This document shows, piece after piece, positions 1 to 64,000 of a DNA stretch of 64,000 nt. The notes below the pieces were generated by a model. That model was not told the DNA's origin. It ran no database searches and was given only the letters and a program-made list of their open reading frames with translations. Both the position numbers and the translations under genes were made by a program. The DNA is from a virus (taxonomy: Duplodnaviria > Caudoviricetes), in IMG/VR virus record IMGVR_UViG_2690315872_000001, positions 27,292-91,291 of that record. One strand, written 5' to 3'. Within the stretch, counting starts at the first letter, position 1. The number at the start of each line of letters is the position of its first letter.

Positions 1-3000
1 GCGGCCGCCGCCGTCCTGGAACTGAACAAGGCAGGCCTGTCCGCGAAGGACGCCGTGGGCGGTGGGCTGAAGGGCGCGCTGGATCTTGCTGGGGCTGCGG
101 GAATTAGCGCGGCTGAGGGCGCCACCATCGCCGTGAGCGCCATGACCGCGTTCGGTCTGCAGGCGCAGCAACTGCCGGGCGTCGCCGACGTGTTCGCCAA
201 CTTCGCGAACAAAACATTCCTCGGAGCCCAGGACCTGTCCCAGGCGATTGCCGCCGTGGGTCCGGTCGCGCGGGACGCTGGGATCGGCCTCGAGCAGTTC
301 GCCGGGCTGATGGCCACCCTCGCGCAGGGCGGCTTCAAGAACATGAGTGACGCGGGCACGTCACTCAAGACCATGCTGCTGAGCCTCACGGCACCGAGCA
401 GTGAGGCGGCGAAAGCGCTGAGGGCGGTCAATGTCAGCGCCTTCGACAGCAAGGGGCAGACACGACCCCTCAATGCCGTGCTTGCTGATCTGCGCGCCAA
501 GCTTGTGCAGCTCACGCCTGAAGCTCAAAAGGGCGTCCTTAAACAAATTTTTGGTACCGACGCGATTCGGGCCGCGCAAATCCTGCTGCGTGAAGGGCCC
601 CGCGCCATCAACGCCAATACCGAAGCGATGCGGAAACAGGGCGAAGCGGCCCGCGTCGCGAAGGAACGACTCGACTCCCTCCAGGGCGCCGGGAAGCAGT
701 TCGGCGCGGCATTCGAACAGCTGAAAATTCAGATCGGCACGCCGTTCCTCGCGGCGCTGACTGGCATCGTACGGGGCGCCACTGGTGCCGTGAACGCCCT
801 GACCAGCCTGAACGACCAGGCTGCCAAGGGGCAGGGGCCGCTGGCCGGACTGCGTGACCTCGCGCAGGCCCTCGGCAGCACTTTCGGCAGCGTGTTCGCG
901 GGCATTGCGGCCCTGTGGAATTCGCTCCTCGCGCCGGTCTTCCGGGCGCTGGGTGCGGTGGTCGGCGTGGTCCTCCAGGGGATCGTCACCGGCCTGACCG
1001 CGTTCTTCAACCTCGCTAGCGCTGTGTTCCAGGGAGTCGGGACGGCCATCCAGGCACTGCTGGGCGTGTTCGGTACGAGCGGAGCGGGCATCCAGTCCAG
1101 CGCCACCGGCATGGCCGAGACAGTCGTGCAGGGCAGCGCCATCATGCGCGCCGCGCTCGTCGCGCTGGGCCGCTTCACCGCCACGCTTCCCGAAGTGTTC
1201 AAGCTCGCCGGGACGGGCATCGGGACAGTCCTAGGCGGCGTGACCCGTGTCATGCAGGGCTTCGGGCAGGGCGTCCGCGCCGTGTTCGTCGCTGCTGGCG
1301 GGTACGTGGGTGCTTTCGCCTCTGCCGTTGGGCGGAATGTCCAGGGCATCGGACTCATCCTGAAAGGCCTCACTGGAATCTTCGGCGCGCTCCTCCTGGC
1401 CGTCCGGAACGCGTTCGTCGAGAAGGCCGGAGTGGTCCTTGCAGCGGGCGTACGCCTGTACGGGCAGTTCACAGACGGTGTCGCTAACGTCCTCCAGCAG
1501 GGCGCGGCATACTTCTTCCGGTACGTCGTGCAGCCCGTCCAGGCGGGCGCGGACTTCCTCCTGACCGCGTACAACCGCGTAAGCGGCATCGTCGCCGGGG
1601 CCGCCACCCGCATCGGTCAGGTGCTCGCCCCGATTGGGAGCGTCCTGAAAGCCCTGGGGCTGAGTATCGGCGACACGCTCGCCGGGGTCGCGAAAGCCGC
1701 TGTGGATACGTCTGTGGGCATTGTGGACCGCTTCGCTGGATCGGCGCGCGCGGCATACGAGCGTGCCCAAGCGGCCGCTCAAGCTGCCGCGACCAGCACA
1801 GCCTCCAGCACCGCCACTGGTGTCGCCAATGCCCTCACGGGCGCTAGCGGCGCCCTCGGCGATTTCGTGAAAGACAATGGTGCCGGTAGTGCCATGACGG
1901 CCGCGCTGGGTGACGTGCAGGCTGGATTCAAGGCGGTCAGTTCTTCCGGCCAGCAGCTTCAAAAGGACATTGCCGGTGTTACGGGCGTCCTCAAGAATGA
2001 TCTGACTGGGGCAAGTGGGACGGCCGCCGCTGGACTCGGAGAGATCCGAACCGGCGCGCAGCTGACTGGTGCCGCCGTTGATCTTGTGAAGCGCAACGTG
2101 CAGGACGCCGTGCAGGGGTTCACGCAGGACGTGAAGACCCTGGGGCAGACGGCGAAAGCTACCGCTGCGGCCGTGGGCACAATCAAACCGCCCGCTGTGA
2201 TGCCGACGGGCACCAAGACGCTGGATGACATCGGACTTGGTGACGATAAAGGTGGCAAGAAAGGTGGCGCGAAGGGCGCCAAGGGCAACTCGAAAGTCAC
2301 CGCTGCTGACCTGAATGCCATGGACGAGTACAAACGGCGTCTCGATGGGATGACCCTCGCGGAACTTCGCAACGAGAAGGCCCTTCAGACTCGTCTGGGT
2401 AACACCAAGAAGCTCGCTGCTGTTCTCGCCGAGATCAAGCAGAAGGAGGCTGAGGCGACGCGTCAAGTGCAGTTGAGCGGCGCGGCTCTGACGAAGTACA
2501 AGGAGGCGTTGCGAGCGAAGAGCGCCGAGCAGCTCAAGGCGCTTGAAGCGGATGCGCGCGCTAAGAACCTCGGGCCACAACTGAACGCCATCCTGGCTGA
2601 GCAGAAGCGGCGTACTGAGGCGAAAGCGGCTGCTGATCGGAAGGCCTCACAGGAGGCCCAGAAGCACGCCACCGTCGCGGCCAACCTGCGGCGGGAAGTC
2701 GGGCAGCTCAACGACCGCTTCAAGCTCCAGGTGCAGCAGGGCAAAGTTACCGCTGAGAGCCTGCTGGCCTATCGTCAGGCGCTGGCTGACGCGAAGGCCA
2801 AAGTCGACCAGTTGCCGCCCGCTTTACGGGCCAGCGTGACCGCCCTGGTGACGCAAGGTCAAACCCTGGCCGCTCAAGGCCAGACGCTCGTCAACCACCG
2901 CAGCGAAGTTGAGAAGCTCCGAGCGGAAGTTGATAAGTGGACCCTGGCTGCGCTGGAGAACGCCCGCGCCCGGGTCATGGCCAACGGCGGCGACAAAGAC

Positions 3001-5778
3001 AAGCTGGCGCTGCTGGACGCCGAGATTGCCAAGCGTAAACAGCTCAGTGACGCTCAGGCCGCGCAAGTCCTGACCGAAAGCCAACTCTCCCAGGCGACTG
3101 CCAACCAGGAAGGCGCGGAAGGCGAGTACGAGAATCGAAAGGCCGCAGCTAAGGGCAACCTGTCGGAACTGCTCGCCATCGAAATCCAACTCGGACAGAA
3201 GGTGCAGGCCGCTCGTGATAAGGCCGCACGGGCCGCAGCGGCGAATGAAGAGCGACAGATCCGGGAGAGGTACGGCAAGCTGCTTGGTCTTGAGGGGCTG
3301 ACGGCTCAGCGACGGAAGGAACTGGAAAGCGCGCGTGACCGTGAGCTGACGGCCAATGGGACTCGTCTGACCAACGCCCTGGCGAAGAACGCGACGGACC
3401 GCGCCGTGGCGGAAGAGGACGCCCGCCGCAACCTGAACGCCACACTGGAAGGCCTGGACCGCGAAGTGGCGGGGCGTATCAGAGCGAACCTGCTCGCCGA
3501 CCTCGAACAGCGCACCCGCGACGTCGAGGCGCAGCAGCAGGAGGAGCTGGACGCCGAGGGGCTCACCGAGGCGCAGAAGCTGGAGATCCGCAAGCGGTTC
3601 CAGCCACAGCTGCTTGCCGCCAAGCAATCCGAATTGGACCAGGTGCGCGCGATCGAGGAAGTTGGTGAGCAGGAACGGTACCGCGCGGCTCTTGCCGAGG
3701 CGGAGCAGCAGGGCATTCTCGATCAACGTCGTCTTCAGGCTGATGGGTCGTACCTCACGGTACGTCAACTGCTGGAGAAAGATCACCGCGCCGAAATGGA
3801 CCGTATCGGTCGCGAGGCTCAGCGGTCGCTGCGTGACTACGAGCTGGAGGTTAAGCGTGATACCGGCAGGCAGATTGTCGCCGCCGACAAGGAGACCAGC
3901 GCTCAGCTGAAGGACGAGGCTGATGACCGCATTCAGGCACTGGAAGACAATCTTGACGACCAGAGTGCCGCGCAGCGCGCGGCAGCCCGGACGGTGCTCC
4001 AAGCGTGGCGGGTCACCTACGCTGCAATGGGTAAGAGCGGCGAGGAGGCCGTCAAACAGATCGACGCGGCGCTGAGGAAGCTCGACGCCATCTCAGTGAA
4101 AATTCGCCAGAATGCCGGAGCGCTCGTTGAAGATCCTGCCGCACTGCTGTCGTCTGGCGCGAAGGATGTCGCCGCTGTTGGTAAGCCGGATGATGCTGAC
4201 AGCGCGCGGGCCAAGGCTGAATCTCAGTTCGATCAGTTGGCGGAGACCTACTCGGCCAAGCTTGCCGTACTGAAAGACGCCCTGGCGGCGTTTGCTGAGA
4301 AGAAGGACCAGGACCTCACTCCGAATGAGCGCCTAGTTCGTGATGGGCTGCTTGCCACCCAGGCGGCGTACACCACTCTGCTCAGCAACGTGAGAGCTGC
4401 GGCGGCCAAGGCCGGAGCGGATGCCGCTCAGGCCTTCACTCAGGCTCAGAAGGACCAGGCAGCCGAGAGCGCCCTGGCACTCGTCGAAGCCCAGCATGCC
4501 CTGGCGGAAGCGGAAGGTCGGGACGATGGACCGGCCTACAAAGCAGGCATCGCGGTGGCCCTGGCCTACTGGCGCGGCCGTCTGGCTGGACTGAAGGCGG
4601 CCGCGCAGGAAGGTACGCCCGAGTACCTGAACGTCCTGAAGACCATCACCGACCTGGAAGGGAAGATCGCGGCGACCGGCAACCCCGTCGGGGACCGCCT
4701 CAGCATGCTCGCCGGACTGATCGGGAAGGGCGGGAAACTCCAGGGCACCATCAGCGCCGGACTGGACGGACTGGCCGCGTACCTGAAGAACGGAGGTGGC
4801 AAGGGCGGCCTGATCGCCGGGGCGCAGGCCCTGGTCAGCGGACTCGCCGGAGTGTTCAAGACCGGAGACGAGGACATCGATAAGGTCATCGACACGTTCG
4901 TCAGTGGTGTGCAGGCCACGCTGGGCGCCCTCGCGAAGGGCGACTGGATCGGCGCGCTCATCGCCGGGGTGACCACGGTCGTCACCACCATCATCGACAT
5001 CTTCACCGGCGGCGCGAACAGCGCCAAGAAAGCCGCGCAGCAGATCAGCGACGCCACGAAGGACGTGAAGTTCTTCGACCTCAGCAAGTACGCGAAGGTC
5101 GAGTCGCGCGGAGGGTTCTGGGGGTTCCTGGGCTTCAAGAAAGCCTCGATCGACCAGGAAGCCGTGGACATCGCCAAGAGTCTCGGCGACGCGCTGTACA
5201 GCGCCATCAGCGGCGCGATGCTCAAGGGCATCAAGGAAGGGAAACGGTCCTTCGGTGAACTCGGCCTGGACGTCCGCGAAGGCCTCGGCCAGCAGATCCT
5301 CCAGGGTCTGATCGACGGGTTCCTCAAGGGCGCGATCATGCAGGGCATCCTGCAGCCGTTCCTCGACAAGTACATCGCCGCCATGAAAAGCGGGAACGCC
5401 CAGGCGCTCGCGGAAGCCGCGAACGGCCTCCAGGGTGCCATCGCGCAGGGGAACAGCGCCCTCGCGCAGTTCTACGAGACCGTCCTCGTGCCCGCCGCCG
5501 AGCAGATGGGGCAGTTCGGCACGGACGGCCAGAGCGCCGGCGGGACCGGCAGCGCCGCCCTCGACCTCGGACTGGCCGCCGCGCCCGCCGCCGTGGCCGC
5601 CGCACCCGCGTACATGGTCGAGCACACGACTGCGCTGACGGAACTGACTCCCGTCCTCCGTGACGTCACGCGAGTCTTCGGACGCCTTGCCGATGACGGC
5701 CTGCACGTCGAGGCGGAAAGCACCGTCACCGTCAACGCACCCACCAGCGACCTGCGCGCATACGCCACCCGCTCCTGA
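1..5778 (+). CDS. Phage tail tape measure protein (TP901-like), 5' end lies outside the window
   Basis: Open frame from base 1. N-terminal TMP core motifs (AGTSLKTML, LKQIFGTDA) and a long Ala/Gly-rich helical/coiled-coil body of over 1900 aa. Confidence 0.93.
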   Translation, partial: AAAAVLELNKAGLSAKDAVGGGLKGALDLAGAAGISAAEGATIAVSAMTAFGLQAQQLPGVADVFANFANKTFLGAQDLSQAIAAVGPVARDAGIGLEQFAGLMATLAQGGFKNMSDAGTSLKTMLLSLTAPSSEAAKALRAVNVSAFDSKGQTRPLNAVLADLRAKLVQLTPEAQKGVLKQIFGTDAIRAAQILLREGPRAINANTEAMRKQGEAARVAKERLDSLQGAGKQFGAAFEQLKIQIGTPFLAALTGIVRGATGAVNALTSLNDQAAKGQGPLAGLRDLAQALGSTFGSVFAGIAALWNSLLAPVFRALGAVVGVVLQGIVTGLTAFFNLASAVFQGVGTAIQALLGVFGTSGAGIQSSATGMAETVVQGSAIMRAALVALGRFTATLPEVFKLAGTGIGTVLGGVTRVMQGFGQGVRAVFVAAGGYVGAFASAVGRNVQGIGLILKGLTGIFGALLLAVRNAFVEKAGVVLAAGVRLYGQFTDGVANVLQQGAAYFFRYVVQPVQAGADFLLTAYNRVSGIVAGAATRIGQVLAPIGSVLKALGLSIGDTLAGVAKAAVDTSVGIVDRFAGSARAAYERAQAAAQAAATSTASSTATGVANALTGASGALGDFVKDNGAGSAMTAALGDVQAGFKAVSSSGQQLQKDIAGVTGVLKNDLTGASGTAAAGLGEIRTGAQLTGAAVDLVKRNVQDAVQGFTQDVKTLGQTAKATAAAVGTIKPPAVMPTGTKTLDDIGLGDDKGGKKGGAKGAKGNSKVTAADLNAMDEYKRRLDGMTLAELRNEKALQTRLGNTKKLAAVLAEIKQKEAEATRQVQLSGAALTKYKEALRAKSAEQLKALEADARAKNLGPQLNAILAEQKRRTEAKAAADRKASQEAQKHATVAANLRREVGQLNDRFKLQVQQGKVTAESLLAYRQALADAKAKVDQLPPALRASVTALVTQGQTLAAQGQTLVNHRSEVEKLRAEVDKWTLAALENARARVMANGGDKDKLALLDAEIAKRKQLSDAQAAQVLTESQLSQATANQEGAEGEYENRKAAAKGNLSELLAIEIQLGQKVQAARDKAARAAAANEERQIRERYGKLLGLEGLTAQRRKELESARDRELTANGTRLTNALAKNATDRAVAEEDARRNLNATLEGLDREVAGRIRANLLADLEQRTRDVEAQQQEELDAEGLTEAQKLEIRKRFQPQLLAAKQSELDQVRAIEEVGEQERYRAALAEAEQQGILDQRRLQADGSYLTVRQLLEKDHRAEMDRIGREAQRSLRDYELEVKRDTGRQIVAADKETSAQLKDEADDRIQALEDNLDDQSAAQRAAARTVLQAWRVTYAAMGKSGEEAVKQIDAALRKLDAISVKIRQNAGALVEDPAALLSSGAKDVAAVGKPDDADSARAKAESQFDQLAETYSAKLAVLKDALAAFAEKKDQDLTPNERLVRDGLLATQAAYTTLLSNVRAAAAKAGADAAQAFTQAQKDQAAESALALVEAQHALAEAEGRDDGPAYKAGIAVALAYWRGRLAGLKAAAQEGTPEYLNVLKTITDLEGKIAATGNPVGDRLSMLAGLIGKGGKLQGTISAGLDGLAAYLKNGGGKGGLIAGAQALVSGLAGVFKTGDEDIDKVIDTFVSGVQATLGALAKGDWIGALIAGVTTVVTTIIDIFTGGANSAKKAAQQISDATKDVKFFDLSKYAKVESRGGFWGFLGFKKASIDQEAVDIAKSLGDALYSAISGAMLKGIKEGKRSFGELGLDVREGLGQQILQGLIDGFLKGAIMQGILQPFLDKYIAAMKSGNAQALAEAANGLQGAIAQGNSALAQFYETVLVPAAEQMGQFGTDGQSAGGTGSAALDLGLAAAPAAVAAAPAYMVEHTTALTELTPVLRDVTRVFGRLADDGLHVEAESTVTVNAPTSDLRAYATRS

Positions 5779-5792
5779 ATCACGGAGGTGCC

Positions 5793-7493
5793 ATGACCTG
5801 GACCCTGGATATCCTGAATCCGGACGGCTCCCCCCGCGCTGCCCGCTCCGACGCCGCTCCCAGCGGCGTCTGGGACGGGTTCGTGTGGAAATGGAGCCGG
5901 TACGGGGACTGCCTCACCCTGAACTTCGACGCGGTCATGCCGGACCTTGGCGTCCGCAACCGCGACATTCTCGCCCTCGCCATCGACGGCGTGCCCGTCT
6001 TCAAAGGGCCCGTCGTGGAGGCGCCCCACCCGCGCGACCCCCGGCGCGGCACCGTGAACGCCATCGGGTGCAGCGCCCTGCTGTACCGCCGCGTGATCGG
6101 GCAGGACAGCTACCAGAACGTGGACGTCGCCGTGATCGTCCGGGACCTCATTCAGAAGTACCGGCACCCGGCCATCACGTACAACCCGGCGCTGATCCCG
6201 GACACCGGGAAGATCCTCACGTCCTTCCGGATGCCCTGGCGGCCGCTCGGGAAGGCGCTGGAACTGCTCGCCAAGACCGTCGCCGGGGAGAACGGCGTGC
6301 CGTTCGGGGTGCTGCCCAGCGGGGAGTTCTTCTTCGGGGCGGACCAGACGCCCAGCGTGCCCATCCCGTACAGCGCCGTGAGCGGCCTGAAATACCTGCG
6401 GGTCAGCGGGGACGAGGTGATCACCAGCAACTACATGGTGTTCCTCACGCGGCCCGCCGGAACGCCGTACAGCCGCGTCGAGCAGTACCGGAAGGTCACC
6501 ACGCGCGACAGTGGCGGCGCCGTGACTGACGTGCGTGAGGAGCCGCAGTACACGTACGTGCCCGCCACGTACATCTACCGCGCGGACGACCCGGACGCCG
6601 CGCTGTACGGCCTGGAAACCGCGACGCTCGTCCCGGGCGGCGCGGACATCTTCAGTCCGGTCCCGAACGCCAGCCTCACTGCGAACGGCACCAACCTCAC
6701 CAACCCCGGGAACGTCCTCGACGGTGACACGGCCACGTTCGCCGCTCACGCGGACGGCGCGTACTTCAGTGAGTTCGTTCTGCAGCAGGCGGCAGGGCTG
6801 GCCGCACCACAGATCACCGGCTTCCGCGCTCGCTACCGCCTGCAGGGCGGCACCGGCATCCCCGGGCTGCGCGTCACCATGTGGATCACGTACGACTTCC
6901 AGGTCGTCGAACCCCAACCGGGCGGCGGCAGCATCACCCGCGAGTACCGCACGCGCTTCTACTGGGACCTTCCCGACACCAGCGAGGGACCCATCGAGGT
7001 GGTCGGCGTGATGCCCCTCCCCGCCGACCTGCTTGGCATCGTCCACCCCGGCTCATTCACGCCCACCGACCCGACGTTCCTGAAGACGGAAATCTACGTG
7101 ACCGTCCGCCAGTCCGAATCCGTGAACACACCCATCCCGGCCGACACGTTCCGCCTGTACGACATTCAACCGCTCGGCCTGGACTTCGAGAAGCTCGACA
7201 CCATCGCCCGCAAGGCCCTCAGTCCGCCCGTGCAGGAACCCACCGAGTTCACCCTCCCGTACCTGCTGAGCGTCACGCCGACCGTCACCCTCACCGGCCT
7301 GCCCGGCGGGGATCAGACGGGCGACGTGGTCGAACTCGAAGGGCGGCACGACGGCAAGGCCCTGCGGAGCACCACCGTGAAACTCGAACAGCCCGGCGCG
7401 AGCGAAAGCGCCCGCATCATCCGCCTCGTCGCGAAGGAACGCGCCGCCGACGCGCAGGACGACCTGCGCGCGTTCCTGGAGGGACCCGTGTGA
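5793..7493 (+). CDS. Putative minor tail / baseplate hub protein
   Basis: 566-aa beta-rich ORF with GGAGG RBS, directly after the tape measure gene. Confidence 0.6.
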   Translation: MTWTLDILNPDGSPRAARSDAAPSGVWDGFVWKWSRYGDCLTLNFDAVMPDLGVRNRDILALAIDGVPVFKGPVVEAPHPRDPRRGTVNAIGCSALLYRRVIGQDSYQNVDVAVIVRDLIQKYRHPAITYNPALIPDTGKILTSFRMPWRPLGKALELLAKTVAGENGVPFGVLPSGEFFFGADQTPSVPIPYSAVSGLKYLRVSGDEVITSNYMVFLTRPAGTPYSRVEQYRKVTTRDSGGAVTDVREEPQYTYVPATYIYRADDPDAALYGLETATLVPGGADIFSPVPNASLTANGTNLTNPGNVLDGDTATFAAHADGAYFSEFVLQQAAGLAAPQITGFRARYRLQGGTGIPGLRVTMWITYDFQVVEPQPGGGSITREYRTRFYWDLPDTSEGPIEVVGVMPLPADLLGIVHPGSFTPTDPTFLKTEIYVTVRQSESVNTPIPADTFRLYDIQPLGLDFEKLDTIARKALSPPVQEPTEFTLPYLLSVTPTVTLTGLPGGDQTGDVVELEGRHDGKALRSTTVKLEQPGASESARIIRLVAKERAADAQDDLRAFLEGPV

Positions 7494-7915
7494 CCACGTA
7501 CCCCATGACCATCACCCTCAGCGTCGGGCAACCCCTCGTGTTCAACGTCGTCGAACCGCAACCCAGCGACATCGAGTACGCCGACGAGGTCGGCCGCGCC
7601 GTGGAGAGCGACCAGCAGCAGGTCAGCGGCGACGGGCAGCAGGAACCCCGCTGGCTGAAGTTCGACACGTGGATCACGACCGGCCCGCGCCCCAGCGACC
7701 GCGGCGCCGCGATCGGCACCCTGAAGGCCGCGCTGCGGTTCGCGGTCCGCGCCGAGATCGACGGACTCCGCTACGACATCACCCGCATCCGCCTCGTCGC
7801 GCACGCCCCCAGCGGCAACGGGTACCGCGTGAGCCTGCGCATGATCGGCCCCCGCCCCGACTTCTACTCCGTGGACGCCAATGGCGCGTTCGTCGCGTAC
7901 GCCCCCCTCTGGTGA
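7490..7915 (+). CDS. Putative tail protein
   Basis: GTG start overlaps the upstream stop (GTGA); high-GC3 codon usage; position in the tail module. Confidence 0.55.
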   Translation: MTTYPMTITLSVGQPLVFNVVEPQPSDIEYADEVGRAVESDQQQVSGDGQQEPRWLKFDTWITTGPRPSDRGAAIGTLKAALRFAVRAEIDGLRYDITRIRLVAHAPSGNGYRVSLRMIGPRPDFYSVDANGAFVAYAPLW

Positions 7916-7925
7916 AAGGAAACTC

Positions 7926-8261
7926 ATGACTGCACCCCCCACAGACCGGGAGATCCTCCTGGCCCTGAACGACCGCATGAATACCCTGGAAACCGACGTC
8001 CGAGCCGCCATCGCGCGGCTCGACGCGTTCCTGGCCGACCCACCCCCCGGGCCGCGCGGCCACCGGGGAGCCCAGGGCGCCACGGGTCCCGCCGGGCCAG
8101 CCGGACCTGCCCCTGACCTGACCGAGCTGAACGCCGCGCTGCAGGACGCCCAGGCGTTCCTTAACGGCGCGCAGGCGCAGATGACGAACCTCGTGAACGA
8201 AACCGAAGCCCGCGCCGAACGGGCCATCGCGTCCATGCGGATCCTGAAGGAGCCCCGATGA
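7926..8261 (+). CDS. Collagen-like repeat / coiled-coil tail-associated protein
   Basis: AAGGA RBS; Gly-X-Y repeat GPRGHRGAQGATGPAGPAGPA flanked by heptad helices. Confidence 0.7.
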   Translation: MTAPPTDREILLALNDRMNTLETDVRAAIARLDAFLADPPPGPRGHRGAQGATGPAGPAGPAPDLTELNAALQDAQAFLNGAQAQMTNLVNETEARAERAIASMRILKEPR

Positions 8262-10171
8262 AAGCCAAAGTCACCGGCAAGAGTGCCTGGCAGGGCGTCC
8301 CGGACGACGGGTACCTGAACATCCACATCATCGGTGATCGCTGGGCCGACGCGCACGGCAACGCCACCGTTTCCCGCTACAGCGGCCGCCTCAACCCCGG
8401 CAAGACCGGCTTCGGCGACGCGAAGAATCCCGCCGCGGACCTGTACATCCCCGTGCAGGGCCCCGGCGACCCCGATGGTCCCCTCGCCCGCTTCGAGGAG
8501 ATCCTCGTGTACGGCGGTGAGACCGTCCGCAGTGAGTACACCCGGCGACTCATCGCCACGGACCTCGACGGTCTGATCTTCGACTACGCCGCGCCCGAAC
8601 CGACCAGCCTTCCGCCGTCGTTCGGGCAGGCCCCGCTGACCATCCAGGCAGCGCAGCAGCTGCTCGACACAGGCACGGCGAAGATCGCACAGGTCGATCA
8701 GAAGCTGATTCAGGTGGACGATTCCCTGGCCGATATTGCCCAACATCTCCTGGAAAACACGGTGTACGCCTCGGACAGCGCCGACGACCCGCCCCTGCCG
8801 GACCCGTACCGGCCCGGTGTGCGGGGCCGCAAACTCACCGCCAGCGGCAACGTGCTCTACCTCGTGACGGCACCGGCTGAGACGCCCGGCTGGCTGCCCA
8901 CCCAGGAGCTGCTCAGCGGCGACGCGGTGGCCGCCGTGGAGGCTGCCGCCGCCGACGCCCGGGTAGCCGCCGGGGAGGCCACAGCGGCCATTGGGGGGCT
9001 GAGCGGGTACCGGCTCGTTGACGCGCTGGACGGACTCACCGACCGGCGCGGGCGCCGCGTGGTGGCCGGGTACGCGGATGAGCTGGGGCAATCCCCACAG
9101 CACATCACCGAGGATGGCCGCACGTGGATGCATGGCGCCGCGGTCGGGGACATGGACGTGCAGCAGGGTGAGCCGGGCAGCGGGATCGCCTGGGCGCTCA
9201 CCGACCGTGACGAGCGGATGGCGGCCTGGGTCACGGACGCCGGTGAGTTCGGCGCCGCGAGCCTCACGGCCGCCCTGCGCTCCGGTCGGTACACCGTGTG
9301 CGTATGCGACGGCGACAGCATGACGCAGGGCCTCGGCAGCAGCCACTTCGCGTTCACGGCCAACGCGGTCGCGTACCCCGGCGGCGGGTACCCCTACGTC
9401 CTACAGCAGCACCTGGGAGGCGCCGTGCAGGTCGTGAACCGGGGGAGCTGCAGCGCCCAGGCGTACGACATCGCGGCCCGCACGTACGGCGGCGGCGGTG
9501 TGGCCGCCCAGTACGGCGTCGGCGCGCCAGTCGGCGGTACCTACCCGCTGACCGGGCTCAACAACCGTTCGCCGCTGCTCACACCGAACGGCGGCACGCT
9601 GTCCCAGCGCGGACGGCTGGGCGAAGTGCTCGGCACGCTCACGCGCGACAACCGCGCCGCCGACTGGCAGAGCAACCGCACCGCGTACTACACGTTTACG
9701 CCGGATCCGGGTGAGCCGACCCTCGAAACCAGCGCGACCCCTGCCGCGCCGCGCCGCATCTACACCTGGCACCCCGACCTGGCCCACACGGATCAGCCGC
9801 ATATCATCTGGGCGGGCCGGAACAACGTCGGGGATCACGCGCAGACCGTGGAGAGCGTCAGGGCGATGCTGTCGGCCCTCGCGCCGGACGTGCCGCGCCT
9901 CGTGATCGGGGTGCTGGCCTCGCAGACCGAAACCTGGGGGAACGGGCGCGAGGTCGTCGAGGAGATCAACCGCCAGCTGGCCGAGCTTGCCGGTCCTGCA
10001 TTCTTCGATCCGAACGAGGTGCTGGGGCGGAATGCGGACGGCACGCTGCGCCTGGACGGCACGCCGAATCCCGCCTGGATGAGCGACACCCTGCACTGCA
10101 ATGACGCCGGGTACCAGCGCCTCGCTGACGCCCTGTACGCCCGCATCGTGCGGGAAGGATGGTACGACTGA
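8258..10171 (+). CDS. Tail fibre/spike with C-terminal SGNH/GDSL hydrolase domain
   Basis: SGNH blocks GDSMT, NRG, GRNN and DTLH present in order; tail-module location. Confidence 0.8.
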   Translation: MKAKVTGKSAWQGVPDDGYLNIHIIGDRWADAHGNATVSRYSGRLNPGKTGFGDAKNPAADLYIPVQGPGDPDGPLARFEEILVYGGETVRSEYTRRLIATDLDGLIFDYAAPEPTSLPPSFGQAPLTIQAAQQLLDTGTAKIAQVDQKLIQVDDSLADIAQHLLENTVYASDSADDPPLPDPYRPGVRGRKLTASGNVLYLVTAPAETPGWLPTQELLSGDAVAAVEAAAADARVAAGEATAAIGGLSGYRLVDALDGLTDRRGRRVVAGYADELGQSPQHITEDGRTWMHGAAVGDMDVQQGEPGSGIAWALTDRDERMAAWVTDAGEFGAASLTAALRSGRYTVCVCDGDSMTQGLGSSHFAFTANAVAYPGGGYPYVLQQHLGGAVQVVNRGSCSAQAYDIAARTYGGGGVAAQYGVGAPVGGTYPLTGLNNRSPLLTPNGGTLSQRGRLGEVLGTLTRDNRAADWQSNRTAYYTFTPDPGEPTLETSATPAAPRRIYTWHPDLAHTDQPHIIWAGRNNVGDHAQTVESVRAMLSALAPDVPRLVIGVLASQTETWGNGREVVEEINRQLAELAGPAFFDPNEVLGRNADGTLRLDGTPNPAWMSDTLHCNDAGYQRLADALYARIVREGWYD

Positions 10172-10998
10172 TGCCCACGATCATCACGCTGAACAATGTG
10201 CAGTTCGACCCTGGCCTGAATCTCCCACTGTTGCCGCTGGACGCGTACGACGGTCCCGGTGTGCTGCTGATCCACGATTACCGACGCGCCCGGTGCCTCG
10301 CGCCTGGGGTGCTGACCGAGGGGCAACTCATCACGAACCTGAGTCGGAACGTGACGGCGGGTATCGACGCTGGCGACCTGATCGGGGCGGCGGGCGTCAC
10401 GCGCGACGGGCAGGGCCTGCGGTTCAGCCGGCCCAACGGTGCGCAGATCAGCGACTGGATCAGGGCGACTGGCCTAGGTGCGCTGCCCCTCCAGAGCGGT
10501 GTGGACTGGGTGGCGACGGTGTGGGTGCGTCAGCGCGCAGCGGTCGATTGGCAGGGCGTGATCGGCAGCGCCGGAAACTCGGGGAGCACCGAGACTACAA
10601 ACAGCTGGGGCCTGTATATCCAGGGCTCTGGTGGCCTCGATCCGTACGGCATCACGGCGCGGGCGTGGACGACAGCGGGGGCACTCGTGCAGTACGGGCT
10701 GGACCACCCGCTGCCCGTGGGCGGCCCGGTGGTGCAGCTGGCGTTCGGGATGACGTTCAGCGGCGGCGCAGCAACGATGCACTGGGGGTACAACGGCGGC
10801 CTCCAGATCGGTGCGGACGTCGGTGCGTGGCGCGTGCCGCAGTACCCGCTCCAGATCGGCACTGCCGGAACTGATGGGCAGAGCGGGGCGACCATCTACC
10901 GCGCGACCCTGGCACAGGTGGGGGCGGGGCGGCGCTACGCCTCGATTGCGGAGGCCGTGGCACGGGATTACGCGCTGGGGGCCGGGCAGTTCGGATGA
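10171..10998 (+). CDS. Tail-associated beta-sandwich (LamG/lectin-like) protein
   Basis: ATG overlaps the upstream TGA; Gly/Trp-rich beta-type sequence; the fold is an inference. Confidence 0.5.
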   Translation: MPTIITLNNVQFDPGLNLPLLPLDAYDGPGVLLIHDYRRARCLAPGVLTEGQLITNLSRNVTAGIDAGDLIGAAGVTRDGQGLRFSRPNGAQISDWIRATGLGALPLQSGVDWVATVWVRQRAAVDWQGVIGSAGNSGSTETTNSWGLYIQGSGGLDPYGITARAWTTAGALVQYGLDHPLPVGGPVVQLAFGMTFSGGAATMHWGYNGGLQIGADVGAWRVPQYPLQIGTAGTDGQSGATIYRATLAQVGAGRRYASIAEAVARDYALGAGQFG

Positions 10999-11002
10999 AG
11001 AT

Positions 11003-11032
11003 GAGGCGGCTTGGGGACAACCCAGCCGCCTC
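11003..11032 (+). terminator. Hairpin ending the tail operon
   Basis: GAGGCGGCT..AGCCGCCTC stem just after the stop; no U-tract. Confidence 0.5.
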
Positions 11033-11349
11033 CCAGGACGCTTAGAACAGCAGCGCGACTAACATCGCACCGGCAACATACCCGGCCCCGATCCGCGCAC
11101 CGATCATGACTGCGTACGACATCGTTCCACCCCCCCCTGTGTGTATTTCTCCATCCATTGGTCTGGAGTGCGGCCATGGTTGCGCACGGTCGTGTGGACC
11201 CTATGGATCCTGCACTCATCGAGTAGCACACAGAACCGGGCCCGGTATCAGGCCCTGAACACGCAGGAAAACGCCGCGTCCCTCCCCAGGGTCGCGGCGC
11301 TTCACTGCGCGGGTTGAGTTCTCCAAACCAGGGCCCCCGCCCGCGCAGC

Positions 11350-11574
11350 TTACTCGCTGGACGACTCGCGGCGCTCTTTGCGCTTCAGGGTCAGTTCGAC
11401 GTCGAACTCGTCGAAGATGGCGGGCCACAGCCCGGGCGGCTGCCCCCGGTCCCGCAGCGTGCGGCTCAGGCTCTTCTCGCTGATTCCCAGCTTCGCGGCC
11501 AGATCGCGCTGCGTCAGGCCTTTCTGGCGCATCAGGCGCTTGATTTCCGCGCGGATCTCCTCCGTCATGTTCAT
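11350..11574 (-). CDS. XRE-family HTH regulator
   Basis: LMRQKGLTQRDLAAKLGISEKSLSR is a classic XRE HTH. Confidence 0.88.
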   Translation of the reverse strand: MNMTEEIRAEIKRLMRQKGLTQRDLAAKLGISEKSLSRTLRDRGQPPGLWPAIFDEFDVELTLKRKERRESSSE

Positions 11575-11615
11575 CAGGGTAGCCTCCGTTCACCGTTTCC
11601 TCCGAACCGGTTGAA

Positions 11616-11642
11616 AAAGTTCTACCAATCCGGTAGAACTTT
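11616..11642. promoter_or_regulatory. Palindromic operator between divergent XRE and lipoprotein genes
   Basis: AAAGTTCTACC-N5-GGTAGAACTTT perfect 11-bp inverted repeat, overlapping a TTGAAA -35-like box. Confidence 0.65.
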
Positions 11643-11726
11643 CATCAAGACGCCCGGTCACACTGCGGGTGTACGTCCCTCGCCCGCCCGAGCACGCCGG
11701 GGCGGGGCTTCCCATGGAGGAATCCC

Positions 11727-12197
11727 ATGCTCAAGCGCATCCTGACCACCCTCGCCCTGCCCGTCCTGCTCGCCAGCTGCGGTGGATTCACCGCCCCCGA
11801 GCGGGACAACGCCCAGTGGACGACTGAACTGCACGGCGTCAGCATCACCTGGCGCTGGGTGAACCCCGGCGGCCTCGGGCCCGGGCGGGCCGGGCGGGCC
11901 ATGGTCCTCCCCGGCGGGCAGTCCTGCGTCATCGACCTCGACCCCACCACCATCCGCAACTACCTCACCGAAGTCGCCGCACACGAGGCCGGGCACTGCC
12001 TCGCCGCGCGGTACCTGCAGATCGGCGCGGACGTGAACAGCGAGAACCCACACCTGCACGAACTGATGGAGCAGTGGCCGCAGGCGTACGCCGAGAGGTA
12101 CATGGCCGACTGCGGCCTGAGCCTCGCACCCCTGGGCTGGCGGGACACGCGTGAAGCGACCTGCGCCGCCGCGCCCGACATCGACGACATCAAGTAA
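11727..12197 (+). CDS. Lipoprotein with zincin HExxH metallopeptidase motif
   Basis: GGAGG RBS; signal peptide with lipobox LASC; AAHEAGHCL motif and a downstream Glu. Confidence 0.75.
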   Translation: MLKRILTTLALPVLLASCGGFTAPERDNAQWTTELHGVSITWRWVNPGGLGPGRAGRAMVLPGGQSCVIDLDPTTIRNYLTEVAAHEAGHCLAARYLQIGADVNSENPHLHELMEQWPQAYAERYMADCGLSLAPLGWRDTREATCAAAPDIDDIK

Positions 12198-12213
12198 CGC
12201 ACCTCACCCCTCG

Positions 12214-12248
12214 ATCCGCCCCGGCTTCGGCCCCGGGGCGGATTCTTC
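12214..12248 (+). terminator. Intrinsic terminator
   Basis: ATCCGCCCCGG/CCGGGGCGGAT stem followed by TCTTC. Confidence 0.6.
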
Positions 12249-12272
12249 ATTCCGGCCGGACGCGAGGTCCCC

Positions 12273-12602
12273 ATGCGCAGGCACATCACCCTGGCCGCCC
12301 TGCTCGCCGTGCTCCTCACGGCCGGGCAGGCCGCCCCCACCACGACCGTCTGCGCCGCCCAGGCCCGGACCCAGACCAGCTGGCCCGGCCGGGTCGTGAT
12401 CGTCACCGCCGCCACCTGCCCCGACGGGGGCCGGGCGTACGTGCGGTTCGTCAGCCGCACCGGCTCCCAACCCGACTCTCCCCCCGGGTACTTCACCCTC
12501 AAGCGCGGCCAGACCCTCACGCGGCGCGTGCCGCGCGACTGGTGGGTCGAGTACCGGGACAAGTACCTGCGCTGGACGCGCATCAAGGAGGTGGTCCGCT
12601 AG
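12273..12602 (+). CDS. Small secreted protein
   Basis: GAGG RBS; N-terminal signal peptide; two Cys residues. Confidence 0.65.
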   Translation: MRRHITLAALLAVLLTAGQAAPTTTVCAAQARTQTSWPGRVVIVTAATCPDGGRAYVRFVSRTGSQPDSPPGYFTLKRGQTLTRRVPRDWWVEYRDKYLRWTRIKEVVR

Positions 12603-13067
12603 GTGGAAAAACTGCTGATCGTCATGACAGCCAGCACCCTGGCTGCCAACGAACTCACCGGAGCCGCCCTGCCCTTCACGGAAGGGGAACTCTGGAGCCT
12701 GCTGTTCGTGCTGATCGCCGCGCTCTTCACGGCTGTCAGCAAGGAGGCCAGCAAGGCCGCGCGCGGTCCGTTCAAACCCGCCCGCTTCTGGGGGAACGTC
12801 GGCCTGGGCGTCATGGCGGGCGTGTGTGCGCCCCTGCTGATCGAGTACGTCATGCAGCACTGGACCGGGAAGCCCCTGACTGGCGGGGCCAGCGTCGGCC
12901 TGGGCATTCTCGGCGCGTACGCCGGGCGTGACTTCCTGAAGGCCGCGTACAGTGCCCTGCTCGCCGTGGGGCAATTCGCCGCGAAGCTCAAAGGTCTCTC
13001 CATCAACTACGACCCGGACAAAGTCCAGCGTCCGAACCGCAAGGAAGGAGGTGGGGACGATGCGTAA
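12603..13067 (+). CDS. Holin-like membrane protein
   Basis: About 3 hydrophobic segments, charged C-terminus, upstream of the endolysin. Confidence 0.6.
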   Translation: MEKLLIVMTASTLAANELTGAALPFTEGELWSLLFVLIAALFTAVSKEASKAARGPFKPARFWGNVGLGVMAGVCAPLLIEYVMQHWTGKPLTGGASVGLGILGAYAGRDFLKAAYSALLAVGQFAAKLKGLSINYDPDKVQRPNRKEGGGDDA

Positions 13068-13572
13068 CGCCCGCCTGACACACCAGCTGCGCCACGTGCG
13101 ACTCGCCGTCCTGCGCGGCCTGCACGCCGTCCTGCGCGCCCTGCCCCGCGTGGCCGCCATCACCGCCCTCTACGCCCTGGTGATCGCCGGGTACGCCACC
13201 AGCGCCTGGCTCGCCGACCTGGGCGACACCGTCCTCGGGCCGCCGGTCGTGCAGGAGGGCCTGCGCGCCCTGATCGTCATGGCCGTCGCCCGGGCGTTTC
13301 AGCTGCGCTGGGCGGAACTCACCCCCTGGAGCCGCGCCGGGTGGGGCCTGCTCGCGATCGGCGTGAGCCTGAACCTCGCCCGTGGGCACTTCAGTGAGAC
13401 CCCACTGACCCTGGCGTTCATGTGTGGCCACGCGGGCCTACTGATCATCACTACCCGCCTCATGGTGGCCGCGCAGCGCGAGCAGCGCCTCGCGGACGCC
13501 AACCGAGACCTTCGCCGCCAACTGGCGGACGCCCACGCGCGCATCGCGCACCTGGAGGCATCCCATGATTGA
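13060..13572 (+). CDS. Membrane protein with C-terminal coiled coil (lysis cassette)
   Basis: GGAGG RBS; about 4 TM segments; overlaps both neighbours. Confidence 0.6.
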   Translation: MRNARLTHQLRHVRLAVLRGLHAVLRALPRVAAITALYALVIAGYATSAWLADLGDTVLGPPVVQEGLRALIVMAVARAFQLRWAELTPWSRAGWGLLAIGVSLNLARGHFSETPLTLAFMCGHAGLLIITTRLMVAAQREQRLADANRDLRRQLADAHARIAHLEASHD

Positions 13573-14272
13573 CATCACCCCTGACCTGGTGCGGGCCATC
13601 AACCCGCGTCACCCCCGCCCGGACGTGGCCGCCCCGAAGATCCAGCGGGCGTTCGAGCAGTTCGGCATCACGACGCGTAACACGGTGGCCATGGCCCTCG
13701 GGCAGATCGGGCACGAGTCGGGCCTGATTCCGAGGGAGGAGAATCTGAACTACCGAGCGACGCGGCTGATGCAGGTGTGGCCCAACCGCTTCCCGACGCT
13801 GCAGGCGGCGCTGCCGTACCAGTTCAACCCGCAGGCCCTCGGCGACCGGGTGTACGGCGGGCGCATGGGCAACAGCCCCACGGAGGGCTTCCTGTACCGG
13901 GGGAGAGGTCCGATCCAGCTGACCGGGAAGAGCAACTACGTCACGTACGGCCGCCTGATCGGCTACGACCTGGTCGCGCAGCCGGACCTGCTCCTGCAGT
14001 ACGGCGTGGGCTTCCTGGCCGCCGGGGCGTTCTGGCAGGCGCACGGCCTGAACCGCCCCGCTGAGCGCGGCGACGTGCGCGCCGTCACCCGCGCCATCAA
14101 CGGCGGCACGATCGGCCTGGACGACCGCGAGCGGCTGTACCAGCGGGCCCTGGTGAACGTACCCCGGTACGGGCTGCTCAGCACGGACGCGCCCCTGAAC
14201 GTGGAAGCGGACGCCGCGGCGGACCTGGATGCCCGGCACGAGCAGCTCACGCGGATCCTGGGCCTGCTGTGA
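13565..14272 (+). CDS. Endolysin, glycoside hydrolase family 19 (chitinase/lysozyme-like)
   Basis: Motifs QIGHESG, EENLNY, YRGRGPIQLTGKSNY, VTRAINGG and GLDDR. Confidence 0.93.
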   Translation: MIDITPDLVRAINPRHPRPDVAAPKIQRAFEQFGITTRNTVAMALGQIGHESGLIPREENLNYRATRLMQVWPNRFPTLQAALPYQFNPQALGDRVYGGRMGNSPTEGFLYRGRGPIQLTGKSNYVTYGRLIGYDLVAQPDLLLQYGVGFLAAGAFWQAHGLNRPAERGDVRAVTRAINGGTIGLDDRERLYQRALVNVPRYGLLSTDAPLNVEADAAADLDARHEQLTRILGLL

Positions 14273-14520
14273 CCGTCCGCATGACGCCCGGCGCGCCGTT
14301 CCTGGACGGGGCCGCGCCGGGCACCATCCAGGCCGATGCGAGCTGGCACCACTACGTGTGCCCTTGCGGCTGCGCTCAGGTGTACAGCGCCGCGCACGCC
14401 GTCGCGGGCGGCAGCGTGGAGACCGGTGACCTGACGCTCACGCCATCGCTCTGGCACAACGGCGAGGGGCAGTGCGGCTGGCATGGCTGGCTCCAGAACG
14501 GCGAGTTCCGCAGCGTCTGA
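14269..14520 (+). CDS. Small Cys/His-rich protein (DUF6527-like)
   Basis: Pattern CPCGC...LTPSL...CGWHGWLQNG. Confidence 0.7.
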   Translation: MTVRMTPGAPFLDGAAPGTIQADASWHHYVCPCGCAQVYSAAHAVAGGSVETGDLTLTPSLWHNGEGQCGWHGWLQNGEFRSV

Positions 14521-14737
14521 GCGCAGCCGCCCCCATTCGTCCCCATTGGAATATTCCGGAATACTTTCTCCGCATTCCACGTGTCAGACGACGTGAGCGA
14601 CGTTCCGCGTGACGACTTTACTGTTCGCGCGCCCCATTCCACCCATCGATGTCCCCAATCCACCCATGCCCATGGGTGGATTCGTCTTCCCGGCCCCTGC
14701 CCTTCGCGGTGGGGGCCGCGCCTTTACGAGGTGTTCC

Positions 14738-15460
14738 ATGACTCGAGTCCTTCGACTGTTCGTTCCCTTCCTCGCGCTGCTGCTGGCCCTGACGGGCGTG
14801 GCGGCCGCGCAGGCCTTCGACCTCTCGCCGATCCTGGCTGACCCGATCGGCTGGGCGGTTGCGATGACCACCAACCCGCTGCTGCTGGGCCTGTTCGTGT
14901 TCGGCGTGGTCGCCACCGTCAAGCGCGACGCCGAGCGCCGCAAGCCGCCCATCACCTGGAACCCCTGGCTGTGGCGGGGGATCGCGTTCGCGGTGGGCGT
15001 CGCATCGAGCGTGCTGCTGCGCATGATCGTCGTGCGCGTCCTGAACCGCGCGGGGGTGTCACTGGACCTCGGAGTGACGCTGCTCAACGGGTTCGCGGCA
15101 GGTGTCATCGCCGTGATCGGCCGTGACGGGCTGAAGACGACGCTGGGCTGGCTGGGCCGCAGTGACCTGCTCACGCAGCTGCTCGGCGGATCCGGCAGTG
15201 TGGCCGCGCCGGTGACGGTCACGGTGCCTCAGTCGCTGACTGGACTGCCTGCCGTGGCGACGGGGCTGCTGAGCGACCTGATCGCCGAGGTCCTGCGCGA
15301 AGCGAAGTTGCTGGCCACGCCGGAGCAGGTGATGCGCGTCGCCGTGGCGCTGGCCCCGGTCGCGCCGGACCTGCTCGACGGCGACGTGCACCTCAGCGCG
15401 CAGAACCGCAACCGGGTGCTGCAGGTCATCCTGGACCTGAAGACGGGCGGGCGGCTGTGA
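14738..15460 (+). CDS. Membrane protein, second holin or i-spanin-like
   Basis: GAGG RBS; signal-like N-terminus and several TM segments; precedes a lipoprotein gene. Confidence 0.55.
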   Translation: MTRVLRLFVPFLALLLALTGVAAAQAFDLSPILADPIGWAVAMTTNPLLLGLFVFGVVATVKRDAERRKPPITWNPWLWRGIAFAVGVASSVLLRMIVVRVLNRAGVSLDLGVTLLNGFAAGVIAVIGRDGLKTTLGWLGRSDLLTQLLGGSGSVAAPVTVTVPQSLTGLPAVATGLLSDLIAEVLREAKLLATPEQVMRVAVALAPVAPDLLDGDVHLSAQNRNRVLQVILDLKTGGRL

Positions 15461-15846
15461 CGCGACTCCTGGCGGCGCTGCTGGTGCTGCTCACGGCGTG
15501 CGCGCCGCTCGTGCAGGTGGCGCAGCCGGACGAGCGGGCCACCCTGACCCGCGCAGGCCTGAGCGTCACGCTGACCAACCCCGGCCCGGACGCCCTGACC
15601 GGCGACCCCAGCCGCGCCGGGGACGGCGTCGCGCTGACCGTGCAGGGCGTCGGGCTGGTGCCGGACGCCCAGGCGGCCCAGTGGTGCCGCGCGGCCACGT
15701 CGACGAGCTGGGCGTGCACCCTGCCGGATCTGCCGGTCGGTACTTCGCGGCGCGTGACGTTCACCGCCGGGACGCTGCTGGACGCCGCAGCGTTCGGGTA
15801 CCGGCCTTCACTGGGCGCTCGACCTGTCCTGATTTGGCTTCAATGA
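15457..15846 (+). CDS. Lipoprotein, o-spanin-like candidate
   Basis: Lipobox LTAC; last gene of the lysis cassette. Confidence 0.55.
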   Translation: MTRLLAALLVLLTACAPLVQVAQPDERATLTRAGLSVTLTNPGPDALTGDPSRAGDGVALTVQGVGLVPDAQAAQWCRAATSTSWACTLPDLPVGTSRRVTFTAGTLLDAAAFGYRPSLGARPVLIWLQ

Positions 15847-15850
15847 CTAT

Positions 15851-15896
15851 GGCCCCCACCTTCCCCGGCTTCGGCCCGGGCGGGTGGGGGCCTTTT
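15851..15896 (+). terminator. Intrinsic terminator ending the late/lysis operon
   Basis: GGCCCCCACC/GGTGGGGGCC stem followed by TTTT. Confidence 0.75.
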
Positions 15897-15900
15897 GTCA

Positions 15901-15945
15901 TTGTCCACAAAACGACGAAAATCCTGTGGACAACTCTGTGGATAA
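15901..15945. promoter_or_regulatory. Cluster of three DnaA-box-like 9-mers
   Basis: TTGTCCACA (15901), TGTGGACAA (15925), and TGTGGATAA (15937, perfect reverse complement of TTATCCACA). Confidence 0.55.
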
Positions 15946-16015
15946 CCCGTAATCTCAGCGCACAGACGCATCCTGGCACCCGAGAGAGGAGCCTTGCAGA
16001 GTCGCCCCGACCGAG

Positions 16016-16041
16016 GAAACCCGCCAGACGCGGGGTTTTTT
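16016..16041 (+). terminator. Intrinsic terminator directly upstream of the MTase RBS
   Basis: CCCGC-cagac-GCGGG stem followed by GTTTTTT. Confidence 0.65.
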
Positions 16042-16072
16042 CATGGGGCGACCTCGTCATGAGAGGAGACCC

Positions 16073-18805
16073 ATGGACCACGCAGCATTCGCCCGATTCT
16101 GGAGAAACGAGATCCCAAGAGCTGCTGAACGCGACAGCTATCAGAATCACTGGCGTGGTCTGTGTGAGATCGTGCGGCACCCTTTTCCCGGGGTGGACCC
16201 GAACTACAAATTCGAGCGGAAAGTGCAGAAGGTCGGTACGAAGGACACGGGATTCGCCGACGTGTACAAAGCCAAGCATTTCATTGCGGAGTACAAGCGC
16301 CCCGGCCGGGACCTGGGGGCCGCTCGCCAGCAGGCGGCGCTATACGCATGGGAGCTCGGCAACCCACCCCTGCTGATCACCTCTGACTTCGCGCGGATTG
16401 AGGTGAACACGGCGTTCACTGGGACCAGCCCGAAAACTTACCTGATTGGCCTGGACGACATCGAGCACAACCAGGTGATCAAGGGCGGCGACCTCACGGC
16501 GCTGGAGATCCTGAACTCCGCTTTTCACGCGCCGGAAAACTTGGATCCGCGGCACTTCCGCGAACGGCTCACGACGACCGCCACGCGGCAGGTCGGGCAG
16601 GTCGCACTCCGCATGGGCCAGCGTGAGGGCAAGGCGCGGGCGGCGCACATGATGATGCGCCTCGTGTTCGCCCTCTTCGCGGAGGACGTCACCTTGCTCG
16701 AGCGCGGTCTCGTGACCCGGGTGCTCGAACGCAGCCGGGCCCACCCGGAGAACAGTCAGGCGTACTTCCAGGAACTGTTCCGCGCGATGAAGGGCGGTGG
16801 TGAGTTCTGGGGGCACGACATCCAGCACTTCAACGGCGGCCTGTTCGACGAGGCAGACGCTCTGGCCATCACGTCCGACGAGGCGGCCGCGCTGGTGGAG
16901 GCCGCGCAGCTGGACTGGTCAGAAGTGGAACCTAGCATCTTCGGCACGCTGTTCGAGAACGGCCTCGATGAGGACACCCGCAGCCGCCGCGGCGCGCATT
17001 ACACCAGCGTGACGGACATTGAGCGCGTCGTCGACCGCGTCGTGATGGAACCCCTCTGGGCGGAATGGGACGCGCTGAGGCACGGGTTGCAGAAGATGAA
17101 GCGTCAGCAGCGAATCGAACAGCTGTTCGCGTTCCAGGACCGCGTGCGGGGCGTGCGGGTGCTGGATCCGGCCTGCGGGAGCGGCAACTTCCTGTTCGTG
17201 GCCCTGAAGAAGCTGCTCGACCTGGAGTACCAGATCCGTTCAGCCGTCACCATGAACGGCGTCGGCGAATTCGAGATGCCTCCACTCGTGCACCCCAAGC
17301 AGATGCTGGGCCTGGAAATCGAGCCGTTCGCGCACGAGCTGGCCAGCATCACGCTGTGGATGGGGTACATCCAGTGGAAACGCGCGCACGGTGGGCACTG
17401 GGAAACGCCGATCCTGCAGCACCTGAACAACATCCAGAACCGGGACGCGCTGCTCAACCCGGACGGCACCGAGGCGCAGTGGCCGGACGCGGAGTTCATC
17501 GTCGGGAACCCGCCCTTCCTGGGTGACAAGATGATGCGCGCCCAGCTGGGCGGTGAGTACACCAACACCCTGCGGGGCGTCTACGCTGACCGGCTGCCTG
17601 CGCAGAGTGACCTCGTGTGCTACTGGCCGGAGAAGGCGCGGGCCATGGTGGAATCGGGCGTTACGCGCCGGGCGGGTTTCGTGGCAACGAACAGCATCCG
17701 TGGCGGCAAGAATCGGGTGGTCCTTGATCGCATCAAGGCAACCGGTGACATCTTCATGGCGTGGCCTGATGAACCCTGGGAGCAGAACGGCGCGGCCGTC
17801 CGCGTCAGCCTCTTCGCGTTCGACAAGGGCATGGAAACCCAGAAGACGGTGAATGACCAGTTTGTCAGTGACATCACCGCCGACCTGACCTCGCGTATCG
17901 ACGTGAAATCCGCAGTGAAGCTCTCGGAGAACGGAGGGCGGAGCTTCATCGGTACACAGAAGGGCGGTGCCTTCGATATTCCTGCTGAATTGGCGCAGCA
18001 GTGGATCAACGCCCCGAACCCGGATGGTGTGGAAAACGCGGATGTGCTGAAGCCCTGGGTGAACGGCATGGACCTGACGCGCCGGCCCAGCAACCGGTGG
18101 ATCATCGACTTCGCCCTGATGAGCGAGATGGAGGCGTCACGGTATCTAATGCCTATGGCGTACGTCGTTCAGCACATCCAGCCGGTTAAGAGTCAGAATC
18201 GTCGGGAGAATAGGGCACGCCACTGGTGGCGGTTTGATGAGCCAGCTTCGAACTTGCGTGCCGGGCTCGCTGGCTTGACGCGCTTCATTGGCATTCCAAG
18301 GGTGGCCAAGCACCTTCTGCCGGTCTGGCTGCCCGAGGGCACACTGCCGGACTCACAGGTGGTGTCAATCGCGCGGGATGATGACTTCACATTCGGCGTC
18401 TTGGCCTCCACAACACATCGCTGCTGGGCCCGGGCACAGGGCACGTACATGGGTGTTGGTAATGATCTGCGGTATACCCCCTCTACCTGCTTCGAGACCT
18501 TCCCATTCCCGGATCCAGCCCCTGAGCAGCGTGCAGACATCGAAAAGTGGGCGCGGTTCGTGGTGACGATGCGGGAGCACCTGCTGGCGCAGGACACGAA
18601 GGCGACGCTGACAGGCCTGTACAACGACGTGGTCCGCCTGCGCGCCGAGCCGGACGCCACGCATCCCGTCACGGCGCTCGTGAAGGCCCACGCGGACCTA
18701 GACAAGGCGGTGGCCGCCGCGTACGGCTGGGACTGGCCGCTGAGCGAGGACGATGTGCTCGCGCGACTACTGGCGCTGAACCTAGAGCGGGCCGCGACAG
18801 CCTGA
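16073..18805 (+). CDS. MmeI-like Type IIL/IIG restriction-modification enzyme (nuclease + N6-adenine MTase + TRD)
   Basis: GAGGAG RBS; N-terminal AD..AEYK nuclease motif; FNGGLF, GAHYT, LDPACGSGNF and GNPPF motifs; C-terminal RYTPSTCFETFPFP and H..LD.AV..AYGW. Confidence 0.92.
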   Translation: MDHAAFARFWRNEIPRAAERDSYQNHWRGLCEIVRHPFPGVDPNYKFERKVQKVGTKDTGFADVYKAKHFIAEYKRPGRDLGAARQQAALYAWELGNPPLLITSDFARIEVNTAFTGTSPKTYLIGLDDIEHNQVIKGGDLTALEILNSAFHAPENLDPRHFRERLTTTATRQVGQVALRMGQREGKARAAHMMMRLVFALFAEDVTLLERGLVTRVLERSRAHPENSQAYFQELFRAMKGGGEFWGHDIQHFNGGLFDEADALAITSDEAAALVEAAQLDWSEVEPSIFGTLFENGLDEDTRSRRGAHYTSVTDIERVVDRVVMEPLWAEWDALRHGLQKMKRQQRIEQLFAFQDRVRGVRVLDPACGSGNFLFVALKKLLDLEYQIRSAVTMNGVGEFEMPPLVHPKQMLGLEIEPFAHELASITLWMGYIQWKRAHGGHWETPILQHLNNIQNRDALLNPDGTEAQWPDAEFIVGNPPFLGDKMMRAQLGGEYTNTLRGVYADRLPAQSDLVCYWPEKARAMVESGVTRRAGFVATNSIRGGKNRVVLDRIKATGDIFMAWPDEPWEQNGAAVRVSLFAFDKGMETQKTVNDQFVSDITADLTSRIDVKSAVKLSENGGRSFIGTQKGGAFDIPAELAQQWINAPNPDGVENADVLKPWVNGMDLTRRPSNRWIIDFALMSEMEASRYLMPMAYVVQHIQPVKSQNRRENRARHWWRFDEPASNLRAGLAGLTRFIGIPRVAKHLLPVWLPEGTLPDSQVVSIARDDDFTFGVLASTTHRCWARAQGTYMGVGNDLRYTPSTCFETFPFPDPAPEQRADIEKWARFVVTMREHLLAQDTKATLTGLYNDVVRLRAEPDATHPVTALVKAHADLDKAVAAAYGWDWPLSEDDVLARLLALNLERAATA

Positions 18806-19013
18806 TCAAGCGGGCGTATGTGGCGTCGCGCATCCAGAGGCTGGATCTGAGGCAGCACGTTCCAGCAGTGCGTGTCATGCTGCGCGCGTGTCCCCTCACG
18901 ACGACGCGAACCGCGCCCTGATCGAGATCCTCCGTGCAGGCCTGCCCGCCGCGCCAACGCCTGCACCGGCACCGCAGGGCGAACGTCCAGCCGCACCCCG
19001 CTAAGCTGACCGG

Positions 19014-19220
19014 ATGACGTTCCAGCCCGGCCGCCCCCTCCCTGCCGACCCACAGACCACCCAGGAGCGCACCCTGTACCACGCACCGCGGATGTCCGGC
19101 GTGATGGGCAGCATGACCCGCGAGGGCGGCACGTGGCAGTGGCGACAGCTGCGTGGCGACGGGCCGGACGCGTACGGCACGGGCGGCTGGAACGACCTGC
19201 AGAAGTGGCTCCAGGGATGA
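19014..19220 (+). CDS. Small hypothetical protein (leaderless)
   Basis: TAAGCT -10 box 6 nt before the ATG; Trp-rich 68-aa ORF. Confidence 0.6.
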   Translation: MTFQPGRPLPADPQTTQERTLYHAPRMSGVMGSMTREGGTWQWRQLRGDGPDAYGTGGWNDLQKWLQG

Positions 19221-19281
19221 ACGTACAAGATGCGAAGCCGGAAGCATGGCGACCAAGTGAACCACTCACCATGTGTCCTGA

Positions 19282-20244
19282 TCAGCAGCGGCGGTAGTAC
19301 CCGCTGACGTACGTGCCGTTGCTGCGGCGGTACCCGTTCACCCAGCACTGCCCACCTGAGGAGGTGGCCGGCGCCGCACCTGGCGTGACGACTGGCGTGG
19401 GAGCCGTGAACGTCGGGGCGGTGGTCACGGTCCTCTGGAAAGTGCCCTGGAAGGTGGGCGTCAGCGTGCGCCCAAGGGTCAGCTCCTGCAGGTAGGCGAC
19501 CGGCCCGACCACCCCGCTCTGGTAACTGCGGATGTCGTAGTACCCCGGCAGCAGTTCCGCGAGGTCGAGCACCGGCTGCCCACCTCCCGTGAACACCAGG
19601 AACACGTACCCGGGGGCGATGGGGAGTTGCAGGCCCGCGCGGTCCGCTCGGGCGGGCGCGGCATAGAGGGCTGGGATGGTTAGCCGGGTGAGGCCGGAGG
19701 CAGGCACGGTAATGGTCACCCGTTGTGTGGTCTTGCCGGTGGCGCTGACGATCATGGGGTACGTACCGGGCTTCAGGCTCTGCGGGTCACGGACGGGCTG
19801 GTTGCCGTCGAGGATGACGAAGTAACTCCCGGTGGGGTTGTCGATCGTGAACGCCGGGAGCAGCGCGGGCGTAGTGGCATTGGGGGTGGCGGCGCTGGCG
19901 GGTGCCGCCGCAGCACTGGGTTGCAGCAGCAGCAGGGCCTGCGCGTCGCCCCTTGGGAGGACGCTGAGAGTGGTCTGACCCTGCTCGATGTCGGTGCTCA
20001 GGCCCCCTTCCGGACCGTCCCGCCAGGGGTTGGGGAGCAGGGCGGGGAAGGAGGTGAAGATCTTCCCCGCGACCGCGACCGTGTCACCCGTGACCCGCAC
20101 GCAGCTGCCCTGGTAGGGGGCAGGGCAGGTCTGCGGGAGCCCGCCGAGGGCCTGGGCGAGCTGCCCGGCGACCGTGGCGGGCGTGGCGACCGCCAGAGAC
20201 GGGAGGGTGAGGGCGGCGAGGGTGAGCCAGGCGCGAAGGGTCAT
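19282..20244 (-). CDS. Secreted protein with C-terminal CWVNGYRRSNGTYVSGYYRRC motif
   Basis: Signal peptide; TACGCT -10 just upstream; Pro/Thr linker before the terminal motif. Confidence 0.7.
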   Translation of the reverse strand: MTLRAWLTLAALTLPSLAVATPATVAGQLAQALGGLPQTCPAPYQGSCVRVTGDTVAVAGKIFTSFPALLPNPWRDGPEGGLSTDIEQGQTTLSVLPRGDAQALLLLQPSAAAAPASAATPNATTPALLPAFTIDNPTGSYFVILDGNQPVRDPQSLKPGTYPMIVSATGKTTQRVTITVPASGLTRLTIPALYAAPARADRAGLQLPIAPGYVFLVFTGGGQPVLDLAELLPGYYDIRSYQSGVVGPVAYLQELTLGRTLTPTFQGTFQRTVTTAPTFTAPTPVVTPGAAPATSSGGQCWVNGYRRSNGTYVSGYYRRC

Positions 20245-20401
20245 ACGGCAGCGTACCGGAGGGGGGAATGGGCCGGGAACACACATGCGTCACTTGTTCT
20301 TCTGGGCTGGCAGCCCGGGCCCTGTCGGGAAGATGATCTTGGCCCCTGGCGCCGCTCAGGTGAGGACAAGCGGGACGGGCGTGATCCCTACACTGACGGG
20401 C

Positions 20402-21127
20402 ATGTCTGAGCGTATGAACCTGAACATGGAGCCTCCGGAGCCTGCTGGAGACCGGGCGTGGCCGGAGTTCGTGCGGCACTCGTACGGGTCGAACGAGGGA
20501 TTGACGGACGATACGCAGAACAGTGAGGCGTACCCGTATGGGTACCTAGGGTGGTTCATCCGTATGGGGCATCACGTGGCGTCGCTGATCGGTGCGCACA
20601 CGGGGCGGACGGATGACGCGGCGGTGCTGGCAGCGGCGCTGCTGGGGGATATGGACGAAGAGCGGGACATGCAGCGGGAGCATCCGGAGGGGCTGGCGCT
20701 GCTGGATGAGGTGCAGGGGCTGCTGCTGGGGAAGTTGCGTCAGTTCAGCCTGCCGGTCGGGCCGCTGCTGTACGACGCGGATGAGGCAGTCTCGGTGCTG
20801 GAAGCGTGGGGACCGCGCATCGAGGGGTTCCACGGGAATGCGTGCGTGGCGCTGGTGAACTACCTGGAAAGTGTGAAAACCCGGTGCCAAGAACTGGGGG
20901 AAGTCAGGGTGCGGCGGGCCACTCCACCCGCAGTACTTCAGGTCAGCGAGGCGGAGGTGCGGGCGGACGTGGCGGAGCAGCTGCGAGACCTGGCGGTGGA
21001 CGTGGAGGAGGGACGACTGCGCGTGCAGGAGGTTCGCACAGGCCGACGGGGGTCACACGTGGAGGTGCTGATCATGGGACGGGTGACTCGCCGCGCGCCG
21101 GACACGGCGTCCAGCGAAGCCAGCTGA
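20402..21127 (+). CDS. Hypothetical protein (leaderless)
   Basis: TACACT -10 box 7 nt before the ATG; 241-aa ORF. Confidence 0.6.
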   Translation: MSERMNLNMEPPEPAGDRAWPEFVRHSYGSNEGLTDDTQNSEAYPYGYLGWFIRMGHHVASLIGAHTGRTDDAAVLAAALLGDMDEERDMQREHPEGLALLDEVQGLLLGKLRQFSLPVGPLLYDADEAVSVLEAWGPRIEGFHGNACVALVNYLESVKTRCQELGEVRVRRATPPAVLQVSEAEVRADVAEQLRDLAVDVEEGRLRVQEVRTGRRGSHVEVLIMGRVTRRAPDTASSEAS

Positions 21128-21253
21128 AGTCCGGTCGAATACGTTGACTATTGATGAGACGGAGTACTGACTCGACGTGAAATTCGCACCTTCGCACCTC
21201 GACGCCTAACCGTCATTCCCGCTTGGCTGGGCGGCCATGTGGGGCGACCCTCC

Positions 21254-21514
21254 TCAGTCCTGCATGCGGGCCAGGAACCACCCATGCGGGTGCGCCCCTT
21301 CCTTCTCGTCTAACCGGTGCACCTCCATCGTCACAGGGCCGCACTGGATGACCCAGCAGTCGCGGCTGGGCTCCCCGAGCCACCAGCGGCCGCCGGCGCG
21401 GTACTGGTCGAGGACCTGCGTGAGGTGGTACGTCCGGCCCGCCCAGCGGATGACCTTCGGGGTGCCGTCCGGGGTGAGGTGCGTGACCTCGCAGGGCTGC
21501 TGGATGGCGCGCAT
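21254..21514 (-). CDS. DUF6504 / ImuB C-terminal-like small protein
   Basis: Pattern GTP..IRW.GRTY....V...YR..GRWW......RD.W.....WFLAR..D. Confidence 0.7.
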   Translation of the reverse strand: MRAIQQPCEVTHLTPDGTPKVIRWAGRTYHLTQVLDQYRAGGRWWLGEPSRDCWVIQCGPVTMEVHRLDEKEGAHPHGWFLARMQD

Positions 21515-21537
21515 GCCTACAGGGTACGGTGGGCGGC

Positions 21538-21810
21538 ATGGACGTCCGAGACCTGACCGCCGTGGAGATCGCTGACCTGCTGGACGCCGCGTGGCGCGAG
21601 GACCAGGGGGAAGCGGTGCGCGGGCCGGATCAGGAGACCCGCACCTACCTCGCGGATCGCCTGGGCTGCGACGAGGACCTGCGGGCCGAGGCGTGGGCGG
21701 CGTGGCGTGATGAGCTGATCGCGGATGGCCGCAGCGTCGACGAGGCGGAGTACTGGCTGGACGTGGAGTTCCTGCAGCCCTGCCCCGAGGATCACCCCAC
21801 TGGGGACTGA
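21538..21810 (+). CDS. Small acidic hypothetical protein
   Basis: TACGGT -10 box 7 nt before the ATG. Confidence 0.6.
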   Translation: MDVRDLTAVEIADLLDAAWREDQGEAVRGPDQETRTYLADRLGCDEDLRAEAWAAWRDELIADGRSVDEAEYWLDVEFLQPCPEDHPTGD

Positions 21811-22003
21811 GCACACAGAAGACTGCGTCAGTGGGATTGACCCTGCTGGCGCAGATTCAATCGTGCGCATTGCGTGACTTCAACCCGCCTTTCGTGCACT
21901 TCATGAGAGTTGGGGCCGTTGAATGAGCAGATTTCAGTGTGTTTCGTCAACTGAAATGCAGCTCGGCAGAACGATGTGCAGTGATGCGCGGGCAGTTGTC
22001 CGG

Positions 22004-23002
22004 TCACTCTACCCACGTGTCCAGCGCTTCCGTGAGTCTCTCGGGCCGCATCTTGGCGTAGATCTCGGTGGTGCCGATGGTGCTGTGGCGCAGATGGCGA
22101 CTCACCACGTAGATGTCACCCGTTTGTTCGAGGAGCATGGTGGCCGCCGCGTGGCGCAAGCCGTGCACCTGGCGCCGCTCGTACGTCACGCCAGCAAGGG
22201 TGCATAGGGCGCGCAGCAGCATCCGGACTGATTTCGGGTTGCGCCACGGGAGCACGTGCCCGGTCCGGGCGTTCTCGGGCACAGCACTGAGGGCGGCGTG
22301 CAGCGGGCCGGACAGGTGCACCCGCGCGGTCTTCCGGCCCTTGCCGGTCACGGTCATCCGCTTCTTGTCGAGATCCACGCGGTCCCAGGTCAGGCCGATC
22401 ATCTCGCTCATGCGCAGTGCGCCGTGAGCCCCGAGCAGCAGCATCAGCTGCTCGTCCGGATCCGCGACGGCCATCAGGGCCGCGATGTCCTCGCGGGTGT
22501 ACGCCTCGCGACGCGCCCAGGGGTCCGTGGGGTCCGCGACGCGCGGGGTGTCCGCGAACGGGTCCGCCTGGAGCACGCCCGCCCAGCGCAGGGCGCGGTA
22601 CAGCGCGCGGGCGGCGGACCGGCGGGCATTGATCGTGCCGGGGGTCAGGCCAGTCCGTTCCAGGGCGCGGAGGTACCCGACGGTGAGGTCCGTGTCGTGC
22701 TCTGTCATGCGCTGCCAGCCCAGTGGGAAGGCGTACTGCAGGAAGCGCCAGACGCCCGTGCGGTAGGCGCGTAGGGTGTGCTCGCTCGTGTGGCTGCCGC
22801 CCCGGCCGTACAGACGCAGGTTGTACTCGGTGACGGACCACAGGGTATCCACGTCCCGGGTGCGCAGCGCCTCGCGGACGGTGGCTTTACGCTCGGGTCT
22901 GGTCAGGGTGTCCCACTGCACGTCGACCGGGAGCCACTGATGCGTGCCGGTCGCGCTGATCTCCGGCAGTGAGGGTTTCTTGTTCTTCTTGGTCTTCTTC
23001 AT
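22004..23002 (-). CDS. Tyrosine recombinase/integrase 1
   Basis: Catalytic residues visible in ALRMSE, GKGRK, HGLRH and LRHSTIGTTEIY. Confidence 0.92.
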   Translation of the reverse strand: MKKTKKNKKPSLPEISATGTHQWLPVDVQWDTLTRPERKATVREALRTRDVDTLWSVTEYNLRLYGRGGSHTSEHTLRAYRTGVWRFLQYAFPLGWQRMTEHDTDLTVGYLRALERTGLTPGTINARRSAARALYRALRWAGVLQADPFADTPRVADPTDPWARREAYTREDIAALMAVADPDEQLMLLLGAHGALRMSEMIGLTWDRVDLDKKRMTVTGKGRKTARVHLSGPLHAALSAVPENARTGHVLPWRNPKSVRMLLRALCTLAGVTYERRQVHGLRHAAATMLLEQTGDIYVVSRHLRHSTIGTTEIYAKMRPERLTEALDTWVE

Positions 23003-23106
23003 CGCGGATCGCCTCCGCTCTCCTGGGTCGCCCTGCCCCCTGGGGCGGGCGGCCCTCACGGTTTTTCAACGGACGGCTGTGTCTCTCAGGGCCTACCCTG
23101 AGGCCC

Positions 23107-23883
23107 ATGCCCGACTGGACAGACACTGAGCGCGCGGTTATGGGGGCCATCCTGGAAGTTGGTGCGCTGACCTCCCGTCGGGTGCAGGCGACATACGGTC
23201 CCCGGCCCAACTGGCACCGCCTCATCACGGAGCGCCAGCTCAGAGAGGTCAGGACCATCTACGGGCCTGTGCTGACGCCCACCGAGGCGGTCCACGAAAA
23301 GGTTGAGTCCACGGGGCGTCTACGTGGACCCGGCAGCCTCGCGGACCGGGCGTACATGCTCGATGCGATCGACCTGGTAGCGCAGCATGGGTACCGGTTC
23401 GTGTCGCACGACTACAAGGGTGGCCAGGTGCCCGGCACCACGACCGCGCACATCACGCGCACCCGCATTGAAGTCTCGCGGGAGGAGATGGAGCGCCTCG
23501 TCGACTGGGCCAGCGACCGGCCAGGGCCACTGCCGAAAGCCCTGGGGCGGACGTGGCTGTACGCCCGCTGCTCAGGCGGCGGCATGCAGGCCTCAGATCT
23601 GCGGCGCATCCTCAAGGCGACGGAAGAACAGAACAGGCCGAAGGAATACAGCACCGATCACGTGCAGGTCCTCCACGCGCCCCTGCTGTTCGTGGTCCCT
23701 GCAGAGGACGATGCACTTCGCGCGTACGCGCGGCGTTACCTGGCCGAGCACCGGCGGACGTACGACCGGGGATGGAATTACAACCAGCGACTGCATTACG
23801 TCCCACCGTTCGAGATTTTTGAGCAGCCGCTGCCGAACCAGGTGTACCGCCCATCATCTGTCGAACGTGGCCGTCCGCTCTGA
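23107..23883 (+). CDS. Hypothetical protein, possibly Replic_Relax-like
   Basis: TACCCT -10 before the ATG; N-terminal wHTH-like segment; converges on and overlaps the next gene. Confidence 0.5.
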   Translation: MPDWTDTERAVMGAILEVGALTSRRVQATYGPRPNWHRLITERQLREVRTIYGPVLTPTEAVHEKVESTGRLRGPGSLADRAYMLDAIDLVAQHGYRFVSHDYKGGQVPGTTTAHITRTRIEVSREEMERLVDWASDRPGPLPKALGRTWLYARCSGGGMQASDLRRILKATEEQNRPKEYSTDHVQVLHAPLLFVVPAEDDALRAYARRYLAEHRRTYDRGWNYNQRLHYVPPFEIFEQPLPNQVYRPSSVERGRPL

Positions 23884-24513
23884 AATCTTGTTGAGCCGTG
23901 GCCGCGGGGCGTACGGGTCGCCCGGCCGGTGCACGTCGACGTACATCGTCCGCACCTGCTTGAGGCCTGTGAGCTTGCCCTGGGCGTGGAGTGCGTAGAC
24001 CCGCGAGTCTAGTTTTTCGACGCGGCCGTGCACGCTGGTCAGCCAGATCAGACGCTGGTACCCAGCGGCGGCAAACCCGATGAGTTTGGCGTCGACCCGT
24101 TCCGGGTTGTAGCCGGTATCGACCTCCACGGCGACGTCCTGAGCCCGACCATGAGGCGAGCGCAGCTCCGCGTCTGGCCACATGCCCTGGCGCCCCCTCA
24201 GAGTCAGATACGTGAACTGTAGGGCCTGGGCGTTTATGTCATCTGCCAGTCGCAGGGCACCCTCAGCCAGGAGCGCCTGATGCAGGAGGTCGCGTGGCGC
24301 TGACCGCAGGCTCTGCTCCTGCCGGCTGACGAACGTCAGCGTCGTCATGCTGCTGGCCTGATGTGACTGCGTGCGGACGTCAAGGTCGATGCGTGGATAA
24401 TCCATCCAGCCAGCCGCCTGCGCGAGCCCCAGGCGGGCCAGGGAGACCGAGGTCATGACCGGGTGCTCCGTCAACAGGCGGCGCAGCTTGGCTTTGCGGA
24501 CAGCTGGGTGCAT
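23854..24513 (-). CDS. PD-(D/E)xK-fold replication-relaxation-like protein
   Basis: H..LLAE, WPDAEL and VAVEVDTGY motifs typical of the Replic_Relax family. Confidence 0.65.
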   Translation of the reverse strand: MHPAVRKAKLRRLLTEHPVMTSVSLARLGLAQAAGWMDYPRIDLDVRTQSHQASSMTTLTFVSRQEQSLRSAPRDLLHQALLAEGALRLADDINAQALQFTYLTLRGRQGMWPDAELRSPHGRAQDVAVEVDTGYNPERVDAKLIGFAAAGYQRLIWLTSVHGRVEKLDSRVYALHAQGKLTGLKQVRTMYVDVHRPGDPYAPRPRLNKISERTATFDR

Positions 24514-24674
24514 GGGGCATGATCACCTGAGTTCATGCCGAAGTGCCGTGAAAAAGGGCACGCAGGCTGATGCAGACGTAAAATAACGGTAGGCGGAAGT
24601 GGTGCGCTTTCCCTAGGAATGATGAGTTTTTTGCAGAATCGGAGTGACACAAAAAACTCATCGAATCACAACAA

Positions 24675-24698
24675 TGGACACTCAAATTTGAGTGTCCA
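24675..24698. repeat. Perfect 24-bp palindrome in an AT-rich intergenic region
   Basis: TGGACACTCAAATTTGAGTGTCCA. Confidence 0.85.
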
Positions 24699-24781
24699 AT
24701 CGTTATTTGCCCCCCATGTTGTCCATAATTGAATGAGGAAAATCGCATATCTCAGGTATGACGGTCAGGCTAGAGTAAACC

Positions 24782-25234
24782 ATGTTGAAATCCGAGCTGG
24801 CACGAGAAATCGGCATAGATCCCAGCGTCATGACGAAACGGCACCGCGAATACTGCCGCCTCGCGGACATTGATGAAAACGAGAGGTACCTCGACGCCAA
24901 CACCGTTGCCGATCTGCGTGCAGCCTCTGAAATGGTGAGTAACGGGACAGCGCGTAACTGGCCGGAGGCCGTGCGCCGCCGCCTGGGCCAGCACGTCGAC
25001 CCAGTGCCGCCCAGCAGCGTGGCAGAGATCATCCAGCGACTCAGTGCACTGGAAACCAACGTGCAGCTGATCGCCAATCAACTGGAGCGCATCGAGAGCA
25101 GCCTGCGTGACCGTCCTCAGCCAACCATGATGTCGCGCCCCGTGGGACCAACCCCAGCTCCCATGCCCGTCCGTCCACCCGCGCCAGCACCGCACGTCCA
25201 GCAGCCAACTACAGAATGGTCTGGTGAAGACTGA
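24782..25234 (+). CDS. HTH plus coiled-coil protein
   Basis: KSELAREIGIDPSVMTK HTH; heptad repeat; TAGAGT -10 box 6 nt before the ATG. Confidence 0.7.
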   Translation: MLKSELAREIGIDPSVMTKRHREYCRLADIDENERYLDANTVADLRAASEMVSNGTARNWPEAVRRRLGQHVDPVPPSSVAEIIQRLSALETNVQLIANQLERIESSLRDRPQPTMMSRPVGPTPAPMPVRPPAPAPHVQQPTTEWSGED

Positions 25235-25339
25235 TCAGCTGGGTGTGTCATTAGCGATGCAGTGATCTACTCAGATCACGGTGAGTGCCTGGTTATGTGC
25301 AGATAGACCACCTGTCTTAATTCCAGTCGACTCATCGCA

Positions 25340-25380
25340 GCAGAAACGACCGTGTCTACTGGAGACACGGTCGTTTCTGC
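25340..25380. terminator. 18-bp-stem hairpin between convergent genes
   Basis: GCAGAAACGACCGTGTCT-actgg-AGACACGGTCGTTTCTGC. Confidence 0.7.
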
Positions 25381-25394
25381 GCACTGACGTCAGT
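25381..25394. repeat. parS-candidate palindrome, copy 1 (overlaps the parB stop codon)
   Basis: GCACTGACGTCAGT; same core at 36021, 38067 and 61572. Confidence 0.6.
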
Positions 25395-26286
25395 CCGGCA
25401 GGTTCATGGCCTTGCGGACGCTGTCCGGCATGCGGTTCAGCCAGCCCTGCAGGTCCTTCTGAGCCTTGTCGTCGAGTGTGCCCAGCCACTTCACGCTGCC
25501 GATGCGTTTGCCGACCTCGGTCACGCGGGTGGGGTCCACCTTCAGCGGCGTCGGGCGGGCTTCCAGGGCGGCGCGGCGGGCCTTGACCTCCCGGTACCCG
25601 GCGCCGCCCAGCGCCAGGGCCAGCAGCTCCGCCTGGTGCGCGTCAGGCGCGGCGGCGATCACGGCCGCGATGCTGTAGTGCAGCCCCGCCTGCATGGCCT
25701 GCACGATCGCCTCCGGGTACCGCAGCACGCGGAGCTTGTTCGTGGTGAACGACTGCCAGCTGCCCAGGCTCGCGGCGGCGAACAGCTGCTCGAGTACGTC
25801 GCGGTCCTCGGTGTTCGTGCCGCGCGCGGCGGCGTACATGCGGGCCCGGGCGGTGTCCTCGTCCACGCCGAGCGTCAGCGCGACGAGGCGCAGGGTGGCG
25901 GCCGCTTCCTCGTACTGGTTGAGGTCCTCGCGGTGCAGGTTCTCCAGCAGCGCGGCGCGGGTGGCCTGCTCGTCGGTGAGGTCGCGCACGTACACGGGCA
26001 CTTCGGTGAGTCCGGCCTGCTGCGCGGCGCGCCAGCGGCGTTCCCCGGCGATGATCTCGTGCCCGTCCGGCGCGGGGCGCACGAGCAGCGGCTGGAGCAC
26101 GCCCTGCTTCCGGATGCTGTCCGCCAGGTCCGCCAGCGCCTGCGGGTCGAAGTGCCGCCGGGGCTGGAAGGCAGCCGGGCGCAGATCCGCGACGGGCAGG
26201 GTGATGCTTGGCATGTCTGCCAGGGAGGACGCGCCGTTCAGCAGGTCCTCGATGCCGGGGCGTGGCGTGGGGCGCCGGCGGGTCAT
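25390..26286 (-). CDS. parB: ParB/Spo0J partition protein
   Basis: [34 protein letters not shown] and ENLHREDLN motifs. Confidence 0.95.
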
Positions 26287-27050
26287 GCCGTCACCGCCAC
26301 GTCGAGGTTCAGGGCGCGCGCGACGTCCGACGTGAGGCGCAGCACGTCCTGATGCACGGGGCTGCCCGGGGCGTACACGCCCACGGGGCTGCCGTCCGTC
26401 GTGGAGTCCAGCCACACGGCCGCGCGCTCCGGCACCGGCTCCCCCAGGGGCGTCAGGCCGTCACGGAGCATGGCCAGCACCTCACGGTCATGACTACGCC
26501 GGTCGTTGTACATCGTCGGGACGTACAGCGCCACGCGCAGCTCCGGCTGGAGTCGCCGGTAGAGCCGCGTGGCCTTCTGCAGGCCGGGCAGCGCGTCAAG
26601 GCCCTTCTGCCGGGTGGGGATGGGCACGATCAACCGGTCGGCGGCCGCGGCGCCCAGGATGGCCAGCTGCCCGACGCTGGGCGGGCTGTCGACGAGCACC
26701 ACGTCATACCGGTCCCGCACGTGCTCCAGCGCCTGCCGCAGGAACAACTGCGAGCCGGGCGCGCCCAGCATGCCCGTCTCCGCGAGCGCCAGGTCCACCT
26801 GACTGGGGATCAGGTGCATGCCGTGCACCTCGATCGGCTCGGGCAGCGCCTCACCCTCGGTCGCCACCTCGTACACCGTGGCGGCCAGCGTGACGCCCCG
26901 GACGCCCAGCCAGGACGTCAGGTTCGCCTGCGGGTCAAGGTCGATCAGGAGGACGCGCAGGCCCGCGCGGGACAGCTCGTACCCGACGTCACGGGTGATG
27001 CTGGTCTTCCCCGCTCCCCCGGCATGGTTGAACACCGTTGCTGTGATCAC
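26283..27050 (-). CDS. parA: ParA partition ATPase
   Basis: NHAGGAGKT Walker [12 protein letters not shown] and VDSPPS motifs; TATGCT -10, leaderless GTG start. Confidence 0.95.
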
Positions 27051-27151
27051 GAGGCGAGCATACCCCGACCACGCGCAACGAGCCAGAAATCACCCCCCGG
27101 CAGGCAACCGGGGGGATCTAGCGAGGTGCCCCTCGCGACAGGTTCAGTGTA

Positions 27152-27526
27152 TCACTCGTGCGTAGCGGTGGCGCGGCTGGTGGCATTCCGTCTGGCGAGG
27201 CGTTCCAGGATGTCGGGGTGGTCGTCGAGGACCTCGTCGGTTTCCCGGTCGCCGGTGTAGTGGGTGCCAGCGGCGGTGCGGCGCAGGGTGTGCGCCTCCG
27301 GGGTCACGGTGAACAGTTTAGCTGCCTGAACGGGACGTCCGAGCAGGGCGCTCAGCACGTTGACGATCTTGGAGAGGGATTCGAGGTCGATGCGTTTGAC
27401 GCCGCTTTGGCGGGTCATGGCGTAGATGGTGTTGCGGTTGAGTTGCCCTTCCAGTTCGCGTTCCAGGCGGTACGCGCTGATGTCGTGGGCCTGCATCAGC
27501 CGGTGCAGATCGAAAGTGACGGTCAT
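27152..27526 (-). CDS. Cro/C1-type HTH regulator
   Basis: Pattern [10 protein letters not shown].....LNRNTIYAM.....[10 protein letters not shown]. Confidence 0.8.
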
Positions 27527-27649
27527 ATACCGAAATGGTAGGACACTCCATCATAGATTGGAGTAAGGCGGGGTACATTGACCAAAAAAGCGTCAGCCCC
27601 GACCGCGAAGGTCGGGGGATCAGTGAGTAACCCCAGATGGATGGATAGT

Positions 27650-27913
27650 CTACCGCGCGGTGGCGCGACCGCGACTTCTGCTGTCACGTTGTTGCTTATG
27701 CGGAGAGGCATTGTGGGTGGGCGTCGCCTGAGTATGGGGCCATTCCCGAGCCGTCACGGTTACATGCTCGGGGGGCATTTCGTCACTCCCATAATACATC
27801 CGACACGCACGCTTGATTGCATCCTTTTCAGTTTGAGCTTCAACCAAAACATGCTCGACCCCAAATCTTTGCACCAGGCTTACTCTGAATGATTTGAATC
27901 CATGGACCTTCAC
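27650..27913 (-). CDS. Small hypothetical protein, lower GC
   Basis: GTG overlaps the upstream stop; last gene of the leftward operon. Confidence 0.45.
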   Translation of the reverse strand: MKVHGFKSFRVSLVQRFGVEHVLVEAQTEKDAIKRACRMYYGSDEMPPEHVTVTAREWPHTQATPTHNASPHKQQRDSRSRGRATAR

Positions 27914-28308
27914 GTCCCCTCCCCGCCCAGCGCGCCCAGCAGCGCCAGGGCCAGAGCGTGCGCGGGGGTGTCGGACAGGCCCTGAAACGGCTGGGCAAAC
28001 ACGCGCCGCTCAACCTCGGCACCGAACCCGTGACCCGGAAGTCCCGCCCAGGTGCGCCACATCCACCCGCGCGCCTGGCATTCCTGCCGCAGCGCCGTCT
28101 CCAGGTACACGAGGCTCTCCGGGAACGAGTGATCACCCAGCTCGCCGATGCTGTAGACGCCGTGCCAGCCCAGCTGGTCACCGTCGCCCTGCACGAACGC
28201 TTCCAGCATGATCAGGCCCCACTGCTCGGTCAGGTCGGCCTCCCTGATCCGCTCGGGCAGGTGCCGGTGCAGGGCGCGCAGGGTCTCGGGGAGGGAGGGG
28301 GCGGTCAC
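27910..28308 (-). CDS. Hypothetical phage protein
   Basis: GGAGG RBS and overlapping start/stop coupling. Confidence 0.6.
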   Translation of the reverse strand: MTAPSLPETLRALHRHLPERIREADLTEQWGLIMLEAFVQGDGDQLGWHGVYSIGELGDHSFPESLVYLETALRQECQARGWMWRTWAGLPGHGFGAEVERRVFAQPFQGLSDTPAHALALALLGALGGEGT

Positions 28309-28835
28309 GTGCGCCTCCCTCCGTGCCGGTACGCCCGCTGACGGTTGGCCGCCAGGATCTCGTGGACGACCTCCACGGGCGCCCGCTTCGGGGAGTAGCG
28401 GCGCATGGCGTCCCAGGCGTGGGAGACGAGGACATGCAGCCGGTTCAGGACGGCCGGGCGCCACTCCTCGCTCTTCCGGTAGTGCTCCAGGGCCTGACTG
28501 GTCAGGGTGTGCAGGTGCATCAGTGTTTCCGTCCAGCCCTCAGCGCGCAGGTCACGGTCCCCGATCCAGCAGTACTCGGCGTCGCACCCGGCCCAGTAGC
28601 CCGGCTGGATGAGCTGCCCGAGGTCGAGGGCACGCACGATCACGTCGCCCAGTTCGCGCACGGCCTCCCGGGGCGTCTTGGCGGTCCACGCTTCGGTCAC
28701 CTCACTGTGGATGAGGGCGAGGTAGCCGGGCAGCTCGTCGCGGTTGGCGTCCGGGTTGAAATCGAGGCCCCAGCCGTTGGCGGCGTTGATGGTGCGGGCC
28801 TCGGTGGCGAGGTCGTTCAGTAGCGGGTCAATCAT
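28305..28835 (-). CDS. MazG-like NTP pyrophosphohydrolase, copy 1
   Basis: LALIHSEVTEA, ELGDVIVRALDL and N.QRAYRHGG motifs. Confidence 0.75.
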   Translation of the reverse strand: MIDPLLNDLATEARTINAANGWGLDFNPDANRDELPGYLALIHSEVTEAWTAKTPREAVRELGDVIVRALDLGQLIQPGYWAGCDAEYCWIGDRDLRAEGWTETLMHLHTLTSQALEHYRKSEEWRPAVLNRLHVLVSHAWDAMRRYSPKRAPVEVVHEILAANRQRAYRHGGRRT

Positions 28836-28925
28836 GGTGTACCTCGGTGGTGTGCGCCAGCGCCCGCAGGTGCCGACGCTGCGCGGGGCGGGAGAGGGAG
28901 AGGAACTCGGCGGGGGAGAGGGAGG

Positions 28926-29150
28926 TCACCTGGAAGCCTCAACGGGGATGAGGTTCCGAGGGAGCACGGCCACTTCATGAGCGCGTCCCTTGCGATCAAC
29001 GATCCGAATCAGCAGGCGTCCCTCAGCGGATGTCCGGCGTAACACGGTGCCCTCCTCAGGGCGAAGGAAGCTGTTGAAGTCGCACCGAAGCCGCACGCGC
29101 TGGCCTTTCTTGAACCCGTACAGGTCCTCTGGAGCGTCCAAGCTGCTCAC
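28926..29150 (-). CDS. Small SH3/KOW-like protein
   Basis: Pattern FKKGQRVRL...GTVL...LLIRI; coupled GTG start. Confidence 0.55.
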   Translation of the reverse strand: MSSLDAPEDLYGFKKGQRVRLRCDFNSFLRPEEGTVLRRTSAEGRLLIRIVDRKGRAHEVAVLPRNLIPVEASR

Positions 29151-29366
29151 GCCCCCTCCCCCTGCCCCTCGCTGCAGTGCGGGCAGGGCACTTCTGCGTC
29201 ATCGTCGATCAGTACCCGGCCTGATCCCTCACAGATGCAGGGGCGGGGAGCGTCGAAGGTCTGCACAGGCGGAACAACGACGGTCCTCAATTCGCCGGTC
29301 CAGGGGTCGCGGATCACGATGGTGTCAGGGAAACTGCTCACGCCCCCTCCCCCTGCCCCTCGCTGC
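29143..29366. repeat. 33-bp identical direct repeat at two consecutive gene junctions
   Basis: CTGCTCACGCCCCCTCCCCCTGCCCCTCGCTGC at 29143-29175 and 29334-29366. Confidence 0.9.
29147..29341 (-). CDS. Small Zn-finger protein
   Basis: CICEGSG...CPHC motif. Confidence 0.6.
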   Translation of the reverse strand: MSSFPDTIVIRDPWTGELRTVVVPPVQTFDAPRPCICEGSGRVLIDDDAEVPCPHCSEGQGEGA

Positions 29367-29649
29367 CCACCCCGGCCTGAGCAGAGGTGTCCTCTGGGAA
29401 GGTCAGACGGGCGGGCAGGCCACAGGCCGGGCACACGTCCCCGCCGCGTTCCTCGCTCTTGATGATGCCGCGCGTGACGTGCCCGGACACGCAGCGCCAC
29501 CGCAGCGCGTCATACCAGCGGTCAGGGATGCCCATCCACGTCGATTCACCACGCTCAGCAGCGGCGGCCTTGTGGGGGTCAAGGTAGGCGTTCAACTCCG
29601 CGATCCGGCTCATCGCCTCGGCGGGTGTGAGTTCAGGCTGCCACGTCAC
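29338..29649 (-). CDS. Small Zn-ribbon protein
   Basis: RC..GH and CPACG motifs. Confidence 0.6.
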   Translation of the reverse strand: MTWQPELTPAEAMSRIAELNAYLDPHKAAAAERGESTWMGIPDRWYDALRWRCVSGHVTRGIIKSEERGGDVCPACGLPARLTFPEDTSAQAGVGSEGQGEGA

Positions 29650-29957
29650 AGCGACTCACCCCCGGCCTGAGCGAGCGCGGCGCGGGCGATCTCACCAAAA
29701 TCAACCTGTGCGTCCTCGTGCTCGTCAGGGTCCCCCGACCACAAGCGGCCTGCATGGTCGTAGTGGCGGAGCTCCGCGTAGTGCGCCAGCGCCTCCCGCA
29801 GCCCCGCCTCCGCTTCCGCCTGGGCGCGCAGGGTATGACGCAGTTGGGCGGCGCAGGTCCGCATGGCACAGGTCTCCTCGGGGGAGCCCGGCAGGCCCTC
29901 ATCCCACTTATCCGCCAGCAGCGCCAGCGGGTGTCGGGGCCGGGTCGGGGCGGTCAC
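29646..29957 (-). CDS. Hypothetical phage protein
   Basis: Coupled ORF in the operon; LREALAHYA...GEIARAAL pattern common in phage early genes. Confidence 0.55.
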   Translation of the reverse strand: MTAPTRPRHPLALLADKWDEGLPGSPEETCAMRTCAAQLRHTLRAQAEAEAGLREALAHYAELRHYDHAGRLWSGDPDEHEDAQVDFGEIARAALAQAGGESL

Positions 29958-30601
29958 AGGGTCTCCGGAGCGTAAGGGTCTGCATGGCCCGTGGCGGCGC
30001 TGACGGCGCTGGTCAACTGTTGGAGGGCCGTCCGCCCATGCCCCCGGTGGGCGCCCCGGCTGTAGCCGACGCGCCACGAGGACCAGTCCTCCATGACCTG
30101 ACCGTCCGGATGTTTCTGGACAGCGTAGATCAGTGCCTGCGCGGCACGGTCACCGTCCGTGCGCAGCGCCGCGTTCTCGGCCTCCAGTTCCGCCACGCGG
30201 GCCTGCGCGGCGGCGAGATCGGCACGCAGCTGGTCGGCCTCGCTGTGCCCTTCCTTGTAGGTCAGCTCGTCGAAGGTCAGGTCGGGGACCAGGGCCAGGA
30301 GTTCAAACAGGTGACGGATGTACGTGTGCCGCCGGGTCATCGCCTCGAACATCAGGGTGAGGTGGTCCTCATGGCGGGCCAGATCCTGGAGTTCCCACTC
30401 GTTGTAGTTCAGGGCGTCCAGCAGTTCCTGGATGTGGTGCACGACCTTCTTCCGGAGGGGCTTGTGGTTGTCACTGAGGACCTGCCCGTACTTCCGGAAG
30501 CCTTCCAGGACGCGGTGGTCGGCAACCTGCACGAGCAGGGGCGGCAGCAGGGGCTTGATGGCTTCGGTCAGGGCGCAGGTGGGCTGTTCAATCTGGGTCA
30601 T
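29954..30601 (-). CDS. Hypothetical protein, possible all-alpha NTP-pyrophosphatase-like N-terminus
   Basis: G.RKYGQ.L....H.IQELLDALNY followed by a coiled coil. Confidence 0.5.
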   Translation of the reverse strand: MTQIEQPTCALTEAIKPLLPPLLVQVADHRVLEGFRKYGQVLSDNHKPLRKKVVHHIQELLDALNYNEWELQDLARHEDHLTLMFEAMTRRHTYIRHLFELLALVPDLTFDELTYKEGHSEADQLRADLAAAQARVAELEAENAALRTDGDRAAQALIYAVQKHPDGQVMEDWSSWRVGYSRGAHRGHGRTALQQLTSAVSAATGHADPYAPETL

Positions 30602-31062
30602 GGGGTGTCCTTCAGCCCGAGGGCCGTGCGAATGAGGTGGGAGACGGTCACGCCCTGCTCGGCAGCCATGGCGTTCAGCTGGTCGATCAGGTCCTGGTTC
30701 AGCTCCACCGGGACCGACACGCGCTGCGGCAGGGGTGCGAAGGGGTAGTCGTACCCCAGGGCGTGCAGGTCCCCGCGGAGGGCGACGGCGTGCAGCAGCC
30801 AGGCCTGCGCGGCGGGACTGCCTGGCAGGACGTCCGCGAGGCGCGCCGCCTCCTCGGTGGCGGTCCTGAGGGCCCGGCCCCACCACGTGCGGTGGTCCGG
30901 ACTGTGGTCCCCCCAGGTGGCCTGCGTCTCAGCGGGGCCACCTCCCGCGTAGGCGTGCCCGTGCACACCTTCGAACGTGACGCACTGGCACGCGCGACGC
31001 GGCTTCCAGCACTGGTCACAGCGCCGCGCGAGGTTCCGCTCCTGCTCAGGCGTCAGGGTCAT
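30598..31062 (-). CDS. Protein with C-terminal ribbon-helix-helix (CopG-like) domain
   Basis: RVSVPVELNQDLIDQLNAMAAEQGVTVSHLIRTAL; N-terminal Cys cluster. Confidence 0.7.
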   Translation of the reverse strand: MTLTPEQERNLARRCDQCWKPRRACQCVTFEGVHGHAYAGGGPAETQATWGDHSPDHRTWWGRALRTATEEAARLADVLPGSPAAQAWLLHAVALRGDLHALGYDYPFAPLPQRVSVPVELNQDLIDQLNAMAAEQGVTVSHLIRTALGLKDTP

Positions 31063-31331
31063 GGGTTCGCCTCGACCTGCCGCTGCAGGCCTGCGAGCCC
31101 CTGGCGGGACAGCACGAACTCTCGCAAGGCCTGCACGTCCGCCTCGCCGATCGCCATGAACGCCATGACGGGCTGACCGGCGATGCTCTCCAGGATCCCG
31201 GCGGCGACCTTTGGCAGTTCGATCAGGGCCTCGGCGGCGGTGGTGCCGTCACGGGTACGGACGGCCGTATCGGCCAAGATCATCAGCCGGCGGCGGTTGG
31301 CGAGGCTTCCGCCGGGGTGGTCAGTCGACAT
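31059..31331 (-). CDS. Hypothetical protein
   Basis: AGGAG RBS; coupled in the operon. Confidence 0.55.
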   Translation of the reverse strand: MSTDHPGGSLANRRRLMILADTAVRTRDGTTAAEALIELPKVAAGILESIAGQPVMAFMAIGEADVQALREFVLSRQGLAGLQRQVEANP

Positions 31332-32229
31332 GTGGGTGCTCCTGGCGGGCGCGGGTGAGGTGCGCGCGGGTCTCGTCGAGTTGCGTCAGGGCGTCTACGA
31401 GGGTGAGCGCGGTGGAGTGAGCGGTGAACAGTGCGGCGCGCTGTGGGCCGGACGTCGCCTCAGCAGCGGCCCACCAACGGTCAGCGTCCTCCCGCGCGGC
31501 GGCGATCTCCTCGGCGAGGCCCTGCGTGCGGGCGGCGGCCGCGATGATCTCCGCGTCGTCAGGCTGGGCACCGTCACGCGTGCTGAGGCCCAGCGCGTCG
31601 ATCAGGCTGTCGCGCAGGTCTGCCGTTTCGCGGTAGGCGGCGTCCCATTCACGGCGTTCCTGCTCGATCGTGCCGAACGCGGCCGCGTCGCGCGCTTCGA
31701 ACTGACTGAACGACCCTTCGGTGAAGCCGCACAGAGGCCGCAGGGCCTGGATGCACTGCCGCACCTGATCGCGGTCCTGCTGCGCGAGGCCGTGCAGAAG
31801 TCCACGTGAGAGCCGGCGCAACTGCAGCCGATCAGCATTCAGGCGGGCCGTTTCAGCCAGTTGCCACTCGTCGGGGGTTTCGTCGGGCTGGAGGTTCCGC
31901 TGAATGAACATCGTCATGGCGTCCATCAGGTGATTCATCAGGCCACTGACCGCGTCGAACGGATGTGGGAACAGCAGCACGACCTGGTCGTCCCGCTGCC
32001 CGTCCTGCATGAACCGCTGGACGGCGTCCGCGCCGCTCTCGCCTGGGCGGAGGTCCGGCGCGGCATTCTGGAGGATGACGCCCAGCGCCCGGTTGCCCAG
32101 ATTGAATGGCACGACCGTCAGGCTGTGAACGGTGTCAGGCCCGCCGAACAGCAGGACGCTGCCCTTGAAGTTCTTCTGGGCGTGCTGCTTGACCTGCTGG
32201 TAGTCCAGCCACGCGTCGCCACTCAGCAC
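31321..32229 (-). CDS. Hypothetical protein
   Basis: GGAGG RBS; 302-aa ORF with typical codon usage. Confidence 0.6.
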   Translation of the reverse strand: MLSGDAWLDYQQVKQHAQKNFKGSVLLFGGPDTVHSLTVVPFNLGNRALGVILQNAAPDLRPGESGADAVQRFMQDGQRDDQVVLLFPHPFDAVSGLMNHLMDAMTMFIQRNLQPDETPDEWQLAETARLNADRLQLRRLSRGLLHGLAQQDRDQVRQCIQALRPLCGFTEGSFSQFEARDAAAFGTIEQERREWDAAYRETADLRDSLIDALGLSTRDGAQPDDAEIIAAAARTQGLAEEIAAAREDADRWWAAAEATSGPQRAALFTAHSTALTLVDALTQLDETRAHLTRARQEHPHVD

Positions 32230-32774
32230 CGGCGGCCTCCGTGGCGGTAGCCGCGGTTACGGTTCGCGTCGAGGATCCCGGAGATCAGGTCGGTGGGCGT
32301 GGTGCCGCGCGGCTGCTCGCACAGCAGGACCCTGTTCGTCATGACGATCAGCGCGGCGAGGTCCATGACGAGCTGCGTGGCGGTCTGCTCGGGGGGCTGG
32401 TCCTTGGGAGCCTTGCGGTACCGCTCCAGGACGGCGCTGGTCAGAGCGTGCAGCTGCGTTTCGTGCGCGTTGCGACTCCAGCGGACGCGCAGGCGGGTCG
32501 GGAGGGGCGGGCGGCGGTGCTCGAGCGTCGTCAGGAAGTTCCCGATCAGGCCCGGGCGGATCAGTTCGCACAGGTCCAGCGCGCGGACGATCACGTCGCC
32601 CAGCTCCCGCGCGCGCTTGGCGCGGCTGCGTTCCTGGTGCGCCTCGGTGATCTCACTGTGGATCAGCGCGAGGAAGGTGGGGATCTGCTCGGGGGTGAAG
32701 TCGGTGCCCCAGCCGTTCGTGTGGTTGATGCTGCGGGTGTCGCTGGCGAGATCAGTGATGGTGCGGGTCATCAT
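32223..32774 (-). CDS. MazG-like NTP pyrophosphohydrolase, copy 2
   Basis: LALIHSEITEA, ELGDVIVRALDL and NRNRGYRHGGR motifs; paralog of 28305-28835. Confidence 0.75.
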   Translation of the reverse strand: MMTRTITDLASDTRSINHTNGWGTDFTPEQIPTFLALIHSEITEAHQERSRAKRARELGDVIVRALDLCELIRPGLIGNFLTTLEHRRPPLPTRLRVRWSRNAHETQLHALTSAVLERYRKAPKDQPPEQTATQLVMDLAALIVMTNRVLLCEQPRGTTPTDLISGILDANRNRGYRHGGRRC

Positions 32775-33583
32775 GCGGCGTCCTTGGGGTGCTGGACAAC
32801 GGTGGGGGTGGGGTCGAGGGGGGTGCGGAACAGGACCATGGCGCCGACGGCGCGCACCGTCAGCAGGCCGTGCGCGTCCAGCAGCGCGAGGGCCGCGCGG
32901 ACGGTGTCCGGAGTGAGCTTCATCTCCTGCGCGAGCGTGTCGGGCGTGCTGCTGGTCTGCCGGGCGGAGTGGTGCCGCAGGCGGTTCAGGACGCGCGTGG
33001 CAGTGCGGGTCAGGGGCGTGGCGGGTACCTGGGGCAGGAACGACTGGAGGTGCTGGTAGCGGGTGATGGCGACGGAGCGGCTGGTGCCGTGGATGACGAG
33101 CAGCTGGGCGTCTTCCCACGTGAGGAGCGCCAGGGCGTCGGCGACGTTCACCTGGTTCTTCAGGCCGAGGGCGCTGCGGAGCTGATCGAGGCTGAACTGC
33201 TTCTTCGGGTGCCGGGCGAGGTACGCGCAGATCTGGTCGGCGGTCGCGGCGGCACTCGCCTGCCGGGCAGTGACGGTCGAGGCGCGCCGGGCCTCGCGGG
33301 CCTCCGGGGCGGCGCTGGTCTTCATTTCCGGCCACGTCACGAAGCGGTACTCGAAGGGAGGCTTGGCGTACCCCTTGCGGCGCGTCCCGGGTCGTTTCTC
33401 AGCGGCGCCCTGCCTGACGAGACTCAGCAGGCGTTTGCTGGTCAGGGTCGGGTCGGCCGCCTGCTCACCGATCGAGGCACGCACCTCACCGCACACCAGC
33501 CACCGGCCCGCGTTCGCGTGCAGCGCACGGGCTTCCAGGGTGCCCTGCGTGGCGGTGGCCGGGTCGATGGGGCGGACGGTCAC
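32771..33583 (-). CDS. Multi-winged-helix protein
   Basis: Repeated wHTH-like segments, e.g. PDTLAQEMKLTPDTVRAALALLDAHGLL. Confidence 0.6.
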   Translation of the reverse strand: MTVRPIDPATATQGTLEARALHANAGRWLVCGEVRASIGEQAADPTLTSKRLLSLVRQGAAEKRPGTRRKGYAKPPFEYRFVTWPEMKTSAAPEAREARRASTVTARQASAAATADQICAYLARHPKKQFSLDQLRSALGLKNQVNVADALALLTWEDAQLLVIHGTSRSVAITRYQHLQSFLPQVPATPLTRTATRVLNRLRHHSARQTSSTPDTLAQEMKLTPDTVRAALALLDAHGLLTVRAVGAMVLFRTPLDPTPTVVQHPKDAA

Positions 33584-33870
33584 TCGCCCCTCCAGGGTTT
33601 CGTGACCTCGTACCGCTGCGCCTGCCCCTGCTGCTCGGTACCCAGGTGCGTCAACGTGAACCCCTGGTCCTTCGCGGCCTGCACGTACGCCTCAATGTCC
33701 TCCGGGCTCGGTACGTCGTCCGCGTACCCTTCGAACAGCACGTGGAAGCGCCGGAGGGTGGGGCTGCGCTTCGGGTGGATGGACACCCAGAACTGCGGGC
33801 GGGTGTAGCACCGCCTGACGCCCCGGTGCCCGTAGTTGAAGGCCTGGAGGATGAAGTCCTGGGTGTTCAC
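33580..33870 (-). CDS. Hypothetical protein
   Basis: Coupled ORF in the operon. Confidence 0.5.
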   Translation of the reverse strand: MNTQDFILQAFNYGHRGVRRCYTRPQFWVSIHPKRSPTLRRFHVLFEGYADDVPSPEDIEAYVQAAKDQGFTLTHLGTEQQGQAQRYEVTKPWRGE

Positions 33871-34325
33871 AGCGGCACGCCCTGCGCCTTGAGTTGCTGG
33901 CGGACGCGGGCCTGCACGGTTTCGTCCGGAGCGAAGAAGCCCAGGGAGCCCCGGCAGGGAACGGGGTCCAGGAGGCGCACGGGGGTGCCGACGTGCAGGT
34001 GCAACTGGTTCGGGTCCACCCAGGGGCCGGTGCCGTTCTGGTCCACGGCCGTGAGCGTGAAGGCGCCGATGACCGCGCCGACGGTGCAGTCGCCCTTCAG
34101 GATCCGGTGCCCGGTCAGCTGCCGGATGAACGGCACGGCCGCGTCGTCGAACGTCCGGCTGGCGTGCAGGAGAACGACCTTGCCGATCTGCCGGCGGGCC
34201 TGGGCGAGCAGGCCGGGGCTGCGGAGCCAGTCGCGGTTCTCGACGGGCTTGCCGTGGTCGAGGATGGCGGTGCCCCAGGGTTCACGGATGCTGAGGGCCA
34301 GAAGGGGCGCGGGTGGGGTGGTCAT
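33867..34325 (-). CDS. ASCH-domain protein
   Basis: ALSIREPW..AI...GKPVENRDW...LLHAS and C-terminal PCRGSLGFF. Confidence 0.85.
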   Translation of the reverse strand: MTTPPAPLLALSIREPWGTAILDHGKPVENRDWLRSPGLLAQARRQIGKVVLLHASRTFDDAAVPFIRQLTGHRILKGDCTVGAVIGAFTLTAVDQNGTGPWVDPNQLHLHVGTPVRLLDPVPCRGSLGFFAPDETVQARVRQQLKAQGVPL

Positions 34326-34822
34326 GCGGATGCTCCGGGGTGGCTCTTGAGGGCGTACTCGTCGAGGAGGGCGGCGCGGCGCTCGTAGTACGGGGCGTCC
34401 AGGCGGCGCCGGCGGGCGAGGTCCCGCTGGTACACGGCGGCCTCGCGGAAGGCGTGGGCGCTGCCCCGGACGAATGTCAGGGCGTTCAGGAACGTGAGGA
34501 CGTGCGGTCCCTGTTTCAGGGCGTAGCGGATGGCCCACAGGGGCAGGTGGTCGTGGTGGCTCAGGCGGGCGAGCAGCACGTCACTGCGCCAGAGGGCGAC
34601 TTCCCGGCTGGTGTGGTCGAGGCCGCTGTTGCGCTTCCAGCGGAGGTCCGTCCAGCGGATGGCCTGCATCGCCTGCCCGCCCGGGCGGACGCTCAGGGAG
34701 AGGAACGCGTCGCACTTCGGGCAGGAGCCGTGCCCGGCGTTGTGCCCGTGCAGCATCGCGAGACTGAGGGCGACTGCCGCCTCGTGCCCGCAGGCGGGGC
34801 AGGTGAAGGGCAGGCGGCTCAC
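34322..34822 (-). CDS. Zn-ribbon hypothetical protein
   Basis: CPACG and CPKC motifs. Confidence 0.55.
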   Translation of the reverse strand: MSRLPFTCPACGHEAAVALSLAMLHGHNAGHGSCPKCDAFLSLSVRPGGQAMQAIRWTDLRWKRNSGLDHTSREVALWRSDVLLARLSHHDHLPLWAIRYALKQGPHVLTFLNALTFVRGSAHAFREAAVYQRDLARRRRLDAPYYERRAALLDEYALKSHPGASA

Positions 34823-35490
34823 GCGGTCACCCGGCGGAACTCCACGGCGAACAGGTAGGGGTTGGCGTCCCAGCTGCCCGGGCCGTGTAACTCCTCCCAC
34901 TGCTGGCTGAACGCGGCGACCGGCTCACCCAGGCTGGCCTGGGCGCGCTCCACGGTGATGCCCTCGGCCAGGGCGTCGGCGTCGCTGAGGTCCTGCAGGC
35001 GCTGCACGCGGACCGTCAGGATTTCCAGGGTGATGCGGGACGCCCAGCGGGGCATGAAGCGGGGAGACGTCCAGCGCAGGGCGTGCCCGGTCCAACTGGC
35101 GGCGTACAGAACGCTCTCGGTCGTGCGCAGGCTGGCGGGCACTTCGGACGCCCGGCGCCGGTCACTCCAGCCCAGGTACCCGGCGGGCAGGCTGTCCCAC
35201 GCGTCACTGTCCGCGCTCGGGTCGGGCAGGAAGGCCTCCTTCACCCAGAGGTGATCACCGGCGCGCCCCATGGGGCACAGGTCGAGCAGCTCGGCGTGCG
35301 TGACGTCATGCCAGCTCATGCGGCGGTCCCGGAACGTCCAGTCGAACCCGGGGGTGCGGCTCGGGCCGAACTCTGTGATGGTGCCCATGCCGGGGAGGGC
35401 CGTGAGGATCCGGCGGGTCTGGGTCTTCGTGCCGTCCAGGATCTGCTGAACGCGCGGGCCGGTGAACACGATGGGGCGGGCCGTGCTCAT
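34819..35490 (-). CDS. ASCH/PUA-like conserved phage protein
   Basis: ILDGTKTQTRR, MPRWASRITLEI..VRVQRLQD and WDANP motifs. Confidence 0.8.
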   Translation of the reverse strand: MSTARPIVFTGPRVQQILDGTKTQTRRILTALPGMGTITEFGPSRTPGFDWTFRDRRMSWHDVTHAELLDLCPMGRAGDHLWVKEAFLPDPSADSDAWDSLPAGYLGWSDRRRASEVPASLRTTESVLYAASWTGHALRWTSPRFMPRWASRITLEILTVRVQRLQDLSDADALAEGITVERAQASLGEPVAAFSQQWEELHGPGSWDANPYLFAVEFRRVTA

Positions 35491-35780
35491 GCGTGCCCCC
35501 GGGTGCGGGCGCGCTCGGCGGCGCAGGTGGGGCAGGGGCAGCACGTCTTGCGAACGGCGTCGAACGCGCCCGAGAGGACCGGCAGGAGGTGGCGGGCGTC
35601 GCCGTTCACGACGGTCAGTGCATTCCCGCTTGCTGGGACGGCCAGGAGGGCCACGGAGAACCCGGCGGCGCGCAGGTCGTCCACGAGGCCCTGCATGCGC
35701 GTCTGGAGTTCCGGCGTGAGGTCGGGATGGGTGAGCGTGTCGGGGAGGGGCGTGCCTGCGTCGAAGATGATGTTGCTCAC
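35487..35780 (-). CDS. Hypothetical protein
   Basis: Coupled ORF; C-terminal CPCPTC. Confidence 0.5.
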   Translation of the reverse strand: MSNIIFDAGTPLPDTLTHPDLTPELQTRMQGLVDDLRAAGFSVALLAVPASGNALTVVNGDARHLLPVLSGAFDAVRKTCCPCPTCAAERARTRGHA

Positions 35781-36955
35781 GCGGCCACCGCTCCGGTGCG
35801 GCGCAGGCGGTCGCGCAGGTGTGCCTTGCGGTGGGTGTCGGTCGGATACTCGTGCTCCCAGGCTTCGACGAGGTGCGGGGGGATGGCCTGGTCGGCTTCC
35901 ATGCGGGTGCCGCTGGCGCGGGTGGGGACGCCGTGGTCCGTGAGGTACGCGGCGCAGCTCATGGCGGCCAGGTACGGGTTGGTGATGGGCGCGGGCTGGG
36001 GCATGGGGGTCTCCTGGGGTGCACTGACGTCAGTGCGGACCTGCTGGGCCTGGGTGAGTTCACTCTCGAGGCGTTCGCACTCGCGGTTCAGGTGCGCGAT
36101 GACCTTCTGCGCTTCCTGCCCGTCGCGTTCGAGCTGCTGGATGCGGTTGCGGGTGTCCCGCTCGCGGTTGACCGTGGCGCTGCGCTCGCTGGCCAGGGTG
36201 TCCTTCAGGCGCTGGACCTCCGCGTCCGCCTGGGCCCGCTCGCGGGTGATCTGGGCCTGCGCCGCGTCGAGCATCCGCCGGGCGTCCGTGGCGTCCGCCT
36301 GGGCCTGATCGGCCGCGCGGGTCGCCATCTGCACGTCCTCCTCGACGGCCGCGCGCAGCCCCGCCTCCCGGGCGTCCAGCTCGGCGGCGCGGGCGTCCAG
36401 GGCGGCGGCACGCGCGTTGAGGTCGGCCACGCACCGCTGGTAGTCGGCCTTCATTTCCGTGTCGGCCTGCGCGATCATCCGCTGCAGGTCCGCTTCCTTC
36501 TGATCCATGAACGCCTGCGCTTTGGCCTGCGCGAACTGAACCTCGGCGTTCATCGTGATGAACAGCTGCTCGTCGAACTGCGTGATCTGCGCGTTAATGT
36601 CGCTCACGGCGACTTTCGACCCGCCGCGCATCAGGCCCGCCACGCCGGACTGCACGCAGCTCAGCGCCAGGCGCACCAGGGGCGCGGAGGCCGTGTCGGT
36701 GTGCTGCGCCAGGAGACGGCTCAGGAGGTGTTCCGCGTCGCGGATGTAACGCCCCAGCTGAGCGTCAGGCATCGTGCGGATGGTGTCCTCGATGCGCCGG
36801 GCGACGTGCAGGCTCTTGGGCGTGAGTTCCACCCGGTCGAGGTGCAGCACCAGCTCGTGCTCCCCGACCTCGTACGTCCTGAAGCGGTGGTCTTTGCCGT
36901 GCAGGGCGCGCTGCACGGCGCTGGCGATCAGGTACCGGCTGCCCAGGGCGTTCAC
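35777..36955 (-). CDS. Coiled-coil protein
   Basis: 392 aa with a long heptad-rich region. Confidence 0.65.
   Translation of the reverse strand: MNALGSRYLIASAVQRALHGKDHRFRTYEVGEHELVLHLDRVELTPKSLHVARRIEDTIRTMPDAQLGRYIRDAEHLLSRLLAQHTDTASAPLVRLALSCVQSGVAGLMRGGSKVAVSDINAQITQFDEQLFITMNAEVQFAQAKAQAFMDQKEADLQRMIAQADTEMKADYQRCVADLNARAAALDARAAELDAREAGLRAAVEEDVQMATRAADQAQADATDARRMLDAAQAQITRERAQADAEVQRLKDTLASERSATVNRERDTRNRIQQLERDGQEAQKVIAHLNRECERLESELTQAQQVRTDVSAPQETPMPQPAPITNPYLAAMSCAAYLTDHGVPTRASGTRMEADQAIPPHLVEAWEHEYPTDTHRKAHLRDRLRRTGAVAA
36021..36036. repeat. parS-candidate palindrome, copy 2
   Basis: GCACTGACGTCAGTGC. Confidence 0.65.
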
Positions 36956-38559
36956 GCGGCCACCTCGTCGGCGGCCGGGGCGACCTGGAACAGCAGCAGG
37001 CTGCCGACGCGGGTCCAGCGCAGGCGACTCTGGTGGTAGTGCAGGACCCCCAGGGCTTCCACGACGTCCTCGCGGCTGACGTACGCGGCGACGGCGAGGT
37101 TCGTGATGCTTTCCTTCCCGCCCCGGTCCGTGACCAGCAGCAGGACCTGTTCGACCTTGCGGCCCAGGTCGGTCAGGTGGTCCGCCTGCGGCATGGGGAT
37201 CTCGCTGGTGATGTCCTCCAGGCGGTACGTGGCGCGCACGCCGAAGCCGCTGCCGTCCTCGCGGACGATCACGTTATCGTCGGTGAGCATCTGCACGGCG
37301 GTCCGCAGGTGACTGAGGGCCAGGCCGGTGGCCTTGATCAGGTCGTTCTCGGTCATGGCCTTGCCCGCCTCGGTCAGGGCGGTCTTCACGACCGCGCAGT
37401 TCTTGACGCGCTGTTCGAGGATCTCGGTGGGGGCGATCACGCCGCTGCCGGGCTGGCGCGGCGCTTCAGGCTTTTTTGCGGGGACCTGCTCGAACTGGAC
37501 CTGGGGGCGGGTGTCGCCGGGCACGCGGTACACGTATGGCTGGTCCTCGTTGATGCGCTCGACGAGGCCTTTGACGAGCAGGCGGTGCAGGCTCATGCCC
37601 GCGAGGCCGTTGGTGACGTTCAGGTGCGCGGCGATGGGGGGGATGACGGAGGGACCTCGTGCGTCCAGGTACGCCAGTGCGCGGCCGTCCACGGATTCCG
37701 GGTCGGGGCGGGCCGGTGCGGCCGGTGCCGGTGCAGGCTCGGGCGTGACGGCTTCAGGGTCGGCGCTGCTGGGCTGGCCGGGTTCCTCGCTGTCCTCAGT
37801 GTCGCTGTCGGGGGTCTGCGCCATGGTGTCGGCGTAGTCGAGGAGGACCTTGACGCCGCTGCTGGTCGCCCGGTGCCTGTAGGGGGTGCCCTCGCGGGCG
37901 ATGAGGCGCTGCGTGGCGTAGACGCTCAGGGTGCTGCCGACGGTGCCCTTGGGCAACGCGGTCTGCTCGATGATCTCCACGGCGGTCGCGCCCGGGTGCC
38001 GCGCGACGAACAGCAGGATCTGCAGGCGGTTGGGCAGGTCGCTCGCCTCGATGTGCTCCAGGCCCGGCGCACTGACGTCAGTGCGCGGCGTGGGAACGGC
38101 CGGTGCCGCCAGGACCTCGGCGGGTTCGGTCGTGACCTGGGTTGGCGTCTCCACCCACGTCGGAACGGGGACCGGCTCGACTGGCAGGGTCGGCAGGTCC
38201 TGGGTGGGCTGCGCCTCCTGCTGGGTGTCAGCCTGAGCGGCGACGTCGCTGACGTGGTGCATAGGTGCCACCCCGTCAAAGTAGTCCGCCGCGTTGACGG
38301 TCCGCGTGGCGACCTGCGCTGCGTCCGCGCCGGTGTGGATGTGCAGGAAGGGAGCGATGATCGCGCCGATGCTCCCCAGGCGGTCGCGGGCGCTGAGGCT
38401 GACCGTCAGGGCCCGCATGGCGTCGGCTTTCTTCTGCTGCAGCTCCTCGATCTCCTGGTTCAGGTTCGCGATGACCGCCTCGTGATGCTCGAGGCGCGCG
38501 GCCTGCTGCTCCAGTTCGATCAGTTGGGCGCTCAGGGGGGTGGTGTCAGGGGTGGTCAT
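36952..38559 (-). CDS. Multi-winged-helix protein with N-terminal coiled coil
   Basis: Three or four MarR/ArsR-like wHTH segments, e.g. TAVEIIEQTALPKGTVGSTLS. Confidence 0.65.
   Translation of the reverse strand: MTTPDTTPLSAQLIELEQQAARLEHHEAVIANLNQEIEELQQKKADAMRALTVSLSARDRLGSIGAIIAPFLHIHTGADAAQVATRTVNAADYFDGVAPMHHVSDVAAQADTQQEAQPTQDLPTLPVEPVPVPTWVETPTQVTTEPAEVLAAPAVPTPRTDVSAPGLEHIEASDLPNRLQILLFVARHPGATAVEIIEQTALPKGTVGSTLSVYATQRLIAREGTPYRHRATSSGVKVLLDYADTMAQTPDSDTEDSEEPGQPSSADPEAVTPEPAPAPAAPARPDPESVDGRALAYLDARGPSVIPPIAAHLNVTNGLAGMSLHRLLVKGLVERINEDQPYVYRVPGDTRPQVQFEQVPAKKPEAPRQPGSGVIAPTEILEQRVKNCAVVKTALTEAGKAMTENDLIKATGLALSHLRTAVQMLTDDNVIVREDGSGFGVRATYRLEDITSEIPMPQADHLTDLGRKVEQVLLLVTDRGGKESITNLAVAAYVSREDVVEALGVLHYHQSRLRWTRVGSLLLFQVAPAADEVAA
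38067..38086. repeat. parS-candidate palindrome, copy 3
   Basis: GCGCACTGACGTCAGTGCGC. Confidence 0.65.
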
Positions 38560-38560
38560 G

Positions 38561-39118
38561 TCAGCTCCAGTCGCCGAACAGGCTCGGCATGCGGGTGGGG
38601 GTCAGTGCGGGCGGCGCGGTCAGGTCGGGCGGGGGAGAGGCGCGCGCCTGCGGCGGCGGGGGGTCGGGCGTCAGGGCCGGGATGGGTGGCGGTGCGTCCA
38701 GCGGGCACCACCCGCCGGGCCGCGCGAGGCCTTCACCGCCGGGCGCGCGGACGTGCGCGGCGCGGGTACCGTCGGGCCACGTCAGGACGCCGGTGACGGT
38801 CGCGCGGGGGAACACGTCGGTGCGGACCTCCTGCCCAGGCTCGGGGAGGTCGGTGGGGTCCGGGGCGGCAACCTGGTCAGGTTCGACAGGATTAGCGCGC
38901 GCGGCCTCTGCTGCGGCCGGGGCGCTGCCCTTCACGCGGGGCACGTACCCCAGCGTCCGCAGGCGCGAGTACTCGTCCATGCTCAGGTCCTCGACCGTGC
39001 AGGCCTGCGCGGCCATGGTCACCTTGAAGCGGTCCCCGAACCCGGCAGGGTGATCGCAGGTCACGGCATGCAGGAAGCCGCGGGCGTTTCGGGCAATGAG
39101 GACCCGCATCAGCGCCAC
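38561..39118 (-). CDS. Hypothetical Pro-rich protein
   Basis: ORF in the operon; exact start uncertain. Confidence 0.5.
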   Translation of the reverse strand: MALMRVLIARNARGFLHAVTCDHPAGFGDRFKVTMAAQACTVEDLSMDEYSRLRTLGYVPRVKGSAPAAAEAARANPVEPDQVAAPDPTDLPEPGQEVRTDVFPRATVTGVLTWPDGTRAAHVRAPGGEGLARPGGWCPLDAPPPIPALTPDPPPPQARASPPPDLTAPPALTPTRMPSLFGDWS

Positions 39119-39600
39119 TCCTCGCCGTGCTGCCAGTGGCTGCCGTCGCTGTTCTTCCGGGCGAGCTTCAGGAGCTTGCGGGTCATATCGAGGCGTTCCA
39201 GGGGGATGCCCAGCCGCTCAGCGGTCGGGCGGTCCACGAGTTCCTGCTGCATGAACGCCAGGAGGAGGCCTTGCTGGAACGCGGCGACCTCCACGATCAG
39301 GCGGCAGGCCTGCGCGTACTTCTGGAGGTGCGCCAGGTCCGCCGGGCTGGTCAGGGCGCCCACCCGGGCGATGACGCCCTCGATGTCCAGCGCTAGGTCC
39401 AGCAGGTAGTCCGCCTGACCGGGGCTGGGGCAGCGGACGTCCAGCAGGTGCGCGAGGTGTGCCGTGAAGCCCGACTCGGTCAGCAGGTGCTCCTGTCCCT
39501 TCGCGGCCGCCAGTGCCTCGGGCAGCGTGGCGTCTTTCGGAGCGAGGCGCAGCGCGAGGTCGCGCAGTTCCGCGCTGATCGGCGTGACGACGGCCGCCAT
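39109..39600 (-). CDS. Hypothetical protein
   Basis: ATG overlaps the upstream stop. Confidence 0.55.
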   Translation of the reverse strand: MAAVVTPISAELRDLALRLAPKDATLPEALAAAKGQEHLLTESGFTAHLAHLLDVRCPSPGQADYLLDLALDIEGVIARVGALTSPADLAHLQKYAQACRLIVEVAAFQQGLLLAFMQQELVDRPTAERLGIPLERLDMTRKLLKLARKNSDGSHWQHGEEWR

Positions 39601-39872
39601 CAGCCGGCCCGTCCGATGCCCCAGCGGGCGCAGTAGTCGTTCGCGTGATCCCAGCCCGGGTACCACTCGCTCCGCACCTCGCCCTGCACACCACCAGGGC
39701 AGGCGCGGCGCATGTGGTCCATGCGGGCCGCCCAGCCCTGCGCGAACCCCGCCGCGCGCGTCAGGGAGTCCGCGTGCGCGACGACCTGGCGGTTCAGGAC
39801 CACCGCGACACGCGTGGGCCGGGAGGGCGTGGTGGCCGCCTGGAACAGCAGGGAGGACGGCTCGGTCGTCAC
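39600..39872 (-). CDS. Hypothetical protein
   Basis: Coupled GTG start. Confidence 0.5.
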   Translation of the reverse strand: MTTEPSSLLFQAATTPSRPTRVAVVLNRQVVAHADSLTRAAGFAQGWAARMDHMRRACPGGVQGEVRSEWYPGWDHANDYCARWGIGRAG

Positions 39873-41932
39873 TGCGTCCCTCGGTCCTGCTGGACGGCGG
39901 GGAACTGCACGATGCGGGGCACGAATCCTTCGCGGTGCAGGGCGTCCGCGTGCTCCAGGATGCGGGCGCGCATTTCCTTCAGGGTGCTGCAATCCTCGAC
40001 GAGCGCGCGGCCCAGTCCGGCCTCCTCGGCCAGGGCGATCAGTTCATGCCGGGGGTAGCGTTTGAGCCACTCGTCGGTGAGTTTGAAGTCGCGCGCCAGC
40101 GCGGTGTTCGCGCCAGTCTGCGCGGCGAGAATGCTGTACAGCGGCGCGGCGGGATGTTCGGCCATGCTGTAGTGCACCCAGTCGTACGTGACGGCGGCCG
40201 TGAGGGTGTTCAGAGCGTCGAGCAGTTCGGTCTGCGTCCAGGTGGCGAGGCGTTCGAACAGCTTCACGCTGTCCGCTTCCACGCCGCCGCGCAGGTGGCC
40301 GACGCGGACCGTGGAGGCTGCGTCGACGCCGCGGTTCGGGATGCCCTGGACGCGTGCCTGGAGTTGATCGAGCCGCTCGGCGAGCAGGGTGGGGATCAGG
40401 GCGGGTTCTGCGACAGGCACTTCGGTCGAAAGGCGGACCCCGGTGCGGCCCTCGCTGCCGTTGGCGCTGCCGCCCATGATCAGCCCGTGCACCGCGAGGA
40501 TCAGACCCAGGTGCGGGTGGCCCAGCAGGCTCTCGCGCAGGGCGCGGGCGCGGTAGTGGTGCGCCTCCAGGAATGCCGATTCCGGCATGGCGCGGACCGG
40601 GGCGTCCGGCGCGGCCTGACCGGTGGCGACGGCAGCGGCCTTCGCGCTGGCCTTCAGGCGGTATTTCTCGCTGGTCTCGACCTTGCCGGAGGAGGTGTTC
40701 ACGAAGTAGATCAGGCCAGTCGGGGCGGTGTACGAGTACTCGTACTTCTTGTTGCTATCAAGGGAGCCCCACAGGCTCGTGCCAGTCTCGACCGCGACGA
40801 ACTGGTGCTTGCCTTTCGCGCGGGCCTTCTCCGCCTGGGCGTTCGCCCATTCCAGCTGCTTCTGCAGGGCGCCGTTCTTGTCCTCGAAGTACGGGGGGAA
40901 CGCGTCGAACAGGTCCCGGCGAACCGCGAGGCCACTCTTCTCCACGTTGAAGCGGGCGTGTTCGACCAGGAACTGCCCGTCGGTGAGTAACTCGCCGAGT
41001 TTCTTCGCGGAGTGCCCACGCTGCGCCCAGTTCAGGAGTTCCTGCTGCAGCTGGGCGCCGGTCGCGCGGGCGATGACCATGGCGGACGCGAGGCTGACCT
41101 GTCCGTTGTCCAGCGCTTCACGGGTGGCGGTCAGGAGGTTCTTCGCGACGAGGATACGGTCCGCGACGGGTTGCGCGGTCTTGAAGCCGAACATGGCCTG
41201 GATCTCCTCGATGCTGCGTCCGGCGGCGTTCAGGCGCTGCATGGCCTCGCATTCCTCCAGGGCGGTCATGGAGCGGCGGCGCATGTTCTCCGTGGCGCTG
41301 ATGCTGAGCGCCTCGGCGTCCGTCAGGTCGCGGATGTTCACGAGCAGCGTCAGCGCCGTCTCGCCGTTCTCCTGGCGGAGCAGCTGCGCGCGGCGGCGGG
41401 ATTCACCGGCGACGATCTCGACCTGCCCGTCGGCGTTCCAGCGGCCCGTGGCGTTCTCGATCTGCCCCTCGGCCTTCAGGCTGGCGGCGAGTTCCTCGAT
41501 GGCGGCCGGATCGTAGTGACTGCGGACGTTGCAGCCGCTGCGCGCGGTCTGGCCCAGGGGCACGGCATGGAGGCCCAGGGTGCCAGGCGTGAGGTCGGCG
41601 GAGGAGAGGAGTGCCGGGGTGCCGGGCGGGACCGCCGGGGCGGGGGTGCCGTCCTGGTCGGCGACGGGGTTCTCCCTGGCGGCTTTGCGGGTCTGCTTGA
41701 CCTTGATCTGGGCGGGAAGTTCGGTGGTCACGGGGTCCTCCTGGGTGACGGGGCGGTCGGGGCGAACCAGGGTGCAGTCCTCGGCGGGCACGTTGTGTTC
41801 CACGCCGTCCACGTCGAGATCGACGATCAGGACACTGCGGTCGATGATGCTAGGGCGGACGCGGAGGACCGTGCCGGTCACGGGGCCGCTCAGGCTCATG
41901 CCGGTGACGGTCTGGCCGGAGCGGAAGGTCAC
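39869..41932 (-). CDS. Large ParB/Srx-domain protein (second ParB-like)
   Basis: NVR..YDPAAIEELAASL, IVAGESRRRA and ENMRRRSMT..EE motifs, an HTH, and a long C-terminal extension. Confidence 0.85.
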   Translation of the reverse strand: MTFRSGQTVTGMSLSGPVTGTVLRVRPSIIDRSVLIVDLDVDGVEHNVPAEDCTLVRPDRPVTQEDPVTTELPAQIKVKQTRKAARENPVADQDGTPAPAVPPGTPALLSSADLTPGTLGLHAVPLGQTARSGCNVRSHYDPAAIEELAASLKAEGQIENATGRWNADGQVEIVAGESRRRAQLLRQENGETALTLLVNIRDLTDAEALSISATENMRRRSMTALEECEAMQRLNAAGRSIEEIQAMFGFKTAQPVADRILVAKNLLTATREALDNGQVSLASAMVIARATGAQLQQELLNWAQRGHSAKKLGELLTDGQFLVEHARFNVEKSGLAVRRDLFDAFPPYFEDKNGALQKQLEWANAQAEKARAKGKHQFVAVETGTSLWGSLDSNKKYEYSYTAPTGLIYFVNTSSGKVETSEKYRLKASAKAAAVATGQAAPDAPVRAMPESAFLEAHHYRARALRESLLGHPHLGLILAVHGLIMGGSANGSEGRTGVRLSTEVPVAEPALIPTLLAERLDQLQARVQGIPNRGVDAASTVRVGHLRGGVEADSVKLFERLATWTQTELLDALNTLTAAVTYDWVHYSMAEHPAAPLYSILAAQTGANTALARDFKLTDEWLKRYPRHELIALAEEAGLGRALVEDCSTLKEMRARILEHADALHREGFVPRIVQFPAVQQDRGTQ

Positions 41933-42720
41933 GCGGCCCCCACGAACAGCTCGCGGAACGTGCGCAGGAACCGCTCCTGACGCATGACCTCGGCGACGTG
42001 CGCGCGGCGTTCCTCGGCGGTCGGCCAGGGGCGCGCCTGGTGCCAGTGGACGTTCTGCCACGCCCAGTGCACGGTCATGCGCAGCGTGTCGCCGCAGACG
42101 ACGGTGGCCGGGACGCCCCACAGGGTCAGGTTGATGTAGCTGGCGTAGCAGCTCGTCTGACTGAGGTCCTGCACGGTCCAGCGCGTGTGCAGGGGGCTGA
42201 CGCCGTGGGTCGTGAGGTGCTCGGCGAATGCCAGGACCATCCCGCACGTGCCGCACGCGGGTTCGTTCGCGGTGAGGATCTGCCCGGGCGTGAACATCGC
42301 GCGGGGTTCACTGGCGGTGAGAAGGTCTACCATGACGCGGTTCAGGCAGAACGGCGTGAAGAACTCCCCCCGGTCCTGCTTGTCGAGCTTGTGCCCGATC
42401 TCCATGTATAGCGGGCCCAGCAGATCCAGGAACGGACGGTGCTCCATGTCCACGACCAGTTGCCGGAATGCGCGGACGATCACGTCCAGGTCGTGCGGGC
42501 TCAGGCCCTTGATGGTGTCGAGGTACAGGCCCTCGGCGCGCCCGGCGGTCAGGGCGCAGGCACCGGCGGTCACCATGCGGCGGTACGCCTCGCTCACGCG
42601 GATCTGCTGCACCTCCTGGAGGACCTGCGCGAACGGCAGGCGCAGTGGGTCGCCCACGAGGCCAGTCGCGGCCTGCTGCGCGCCCCGGTCTCGGTCCATC
42701 GCGGCCTTCAGGCGGCTCAC
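41929..42720 (-). CDS. Short N6-adenine DNA methylase-like protein
   Basis: DLLGPLYM, GEFFTP, NEPACGTCGM and GDTL motifs; no NPP(Y/F) motif visible. Confidence 0.75.
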   Translation of the reverse strand: MSRLKAAMDRDRGAQQAATGLVGDPLRLPFAQVLQEVQQIRVSEAYRRMVTAGACALTAGRAEGLYLDTIKGLSPHDLDVIVRAFRQLVVDMEHRPFLDLLGPLYMEIGHKLDKQDRGEFFTPFCLNRVMVDLLTASEPRAMFTPGQILTANEPACGTCGMVLAFAEHLTTHGVSPLHTRWTVQDLSQTSCYASYINLTLWGVPATVVCGDTLRMTVHWAWQNVHWHQARPWPTAEERRAHVAEVMRQERFLRTFRELFVGAA

Positions 42721-43163
42721 AGTGTGCCGTCCTGTCCGGAGCGGCAGGGGGCAAGGATCGGATCGGAGGGGCTGACACCATTGGCGACGGCCATCGCCCG
42801 GTAGCTAGCGTGCAGTTCGTGGCCGCCGTCGCTGACGCTTGTCAGGTCATACCGTCCGGAGAGGGTGCCGAGCCGCACGGCGAGGTTATGATCTGCGCCG
42901 CGCAGGAGGAACCCGGCGCAGGTGCGAGGAGTTTCCATGCCCGCTTCGTGGCAACTGAAGACGCGGTCTGACATGTCGTAGCTCGTGCTGGCGGAGTGAC
43001 GGAACGCCTCGGCGGGGAACTCTCCCGTGGCGTCGACGCGCCAGGGGCAGCGGGGGCATGGGCGCTGCATGTGTGGCCGGGTGGCGCCGCCAACCACGGT
43101 GACAACCTGATGGTTGTCTCCGGCGGGCCGGACTGCCGTCACCTGACCTTTCGCGCTGCTCAT
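42717..43163 (-). CDS. Cys-rich protein (DUF6283-like)
   Basis: PCPRCPWRVD, FSCHE and CAGFL motifs. Confidence 0.7.
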   Translation of the reverse strand: MSSAKGQVTAVRPAGDNHQVVTVVGGATRPHMQRPCPRCPWRVDATGEFPAEAFRHSASTSYDMSDRVFSCHEAGMETPRTCAGFLLRGADHNLAVRLGTLSGRYDLTSVSDGGHELHASYRAMAVANGVSPSDPILAPCRSGQDGTL

Positions 43164-43546
43164 GCGGCCGCCTCGATGCTCGGGGCGGGCTGGGGGTGGT
43201 TGAGCATGAACGCCTCGTGGTCCCGGAAGGTGCTGTCGACGAGTTCGCTCAGGGCGATCAGGTGGCGTCCAGGGCGCGTGAGCCACTGGCCGCGCAGGTA
43301 CAGTTGCGCGCGGGCGCTGGGGGCGTAGGCGTGCGTGGTGCCGCGTCCGGTGCTCACGTGGCGCTGCAGCGCGGTGGGCGGCACGTGCCGGACCAGCCCG
43401 GCGAGGCGTGCCTGGTACAGCGTGACGCTCGCGAGGTTCACGTCCACGCCCAGCGCCACGGCGACCTGCTGGGCGCTCAGGGCGCTGAACGTCCCGAGGA
43501 CCGCCAGGATGCGGGCGCGGGTGGGACTGACAGCCCAGCGGTTCAC
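43160..43546 (-). CDS. Winged-helix protein
   Basis: RARILAVL....ALSAQQVAVALGVDVNLASVTL.....AGLV. Confidence 0.6.
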   Translation of the reverse strand: MNRWAVSPTRARILAVLGTFSALSAQQVAVALGVDVNLASVTLYQARLAGLVRHVPPTALQRHVSTGRGTTHAYAPSARAQLYLRGQWLTRPGRHLIALSELVDSTFRDHEAFMLNHPQPAPSIEAAA

Positions 43547-43803
43547 GCGCGCCGCCCGGGGGCCGTGACGTACAGGGCGTACGCGACGGCCAGCAGCAGC
43601 ATGCCGGTCAGGGTGCAGGGGACCAGGGGGCGCAGCGCCGCCCACGTGAGCGCGGTGGTGTCGAGCGTGTCGCACACGGCGTACAGCAGGACGGCACCGA
43701 GCACGCCGAGGGTGATGATGACGTTGCTGCGGCTGGGGATGGGCAGCACGACGCGGCGGGCGGGGACGGTGAGGGTGATCGTCTGGGTGCGGCGGGTGGT
43801 CAT
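43543..43803 (-). CDS. Small membrane protein
   Basis: GGAGG RBS; two hydrophobic segments. Confidence 0.55.
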   Translation of the reverse strand: MTTRRTQTITLTVPARRVVLPIPSRSNVIITLGVLGAVLLYAVCDTLDTTALTWAALRPLVPCTLTGMLLLAVAYALYVTAPGRRA

Positions 43804-44108
43804 CGCAGGTCCTCCAGCATCTGGCGGTCGAGGGTCCACGGCAGGGCGGGCAGCTCCTCGATGTGGGGGGCGGGGGCGGATTCGATCAGTTCCAGGCGCT
43901 CTGCGCGGGCGCTGAGCAGGCCGTACAGGAGAGCCTCTTTGGCTTTCTCGGTGTGGTCGCTGCCCTGGTGCGCGAAGGCGTTGACCTCGTCGGTGGCGTG
44001 GTCGAGCAGGGTGCGCTGGGGTTCGGCAGGGGTAGCTGTGGCGCGGGCGCGGCGGAACAGGTGCAGAAAGGTCGGCAGGCGCATGGGAGCGGTGAGGCGC
44101 AGGGTCAC
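43800..44108 (-). CDS. Hypothetical protein
   Basis: GGAGG RBS; coupled. Confidence 0.55.
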   Translation of the reverse strand: MTLRLTAPMRLPTFLHLFRRARATATPAEPQRTLLDHATDEVNAFAHQGSDHTEKAKEALLYGLLSARAERLELIESAPAPHIEELPALPWTLDRQMLEDLR

Positions 44109-44305
44109 GCGGCCTCCTGCGTGGTGGTGACGGCGAGGAGCATGCGGGCGAGGCGCAGGGCGCGCAGATCGCGGTGAGCGCGCTGGGGCGTGCAGGGCAG
44201 CTCGTCGAAGATCGCGGCGTAGGCGACCTCGAAGCGGGCGCGGAGTTCCTCGGCGTACGTCAGGGCGGGCAGGTCAGTGTCGGGGTGGCCGGGGTACGCG
44301 ATCAC
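44105..44305 (-). CDS. Hypothetical protein
   Basis: Coupled small ORF. Confidence 0.5.
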   Translation of the reverse strand: MIAYPGHPDTDLPALTYAEELRARFEVAYAAIFDELPCTPQRAHRDLRALRLARMLLAVTTTQEAA

Positions 44306-44697
44306 GCGACACCTTCAACGAGCAGGGTGTCGTGGCGGGCGGCGGCGGTCGCGGCGACCAGGGCGTCCTGGGCTTCTTCGCGGCTGCGGACGTTCATGCC
44401 GATGAACGCGCAGTTGAAGTGCACGGCGTGGCGGCCGCGTGCGCGGCGGTTCTTCTCGATGACGCGGTAGCTGACGCGGTGGCCGGTGTCGCGGCAGATG
44501 ATGGTGACGCTGTAGATCCGGGTGGGGCTCATGTTGTCGAACTCGACCTGGAACCAGTCGACGCTGTAGTCGTGCCCGGCGTTGGTGATCACGGCGTCGG
44601 GCTTGACGAGGTTGTAGGGGACGCCGTGGATCTTGGCGCGGTCGTGCTCCTGGGCCATCTGTACGCGGAACTTGACGGGCGTGGGCTGCTGCGTCAT
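44302..44697 (-). CDS. First gene of the leftward early operon, hypothetical
   Basis: GAGG RBS; downstream of an operator-overlapped TACACT -10. Confidence 0.65.
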   Translation of the reverse strand: MTQQPTPVKFRVQMAQEHDRAKIHGVPYNLVKPDAVITNAGHDYSVDWFQVEFDNMSPTRIYSVTIICRDTGHRVSYRVIEKNRRARGRHAVHFNCAFIGMNVRSREEAQDALVAATAAARHDTLLVEGVA

Positions 44698-44768
44698 TCT
44701 GAACCTCGTACCCCCACCGTTTGGATTTTGCTTGCAGGCGATCCGGTGGGGGTTTTTCGTCTCTTCTG

Positions 44769-44793
44769 AAAGTGTATATCAAGTGGACATTTT
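44769..44793. promoter_or_regulatory. Operator OL overlapping the leftward promoter
   Basis: AAAGTGTATA-N5-TGGACATTTT matches the two other copies; contains a minus-strand TACACT -10. Confidence 0.75.
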
Positions 44794-44880
44794 TGACAAC
44801 ATTCGTCTATGATGGCGATGGCTCAAATTTCGCACCGCGCAGGGCATTCAACTGCTAGCGTAAAGATTCAAAGGAGAACG

Positions 44881-46203
44881 ATGACCCTCGACACCCCGCA
44901 GGAGATCGACAAGGCCCTTCGAAGCCGTGCGCTGGACATGCTGGACACGATTGATCGACCCAATGGACACATTCTTCGTGCGCGCGTCGCGCTGTTCTTC
45001 CAGCGCCGCGCCGCCATGGTGGAATCCCTCCATGAACTGGAAGACCACACGGACATCCAGTCGCGCGGCCTGAGCATCCTGCTCTGCGCGCAGCTGGGCC
45101 TGCATGAAGATGCGTTGAGCCTGCCCTTCGCGGATACGGAGGTGGACGCGGCCGAACTCAATGACCAGGACGGCGCCTACTGGGCGCACCTGGGCCGCAC
45201 GGCCGCTCTCGTCGCCCAGGATCAGCCGCTGCTGGCGCTCGAGGAACTGGGTATGGCACGGGTGTACGCCATCCGCATCGGCATCCAGGAACACATCGAG
45301 TACGTCATGGGCGAGCGGCAGCGGATCGCGGGGAACGCCGGGTTCGGTTGCGCCGAGCAGTCCGCCAGGGTGCTGCGGCAGATGCGGCCCGGCACGGGGA
45401 TTCACCGCTGGCATGAGCAGACGTACCTGACCGATCGGCTGGCCGAGGGGAGTTACGCGGTGGTGGCCCACCGGGACTTCGGTGGGCGGCCAGCTCACGC
45501 ACTTGCCCGCGCCCTGCTGGGTAACGGCGCCTCTACCGATTCGGGGGAGCACCCCCTCCACCGGGCCGCCGAGATGTTCCGCGCTGTCCGCGACGGCCGC
45601 GCCCCGGGCGTCCCCATGTCAGGGACTGGCATGGTCAATACGTATACCCGGATCGCTGCTGGCCTGCACCTTGCCGGGCACGCCCGGACGTCCCGCCAGG
45701 CGGTCGCCGTGCTCGGTGAGCAGGTGCCGCGCCGCGCCGATCAGCGGGTGCTGTGGGCGGTCGCGCACCTGCAGGCGTTCGTCTACGGCGCCGAGGTGGA
45801 CAGCCCTCTGGTGCTGCCCAGCGAGATTTCCAGCGCGCTTGACCGACTGAAGGAAACGGCTGGTGTGCTCGACTACCTGTCCGCGTCGGCGCCGGAGGCG
45901 CTGCTGCTGATGGCGGTCGCGCCGAATGCTCACCCGGCGGTCGTGCTGACGACAGCGGGCCTTTCACTGGACGGTGACCCGTCCGTGCTGGGTGAGATCA
46001 GGGGGCGTGTGGCGAGTGCCGCGGCGGTGCAGAGCGGTATCAACCGCATGGTGATTGCAGCTGCGGATGCGCAGCGGCGCGGCCTTGAGCGTCAGTGGGC
46101 TCAGGCGCATGCCACCCTGCAGTTCATGCTGCCGGACGCCGGAAATGTAAGCCAGAGTGTCCATTGTGGAGACGTGGCAGGAGGTGCGACAGTGAAGGCG
46201 TGA
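44881..46203 (+). CDS. All-helical TPR-like protein, candidate peptide receptor (RRNPP/AimR/Rap-like)
   Basis: AAGGAG RBS; 440 aa, Ala/Leu-rich helical; TPR-like segment AYWAHLGRTAALVAQDQPLLALEELGMARVYA; coupled to a secreted-peptide gene. Confidence 0.6.
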   Translation: MTLDTPQEIDKALRSRALDMLDTIDRPNGHILRARVALFFQRRAAMVESLHELEDHTDIQSRGLSILLCAQLGLHEDALSLPFADTEVDAAELNDQDGAYWAHLGRTAALVAQDQPLLALEELGMARVYAIRIGIQEHIEYVMGERQRIAGNAGFGCAEQSARVLRQMRPGTGIHRWHEQTYLTDRLAEGSYAVVAHRDFGGRPAHALARALLGNGASTDSGEHPLHRAAEMFRAVRDGRAPGVPMSGTGMVNTYTRIAAGLHLAGHARTSRQAVAVLGEQVPRRADQRVLWAVAHLQAFVYGAEVDSPLVLPSEISSALDRLKETAGVLDYLSASAPEALLLMAVAPNAHPAVVLTTAGLSLDGDPSVLGEIRGRVASAAAVQSGINRMVIAAADAQRRGLERQWAQAHATLQFMLPDAGNVSQSVHCGDVAGGATVKA

Positions 46204-46364
46204 AAACCTTCATCACCGGTCTGCTGGCTCTCGTTCTCTCGGCTGCTCCCGCGTTCGCGGCGGGGCAGCCGTCTTCATCTGATCAGTCCGTTCAGCTGAT
46301 CAAGGTCACGCCGAAAAGCAGTGGCCCCGCTCTGCTGAACGACGACACCTGCCTCGGCTGCTGA
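46200..46364 (+). CDS. 54-aa secreted propeptide, candidate signalling peptide
   Basis: GTG overlaps the upstream TGA. Sec signal MKTFITGLLALVLSAAPAFA|A, polar linker, C-terminal LLNDDTCLGC. Confidence 0.75.
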   Translation: MKTFITGLLALVLSAAPAFAAGQPSSSDQSVQLIKVTPKSSGPALLNDDTCLGC

Positions 46365-46368
46365 CCGT

Positions 46369-46938
46369 TCAGTCCGGCTGCTTGTACAGCGTCGCCATCA
46401 ACTGACCCAGGATTCGCCCCCGACCTTTCGCCAGGTCTGCGGGAAGAGCGAACAGTTCGCCGTCCTCTGTTTCCATGACGACGAGGCCTGAGAGTTTCTT
46501 GTTTGGGTTGACTCGAATCGAATGACCGGTGCCGGCGGTCGTGGCACCCTGGAGTGGGACTTTCAGTTCCCATTCCAGGACGTTTTTTAGCTCTGTGCCG
46601 TGCCCGAGATCAGCGCGAAAGGTCCGGAAGGTACTCCGGTGTTCTTCCGGGATGTTGAAGTACTCCCAGGCTTCCGTGTCGGATAGGCCCATGGTGCTGA
46701 GGAGGCGCTGTGCGGTGTTCTGTCTCATGGCGGCCAGATCGAGTTCGCCTGAGATGTATGCGGAGAGGGTTGACCGGGCAATGGCGCTGTCGCGGGCGAA
46801 GTCGGTGAGGAAGTAGTCGTTGCTGTCGAGCCAGTGCTGGAAGGCCTGCCCTCGGTCCGCAGGAGACTGTACCTGTGCAGGCATGGGGGTGACTTTCCGT
46901 CGCCTGTACTTGGTTTTGCTCGTTTCCCGTTCGACCAT
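46369..46938 (-). CDS. Phage CI-like repressor (XRE HTH)
   Basis: AGGAGG RBS; HTH LTDFARDSAIARSTLSAYISG; divergent from a cro-like gene. Confidence 0.75.
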   Translation of the reverse strand: MVERETSKTKYRRRKVTPMPAQVQSPADRGQAFQHWLDSNDYFLTDFARDSAIARSTLSAYISGELDLAAMRQNTAQRLLSTMGLSDTEAWEYFNIPEEHRSTFRTFRADLGHGTELKNVLEWELKVPLQGATTAGTGHSIRVNPNKKLSGLVVMETEDGELFALPADLAKGRGRILGQLMATLYKQPD

Positions 46939-46954
46939 GCTGGTTGCCCCTCCT

Positions 46955-46979
46955 AATGTGTCCAACTATAGGACACTTT
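46955..46979. promoter_or_regulatory. Operator adjacent to the repressor RBS
   Basis: AATGTGTCCA-N5-AGGACACTTT. Confidence 0.75.
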
Positions 46980-47062
46980 ACATCACAATTTTATTCCTGC
47001 GCGTCGAAACGTCCGGTTCATGAAGCCGATGCGGTTCTGAACGAAATTTCACCTGCTAGGCA

Positions 47063-47087
47063 AAAGTGTCCATCAGATGTACACTTT
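47063..47087. promoter_or_regulatory. Operator OR overlapping the cro promoter
   Basis: AAAGTGTCCA-N5-TGTACACTTT; contains a TACACT -10 located 6 nt before the cro ATG. Confidence 0.78.
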
Positions 47088-47091
47088 ATCC

Positions 47092-47322
47092 ATGAAGGTT
47101 CTGTCCCCTGAAAATCTGGTCGCCAAGCGACTGGGGGCGAAGTACGCCAAACGCGCGCCCGCAGCGCGTGCAGCGCGCATCAACCGCAAAACCTTGATCG
47201 GCCTGGAACAGGGCGACATCAAGGAACCCAGCCACCGCGTCCTCAGCGGGCTCGCCCGCGCCTACAAGTGCAGCATCGACGATTTCTTCACCGAGGTCGC
47301 CGAGTCCACCCCCGCCGCCTGA
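47092..47322 (+). CDS. Cro-like XRE HTH protein (leaderless)
   Basis: AARAARINRKTLIGLEQGDIKEPSHRVLSGLARAYKCSIDDFF. Confidence 0.85.
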   Translation: MKVLSPENLVAKRLGAKYAKRAPAARAARINRKTLIGLEQGDIKEPSHRVLSGLARAYKCSIDDFFTEVAESTPAA

Positions 47323-47346
47323 GCAGCCGCTCACGGCGGGTCTTTC
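47311..47346 (+). terminator. tR1-like terminator after cro
   Basis: CCCGCCG..TGAGC-agcc-GCTCA.CGGCGGG followed by TCTTTC. Confidence 0.55.
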
Positions 47347-47878
47347 ACGTTCCTGACACGGCGATACCTCGACCGCCGCAACGACGAGGATCCAGGGCGC
47401 AAGCCCAGCGTGCGTGCACGCGAGACGCATAACAAGACGCCGCTGAGGCCCAGACAACACTGTCCACCGGCCCAGCACACCGAACTTCCGGCTCTGTCTC
47501 ACAGGACCGTCCCTCAAACCGGCTCAACGCCTCCAGCAGTCTCGCAACCGACGCTGAAGACGTCACAGACAGGTGAGTGGATCCATCCTCCGACGGGGTT
47601 TGACCGTGAACATGCGGCGGAGAGCGCATGTCGGGCGAGCAGCCCGGCCAGATAACTACGGATTCTGGTGAACCACTCCGCGCCGAGATCTCCCTGACGG
47701 CGCGTCACAGCGGGAGAGGCGGGCGAGACCCCGCCAGAACACGTCGGAACTTTAGAGGCCACCCACGCGGCCGAGAGCAGCAAAGCGTGGGCTGGTGCCC
47801 GGCCGAACTGGGCACGCGAAGCGGCGCGAGACGCCGCCCCGAACACTCAACCCCCGCGCCCACCCCCGGGCGCGTCAC

Positions 47879-47928
47879 GGAACGGCCCAGCTGGTGGGCT
47901 GCCGGTTCGAGTCCGGCCCGTTCCCTCA
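47879..47928 (+). ncRNA. tRNA-like element lacking the anticodon arm
   Basis: Acceptor stem GGAACGG/CCGTTCC; D-like arm CCC-AGCTGGT-GGG; T arm GCCGG-TTCGAGT-CCGGC. Confidence 0.7.
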
Positions 47929-48862
47929 CCCTGCCCGACCCTGGTAAGTCCCTCCGGGGTGAGTCGTCAACGCCAACTGAACACTGGCGTGATCACCTCA
48001 CGGTCCCGCACGGGCCGTGTTGACAGTGAGACGCCGCCGTGACCACCTGCACCGGTCAGCGGCTGACCACGCGGACCCCCTGCGCCGGGGATGAAGGTCC
48101 GGAAACCCAAATCAGGGGCACTGGCGCGCCCCGCCTCCCCACCGTGGTCCTCAGCGCCTCCCGTGCACGGGGGAGCCCGACAAGTGCTGAGCCTGGAGGT
48201 AACGCCATGGGTAAGGTGCGTTCCGCGACCGGCGGTCCCGGTCAGTGCTGCCGCGACCCGCCCTCACGGGGGTCAACGCCCATTCCACAGTGAGAAGTCA
48301 GGCCGCAGCGCCTGGCCTACACGCACCACGTGGTGCGCGCCCGTGACCGCCACCCCACCAGCAGCGAACCGCCCGCCCCACAGAGGGCAACTCGCGGCCC
48401 TGCACACCGGGAAGGTCACCCCAGACGCGGGGAGCAGCGTGACCGTCAGGCGGAGAGACGCCGGGACCCGAGCAGGCGCGGACAGCGCCTCGCCTCCACC
48501 CGCCGGAGAACGCGCGGAATCACCTCGTACAGCGTCGCGGCCCCCAGGCCGCACGGTTTCTCAGGGGCCACCCACCGACGAGGGCGGCCCCGTACTCTTG
48601 ACCGCTCACCGTGGAGGTGACCTCCCATGCTGTTCCAGCAGTGCAGTCACCTCCACACGTGACGGCCCCGCGCGGGCCGACCGACAGCCCCGCCGGGGGG
48701 TGAAGCCCGGCCACACCACCGCTGGAGGTGTCCCGCGATGTAACTGCTCAGCTGCGACGCGCGTCCCTTCGCCCCATGCCGCCCACTCCGGGAGGTTCCC
48801 ATGAAGTAGCCGTCCCTCATGTCCGCGAGGTGTCATCGGCCATCCCGACCGGGTGGCCGTCA

Positions 48863-48913
48863 TCCCGGCCCAGGCAGGGCCACGCGCGGGTTCGACTCCC
48901 GCCGCTGGGACCA
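48863..48913 (+). ncRNA. Second tRNA-like element with encoded ACCA 3' end
   Basis: TCCCGGC/GCTGGGA stem; T arm GCGGG-TTCGACT-CCCGC; ends in ACCA. Confidence 0.62.
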
Positions 48914-48929
48914 GTTCACAGGAGGCACG

Positions 48930-49349
48930 ATGCCCTACATTCCACTTCTCCCCAGACCACCACGTAAGCCGCCGCCATCCACGCCGCTCGACGCGGCTGC
49001 GGCTCAGGCGCTCAGCACACCAGGTGCGCAGCAGCGCAGCCGGGACCAGTACGCTGTCAGATTCCTTCGCGATCACGCGGAGGACATCAGGCTCGCCGCG
49101 CAGCGCGACCATCAGGCTGAAGTGCGGGTCTGGGTGTCCGAGATGACCGAGACGGTGGCAGAGCATGCGGCCGCGCTCGGATATCACGTCACGGTGTACC
49201 TCGACGCGTGGACGTCCCGCCCGAATGGCAAGCTGGTCCTGAGCTGGCATCCGAACGGCCCTGGCCCTAGCGTGGAGCACCGCGCGGACGTCAGGACGGT
49301 GTGGGACGCGCTGCGCGGCATGCTGCGGATCCTGCTGAACCGCAACTGA
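48930..49349 (+). CDS. Hypothetical protein
   Basis: AGGAGG RBS immediately after the tRNA-like element. Confidence 0.65.
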   Translation: MPYIPLLPRPPRKPPPSTPLDAAAAQALSTPGAQQRSRDQYAVRFLRDHAEDIRLAAQRDHQAEVRVWVSEMTETVAEHAAALGYHVTVYLDAWTSRPNGKLVLSWHPNGPGPSVEHRADVRTVWDALRGMLRILLNRN

Positions 49350-49352
49350 TTC

Positions 49353-50324
49353 CTACCAGTCGCGGTTCAGGGCTTTCTCGCCTTCGCGGGCGTAGTTCAC
49401 GTACGTTTCGCTGGTCGTGATGCTCGCGTGCCGCAGGTGGTCCCGGACTGCCAGGACGTCCTTCGTTTCGCGGTACATGCGGGTGCCGGCGGTGTGCCGC
49501 AGGCCGTGCACTTCGCGTCCCTGGTACGGGATGCCTGCGCGTTCGCACAGCTGCAGGACGCGCTGCTCGACGGCGCGGCCACTGCGGAGCGTGAGGACGT
49601 GCGGGCCGTAGGACGGCGTCATGCCGATCCAGGCGAGCAGCGCGGCTTCCGAGCGGCGTGAGAGCGGCACCTGCTGCCGCTTCTGTCGTTTGCCGGTCAC
49701 CGTCAGGTACGGCCGGTCCCCGCCCGTGCGGACGTCCGCGCGCAGCAGGCTCGTCATTTCCGTGACGCGCAGGCCGCAGTCGGCGCCGAGCAGCACCATG
49801 ACCCGTTCCTGCTCGTCCGCGTGATCGAGCAGCGCCTGCACGTCCCGGTCCGGGTAGGGTTTGCGTTTCTCCCAGGCGGGCACCGGGTCGCTCGCGGCGC
49901 GGACGTCCGTGAACGGGGCCGCGTCGGTCGCGCCTGCCCAGCGCAGCGCGGCGAACACGGCCCGCGCGGCGGCCAGCCGGACGCGGACGGTGCTCGGCGC
50001 GAGTCCTTTCGCTTCGAGGTGCCGCACGTACCGGTACCCGTCGTTCGGTTTGGGCCGGACGAAACTCATGCCCGCCCCGGCTGCCCAGTCCGCGAGGAAG
50101 CGCAGGCCGGTCTCGTAGCTGTCCAGGGTGCGCAGGCTGACGCGTGCACCCCGGCCGCCGCGCAGCACCAGGAACGCTTCCGTGATCGCCCAGAGGCCTG
50201 GTACGTCCATGTCCCGCGCGGCGCGCAGCGCGTCCTTCCTGAGGGTGTCCGGCTCCTGGCTGCCCACCCGGTCCGCGCGGCCCTGCAATTCCAGGTTGTA
50301 CGCCATCAACTCCAGGCCACTCAT
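49353..50324 (-). CDS. Tyrosine recombinase/integrase 2
   Basis: GLRVTE, TGKRQK, HGLRH and LRHASITTSETY motifs; TATGCT -10, leaderless; paralog of 22004-23002. Confidence 0.92.
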   Translation of the reverse strand: MSGLELMAYNLELQGRADRVGSQEPDTLRKDALRAARDMDVPGLWAITEAFLVLRGGRGARVSLRTLDSYETGLRFLADWAAGAGMSFVRPKPNDGYRYVRHLEAKGLAPSTVRVRLAAARAVFAALRWAGATDAAPFTDVRAASDPVPAWEKRKPYPDRDVQALLDHADEQERVMVLLGADCGLRVTEMTSLLRADVRTGGDRPYLTVTGKRQKRQQVPLSRRSEAALLAWIGMTPSYGPHVLTLRSGRAVEQRVLQLCERAGIPYQGREVHGLRHTAGTRMYRETKDVLAVRDHLRHASITTSETYVNYAREGEKALNRDW

Positions 50325-50349
50325 ACCCGCAGCATACAGAGGTGCCCTC

Positions 50350-50823
50350 ATGACCACGCACGACGCTCCCACGAATCCCGCGACGTACCTGACGATCACG
50401 ACTGAGCAGCTGCTGCGCCTCGACGCGGCCCACCCTGGCGCCCGCTGGTGGCTCAAGGCGGACGCGCACGGTTCCTGGTCCGGCCCGGTGGTCAACCCGC
50501 TGGACATGATGAAAGACGTCGAGGACCTGGACGGTCACCTGCGCGAGCAGATCCTGAACAACCTCGACGGTGCACGCATCGGCCTGTTCAACGAGGACGT
50601 GATGCTCCTGATGCACCGCGACCAGCTCATCCGGGCGGGCGTGGACGCCGAGACCGCGGACGCGGCGGGGCGTCACCTGCTCGATCAGGTGTTCGGGGCG
50701 CTGGAGCTGGCCGGGCAGGGCGAAGGGGTCCTGTTCGGGTTCCGACCCGTGTTCCCGGTGACGGACGACGGAGAGATCCTCATGACGCCCCTGTCGGCTC
50801 AGCCGGGCGAGGTGGGCGCGTGA
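50350..50823 (+). CDS. Hypothetical protein
   Basis: GAGGTG RBS. Confidence 0.6.
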   Translation: MTTHDAPTNPATYLTITTEQLLRLDAAHPGARWWLKADAHGSWSGPVVNPLDMMKDVEDLDGHLREQILNNLDGARIGLFNEDVMLLMHRDQLIRAGVDAETADAAGRHLLDQVFGALELAGQGEGVLFGFRPVFPVTDDGEILMTPLSAQPGEVGA

Positions 50824-51389
50824 CGTCCGGAACGGAGCGCGCCCTCGCCCTGATCAGCGAGGAGCGACAGCGGCAGGTGGACGTGGAAGGCTGGACGCCC
50901 GAGCATGACGATCAGCACATGGAAGGCGAGCTGGGCGACGCGGCCGCCGCGTACGCCTACGCTGGCGATCACAGCCCCGTGAACCCGCAGGACGGGCACG
51001 GCACCGACCTGGGCCGCGTCCTGTGGCCCTGGGACCGCGCCAGCTTCAAGCCCGGCGCGCACCGGCACAACCTGGTGCGCGCGGGTGCGCTGATCGTCGC
51101 GGAACTCGAACGCCTCGACCGGCTGGCCGGAAGCGTGCAGTACTTCGTGCGGGGCATGCCGGACGGTTCCCTGGAACTCTACGCGGCGGACAGCCGTGAG
51201 GCCCTGGCCGAGTACCTGGGGGGCATGCCGGTCGAAACCCTGACCTGGGTCGAACGGCGCGCGGCGTTCTGGATGCCGGGGCGTTCCTACAGTGTGTGCG
51301 CGGAGGACCTGTTCCTCGAGTACTACTCGGACGCTCCGTACCTGGGCGGCGCGGCGCGGCTGTGGCCCCTGACCTTCCCGAACGCCTGA
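50820..51389 (+). CDS. Conserved phage hypothetical protein
   Basis: Family pattern ERQRQ...EGWTPEHDDQH..GEL..AA..YA...WPW...RHNLVRAGALIVAELERLDR. Confidence 0.75.
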   Translation: MTSGTERALALISEERQRQVDVEGWTPEHDDQHMEGELGDAAAAYAYAGDHSPVNPQDGHGTDLGRVLWPWDRASFKPGAHRHNLVRAGALIVAELERLDRLAGSVQYFVRGMPDGSLELYAADSREALAEYLGGMPVETLTWVERRAAFWMPGRSYSVCAEDLFLEYYSDAPYLGGAARLWPLTFPNA

Positions 51390-51508
51390 GCCTGGGCGCG
51401 GGGGGTGACTCCCCCCTTCCCAGGGGGTGATCACTCCCCATCTGCGAACAGGAGTTATGCGAAAGCACATTAAGACGGGTGGCCCTGTGAGCTCACCCGG
51501 AGGTAAAC

Positions 51509-51943
51509 GTGAATCCAATCACAAGGAACCTACGGGCCATGGCGACCGGGCAGCCCCATGCCACTCGCCTGCACCCGACCATGACGGTCGCGGACGCCAT
51601 CGTCGCCCTGACGACCGACGGGAACCCCGGCGGGGTGATGGCCACCTGCGCGATCGCTACGTTCCACCCGCTGCTGGGCCCGCGCGCGCTGACGCACATC
51701 GACGAGTGCGGCCTGAGTGGCATGCAGACGTACCTGCTACTCAAGCAGTGCGGCACTCCGGCCCGCGCGGCCGCGCTGCTCGTCATGACTGTCGAGATCC
51801 GGCTGCCCACCCCTGAGGAGCTCATCCGGGATCTGGAGCAGCCGCTCTCTCCGATGCTGCAGCGCGCCCTGACCGACATCGTCCCGCAGCACGTCCCGGC
51901 CTTCGCCGGTGTGGACCTCACGCTCCCACAGGGGCAGGCATGA
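51509..51943 (+). CDS. Hypothetical protein
   Basis: GGAGG RBS; GNPGG motif. Confidence 0.55.
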   Translation: MNPITRNLRAMATGQPHATRLHPTMTVADAIVALTTDGNPGGVMATCAIATFHPLLGPRALTHIDECGLSGMQTYLLLKQCGTPARAAALLVMTVEIRLPTPEELIRDLEQPLSPMLQRALTDIVPQHVPAFAGVDLTLPQGQA

Positions 51944-52449
51944 CCGGGGAGAGCACTGTGCCCCATCACTCTCCAGCTCAGGAGATTGCGGAGGCGGTGA
52001 GCCTGCTGGATCTGGTTGCTGACTGGCGCTTTGCCGAAGGCCGTCTCAATGCCGCGAAAGCGGCGTGGCGTGCAGGCACCGTGAAACACGACGACGCCGA
52101 ATTTGATGATGCTCGGAACGATTTCGACGCTCTGGATGACCAGACGTGCGCGCTAGACCCCGTGCGCCTCAGGGAGTTAAGCCGGGCCGTTCAGGGCGCA
52201 TACATCACCCTGACTCGTGATCTGGCCGCAGCACAGGCTCAGCTCGCCGCCCAGACCGAGGCGCTCACGCCATCCGGGGACACGAAAGGTGCGTACATGG
52301 GTGAATTCCAGTTCGAAATGCGCGGCGTGGATGAAGAAGGCGAAGAGACCGACATCCGCATCGACACGCCCTGGGACACCATCAAGCAGATCATGGCAGC
52401 CATCCGGTCCCGCGCCGCTGCCACCCTCGCCAGGGACCGCCATGAATGA
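51940..52449 (+). CDS. Hypothetical phage protein
   Basis: LTPSGDTKGAYMGEF...PWDTIKQIM pattern recalled from phage early genes. Confidence 0.6.
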   Translation: MTGESTVPHHSPAQEIAEAVSLLDLVADWRFAEGRLNAAKAAWRAGTVKHDDAEFDDARNDFDALDDQTCALDPVRLRELSRAVQGAYITLTRDLAAAQAQLAAQTEALTPSGDTKGAYMGEFQFEMRGVDEEGEETDIRIDTPWDTIKQIMAAIRSRAAATLARDRHE

Positions 52450-52750
52450 AGGTGGCCTGACGCTCGACGAGGTCATGGCCACCCCACCAGTGGTGCGGAT
52501 CTCCACCCACCAGCGCGACCAGCGTCACTTCTGGCTGGGTGCGATGTTCGGCGCGTTCCCCGGCGCGCTCGCCCTCCTGGTGTGGCAGCTGCACGAATGG
52601 GCCCTGTTCCTCGCAGTGCCACTGGTCCTCTGGATGACCATGCGCATTCACGCCGCCTCGGCCACCATGCCTGTCGTGCAGGTCCTGCACGGGCACGTGA
52701 TCGTCCGGCACACCGCCAATCCGTTCCCCCCAACTGGAGGCCCTTCATGA
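52442..52750 (+). CDS. Small membrane protein
   Basis: Two TM segments; overlaps the upstream stop. Confidence 0.55.
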   Translation: MNEGGLTLDEVMATPPVVRISTHQRDQRHFWLGAMFGAFPGALALLVWQLHEWALFLAVPLVLWMTMRIHAASATMPVVQVLHGHVIVRHTANPFPPTGGPS

Positions 52751-52793
52751 CCCGCGCCACCGACGCGCAGATCCGCGTCTCCCCGTCCACCTG

Positions 52794-53021
52794 ATGGGCG
52801 TGAAGAAGAGAGCCCGTGAATTCGCTGAGCAGGGCTTCCGGTTCACGGATCACGCCACGCGGCCCTACAGCCGCATTGATGCCCTGCGCAGCGAGGTCGC
52901 CAACCTGGAAGTGAAGCTCGTCGCTGCCCGCGCGCGCCTCGCGCAGGCAGAGGCCGCCGAGGCCCGCCCAGATCCGGACGAACGTGAACGGCGGATCCGG
53001 GCCCTGATCGCGAAGGTGTAG
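52794..53021 (+). CDS. Small coiled-coil protein
   Basis: ORF in the operon. Confidence 0.45.
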   Translation: MGVKKRAREFAEQGFRFTDHATRPYSRIDALRSEVANLEVKLVAARARLAQAEAAEARPDPDERERRIRALIAKV

Positions 53022-53023
53022 AG

Positions 53024-53800
53024 ATGCAGCCGAATCAGACGGACGCGGCCGCCTGTCAGGCGCCCCCGACCCTGCACGACCTGGTGACGGGCGACGCGCC
53101 AGCTGCGCCCGGCGAGGCCTACAGTCAGGCCAGCGCCGCCTGGAAGGCCCGCCGCGTCCTGGCGTACCAGGCAGTGTGCCGGACGATCGGTCCGGACCAG
53201 CAGGCCCTGCTGAACACCCTCCTGGAAGTGCACGGGCACGAGTGCGCCCTGCGGGGCGCGGCCATGGGTGCCCAGGCGGCCCGCCGGGAGGCCCGGATCC
53301 GGAACGGTGAGCAGTCCCGGGCGCAGGCCGAAGCGGCCGCCCAGGCACGCCGGGATAACCGGCAGATCAACGACCTGCTCAAGCGGGCCGCTGACGAGAA
53401 CGCCGCCCTGCGCCGCCGCGCGGACACCGCCGAGAAGGACCTCGCGGCCCTGCGGGCCACGCTGCCCGGCATCGAGCGGGTCATCCGGCAGGACATCATC
53501 GCCGCGGCGCCCGCCGATCACCGGCCCATCGCCCGCCTCGCCCCCCGGTCCGGCGTGCACTACACGTACCTGTCGCACGGGTTCCACGTCCGGCGGATCG
53601 CGCGGCGCATCGAGGAGTTCATGGCTGGCCCCGACTGCCGGGGGTACGCGCGCCCCGAGAAGCTCGCGGAGTTCCTGCTACCGGAAACGCCCTACCCGAC
53701 ATTCCAGCAGGCCATCACGCACCTGCTGCTGTGCCGCCGAATCATCCAGTCGCCGTCCGGCGCGTACCGCCTGCGCAATCCCAGTGGAGCGCCCAGGTGA
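53024..53800 (+). CDS. Coiled-coil protein with C-terminal wHTH-like domain
   Basis: 258-aa ORF with typical codon usage. Confidence 0.6.
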   Translation: MQPNQTDAAACQAPPTLHDLVTGDAPAAPGEAYSQASAAWKARRVLAYQAVCRTIGPDQQALLNTLLEVHGHECALRGAAMGAQAARREARIRNGEQSRAQAEAAAQARRDNRQINDLLKRAADENAALRRRADTAEKDLAALRATLPGIERVIRQDIIAAAPADHRPIARLAPRSGVHYTYLSHGFHVRRIARRIEEFMAGPDCRGYARPEKLAEFLLPETPYPTFQQAITHLLLCRRIIQSPSGAYRLRNPSGAPR

Positions 53801-53819
53801 CCGACAACCAACCGAAGGA

Positions 53820-54332
53820 GTGAAGGTGAACTATCAACTCGTGGTGACCGGCGAGCAGCTGTCACTGATTAACCGGGCGGCCGAGACGGCCGCCCGCGTC
53901 AGCATCGGCCAGCTCGACAGCGTCGCGCACCAGCTGCTGATGGACCTGGAGTCCGATCCTTTCTGTGAGATCCGGGACGTCCTGGAAGGTGCACAGCACC
54001 TCATGACCGGTAGCCGCAGCCTGAGCGCCGCGCCCAACGCCGCGCTGCGCGACCAGCACGAGTGCGCGTGGAGCGTGTACCACGCGGCCCGGTACCAGCT
54101 GTACCGCGAGCACTGCGAGCGCGAAGGGACGCCCATGTCCGCGGCGACGGTGCTCAGCGCGCCGCCCACCCGTCACGGCGCGCACGACCCGCCCACCGTC
54201 ACGCCCATCCCGGACGTTCAGGTGGAGATCGTCGATCCGTCCGGCCGCGTCAGTTACCGCCGCCCGCTGGGGCACCCGGACATCCTCGAGGCGCTGGCCC
54301 GCCCGGGCTACAGCGTCCGGAGGGCCCCGTGA
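53820..54332 (+). CDS. Hypothetical protein
   Basis: AAGGAG RBS region; start at 53820 or 53826. Confidence 0.55.
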   Translation: MKVNYQLVVTGEQLSLINRAAETAARVSIGQLDSVAHQLLMDLESDPFCEIRDVLEGAQHLMTGSRSLSAAPNAALRDQHECAWSVYHAARYQLYREHCEREGTPMSAATVLSAPPTRHGAHDPPTVTPIPDVQVEIVDPSGRVSYRRPLGHPDILEALARPGYSVRRAP

Positions 54333-54445
54333 TGCACGACTGGCGCTTCGTCCCCGTGAAGGGCGAGGGGCACCAGTGGGTGTGCCGCTGCTGCGGCAAG
54401 GTCCTGCGCGGCGGGGCATGGGACGCCCGATGCCCGAAACGCTGA
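54332..54445 (+). CDS. Tiny Cys-rich protein
   Basis: MHDW...CRCCG...C; coupled on both sides. Confidence 0.45.
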   Translation: MHDWRFVPVKGEGHQWVCRCCGKVLRGGAWDARCPKR

Positions 54446-54603
54446 CGCCGCCGCCCCCACCTGACCCGCCGGGTGAGGCGGCCATCCTGCGCCGCCGGCG
54501 CCTGCTGACCCTCGACCTCGCGCGTGAGACGACCCGTGACGTGATCGCCCTGAACCGGCGGCACGCGCACCTCCTGAAAGGAACCTCCCATGACCCACAA
54601 TGA
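54430..54603 (+). CDS. Small hypothetical protein
   Basis: Overlaps both neighbours. Confidence 0.4.
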   Translation: MPETLTPPPPPDPPGEAAILRRRRLLTLDLARETTRDVIALNRRHAHLLKGTSHDPQ

Positions 54604-55000
54604 CGCACCCTGGCTCAGCGCCTGGCTGCCCGACGGCCCCTGGCTCGGCCCGTTCCCCACCCGCGATCAGGCCGTGAACGCCGCACTCGGCGCCCCGCCC
54701 GTCGTCGCGGACCACCCGCGCGTGTACCTCGCCCGCGCGCAGTACCCGGATCTCGCAGGCCTCATGGGCGACGTGGACGCGTGGCTGGCCGAGGCCCGCG
54801 CGGCTGCCGGCGAGCAGTTCGGCCTTCCGGCCCGCACGTACCTCGCGGAGGTTCCTGCGCCCGCCCTGGATGACCTGCAGGCCCGGGTCGACGAGGTGAT
54901 GAACGCCTGGGCGGTCGAGCACGGTCTGCACCCGACGTTCTACCGCCCGGTGGACGTCACGGAGCACCGCATCACGGACCTGCAGGGGCTAACCGCGTGA
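54590..55000 (+). CDS. Hypothetical protein
   Basis: AAGGA RBS; GPFPTRDQA motif. Confidence 0.6.
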   Translation: MTHNDAPWLSAWLPDGPWLGPFPTRDQAVNAALGAPPVVADHPRVYLARAQYPDLAGLMGDVDAWLAEARAAAGEQFGLPARTYLAEVPAPALDDLQARVDEVMNAWAVEHGLHPTFYRPVDVTEHRITDLQGLTA

Positions 55001-55557
55001 GCCTGCGCCTGAGTGCCCGCGTGGACCTCGACGGCGTCGTGCACAAGCACGACAAGAGCGGCTTCCCCCTGACCGAACTGACGCTGGCCCTCCCGAGCGG
55101 CGTGGACCTGCGCCTGCTGCGCCGCGCCGCTCGCGGGCAGAAGAGCGGGAAGGAGGACGTCACCGCGCGCCTGCACGTCGAGGACGAGGACGGCAACCGG
55201 CGTACGTTCAACCTCGTGTTCGTCCGCAGCAGCACGAAGGACTTCGTGTACGGCATCGTGATGCAGCTCGACTTCAACCCGCGCCACAACCTGGAGCACT
55301 ACCTCAGCGGGTACGTCATGCGGGACACGGAAGGTGCCCCGCCGTTCCTGGATTTCGACGTGGAGATCCGCCCCATCAACGCCTCGCCGCTGCTGGAGGC
55401 CGCGCAGGGCCTTCAGGACACCCTGAACGGCAGCGACACCCTGGAGAGCGTGACCATCAGCTACCAGGGCAAGAGCGCCACCCTCACCAGCCAGACCCGC
55501 GCCGCCACCAGCGCCGCCCTCACCCAGGCCATCCGGGAGAACCGTGAATCCAACTGA
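54997..55557 (+). CDS. Hypothetical protein
   Basis: Coupled GTG start; typical codon usage. Confidence 0.6.
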   Translation: MSLRLSARVDLDGVVHKHDKSGFPLTELTLALPSGVDLRLLRRAARGQKSGKEDVTARLHVEDEDGNRRTFNLVFVRSSTKDFVYGIVMQLDFNPRHNLEHYLSGYVMRDTEGAPPFLDFDVEIRPINASPLLEAAQGLQDTLNGSDTLESVTISYQGKSATLTSQTRAATSAALTQAIRENRESN

Positions 55558-56056
55558 ACCCATCCCCACCGGGCCCGCGTTCAGCGCGCGCCTGCACGAC
55601 GCCCTCGCCGTCCTGGGCGAACCCGTCACCACCCCCGAGCAGCGCCACGGCGGGTGGCTGCTCGGCCTGGAACGCGCCGCTGACCAGATCCGCACCGGCA
55701 TCACCGGCAGGCACGCCTGGGCCATCGCGCGGGACGTCGTTCAGCGCGCTGCGACCGACCCACGCCAGTCGCCCGAAGACCGCGCCACGATCCAGGAAAC
55801 CGCGAACGTCCTGGCCGACGCCGTGACGATCCTCGAAGCGGACGGCACCCCGACCCTGCAGTACGAGCACATCGACCTGGCGTACAACGCCCTCGTGTGC
55901 GCCCTGGAAGACGCGCAGACGCAGTGCAAGCCCGTGGCCGGCCGCTCGACCCTGGAACTACTGCTCGCCGTCGGGCACGCCGCGATCACGCTGCTGCACG
56001 TCATGGACAGCGTCCCCGAACTGGAAGCGCCGGACCCGACTGGGGTGTCCGCGTGA
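55544..56056 (+). CDS. Hypothetical protein
   Basis: GGAG RBS. Confidence 0.55.
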   Translation: MNPTEPIPTGPAFSARLHDALAVLGEPVTTPEQRHGGWLLGLERAADQIRTGITGRHAWAIARDVVQRAATDPRQSPEDRATIQETANVLADAVTILEADGTPTLQYEHIDLAYNALVCALEDAQTQCKPVAGRSTLELLLAVGHAAITLLHVMDSVPELEAPDPTGVSA

Positions 56057-56436
56057 CCGCCCAGCGGCAGGACGACCCACAGACGGTCACGTCCCTGTGC
56101 CGCACGATGCTCGGCTGCCTGTGCGTCACGCTCCGCCTCCCGCACCTCGACGACCAGGAGCTGGGACCGATCTGGAGTGCCGCGAAGCTCGCCCGGATCC
56201 GGGACGACCTGGAAGTCATCGACCTGACCGGCGCGCCGTACGACGCGCCCCGCGAGGACCTCGAACTGATCCTGCTGAGTCTGGTCGCCACGCAGCGCCT
56301 GCTCGACAGGGGTGTCGTGTTCGAAGGCCCGCCTGACCTGCTGGAGGCCATCACGCCCGAGCGGGTGCAGGTGACCACGCGGCACGTCATGGACGTGCTC
56401 GACCGGCCCCCCACCTTCAAAGTCCACACCGCGTGA
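56053..56436 (+). CDS. Hypothetical protein
   Basis: Coupled GTG start. Confidence 0.55.
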   Translation: MTAQRQDDPQTVTSLCRTMLGCLCVTLRLPHLDDQELGPIWSAAKLARIRDDLEVIDLTGAPYDAPREDLELILLSLVATQRLLDRGVVFEGPPDLLEAITPERVQVTTRHVMDVLDRPPTFKVHTA

Positions 56437-56474
56437 ATTCGTGGAGCTGGCTTCACGAGAAGAGGTGACCCCAC

Positions 56475-57263
56475 ATGACCGACCCCCTGCAGACGTTCAC
56501 GTTCGGGCTGTTCGACCTGCGCCTTCACCTGCGCGACGGGCAGCCGTGGTTTCTCCTCGGGGACGTGTGCCGCGCCCTGAACCTCAGCAATCCCAGCATG
56601 GTCGCGCAGCGGCTCCAGCCCCACCAACGGTCTAAGCTGAGCTTAGGTCGTCAGGGGGACGCGCTGATCATCAACGAGAGCGGCCTGTACCGCGTCGTGA
56701 TGCGCAGCGACTCCCCGCAGGCCGAACCGTTCCAGGTGTGGGTGACCGAAGACGTCCTCCCCAGCATCCGGCAGACCGGGCAGTACGCTGTCACGCCCAG
56801 CCAGGAGATCGACCCGCTGACGTTCGCGGAGCGGTACGTGGAGGCGGAGAAGGCCCGCCGGGCCCTGCTGGAGGAGAACGCCATCCTGGCCCCGCAGGCC
56901 CAGCAGTTCCAGGCGCTGATGTCCGCGGACGGCACGTACAGCATGGACGCCGCCGCGAAGATCCTCGGGAGCGGGGAGAAACGCCTGTTCCAGTTGCTGC
57001 GTGACCGGCAGATCCTGATGGACCGCAACCGCAGCGGCCCGGAGAACCACAACATCCCGTACCAGCAGTACCTGGAACGCGAGTACTTCAGGGTCACGAC
57101 GAGCGCCGCGCCGGACGGGAAGCACATCTCCCGCACGACCCGCGTCACCCCGAAGGGCCTGGCGTGGCTGGAGCGGCAGATGCGATCCCAGCGGCTCCTG
57201 CCCGCGCCCCCGCCTCAGGGCACGCCAGTCGGAGCCCGTGCCCTGCCGGGAGCTGACCGGTGA
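56475..57263 (+). CDS. Phage antirepressor (BRO-N plus KilAC/ANT domain)
   Basis: GQPWF...DVCRAL.LSN, INESGLY.....S..P.A..F..WVT.DVLPSIRQTGQY, and C-terminal PYQQY...YF...TRVTPKG. Confidence 0.92.
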   Translation: MTDPLQTFTFGLFDLRLHLRDGQPWFLLGDVCRALNLSNPSMVAQRLQPHQRSKLSLGRQGDALIINESGLYRVVMRSDSPQAEPFQVWVTEDVLPSIRQTGQYAVTPSQEIDPLTFAERYVEAEKARRALLEENAILAPQAQQFQALMSADGTYSMDAAAKILGSGEKRLFQLLRDRQILMDRNRSGPENHNIPYQQYLEREYFRVTTSAAPDGKHISRTTRVTPKGLAWLERQMRSQRLLPAPPPQGTPVGARALPGADR

Positions 57264-57826
57264 CCGCGCAGCTGGCCGCGACACTCGCCGGACTGTTCCG
57301 CGCGAGCCGCAGTGACGGCCGTCAGCGGTCGCGCGTGCTCAGCAAGGGCCTGGAGGTCCGGGTGGGTACCGCGGACGGGGACGTGATCTACCTGAGCCGC
57401 AAGGACGGCCAGGCCAGTCAGGACGAGGCCGCGATCGTCGCGCAGGCGGCCGGGTGGGTGCTGTTCGACACGGAGCTGGAGTCCTGGAACGGCACCCGGT
57501 ACCTGCTCATCCGCCCCAGCGGCAGCCTCGAGGAGGACATCGACGACCCGCCGCTCGTGAGGGAGGACCCACCGCCCTCGCCCGCCCCTGCGACCGGCAG
57601 GGACGCCGCTCCGGACGAGGAGGCCGAGAAGGCCCTCGACGCCCGGATCCGCGCGGCGCTGCTCGGCGACGGGCCGTGGCAGAACCCGACGTTCACGCCG
57701 AGCATGACGTCGATCCGGCAGGGGGCCATCAAGGACATGAAGCGCCAAGACCTGCGGGATGAACTGGCGTGGATCCGGCGGAACTGGCCAGACGCGGCCG
57801 CACGCGCGATGGGGGATGTTGCATGA
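57260..57826 (+). CDS. Hypothetical protein
   Basis: Coupled GTG start. Confidence 0.55.
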   Translation: MTAQLAATLAGLFRASRSDGRQRSRVLSKGLEVRVGTADGDVIYLSRKDGQASQDEAAIVAQAAGWVLFDTELESWNGTRYLLIRPSGSLEEDIDDPPLVREDPPPSPAPATGRDAAPDEEAEKALDARIRAALLGDGPWQNPTFTPSMTSIRQGAIKDMKRQDLRDELAWIRRNWPDAAARAMGDVA

Positions 57827-58071
57827 CGTGATCGGGGTATGCGCTACACTGCGACCATCCCCGGAGATCACCGAGCAATTGATCAAAAGGGAAACCCCCC
57901 TCCGCGAGAGCCTGCCAGCTCGTAGTTCGCAGAAAGGGAGCACCGTCTTTCTCGATTTTAGTCCGCTTACGCGGGCGGCTTATCGCCTGTTCACAGGATA
58001 CGCGCCCTGTGGACTCCGGTCAATCATGACCGGGCGGGCTCACATGCCCAGGAGCGCCTCATTGGAGAAGT

Positions 58072-59688
58072 GTGAACACGTCCAGCAAGAAGGGGATGAC
58101 CCCAGCAGTCGAGGCGATCAGCCGGCTTCACATCACCGGCAACGTCACACCACACGTCTGGTACCAGCGCACCGAGTTCCGCACGAGCAACAACCGCCCC
58201 GACCGGGACATGATCACCGCCCTCGCGGACATCATGTACTGGTACCGCCCCCGCGAAGTGCGTGATGAGGACACGGGTGAGTTCGTCGCCTTCGAACGGA
58301 AGTTCGAGCGGGACATGCTTCAGTACGACTACGCTCGCCGCGGCGCCATTTTCGGCATGTCCTGGCGTCAGATGTCCGAAGCCTGCAAGAAGCTGAGTCG
58401 CGCTGGCCTGATCCGCATCGAGTACCGCACGCTGACCTTCAAGGGTCGCGCGCAGAACAACGTGGTGTTCATCGAGCCGGTCGCTGAGGCCATCGCGGCG
58501 ACCCTCACGCAGCCGAACGCGGAGGTCAAGGCGTACGGCAAGGGCGCCAAGCGCGGCATGCACGCCCGCAAGGCCGACGCCGGTCAGTACGAACCCCTGG
58601 ACGGCATTGACGGTCAGGGCGACGACGAAACGGACGGCAGCCCCGAACTGGTGGAGCAGGCTGAGGGTCAGGCGGACGAGCAGACCGACACCCCCCTCCT
58701 CCAAAATTTTGGGACAGGGGGGGAAGACCCCTCCTCCAAAATTTTGGGACACCCCTCCTCCAAAATTTTGGGAGAGGGTACTCCAAAATTTTGGGAGACG
58801 AATAACGAGACTTCATCCGATATTTCTTCCAACAGAGATTTCAATTCATCCATCATCACTGGTACGGAACTGGAGGCCAGCCCGGCGGATGATGATGGAC
58901 CTCTGACGCCTGACGGCGAACAGCAGGGCCCCGTCACCTCCGAACCATCGGCGGACGACGATGACCTGCCCTTCTTCACTGGAGTCGGGTCACACGTGGA
59001 AGGCACGAAACTGACGCAGCCCACGGAAGTGCCAGATGTTCCGCCGGCCGCGCCCGCCCCTGTGGATAACGCTGTGGATGAAACCTGGGCGATCCTGGCC
59101 CTGCAGCCGATCCCGCTGGCCACGCTGGCCGCCCGCCCGGCGCGTGACCCGTCCCAGATGCGGCAACTGCGGGCACTGATGCAGGCCACGAACCCCAAGC
59201 GCCTGGGGCACCTCCAGGAGCAGCTGGCCCTCACGCTGCCCGGCGGGGTCAGCCGCCAGTACCTGACCCGCCTGACTGACGAGGAAGTCGCCGCCGCCGC
59301 GAAGGCCGCCAGTCATGACGCGACGCGCGTCAAGGGCGGCATGGGCAGCGCCGGGTACCACGCCCTCGACCGCCTGCTCGGCAAGGAGTTCACCGTGGAG
59401 ATGCTCAGCGGCCAGCCCGCCGCGCCCCGCGCCAGCACCGAGGCGCCCACGCACCGCAGCCACCAGGTCGCGAACACCGGGCGGATCGCGGACGACACCC
59501 CGCCCGTCGAGGAAGCCGACGGGGCCATGCAGCCCGGCCGGCAGTGGCAGCACAAGAAGAGCGGGGAGGTCGTCGTGATCGCCGCCGTCGAGGGCTCAGA
59601 GGTCGTCCTGACGGACGGCGCGCGGCACTCCATGGCGAAGTTCGTCACGACCTTCAAGCGCGCCGTGAGCGCCCAGGCGGCCAGCTGA
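58072..59688 (+). CDS. Phage replication initiator (lambda O / DnaD-N-like wHTH) with internal origin
   Basis: GNV.P..WY....LADIMYWYRP wHTH N-terminus; iterons and an AT-rich tract inside the gene. Confidence 0.8.
   Translation: MNTSSKKGMTPAVEAISRLHITGNVTPHVWYQRTEFRTSNNRPDRDMITALADIMYWYRPREVRDEDTGEFVAFERKFERDMLQYDYARRGAIFGMSWRQMSEACKKLSRAGLIRIEYRTLTFKGRAQNNVVFIEPVAEAIAATLTQPNAEVKAYGKGAKRGMHARKADAGQYEPLDGIDGQGDDETDGSPELVEQAEGQADEQTDTPLLQNFGTGGEDPSSKILGHPSSKILGEGTPKFWETNNETSSDISSNRDFNSSIITGTELEASPADDDGPLTPDGEQQGPVTSEPSADDDDLPFFTGVGSHVEGTKLTQPTEVPDVPPAAPAPVDNAVDETWAILALQPIPLATLAARPARDPSQMRQLRALMQATNPKRLGHLQEQLALTLPGGVSRQYLTRLTDEEVAAAAKAASHDATRVKGGMGSAGYHALDRLLGKEFTVEMLSGQPAAPRASTEAPTHRSHQVANTGRIADDTPPVEEADGAMQPGRQWQHKKSGEVVVIAAVEGSEVVLTDGARHSMAKFVTTFKRAVSAQAAS
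58699..58860. repeat. Replication origin: four iterons plus AT-rich tract
   Basis: CTCCAAAATTTTGGGA at 58699, 58734, 58758 and 58781; AT-rich 58801-58860. Confidence 0.85.
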
Positions 59689-59888
59689 TGCCCCGCCGCC
59701 AGCCCGTCCCGAAGTACGTCGACGAGATCCCCGCCCACCTCGCGACGCTCGACCTGCTCAGCGACCTGGGCCTCAAGCCAGGGCATGCCCAGCCCGTCGC
59801 CCTCGTCGAGCTCAACACGCGAGACTGCCAGCGACTCACCGGCCTGTTCGAACGCGCCCAGGCCGTCCCGAAGGAGGACACCCCGTGA
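59688..59888 (+). CDS. Small hypothetical protein
   Basis: ATG overlaps the rep stop codon. Confidence 0.55.
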   Translation: MPRRQPVPKYVDEIPAHLATLDLLSDLGLKPGHAQPVALVELNTRDCQRLTGLFERAQAVPKEDTP

Positions 59889-60427
59889 CCAGCCCCACCC
59901 CGCACGCCGCTGTGGTCGCCCTGACCGGCTGGCCCACGGTGACCGACACCGGCATCCTCATCCAGGGCGTGCACGTCCGCACCTCCTGGCGTCCCGGCCA
60001 GACGCCCCGGCGGGTCACCGTCCGGGCGTTCCCGGAGACCACACCGGGCGGTACCCTGCGCCGCCTGTACGCCCCGAAGGGCAACGTGCGCGCCGCCCGC
60101 TGCCCGAACGGCACGGACGTCCTGATCGTCGGGCAGCTCCTGAAACTCGACCGGGCGGAGGGCATCATCCGCGTGAAGGTCGCGCCGTCCAAGGCGAACA
60201 CCATGCCGTTCTCCGTCACGCTGCAGGCGTCCCGGGAGGTGCTCGCCCTGGATCCCGGGACGTTCAGCGTGGAAGTGCGCGGCCGCGTCATGAGCCTCGG
60301 CGCGGGCGTCCTGCTGGCCGATCAGGTGCAGCCCGTGTTCGCGCCCATCCCGGACCGCTGGCACCGCGTGCGGGCCACCGCGTACCGCCGCGCAGCGCCG
60401 CAGGTCCTCACGCCGACACTCTGCTGA
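59885..60427 (+). CDS. Hypothetical beta-rich protein
   Basis: AGGAGG RBS. Confidence 0.55.
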   Translation: MTSPTPHAAVVALTGWPTVTDTGILIQGVHVRTSWRPGQTPRRVTVRAFPETTPGGTLRRLYAPKGNVRAARCPNGTDVLIVGQLLKLDRAEGIIRVKVAPSKANTMPFSVTLQASREVLALDPGTFSVEVRGRVMSLGAGVLLADQVQPVFAPIPDRWHRVRATAYRRAAPQVLTPTLC

Positions 60428-60529
60428 CTGCTGACATTCAGGCAACAGGCTGTTGCCCGATCTGCCTCTCCCCTGCCCGCCCGTGACCGCCTGGTCCGGG
60501 CGGGCTGCGCTGCGCCGTGAGGACCCACC

Positions 60530-60724
60530 ATGACCGACATCAGGACGTCCGCTGACCGTGACCGCACCCCCACCCTGACCGCCCTGGCGGAAGCGCAGGC
60601 GGAACTGGACCAGTACGGGCCGGACGCGCCCGGCGCGCAGCAGCGCGTGCAGGCCGCCACGCGCCGAACCCGGCGCCCCATCGACATGGACGACATCCTC
60701 CGCGCCTTCGGGTGCGACGTGTGA
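60530..60724 (+). CDS. Small hypothetical protein
   Basis: GAGG RBS. Confidence 0.5.
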   Translation: MTDIRTSADRDRTPTLTALAEAQAELDQYGPDAPGAQQRVQAATRRTRRPIDMDDILRAFGCDV

Positions 60725-60728
60725 CGCC

Positions 60729-61139
60729 ATGCTCGACGAGCTGTACATCTGCGCGGACGACCGCCCGCCCGTCACGCTCCGCGTCCTGATCGCCCACGCC
60801 ACCGAGGTCCTCCGCAGCAGCCCTGCGGTGTACCCCATCCTCGACGCCCTGCCGGACTTCGCGCGGACCGCCCGGGCACTGCTCGACGCGCTCGACGAGG
60901 ACATCACCGACCTGCACCGTGCCGCGCAGGAGTTCGCCGTGACGTGCCTGCGCGCCGCCCGGCACCGGCGGCCCGGGCAGGACAAGCAGGCCACCACCCG
61001 CGCCCGCGACCGCCTCGAGGAGATCCGGCAGGCCCGCGAGAACCAGCGGGCCCTGACCGAACTGCGCCGCAAGACCACGCAACGCAAGACCCAACCCACC
61101 CCCGCGCCGAGCATGCCGCTGCTCCTGGAGGTCCCATGA
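60729..61139 (+). CDS. Hypothetical protein
   Basis: ORF in the operon. Confidence 0.55.
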   Translation: MLDELYICADDRPPVTLRVLIAHATEVLRSSPAVYPILDALPDFARTARALLDALDEDITDLHRAAQEFAVTCLRAARHRRPGQDKQATTRARDRLEEIRQARENQRALTELRRKTTQRKTQPTPAPSMPLLLEVP

Positions 61140-61609
61140 CCGCACCCGCCCCCCGCACCCACGTGTACCACCACGCCGTTCCCGGCCCCGAGCTGCGCGA
61201 CCCGTTCACCGTCACGCACGGGTACGTGATCGTCACCGGCATCGACCCCCGCATGAGCGTCACCATTCCCAGGGGCGGCACGTGGCCGGGCCTGGACGCC
61301 CTGCCGACCGTCATCGCCGCGCGTCTCAGCGCCACGGACAGCAGCGTCACGCCCGGCACCACGTGGCACCCCGGCGCGAGTGACGAGCAGATCGCCGCCG
61401 GGTGCGCGCTGGCCACCGCGACGCTCCTGCGGACCCTGACGAACACCGACGCGTTCGACCTGCTCGCCGAACTGAACTGCCCGCCCGAAGGACTCAACCA
61501 GTCCACGCTCGGGCAGCTCGTGGGCAGTACCCGTGAGACCGTCGCGAAGATCATCAAACCCTGGCGTGAAGCGCGCACTGACGTCAGTGCGCGGGTGCCC
61601 CATGCCTGA
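61136..61609 (+). CDS. Protein with C-terminal Crp-type HTH
   Basis: LNQSTLGQLVGSTRETVAKII. Confidence 0.7.
   Translation: MTAPAPRTHVYHHAVPGPELRDPFTVTHGYVIVTGIDPRMSVTIPRGGTWPGLDALPTVIAARLSATDSSVTPGTTWHPGASDEQIAAGCALATATLLRTLTNTDAFDLLAELNCPPEGLNQSTLGQLVGSTRETVAKIIKPWREARTDVSARVPHA
61572..61593. repeat. parS-candidate palindrome, copy 4
   Basis: CGCGCACTGACGTCAGTGCGCG. Confidence 0.65.
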
Positions 61610-61964
61610 GCGGACCACCACCGTGCGCCTCACGCCGGACGAGGCGCTAATCGTCGAGCGGGCCCTGGACCTGTACGGCCGCCTGCAGATGGGCCAGTTG
61701 CCCGAGGTGGCCGGGCACACCCGGCGGGCCGACATGACCATCGAGGGCCGCCACGCGTTCCAGGAGGCCCTGCGGGACCTCAACCATCACGTGACCGGGC
61801 TGCCCACCCGCCCGCACGCCTCCCGGTACCCGGACGAGCAGGCCCGCACCACCGGCGAGAGCGCCATCCGCCTGTTCGAACACCTCCGCTACGCCCGCAC
61901 CGCCGACCGGTACAGCCAACCCCTCGCGTACGACGTGACCCTCGTCACCCGGGAGCAGCCGTGA
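61602..61964 (+). CDS. Hypothetical protein
   Basis: Overlapping start; ALDLYGRLQMGQL loosely resembles the product of 53820-54332. Confidence 0.55.
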   Translation: MPERTTTVRLTPDEALIVERALDLYGRLQMGQLPEVAGHTRRADMTIEGRHAFQEALRDLNHHVTGLPTRPHASRYPDEQARTTGESAIRLFEHLRYARTADRYSQPLAYDVTLVTREQP

Positions 61965-62221
61965 AACTCGTCACGGCCCGAGTCCCCGCGCACGCCATGG
62001 CGGACCTCACCGCGCAGGAACGGGACGTCATGCAGGACATCCTCCGCAAACGCGTCGCGCGCGACCTGCCCGTCACCTTCGAAGGCGGGGCGCTGGAGGT
62101 CAGCGTCCTCCCCTGCACCGCCGCGCAGCACCAGGCCCTCGCCGCGCACCTCGCGCACCTGCGCGCCCTGAAGACCCGCACGCCCGCCGACACCGCCCTC
62201 CTCGCCGCCTTCGGAGGCTGA
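61961..62221 (+). CDS. Hypothetical protein
   Basis: GGAG RBS; coupled. Confidence 0.5.
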   Translation: MKLVTARVPAHAMADLTAQERDVMQDILRKRVARDLPVTFEGGALEVSVLPCTAAQHQALAAHLAHLRALKTRTPADTALLAAFGG

Positions 62222-62222
62222 C

Positions 62223-62483
62223 ATGGAACTGCCCACCCTGCTGATCGTCGCCCTGATCGCGTCCATCCACCTCAACGCCGTCCTCATCGTCGCCGTGATC
62301 ACCGTCCGCGCGCAGCGGCGCGAGCTGCTCAGCCGCAAGCTGACCCTCCACCAGCAGGTCACCGTGGACCTCCTGCGCAGCACCGTCGGGAAGTACGGCC
62401 CGCAGGCGCTGGAGCCCGGCAACGTCCACGCGGCGCAGCAGGCCGCCACGCTCGTCCTCCAGGCCCAGCGGGACCCCGCGTGA
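62223..62483 (+). CDS. Small membrane-anchored protein
   Basis: GGAGG RBS; N-terminal TM helix. Confidence 0.55.
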   Translation: MELPTLLIVALIASIHLNAVLIVAVITVRAQRRELLSRKLTLHQQVTVDLLRSTVGKYGPQALEPGNVHAAQQAATLVLQAQRDPA

Positions 62484-62728
62484 CCTGGCCGGACGTCCGG
62501 CGCGCCCTGCGCCGCATCCCCTGGACGCAGCCCGTCCCCAGCCGCGCCACGCCCACCGCGCGCCTCACCGTGCAGCTGCGCGTGCCCGCCTGCGCGCACC
62601 TCCTCGACGGGAACGCCGCCCGCTGGCGGGTCAACGGCACACCCCCGCCCCGCCTGCAGGCCTTCACGCATCACGACGGCGCGGACTTCCTCACCCTGCC
62701 CCTCTGGCCGAACGGAGCACCCACTTGA
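62480..62728 (+). CDS. Hypothetical protein
   Basis: Coupled. Confidence 0.45.
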   Translation: MTWPDVRRALRRIPWTQPVPSRATPTARLTVQLRVPACAHLLDGNAARWRVNGTPPPRLQAFTHHDGADFLTLPLWPNGAPT

Positions 62729-62997
62729 GTCACGAGCACGACCCCCTCCTCCTCGAAGCCGTCCTCCTCAGCGCCCTCCAGACGCCCTGCGGCATCACCG
62801 GCGCGACCGCCCGCGCGCGCAGCCGCACCCCGCAGCCCCTGCGCGCCCTGGACAGCGACGTGACCGTCCGGCACGCCCTGCACCGCTACCACCGCGAAGG
62901 ATGGATCCGCGAAGGCGACCCCGGCCGCTTCGAACTCACCGGCCTGGGTGAACAGCGCCTGCTGTGGCACCAGCAGATGACCCGCATCGCCCCGTGA
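62725..62997 (+). CDS. Small wHTH (PadR-like) protein
   Basis: TVRHALHRYHREGWI......FELTGLGEQRL. Confidence 0.55.
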   Translation: MSHEHDPLLLEAVLLSALQTPCGITGATARARSRTPQPLRALDSDVTVRHALHRYHREGWIREGDPGRFELTGLGEQRLLWHQQMTRIAP

Positions 62998-63413
62998 GCC
63001 GCGACGACCGCTGGCTCGCCGAGTACCGGCGCCGCCACCCCCACCTGTTCCCCGACGAACCCACCCCCACCCCCGGGCCCGCCCCGCCCCGCACCAACGG
63101 GTACGAGAACGAAGCGGCGTTCCAGGCCGACGCCGTACGGACCCTGTGCGGACTCGGGTGGAGCGTGCAGGAGAACCTGAAAGGCAGCGCCGGGAACGGC
63201 CCCGTCTACTACGGGAAAGGCTGGCCGGACCTCGACATCTACATGGAGGACGGCCGCCGCCGGATCTGGTACGCCGAACTCAAACAACCCGGCAACAAGC
63301 CCACCGACGATCAGCTCGCCTGCCACGCCCGGCTGCGCCGCGCGGGCTTCCGCGTGATCGTCGCGTACACCCTGGACGACCTGCTGACCGCCCAACGGGA
63401 GGAACGACTCTGA
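62994..63413 (+). CDS. VRR-NUC domain nuclease
   Basis: EAAFQ, GWPDL, AELK.PG.KPT.DQ...H..L..AGF.V.V motifs. Confidence 0.88.
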   Translation: MSRDDRWLAEYRRRHPHLFPDEPTPTPGPAPPRTNGYENEAAFQADAVRTLCGLGWSVQENLKGSAGNGPVYYGKGWPDLDIYMEDGRRRIWYAELKQPGNKPTDDQLACHARLRRAGFRVIVAYTLDDLLTAQREERL

Positions 63414-63700
63414 GCACCCACCCTGCCGACCGCGCCCGGCACACCCTGATGCGCCTGCGCACCCGCTACGGCATCTTCGCGACCCACCGCGACTACACGT
63501 ACCTCTGCCAGCGCATCCACCAGGACCTCCACGAGGACCGCCTGCTCACGTACCCCGCCCAGGGCAACCGACTGTTCGTGCATGTCCCCTGGCGCGGCCA
63601 GATCCTCCGCGTCATCTGGTGCCCCATCACCCGCCTGATCATCACCGCCCACCACCCCGAAGCCCGCTGGCACAAGCGCCGGCGCAAAGGACCCCGATGA
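63410..63700 (+). CDS. Hypothetical protein
   Basis: H...RLRTRYG pattern; start uncertain (CTG at 63410 or a downstream ATG). Confidence 0.5.
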   Translation: MSTHPADRARHTLMRLRTRYGIFATHRDYTYLCQRIHQDLHEDRLLTYPAQGNRLFVHVPWRGQILRVIWCPITRLIITAHHPEARWHKRRRKGPR

Positions 63701-63918
63701 AGAAAACCCTCCTGCTGATCGCCACACTGTCCCTCGTCGCCTGCAGCGGCCAGGACAACAGCGCAGTCGACACCGCCAAGGCCGCCCAGAACCTCACGTA
63801 CTTCCAGGACACCCACGGCAACTGCTTCGCCGCCCTGAACAGCGGATCTCGCGACGGCTGGCTCATCACCAGCATCACCACAGTGCCCTGCGACCGCACC
63901 CCAGGCGGTGGCCTGTGA
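63697..63918 (+). CDS. Small lipoprotein
   Basis: MKK plus hydrophobic stretch and lipobox LVAC; YFQD..GNCFA...VPC. Confidence 0.7.
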   Translation: MKKTLLLIATLSLVACSGQDNSAVDTAKAAQNLTYFQDTHGNCFAALNSGSRDGWLITSITTVPCDRTPGGGL

Positions 63919-64000
63919 AGCCCGCCGTGCTGCACCTGACTGCCGCCCTTGCCAGGGGTGCAGTGAAGACCCAGGACAAACCCCTCGACCGCCCGGGACG

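What the first reader, a model, noticed from the sequence alone, without database searches (positions are those of the whole stretch)
44881..46364. Candidate arbitrium-like peptide communication system (TPR-like receptor plus secreted CxxC peptide) inside the lysis-lysogeny switch
Seen: a 440-aa helical protein with TPR-like segments has a stop codon overlapping (GTGA) the start of a 54-aa ORF, MKTFITGLLALVLSAAPAFA|AGQPSSSDQSVQLIKVTPKSSGPALLNDDTCLGC. This is a Sec signal, a polar linker and a distinctive C-terminal tail. The pair lies between the leftward operator and the cI-like repressor. Established: RRNPP systems (aimR-aimP, rap-phr, nprR-nprX) share the layout of a TPR receptor followed by a short exported propeptide, often with the mature signal at the C-terminus, and phage aimRP controls lysis versus lysogeny. 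They are characterised mainly in Firmicutes. Inference: this is an analogous system in a probable Deinococcus phage. The mature peptide may be (N)DDTCLGC, possibly disulfide-cyclised. No N-terminal HTH is evident, so the receptor may act by protein-protein contact, for example on the repressor.
Basis: partly seen in the sequence, partly recalled or inferred. Interest (0 to 1): 0.92.

Follow-up and report, generated by a model that had tools for sequence, protein, structure and literature searches.

The report
Deinococcus phage peptide-sensor signalling cassette
A phage-plasmid of a Deinococcus-type bacterium carries, inside its lysis-lysogeny switch, a helical-repeat sensor protein coupled to a tiny secreted peptide ending in Cys-x-x-Cys; nearly every relative keeps the pair, so it is a strong but untested candidate for virus peptide signalling outside the Bacillus group.

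Summary
Window 44881-46203 encodes a 440-aa all-helical protein. Its stop overlaps (GTGA) the start of a 54-aa ORF with a signal-like N-terminus and the C-terminus NDDTCLGC.

- **Fold:** the AlphaFold2 model (pLDDT 89) is a TPR-type superhelix. The best match is MalT sensor domain III (Z 17.9), followed by phage/Bacillus Rap, AimR and NprR (Z 12-14). There is no sequence homology to any Pfam, PHROG or PDB family and no HTH.
- **Conservation of the pair:** in 23 of 24 related loci a co-oriented small ORF with a signal-like start and a C-terminal C-x-x-C follows the gene. One further locus has a CxxxC variant. Two very distant relatives encode predicted hexapeptides.
- **Selection on the peptide:** the C-terminal 8-10 residues are kept while pro-regions drift (6 synonymous, 0 non-synonymous changes in one pair).
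- **Context:** a convergent XRE-type repressor gene follows in 22 of 24 loci. A palindromic operator overlaps the cassette's promoter.
- **Host replicon:** a 91-kb phage-plasmid.

Best reading (0.6): a Rap-Phr/arbitrium-like peptide signal acting on the switch through protein contacts. Binding and function are untested. This scan noted the same cassette earlier on other genomes. My literature searches found no description of it.

The parts
44769..44794 (.). Operator-like palindromic site (copy 1). It overlaps the divergent promoter-like sites of the sensor operon and of the leftward early operon.
   Evidence: the repeat finder family D1 and inverted pair I2, 81% complementary to copy 3. Promoter-like hexamers on + at 44784-44813 and on - at 44799-44771 (2 found against 0.5 expected).
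44881..46203 (+). Sensor gene: 440-aa cytoplasmic TPR-type superhelical protein with no HTH.
   Evidence: ORF and Shine-Dalgarno site. GC3 0.80. AF2 pLDDT 89.2, pTM 0.87, 25 helices. VIA-align: MalT DT3 Z 17.9, phi3T Rap 14.1, AimR 13.9, RapJ 13.6, NprR 12.2. No Pfam or PHROG hit. 11 synonymous to 2 non-synonymous natural variants.
46200..46364 (+). Propeptide gene (54 aa), translationally coupled to the sensor gene through the GTGA overlap.
   Evidence: An equivalent ORF follows the homologue in 23 of 24 related loci.
46200..46259 (+). Predicted Sec-type signal peptide (20 aa ending AFA).
   Evidence: Rule-based only: K at residue 2, hydrophobic run, A-F-A before the cut. Not checked with SignalP.
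46338..46361 (+). C-terminal core NDDTCLGC, the presumed mature signal.
   Evidence: The C-terminal 8-mers are 7-8 of 8 identical in 5 of 8 related pairs, while pro-regions are about 40% identical. L036 against L038: 6 synonymous and 0 non-synonymous changes in the last 10 codons. In distant loci L040 and L041 only a hexapeptide is left after the predicted signal cut.
46369..46938 (-). Convergent repressor-like gene ('fam1'): XRE-type HTH, conserved linker and a small beta domain.
   Evidence: AF2 pLDDT 88.5. HTH matches C.BclI, DdrO, ComR, P22 c2 and ImmR at Z 7.3-8.9. Found convergent downstream of the pair in 22 of 24 loci. No Pfam hit.
46955..46980 (.). Operator-like palindromic site (copy 2), just upstream of the repressor-like gene.
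   Evidence: D1, I4.
47063..47088 (.). Operator-like palindromic site (copy 3), overlapping the start of the cro-like gene.
   Evidence: D1, I2, I4.
47077..47322 (+). Cro-like small HTH gene, divergent from the repressor-like gene.
   Evidence: Pfam HTH_26 E 6.8e-05 and HTH_3 E 2e-04. PHROG transcription regulators.

Best explanation
This is a two-gene peptide-signalling cassette of a temperate Deinococcus-type phage-plasmid, built like Rap-Phr or arbitrium but from unrelated parts.

Proposed sequence of events:
1. The operon is fired from a promoter that overlaps one copy of the element's operator. It should therefore come on with the early genes when the repressor is absent or removed (inferred).
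2. The small gene is translationally coupled to the sensor gene. Its product is exported by Sec and trimmed to a short C-terminal peptide containing C-x-x-C, here about (N)DDTCLGC. The cysteine pair may close a disulfide (inferred).
3. The peptide accumulates with the number of cells that carry or are infected by the element. It is taken up by a host oligopeptide permease and binds the cytoplasmic TPR superhelix (inferred).
4. The sensor has no DNA-binding domain. It most likely works by protein contact on the adjacent XRE-type repressor or its partner, as the HTH-less anti-repressor Rap of pLS20 and RapI of ICEBs1 do. Peptide binding would switch that activity off and bias the element towards lysogeny or maintenance (inferred).

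Shown here:
- The genes, their coupling and the fold class.
- The near-universal pairing.
- Amino-acid-level selection on the peptide's C-terminus.
- The fixed position next to the repressor.
For: 1. **Fold.** The confident all-helical model matches sensor-type TPR superhelices. MalT domain III gives Z 17.9 over 305 residues. Ranks 2-9 of the second look are all RRNPP receptors: phi3T Rap 14.1, AimR 13.9-12.6, RapJ 13.6. The Atlas structural neighbours are the TPR parts of MalT/LuxR-type regulators.
2. **Pairing.**
   - 23 of 24 related loci have a co-oriented ORF with a signal-like start and C-x-x-C within its last 8 residues, starting 4 nt inside to 78 nt after the sensor stop. In 18 it ends exactly at the second Cys.
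   - 21 of these 23 have Pro before the first Cys.
   - The 24th locus (L003) has CGGDC plus a tail.
   - The genome-wide background is 16 of 78,884 small ORFs.
3. **Selection on the C-terminus**.
   - It is kept where everything else drifts. For L036/L038 the sensors are 50% identical and the pro-region is 24/56 identical, yet the last 8 residues are 8/8 identical, with 6 synonymous and 0 non-synonymous codon changes in the last 10 codons.
   - L008/L015 and L009/L016 are 7/8 identical at 51% and 38% sensor identity.
4. **Lineage variation.** Cores differ between lineages (for example CLGC, CAEC, CPKC, CPWC, CGGC) and track sensor relatedness: Mantel r 0.61, 0 of 5000 permutations, 24 loci.
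5. **Distant relatives.** In another family of the order (L040, L041) the predicted signal cut leaves QWCTRC and EICVRC, about hexapeptide size.
6. **Context.**
   - The repressor-like gene is convergent downstream in 22 of 24 loci, 19 of them within 141-697 nt.
   - An operator copy overlaps the cassette promoter.
   - In 10 of 22 relatives the sensor-upstream and repressor-upstream regions share a mostly palindromic word reached by at most 4 of 100 shuffles.
7. **Host.** It has 7 SBP_bac_5 peptide-binding proteins.
8. **Precedent.** Rap of pLS20 is an HTH-less RRNPP anti-repressor that detaches the HTH repressor Rco and is inactivated by its Phr peptide. RapI acts on ImmR through ImmA (passages of PMC8014075).
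Against: - No sequence or profile link to any RRNPP family: Pfam at E up to 1 gave 0 hits, and the profile against PDB sequences at E up to 10 gave 0 hits.
- Foldseek found no PDB match at E <= 0.001 and none in BFVD.
- The best structural match is MalT domain III, not an RRNPP protein. Z 12-14 lies in the range that helical repeats reach without kinship, as the notes to warn.
- The Mantel signal is expected anyway for two linked genes.
- RRNPP pheromones are described as unmodified linear peptides (abstracts listed). A near-invariant Cys pair could instead point to a redox, metal or enzymatic role.
- The window's own peptide lacks the usual Pro.
- The host envelope is complex, and escape of the peptide from the cell is assumed.
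- Signal cleavage was not checked with a dedicated predictor.
- Binding, export, uptake and phenotype are all untested.
Confidence: 0.6

Rival explanations
1. The TPR protein is a switch regulator, an anti-repressor or co-repressor that senses some intracellular cue. The peptide is not its ligand. It acts outside the cytoplasm, for example in superinfection exclusion, blocking of an envelope receptor, or as a periplasmic thiol or metal-binding factor, and is merely co-expressed.
For: - The best fold match is MalT domain III, which senses a small molecule by established knowledge (recalled).
- C-x-x-C is a classic redox and metal motif.
- The near-invariant Pro-Cys-x-x-Cys (21 of 23 with Pro) leaves few positions for receptor specificity.
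- The sensor in G071 is broken into three pieces while its peptide gene is intact.
Against: - Translational coupling by stop-start overlap or short gaps, and pairing in 23 of 24 loci, suggest stoichiometric or functional linkage.
- The variable residues around the Cys pair track sensor lineage.
- Two distant sensors keep a bare hexapeptide, too small for most extracellular protein roles.
Confidence: 0.2
2. The small gene encodes a precursor of a secreted bioactive peptide, such as a bacteriocin-like, metallophore-like or otherwise modified product. The TPR protein would be its chaperone, immunity factor or regulator.
For: - The Cys pair at the very C-terminus is conserved under amino-acid-level selection.
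- Pro-regions are long, Pro/Thr/Ser-rich and variable.
Against: - No modifying enzyme, transporter or immunity gene recurs beside the pair. The recurrent neighbours are a repressor-like gene, a cro-like gene, an integrase and a ParB-N protein.
- The peptide has an ordinary signal-like start rather than a RiPP leader.
- The cassette always sits in the immunity region.
Confidence: 0.1
3. The pair is a defence or abortive-infection moron of the element. A stand-alone STAND-like sensor domain would detect an invading phage protein, with the peptide as effector or signal.
For: - The Atlas structural neighbours are TPR parts of STAND-type regulators.
- In 2 of 24 loci (L020, L030) a roughly 990-aa AAA_22/AAA_16 plus TPR protein sits between the peptide gene and the repressor-like gene.
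Against: - There is no NTPase or effector domain in the sensor itself.
- The STAND gene is present in only 2 of 24 loci, and on the opposite strand in one of them.
- The mature peptide is hydrophilic and tiny.
Confidence: 0.05

Closest known systems
Rap-Phr cassettes of Bacillus mobile elements acting on a repressor: Rap/Phr* of plasmid pLS20 (anti-repressor of Rco), RapI-PhrI of ICEBs1 (ImmA-dependent loss of ImmR) and phage phi3T Rap
   Same: - An HTH-less cytoplasmic TPR protein is followed by a small gene for an exported propeptide whose C-terminal part is the signal.
- It is carried by a mobile element and acts, or here is inferred to act, on an N-terminal-HTH repressor by protein contact (passages of PMC8014075).
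- Structural matches: phi3T Rap Z 14.1, RapJ 13.6, RapI 11.7.
   Different: - No detectable sequence homology.
- The host is a Deinococcus-type bacterium, not Bacillota.
- The peptide carries a near-invariant (Pro-)Cys-x-x-Cys at its extreme C-terminus.
- The cassette is convergent with, and directly abuts, the repressor gene.
- The sensor's best fold match is MalT domain III.
- No ImmA-type M78 peptidase lies on the element. The host has two on its chromosome.
Arbitrium (AimR-AimP-AimX) of SPbeta-like Bacillus phages
   Same: - It is phage-borne: receptor gene, then propeptide gene, in the lysis-lysogeny control region.
- The peptide inhibits the receptor to favour lysogeny (abstract of PMC9232636).
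- AimR is a structural match at Z 13.9 over 291 residues.
   Different: - AimR binds DNA through an N-terminal HTH and drives aimX. Here no HTH is found and no third gene fits in the 4-nt gap before the convergent repressor gene.
- No sequence homology.
- AimP peptides are cysteine-free hexapeptides by my recollection, not checked here.
MalT domain III, the sensor superhelix of STAND/LuxR-type regulators (PDB 1hz4)
   Same: It is the best structural match: Z 17.9, rmsd 4.5 A, 305 of 366 residues, covering model residues 23-362. The Atlas structural neighbours carry GerE, AAA_16/AAA_22 and WHD_MalT domains.
   Different: - The window protein stands alone, with no NOD ATPase, winged helix or LuxR HTH.
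- 9% identity and no Pfam TPR_MalT hit.
- It is coupled to a secreted peptide gene, which MalT is not.

Membership tests
RRNPP(A) peptide quorum-sensing receptors | Cytoplasmic receptor built of TPR-type helical repeats forming a superhelix | tested here: met
   AF2 model pLDDT 89.2. RRNPP receptors fill ranks 2-9 of the second look at Z 12.6-14.1. No signal peptide or hydrophobic segment is visible in the sequence.
RRNPP(A) peptide quorum-sensing receptors | Sequence or profile similarity to a known RRNPP subfamily (Rap, Rgg, NprR, PlcR, PrgX, AimR, ComR) | tested here: not met
   Pfam gave 0 families at E up to 1. PHROGs gave 0. The 22-sequence profile against PDB chain sequences gave 0 at E up to 10.
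RRNPP(A) peptide quorum-sensing receptors | Adjacent, co-oriented small gene for an exported propeptide | tested here: met
   Window 46200-46364. Present in 23 of 24 related loci, plus one variant. The signal peptide was judged by rules only.
RRNPP(A) peptide quorum-sensing receptors | The active signal is a short peptide from the C-terminal part of the propeptide | tested here: inconclusive
   The C-terminal 8-10 residues are under amino-acid-level selection while pro-regions drift. Distant loci leave only a hexapeptide. The mature product itself was not observed.
RRNPP(A) peptide quorum-sensing receptors | The peptide is re-imported by an oligopeptide permease and binds the TPR groove | not testable with these tools
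   The host has 7 SBP_bac_5 matches.
RRNPP(A) peptide quorum-sensing receptors | Effector part: an N-terminal HTH (AimR, NprR, PlcR, PrgX, Rgg, ComR) or a Rap-type N-terminal helical bundle | tested here: inconclusive
   There is no HTH family hit, and structural matches span model residues 1-416 as repeat helices. Whether helices 1-3 form a Rap-like effector bundle, and what residues 363-440 do, was not resolved.
RRNPP(A) peptide quorum-sensing receptors | Occurrence in Bacillota and their mobile elements | tested here: not met
   The host carries DdrB, found among the 14 control genomes only in Deinococcus radiodurans. Full-length or (G071) fragmented relatives were found only in 18 of 124 other genomes of the host's own family. 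The RRNPP literature describes Firmicutes only.
MalT-like STAND regulators | NOD ATPase, sensor superhelix and LuxR-type HTH in one protein | tested here: not met
   Only the sensor-like superhelix is present: no AAA or GerE hit, length 440 aa. The fold match to domain III is Z 17.9.
Lambda cI/LexA-type self-cleaving repressors (for the neighbouring 'cI-like' gene) | N-terminal HTH plus a C-terminal S24 domain with a Ser-Lys dyad | tested here: inconclusive
   An XRE-type HTH is present (Z 7-8.9). The C-terminal beta domain has no Pfam S24 hit and no invariant Ser or Lys among 12 homologues. Its fold was not searched alone.

The most novel reading that the evidence does not exclude
The cassette is an independent invention of phage-to-phage peptide communication in Deinococcota. 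A stand-alone MalT-type sensor superhelix serves as receptor. The pheromone is a 6-8-residue peptide whose C-x-x-C pair forms a redox-switchable disulfide ring. The lysis-lysogeny decision of these phage-plasmids would then combine phage density with the oxidative state of a radiation-resistant host.
Probability: 0.15. Interest if true: 0.92.

Novelty: new variant of a known kind. Interest (0 to 1): 0.8.

Why it matters
The papers I read or saw listed describe peptide signalling through cytoplasmic TPR receptors, including phage arbitrium, only in Firmicutes/Bacillota and their mobile elements.

Here a cassette of the same layout, built from an unrelated sensor family, sits in the immunity region of a family of Deinococcus-type phage-plasmids and prophages. 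It is conserved in 23 of 24 relatives and shows selection on the peptide's C-terminus.

If it works as proposed:
- Virus communication would have arisen at least twice.
- It would provide a simple, testable two-gene system in a non-pathogenic, genetically tractable genus.
- A cysteine-pair pheromone could link phage decisions to redox state.

Full-text searches for RRNPP or arbitrium together with Deinococcus or Deinococcota found no description. Subscription journals and supplementary files were not searched.

Tried and rejected
- **Sequence families.** Pfam and PHROGs gave nothing for the sensor. For the peptide PHROGs gave only hits at E 0.1 or weaker. The profile against PDB sequences gave nothing.
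- **Fold libraries.** Foldseek against PDB gave only generic TPR/PPR rows at E 0.02 or weaker. BFVD gave nothing at E <= 0.001.
- **LanC-like cyclase or other enzyme.** Considered and dropped: there is no conserved Cys or His across the family. The invariant residues are G190, Y192, Y255 and D287.
- **Protein Atlas, by features.** Only unnamed or weakly named clusters at 0.92-0.93. Treated as uninformative.
- **Close relatives elsewhere.** tblastn of the sensor against the phage and plasmid collections gave no match. The search for related loci with the single protein found no relative in viral contigs or genome contigs.
- **Expression.** No RNA holder was listed. Only DNA contigs could be laid.
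- **Naming the host.** A RecA scan of genome contigs returned only distant phyla at 74% identity or less, with near relatives apparently left out. I used the DdrB family with its control genomes instead.
- **Operator sharing by exact words.** The test does not detect the window's own imperfect operator copies (98 of 100 shuffles reach it). These were found by the repeat finder.
- **Terminator.** The scan found 3 sites against 2.2 expected, so it is not informative.
- **Rows dropped before counts.**
  - L013/L028 (sensor in pieces) and L003 (CxxxC variant) were left out of the Mantel test and core table.
  - L042 (a weak partial TPR match) has no visible peptide ORF and is not counted as a family locus.
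- **Alignment A2.** It used the window protein from the internal ATG (46884), not the likelier start at 46938.
Full report

Yes.
- Window 44881-46203 (+) is an open frame of 440 codons behind AAAGGAG. Its TGA lies inside GTGA.
- The GTG of that GTGA (46200) opens a 54-codon frame ending at 46364.
- The large frame has the codon-position GC pattern of local genes, 0.76/0.49/0.80. The pattern weakens over the last 250 nt.
- The start at 44881, not the upstream ATG at 44809, agrees with the 49%-identical homologue P0004. It also agrees with a promoter-like site whose -10 hexamer ends at 44813.
- Contigs from lake-water and groundwater metagenomes carry the stretch. One 78.8-kb contig spans it with 19 differences in 2701 bases. 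The listed variants are 11 synonymous to 2 non-synonymous in the large gene and 1 synonymous in the small gene (20 further variants were not listed).

**2. The replicon and host.**

- The window is the last 64 kb of a 91,291-bp contig, C6, at 68.7% GC.
- C6 encodes a terminase large subunit, portal, head protease and major head protein. It also encodes a tail-fibre-like protein, an endolysin, a ParB-like protein and an integrase, plus a second integrase and a 795-aa ParB-N protein.
- It is therefore a tailed phage-plasmid or extrachromosomal prophage. I found no end overlap that would prove a circle.
- The host genome carries DdrB (E 2.5e-61). In the tool's 14 control genomes this family is found only in Deinococcus radiodurans. 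The tools give no organism names, so 'Deinococcus-type' rests on this marker.

**3. The large protein.**

- It has no Pfam or PHROG family.
- In 1.84 billion representative proteins only 22, the query included, reach E <= 0.001.
- With a 22-sequence alignment (A1) AlphaFold2 gives a confident all-helical model: pLDDT 89.2, pTM 0.87, 25 helices, with only residues 422-440 disordered.
- An exhaustive structural comparison puts MalT domain III first (1hz4: Z 17.9, rmsd 4.5 A, 305 residues). RapI follows at 11.7, AimR at 10.6, NprR at 10.0 and PlcR at 8.4.
- In the second look at Foldseek's candidates, ranks 2-9 after MalT are all RRNPP receptors: phi3T Rap with pheromone 14.1, SPbeta AimR 13.9, RapJ 13.6. 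Generic TPR proteins such as APC3 and OGT follow at Z 11.9 or less.
- Foldseek itself gives only weak generic rows.
- The Atlas's structural neighbours are the TPR parts of MalT/LuxR-type regulators.
- The protein is thus a stand-alone sensor-type TPR superhelix. The tool notes warn that Z 12-14 can arise between unrelated helical repeats, so this shows fold class, not kinship.
- No HTH is detectable.

**4. The pair is conserved.**

- A single-sequence search found relatives at 24-31% identity in 12 of 124 other genomes of the host's family. The profile found matches in 21 of 124. Of these, 18 hold a full-length copy or, in G071, a fragmented one. Only weak partial matches appear in other families of the phylum.
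- I read the DNA after the gene in 24 loci: the window, L002-L016 and L032-L039. In 23 a co-oriented small ORF follows, overlapping the stop by 4 nt or starting up to 78 nt after it. It has K/R at residues 2-5, a hydrophobic run, and C-x-x-C within its last 8 residues.
- Of these 23, 18 end exactly at the second Cys, 5 have 1-4 more residues, and 21 have Pro before the first Cys. The window has Thr.
- The 24th locus (L003) has CGGDC plus a 14-residue tail.
- In the short subfamily the conserved ...LEA end of the sensor coincides with a GGAGG and the ATGA/GTGA overlap. This fits translational coupling.
- Two much more distant sensors from another family of the order (L040, L041; 631 and 608 aa open frames) are also followed by small ORFs. 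These end ...ALA-QWCTRC and ...AYA-EICVRC, so the predicted signal cut would leave only a hexapeptide. A third weak match (L042) has no such ORF.
- Background: 16 of 78,884 small ORFs in G000 meet comparable loose criteria. Two of them are this gene and one is a remnant described in section 9.

**5. Which part of the peptide matters?**

| Pair | Sensor identity | C-terminal 8 residues | Pro-region |
|---|---|---|---|
| L036/L038 | 50% | 8/8 | 24/56 |
| L037/L038 | 75% | 7/8 | 21/56 |
| L008/L015 | 51% | 7/8 | 8/19 |
| L009/L016 | 38% | 7/8 | 9/22 |
| L010/L034 | 50% | 5/8 | 14/55 |
| window/L002 | not listed among the closest pairs | 4/8 | 10/31 |

- At the DNA level the last ten codons of L036 and L038 differ at six codons, all synonymous. 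Other pairs give 5:1, 3:1, 5:2, 2:3, 3:4 and 2:3 synonymous to non-synonymous. The constraint is on the amino acids of the C-terminus, not on a DNA or RNA element.
- Cores differ between lineages (CLGC, CHGC, CMGC, CAEC, CPKC, CPWC, CGGC and others) and track sensor relatedness: Mantel r 0.61, 0 of 5000 permutations. Linkage alone would produce some of this signal.

**6. Context.**

- Clustering the neighbours of 16 loci showed a recurrent set: sensor, peptide, a roughly 200-aa protein ('fam1'), a small HTH protein, an integrase and a ParB-N protein.
- An HMM of fam1 finds it downstream and convergent in 22 of 24 loci. In 19 it lies 141-697 nt from the sensor fragment's end. In L020 and L030 a roughly 990-aa AAA plus TPR gene is inserted between them. 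L018 and L019 lack fam1.
- The fam1 model (pLDDT 88.5) has five helices, a disordered conserved linker and a small beta domain.
- Its helical part matches XRE-type HTH domains: C.BclI 8.8, DdrO 8.5, ComR 8.5, P22 c2 7.6, ImmR 7.3 and 434 repressor 7.0.
- It has no Pfam hit and no invariant Ser or Lys among 12 homologues. I call it repressor-like rather than cI-like.
- Three copies of a palindromic site (AAAGTGTCC...GGACACTTT type) lie at 44769-44794, 46955-46980 and 47063-47088. The first overlaps the divergent promoter-like sites of the sensor operon and the leftward operon. The other two flank the region between the repressor-like gene and the cro-like gene.
- In 10 of 22 relatives the sensor-upstream and fam1-upstream regions share a word of 11-15 nt, mostly palindromic and element-specific, that at most 4 of 100 shuffles reach. 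Mononucleotide shuffles are a lenient control.

**7. Mechanism.**

Shown:
- Two coupled genes, one a sensor-type superhelix without a DNA-binding domain, the other a small protein with a signal-like start.
- Amino-acid-level selection on the small protein's C-x-x-C end.
- A fixed position abutting a convergent HTH repressor-like gene, under an operator shared with the switch.

Inferred:
- Export, trimming, possible disulfide closure, re-import through one of the host's seven SBP_bac_5 systems, and binding in the TPR groove.
- Action on the repressor-like protein by contact.

The nearest worked-out precedents are Rap of pLS20 and RapI of ICEBs1. Rap of pLS20 is an HTH-less RRNPP protein. It detaches the HTH repressor Rco from its operators and is inactivated when Phr* drives it into tetramers. 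RapI promotes ImmA-dependent loss of ImmR (passages of PMC8014075). The element has no M78 peptidase of its own. The host chromosome has two.

I give this reading 0.6. The rivals, with my confidence in each, are:
- The peptide works outside the cell and is not the sensor's ligand (0.2).
- It is a secreted bioactive or metal-binding peptide (0.1).
- The pair is a defence moron (0.05).

**8. Comparison and novelty.**

- It works like Rap-Phr or arbitrium in layout.
- It is not a demonstrable member of the RRNPP family. The sequence tests fail, the taxon is outside Bacillota, and the top fold match is MalT domain III.
- The RRNPP papers I read or saw listed treat these systems as a Firmicutes feature (search listing; passages of PMC10075063; passages of PMC9765709; abstract and outline of PMC9232636).
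- Full-text searches pairing RRNPP or arbitrium with Deinococcus or Deinococcota returned 1, 4 and 0 papers. None of the five is about such a system, judging by title and abstract start.
- This scan's earlier notes describe the same kind of cassette on other genomes. I reached the same reading independently before that look-up.
- I class it as a new variant of a known kind.

**9. Limits.**

Neither peptide binding nor the peptides of the two closest relatives (P0025 at 71% and P0004 at 49% identity) could be examined.
- No RNA data were found.
- Signal peptides were judged by rule.
- An orphan fragment ending ...SDGVGPCSGC lies on another replicon of the same genome, with no sensor beside it.

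Noticed in passing
window 47350-48900: About 1.5 kb between the cro-like gene and a 176-aa ORF shows no codon periodicity (GC about 0.7 at all three positions). There is no Rfam match at gathering score and no tRNA. It may be a large non-coding RNA or decayed DNA.
   Followed up: partly
G000:C4:4483-4608 (outside the window): A small ORF ends ...SDGVGPCSGC, the same core as the peptides of L036-L038. It has no convincing signal peptide and no sensor gene beside it. It lies between a 772-aa polymerase-like ORF and a 692-aa ATPase-like ORF and looks like a remnant of a second cassette.
   Followed up: partly
L028 (G071:C7) 596-2024: The sensor gene is split into three fragments, with one TGA and frame changes. 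The downstream peptide gene, ending MDPCPWC, and the repressor-like gene are intact. This may be a signal producer that no longer listens.
   Followed up: no
L020 5977-8958 (-) and L030 4794-7769 (-): In two relatives a roughly 990-aa AAA_22/AAA_16 plus TPR (MalT-like TPR region) protein is inserted between the peptide gene and the repressor-like gene. It is on the same strand as the sensor in one locus and on the opposite strand in the other.
   Followed up: partly
window 46548-46579 (+): A 12-bp hairpin followed by a T run lies on the sensor-operon strand, 184 nt past the peptide stop and inside the convergent repressor-like gene. It could end a read-through transcript antisense to the repressor's 3' end. 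The scan found 3 sites against 2.2 expected, so it may be chance.
   Followed up: no
G082:C8:3320-4756 and 97736-99172: Two sensor copies with identical scores lie about 94 kb apart on one 189-kb contig. This may be a large repeat or a duplicated element.
   Followed up: no
sensor residues about 425-440 (window 46153-46200) and homologues P0004-P0011: The short subfamily shares a His-Cys pair about 12 residues before a ...(L/V)(E/K/Q/R)A end. The region is disordered in the model (pLDDT under 50). It overlaps the ribosome-binding site of the peptide gene, so the conservation may be at the nucleotide level.
   Followed up: no
G000:C4:57590-57970 (outside the window): A second DdrB-family match (E 2.5e-40) lies on the 147-kb replicon C4, in addition to the chromosomal copy.
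   Followed up: no
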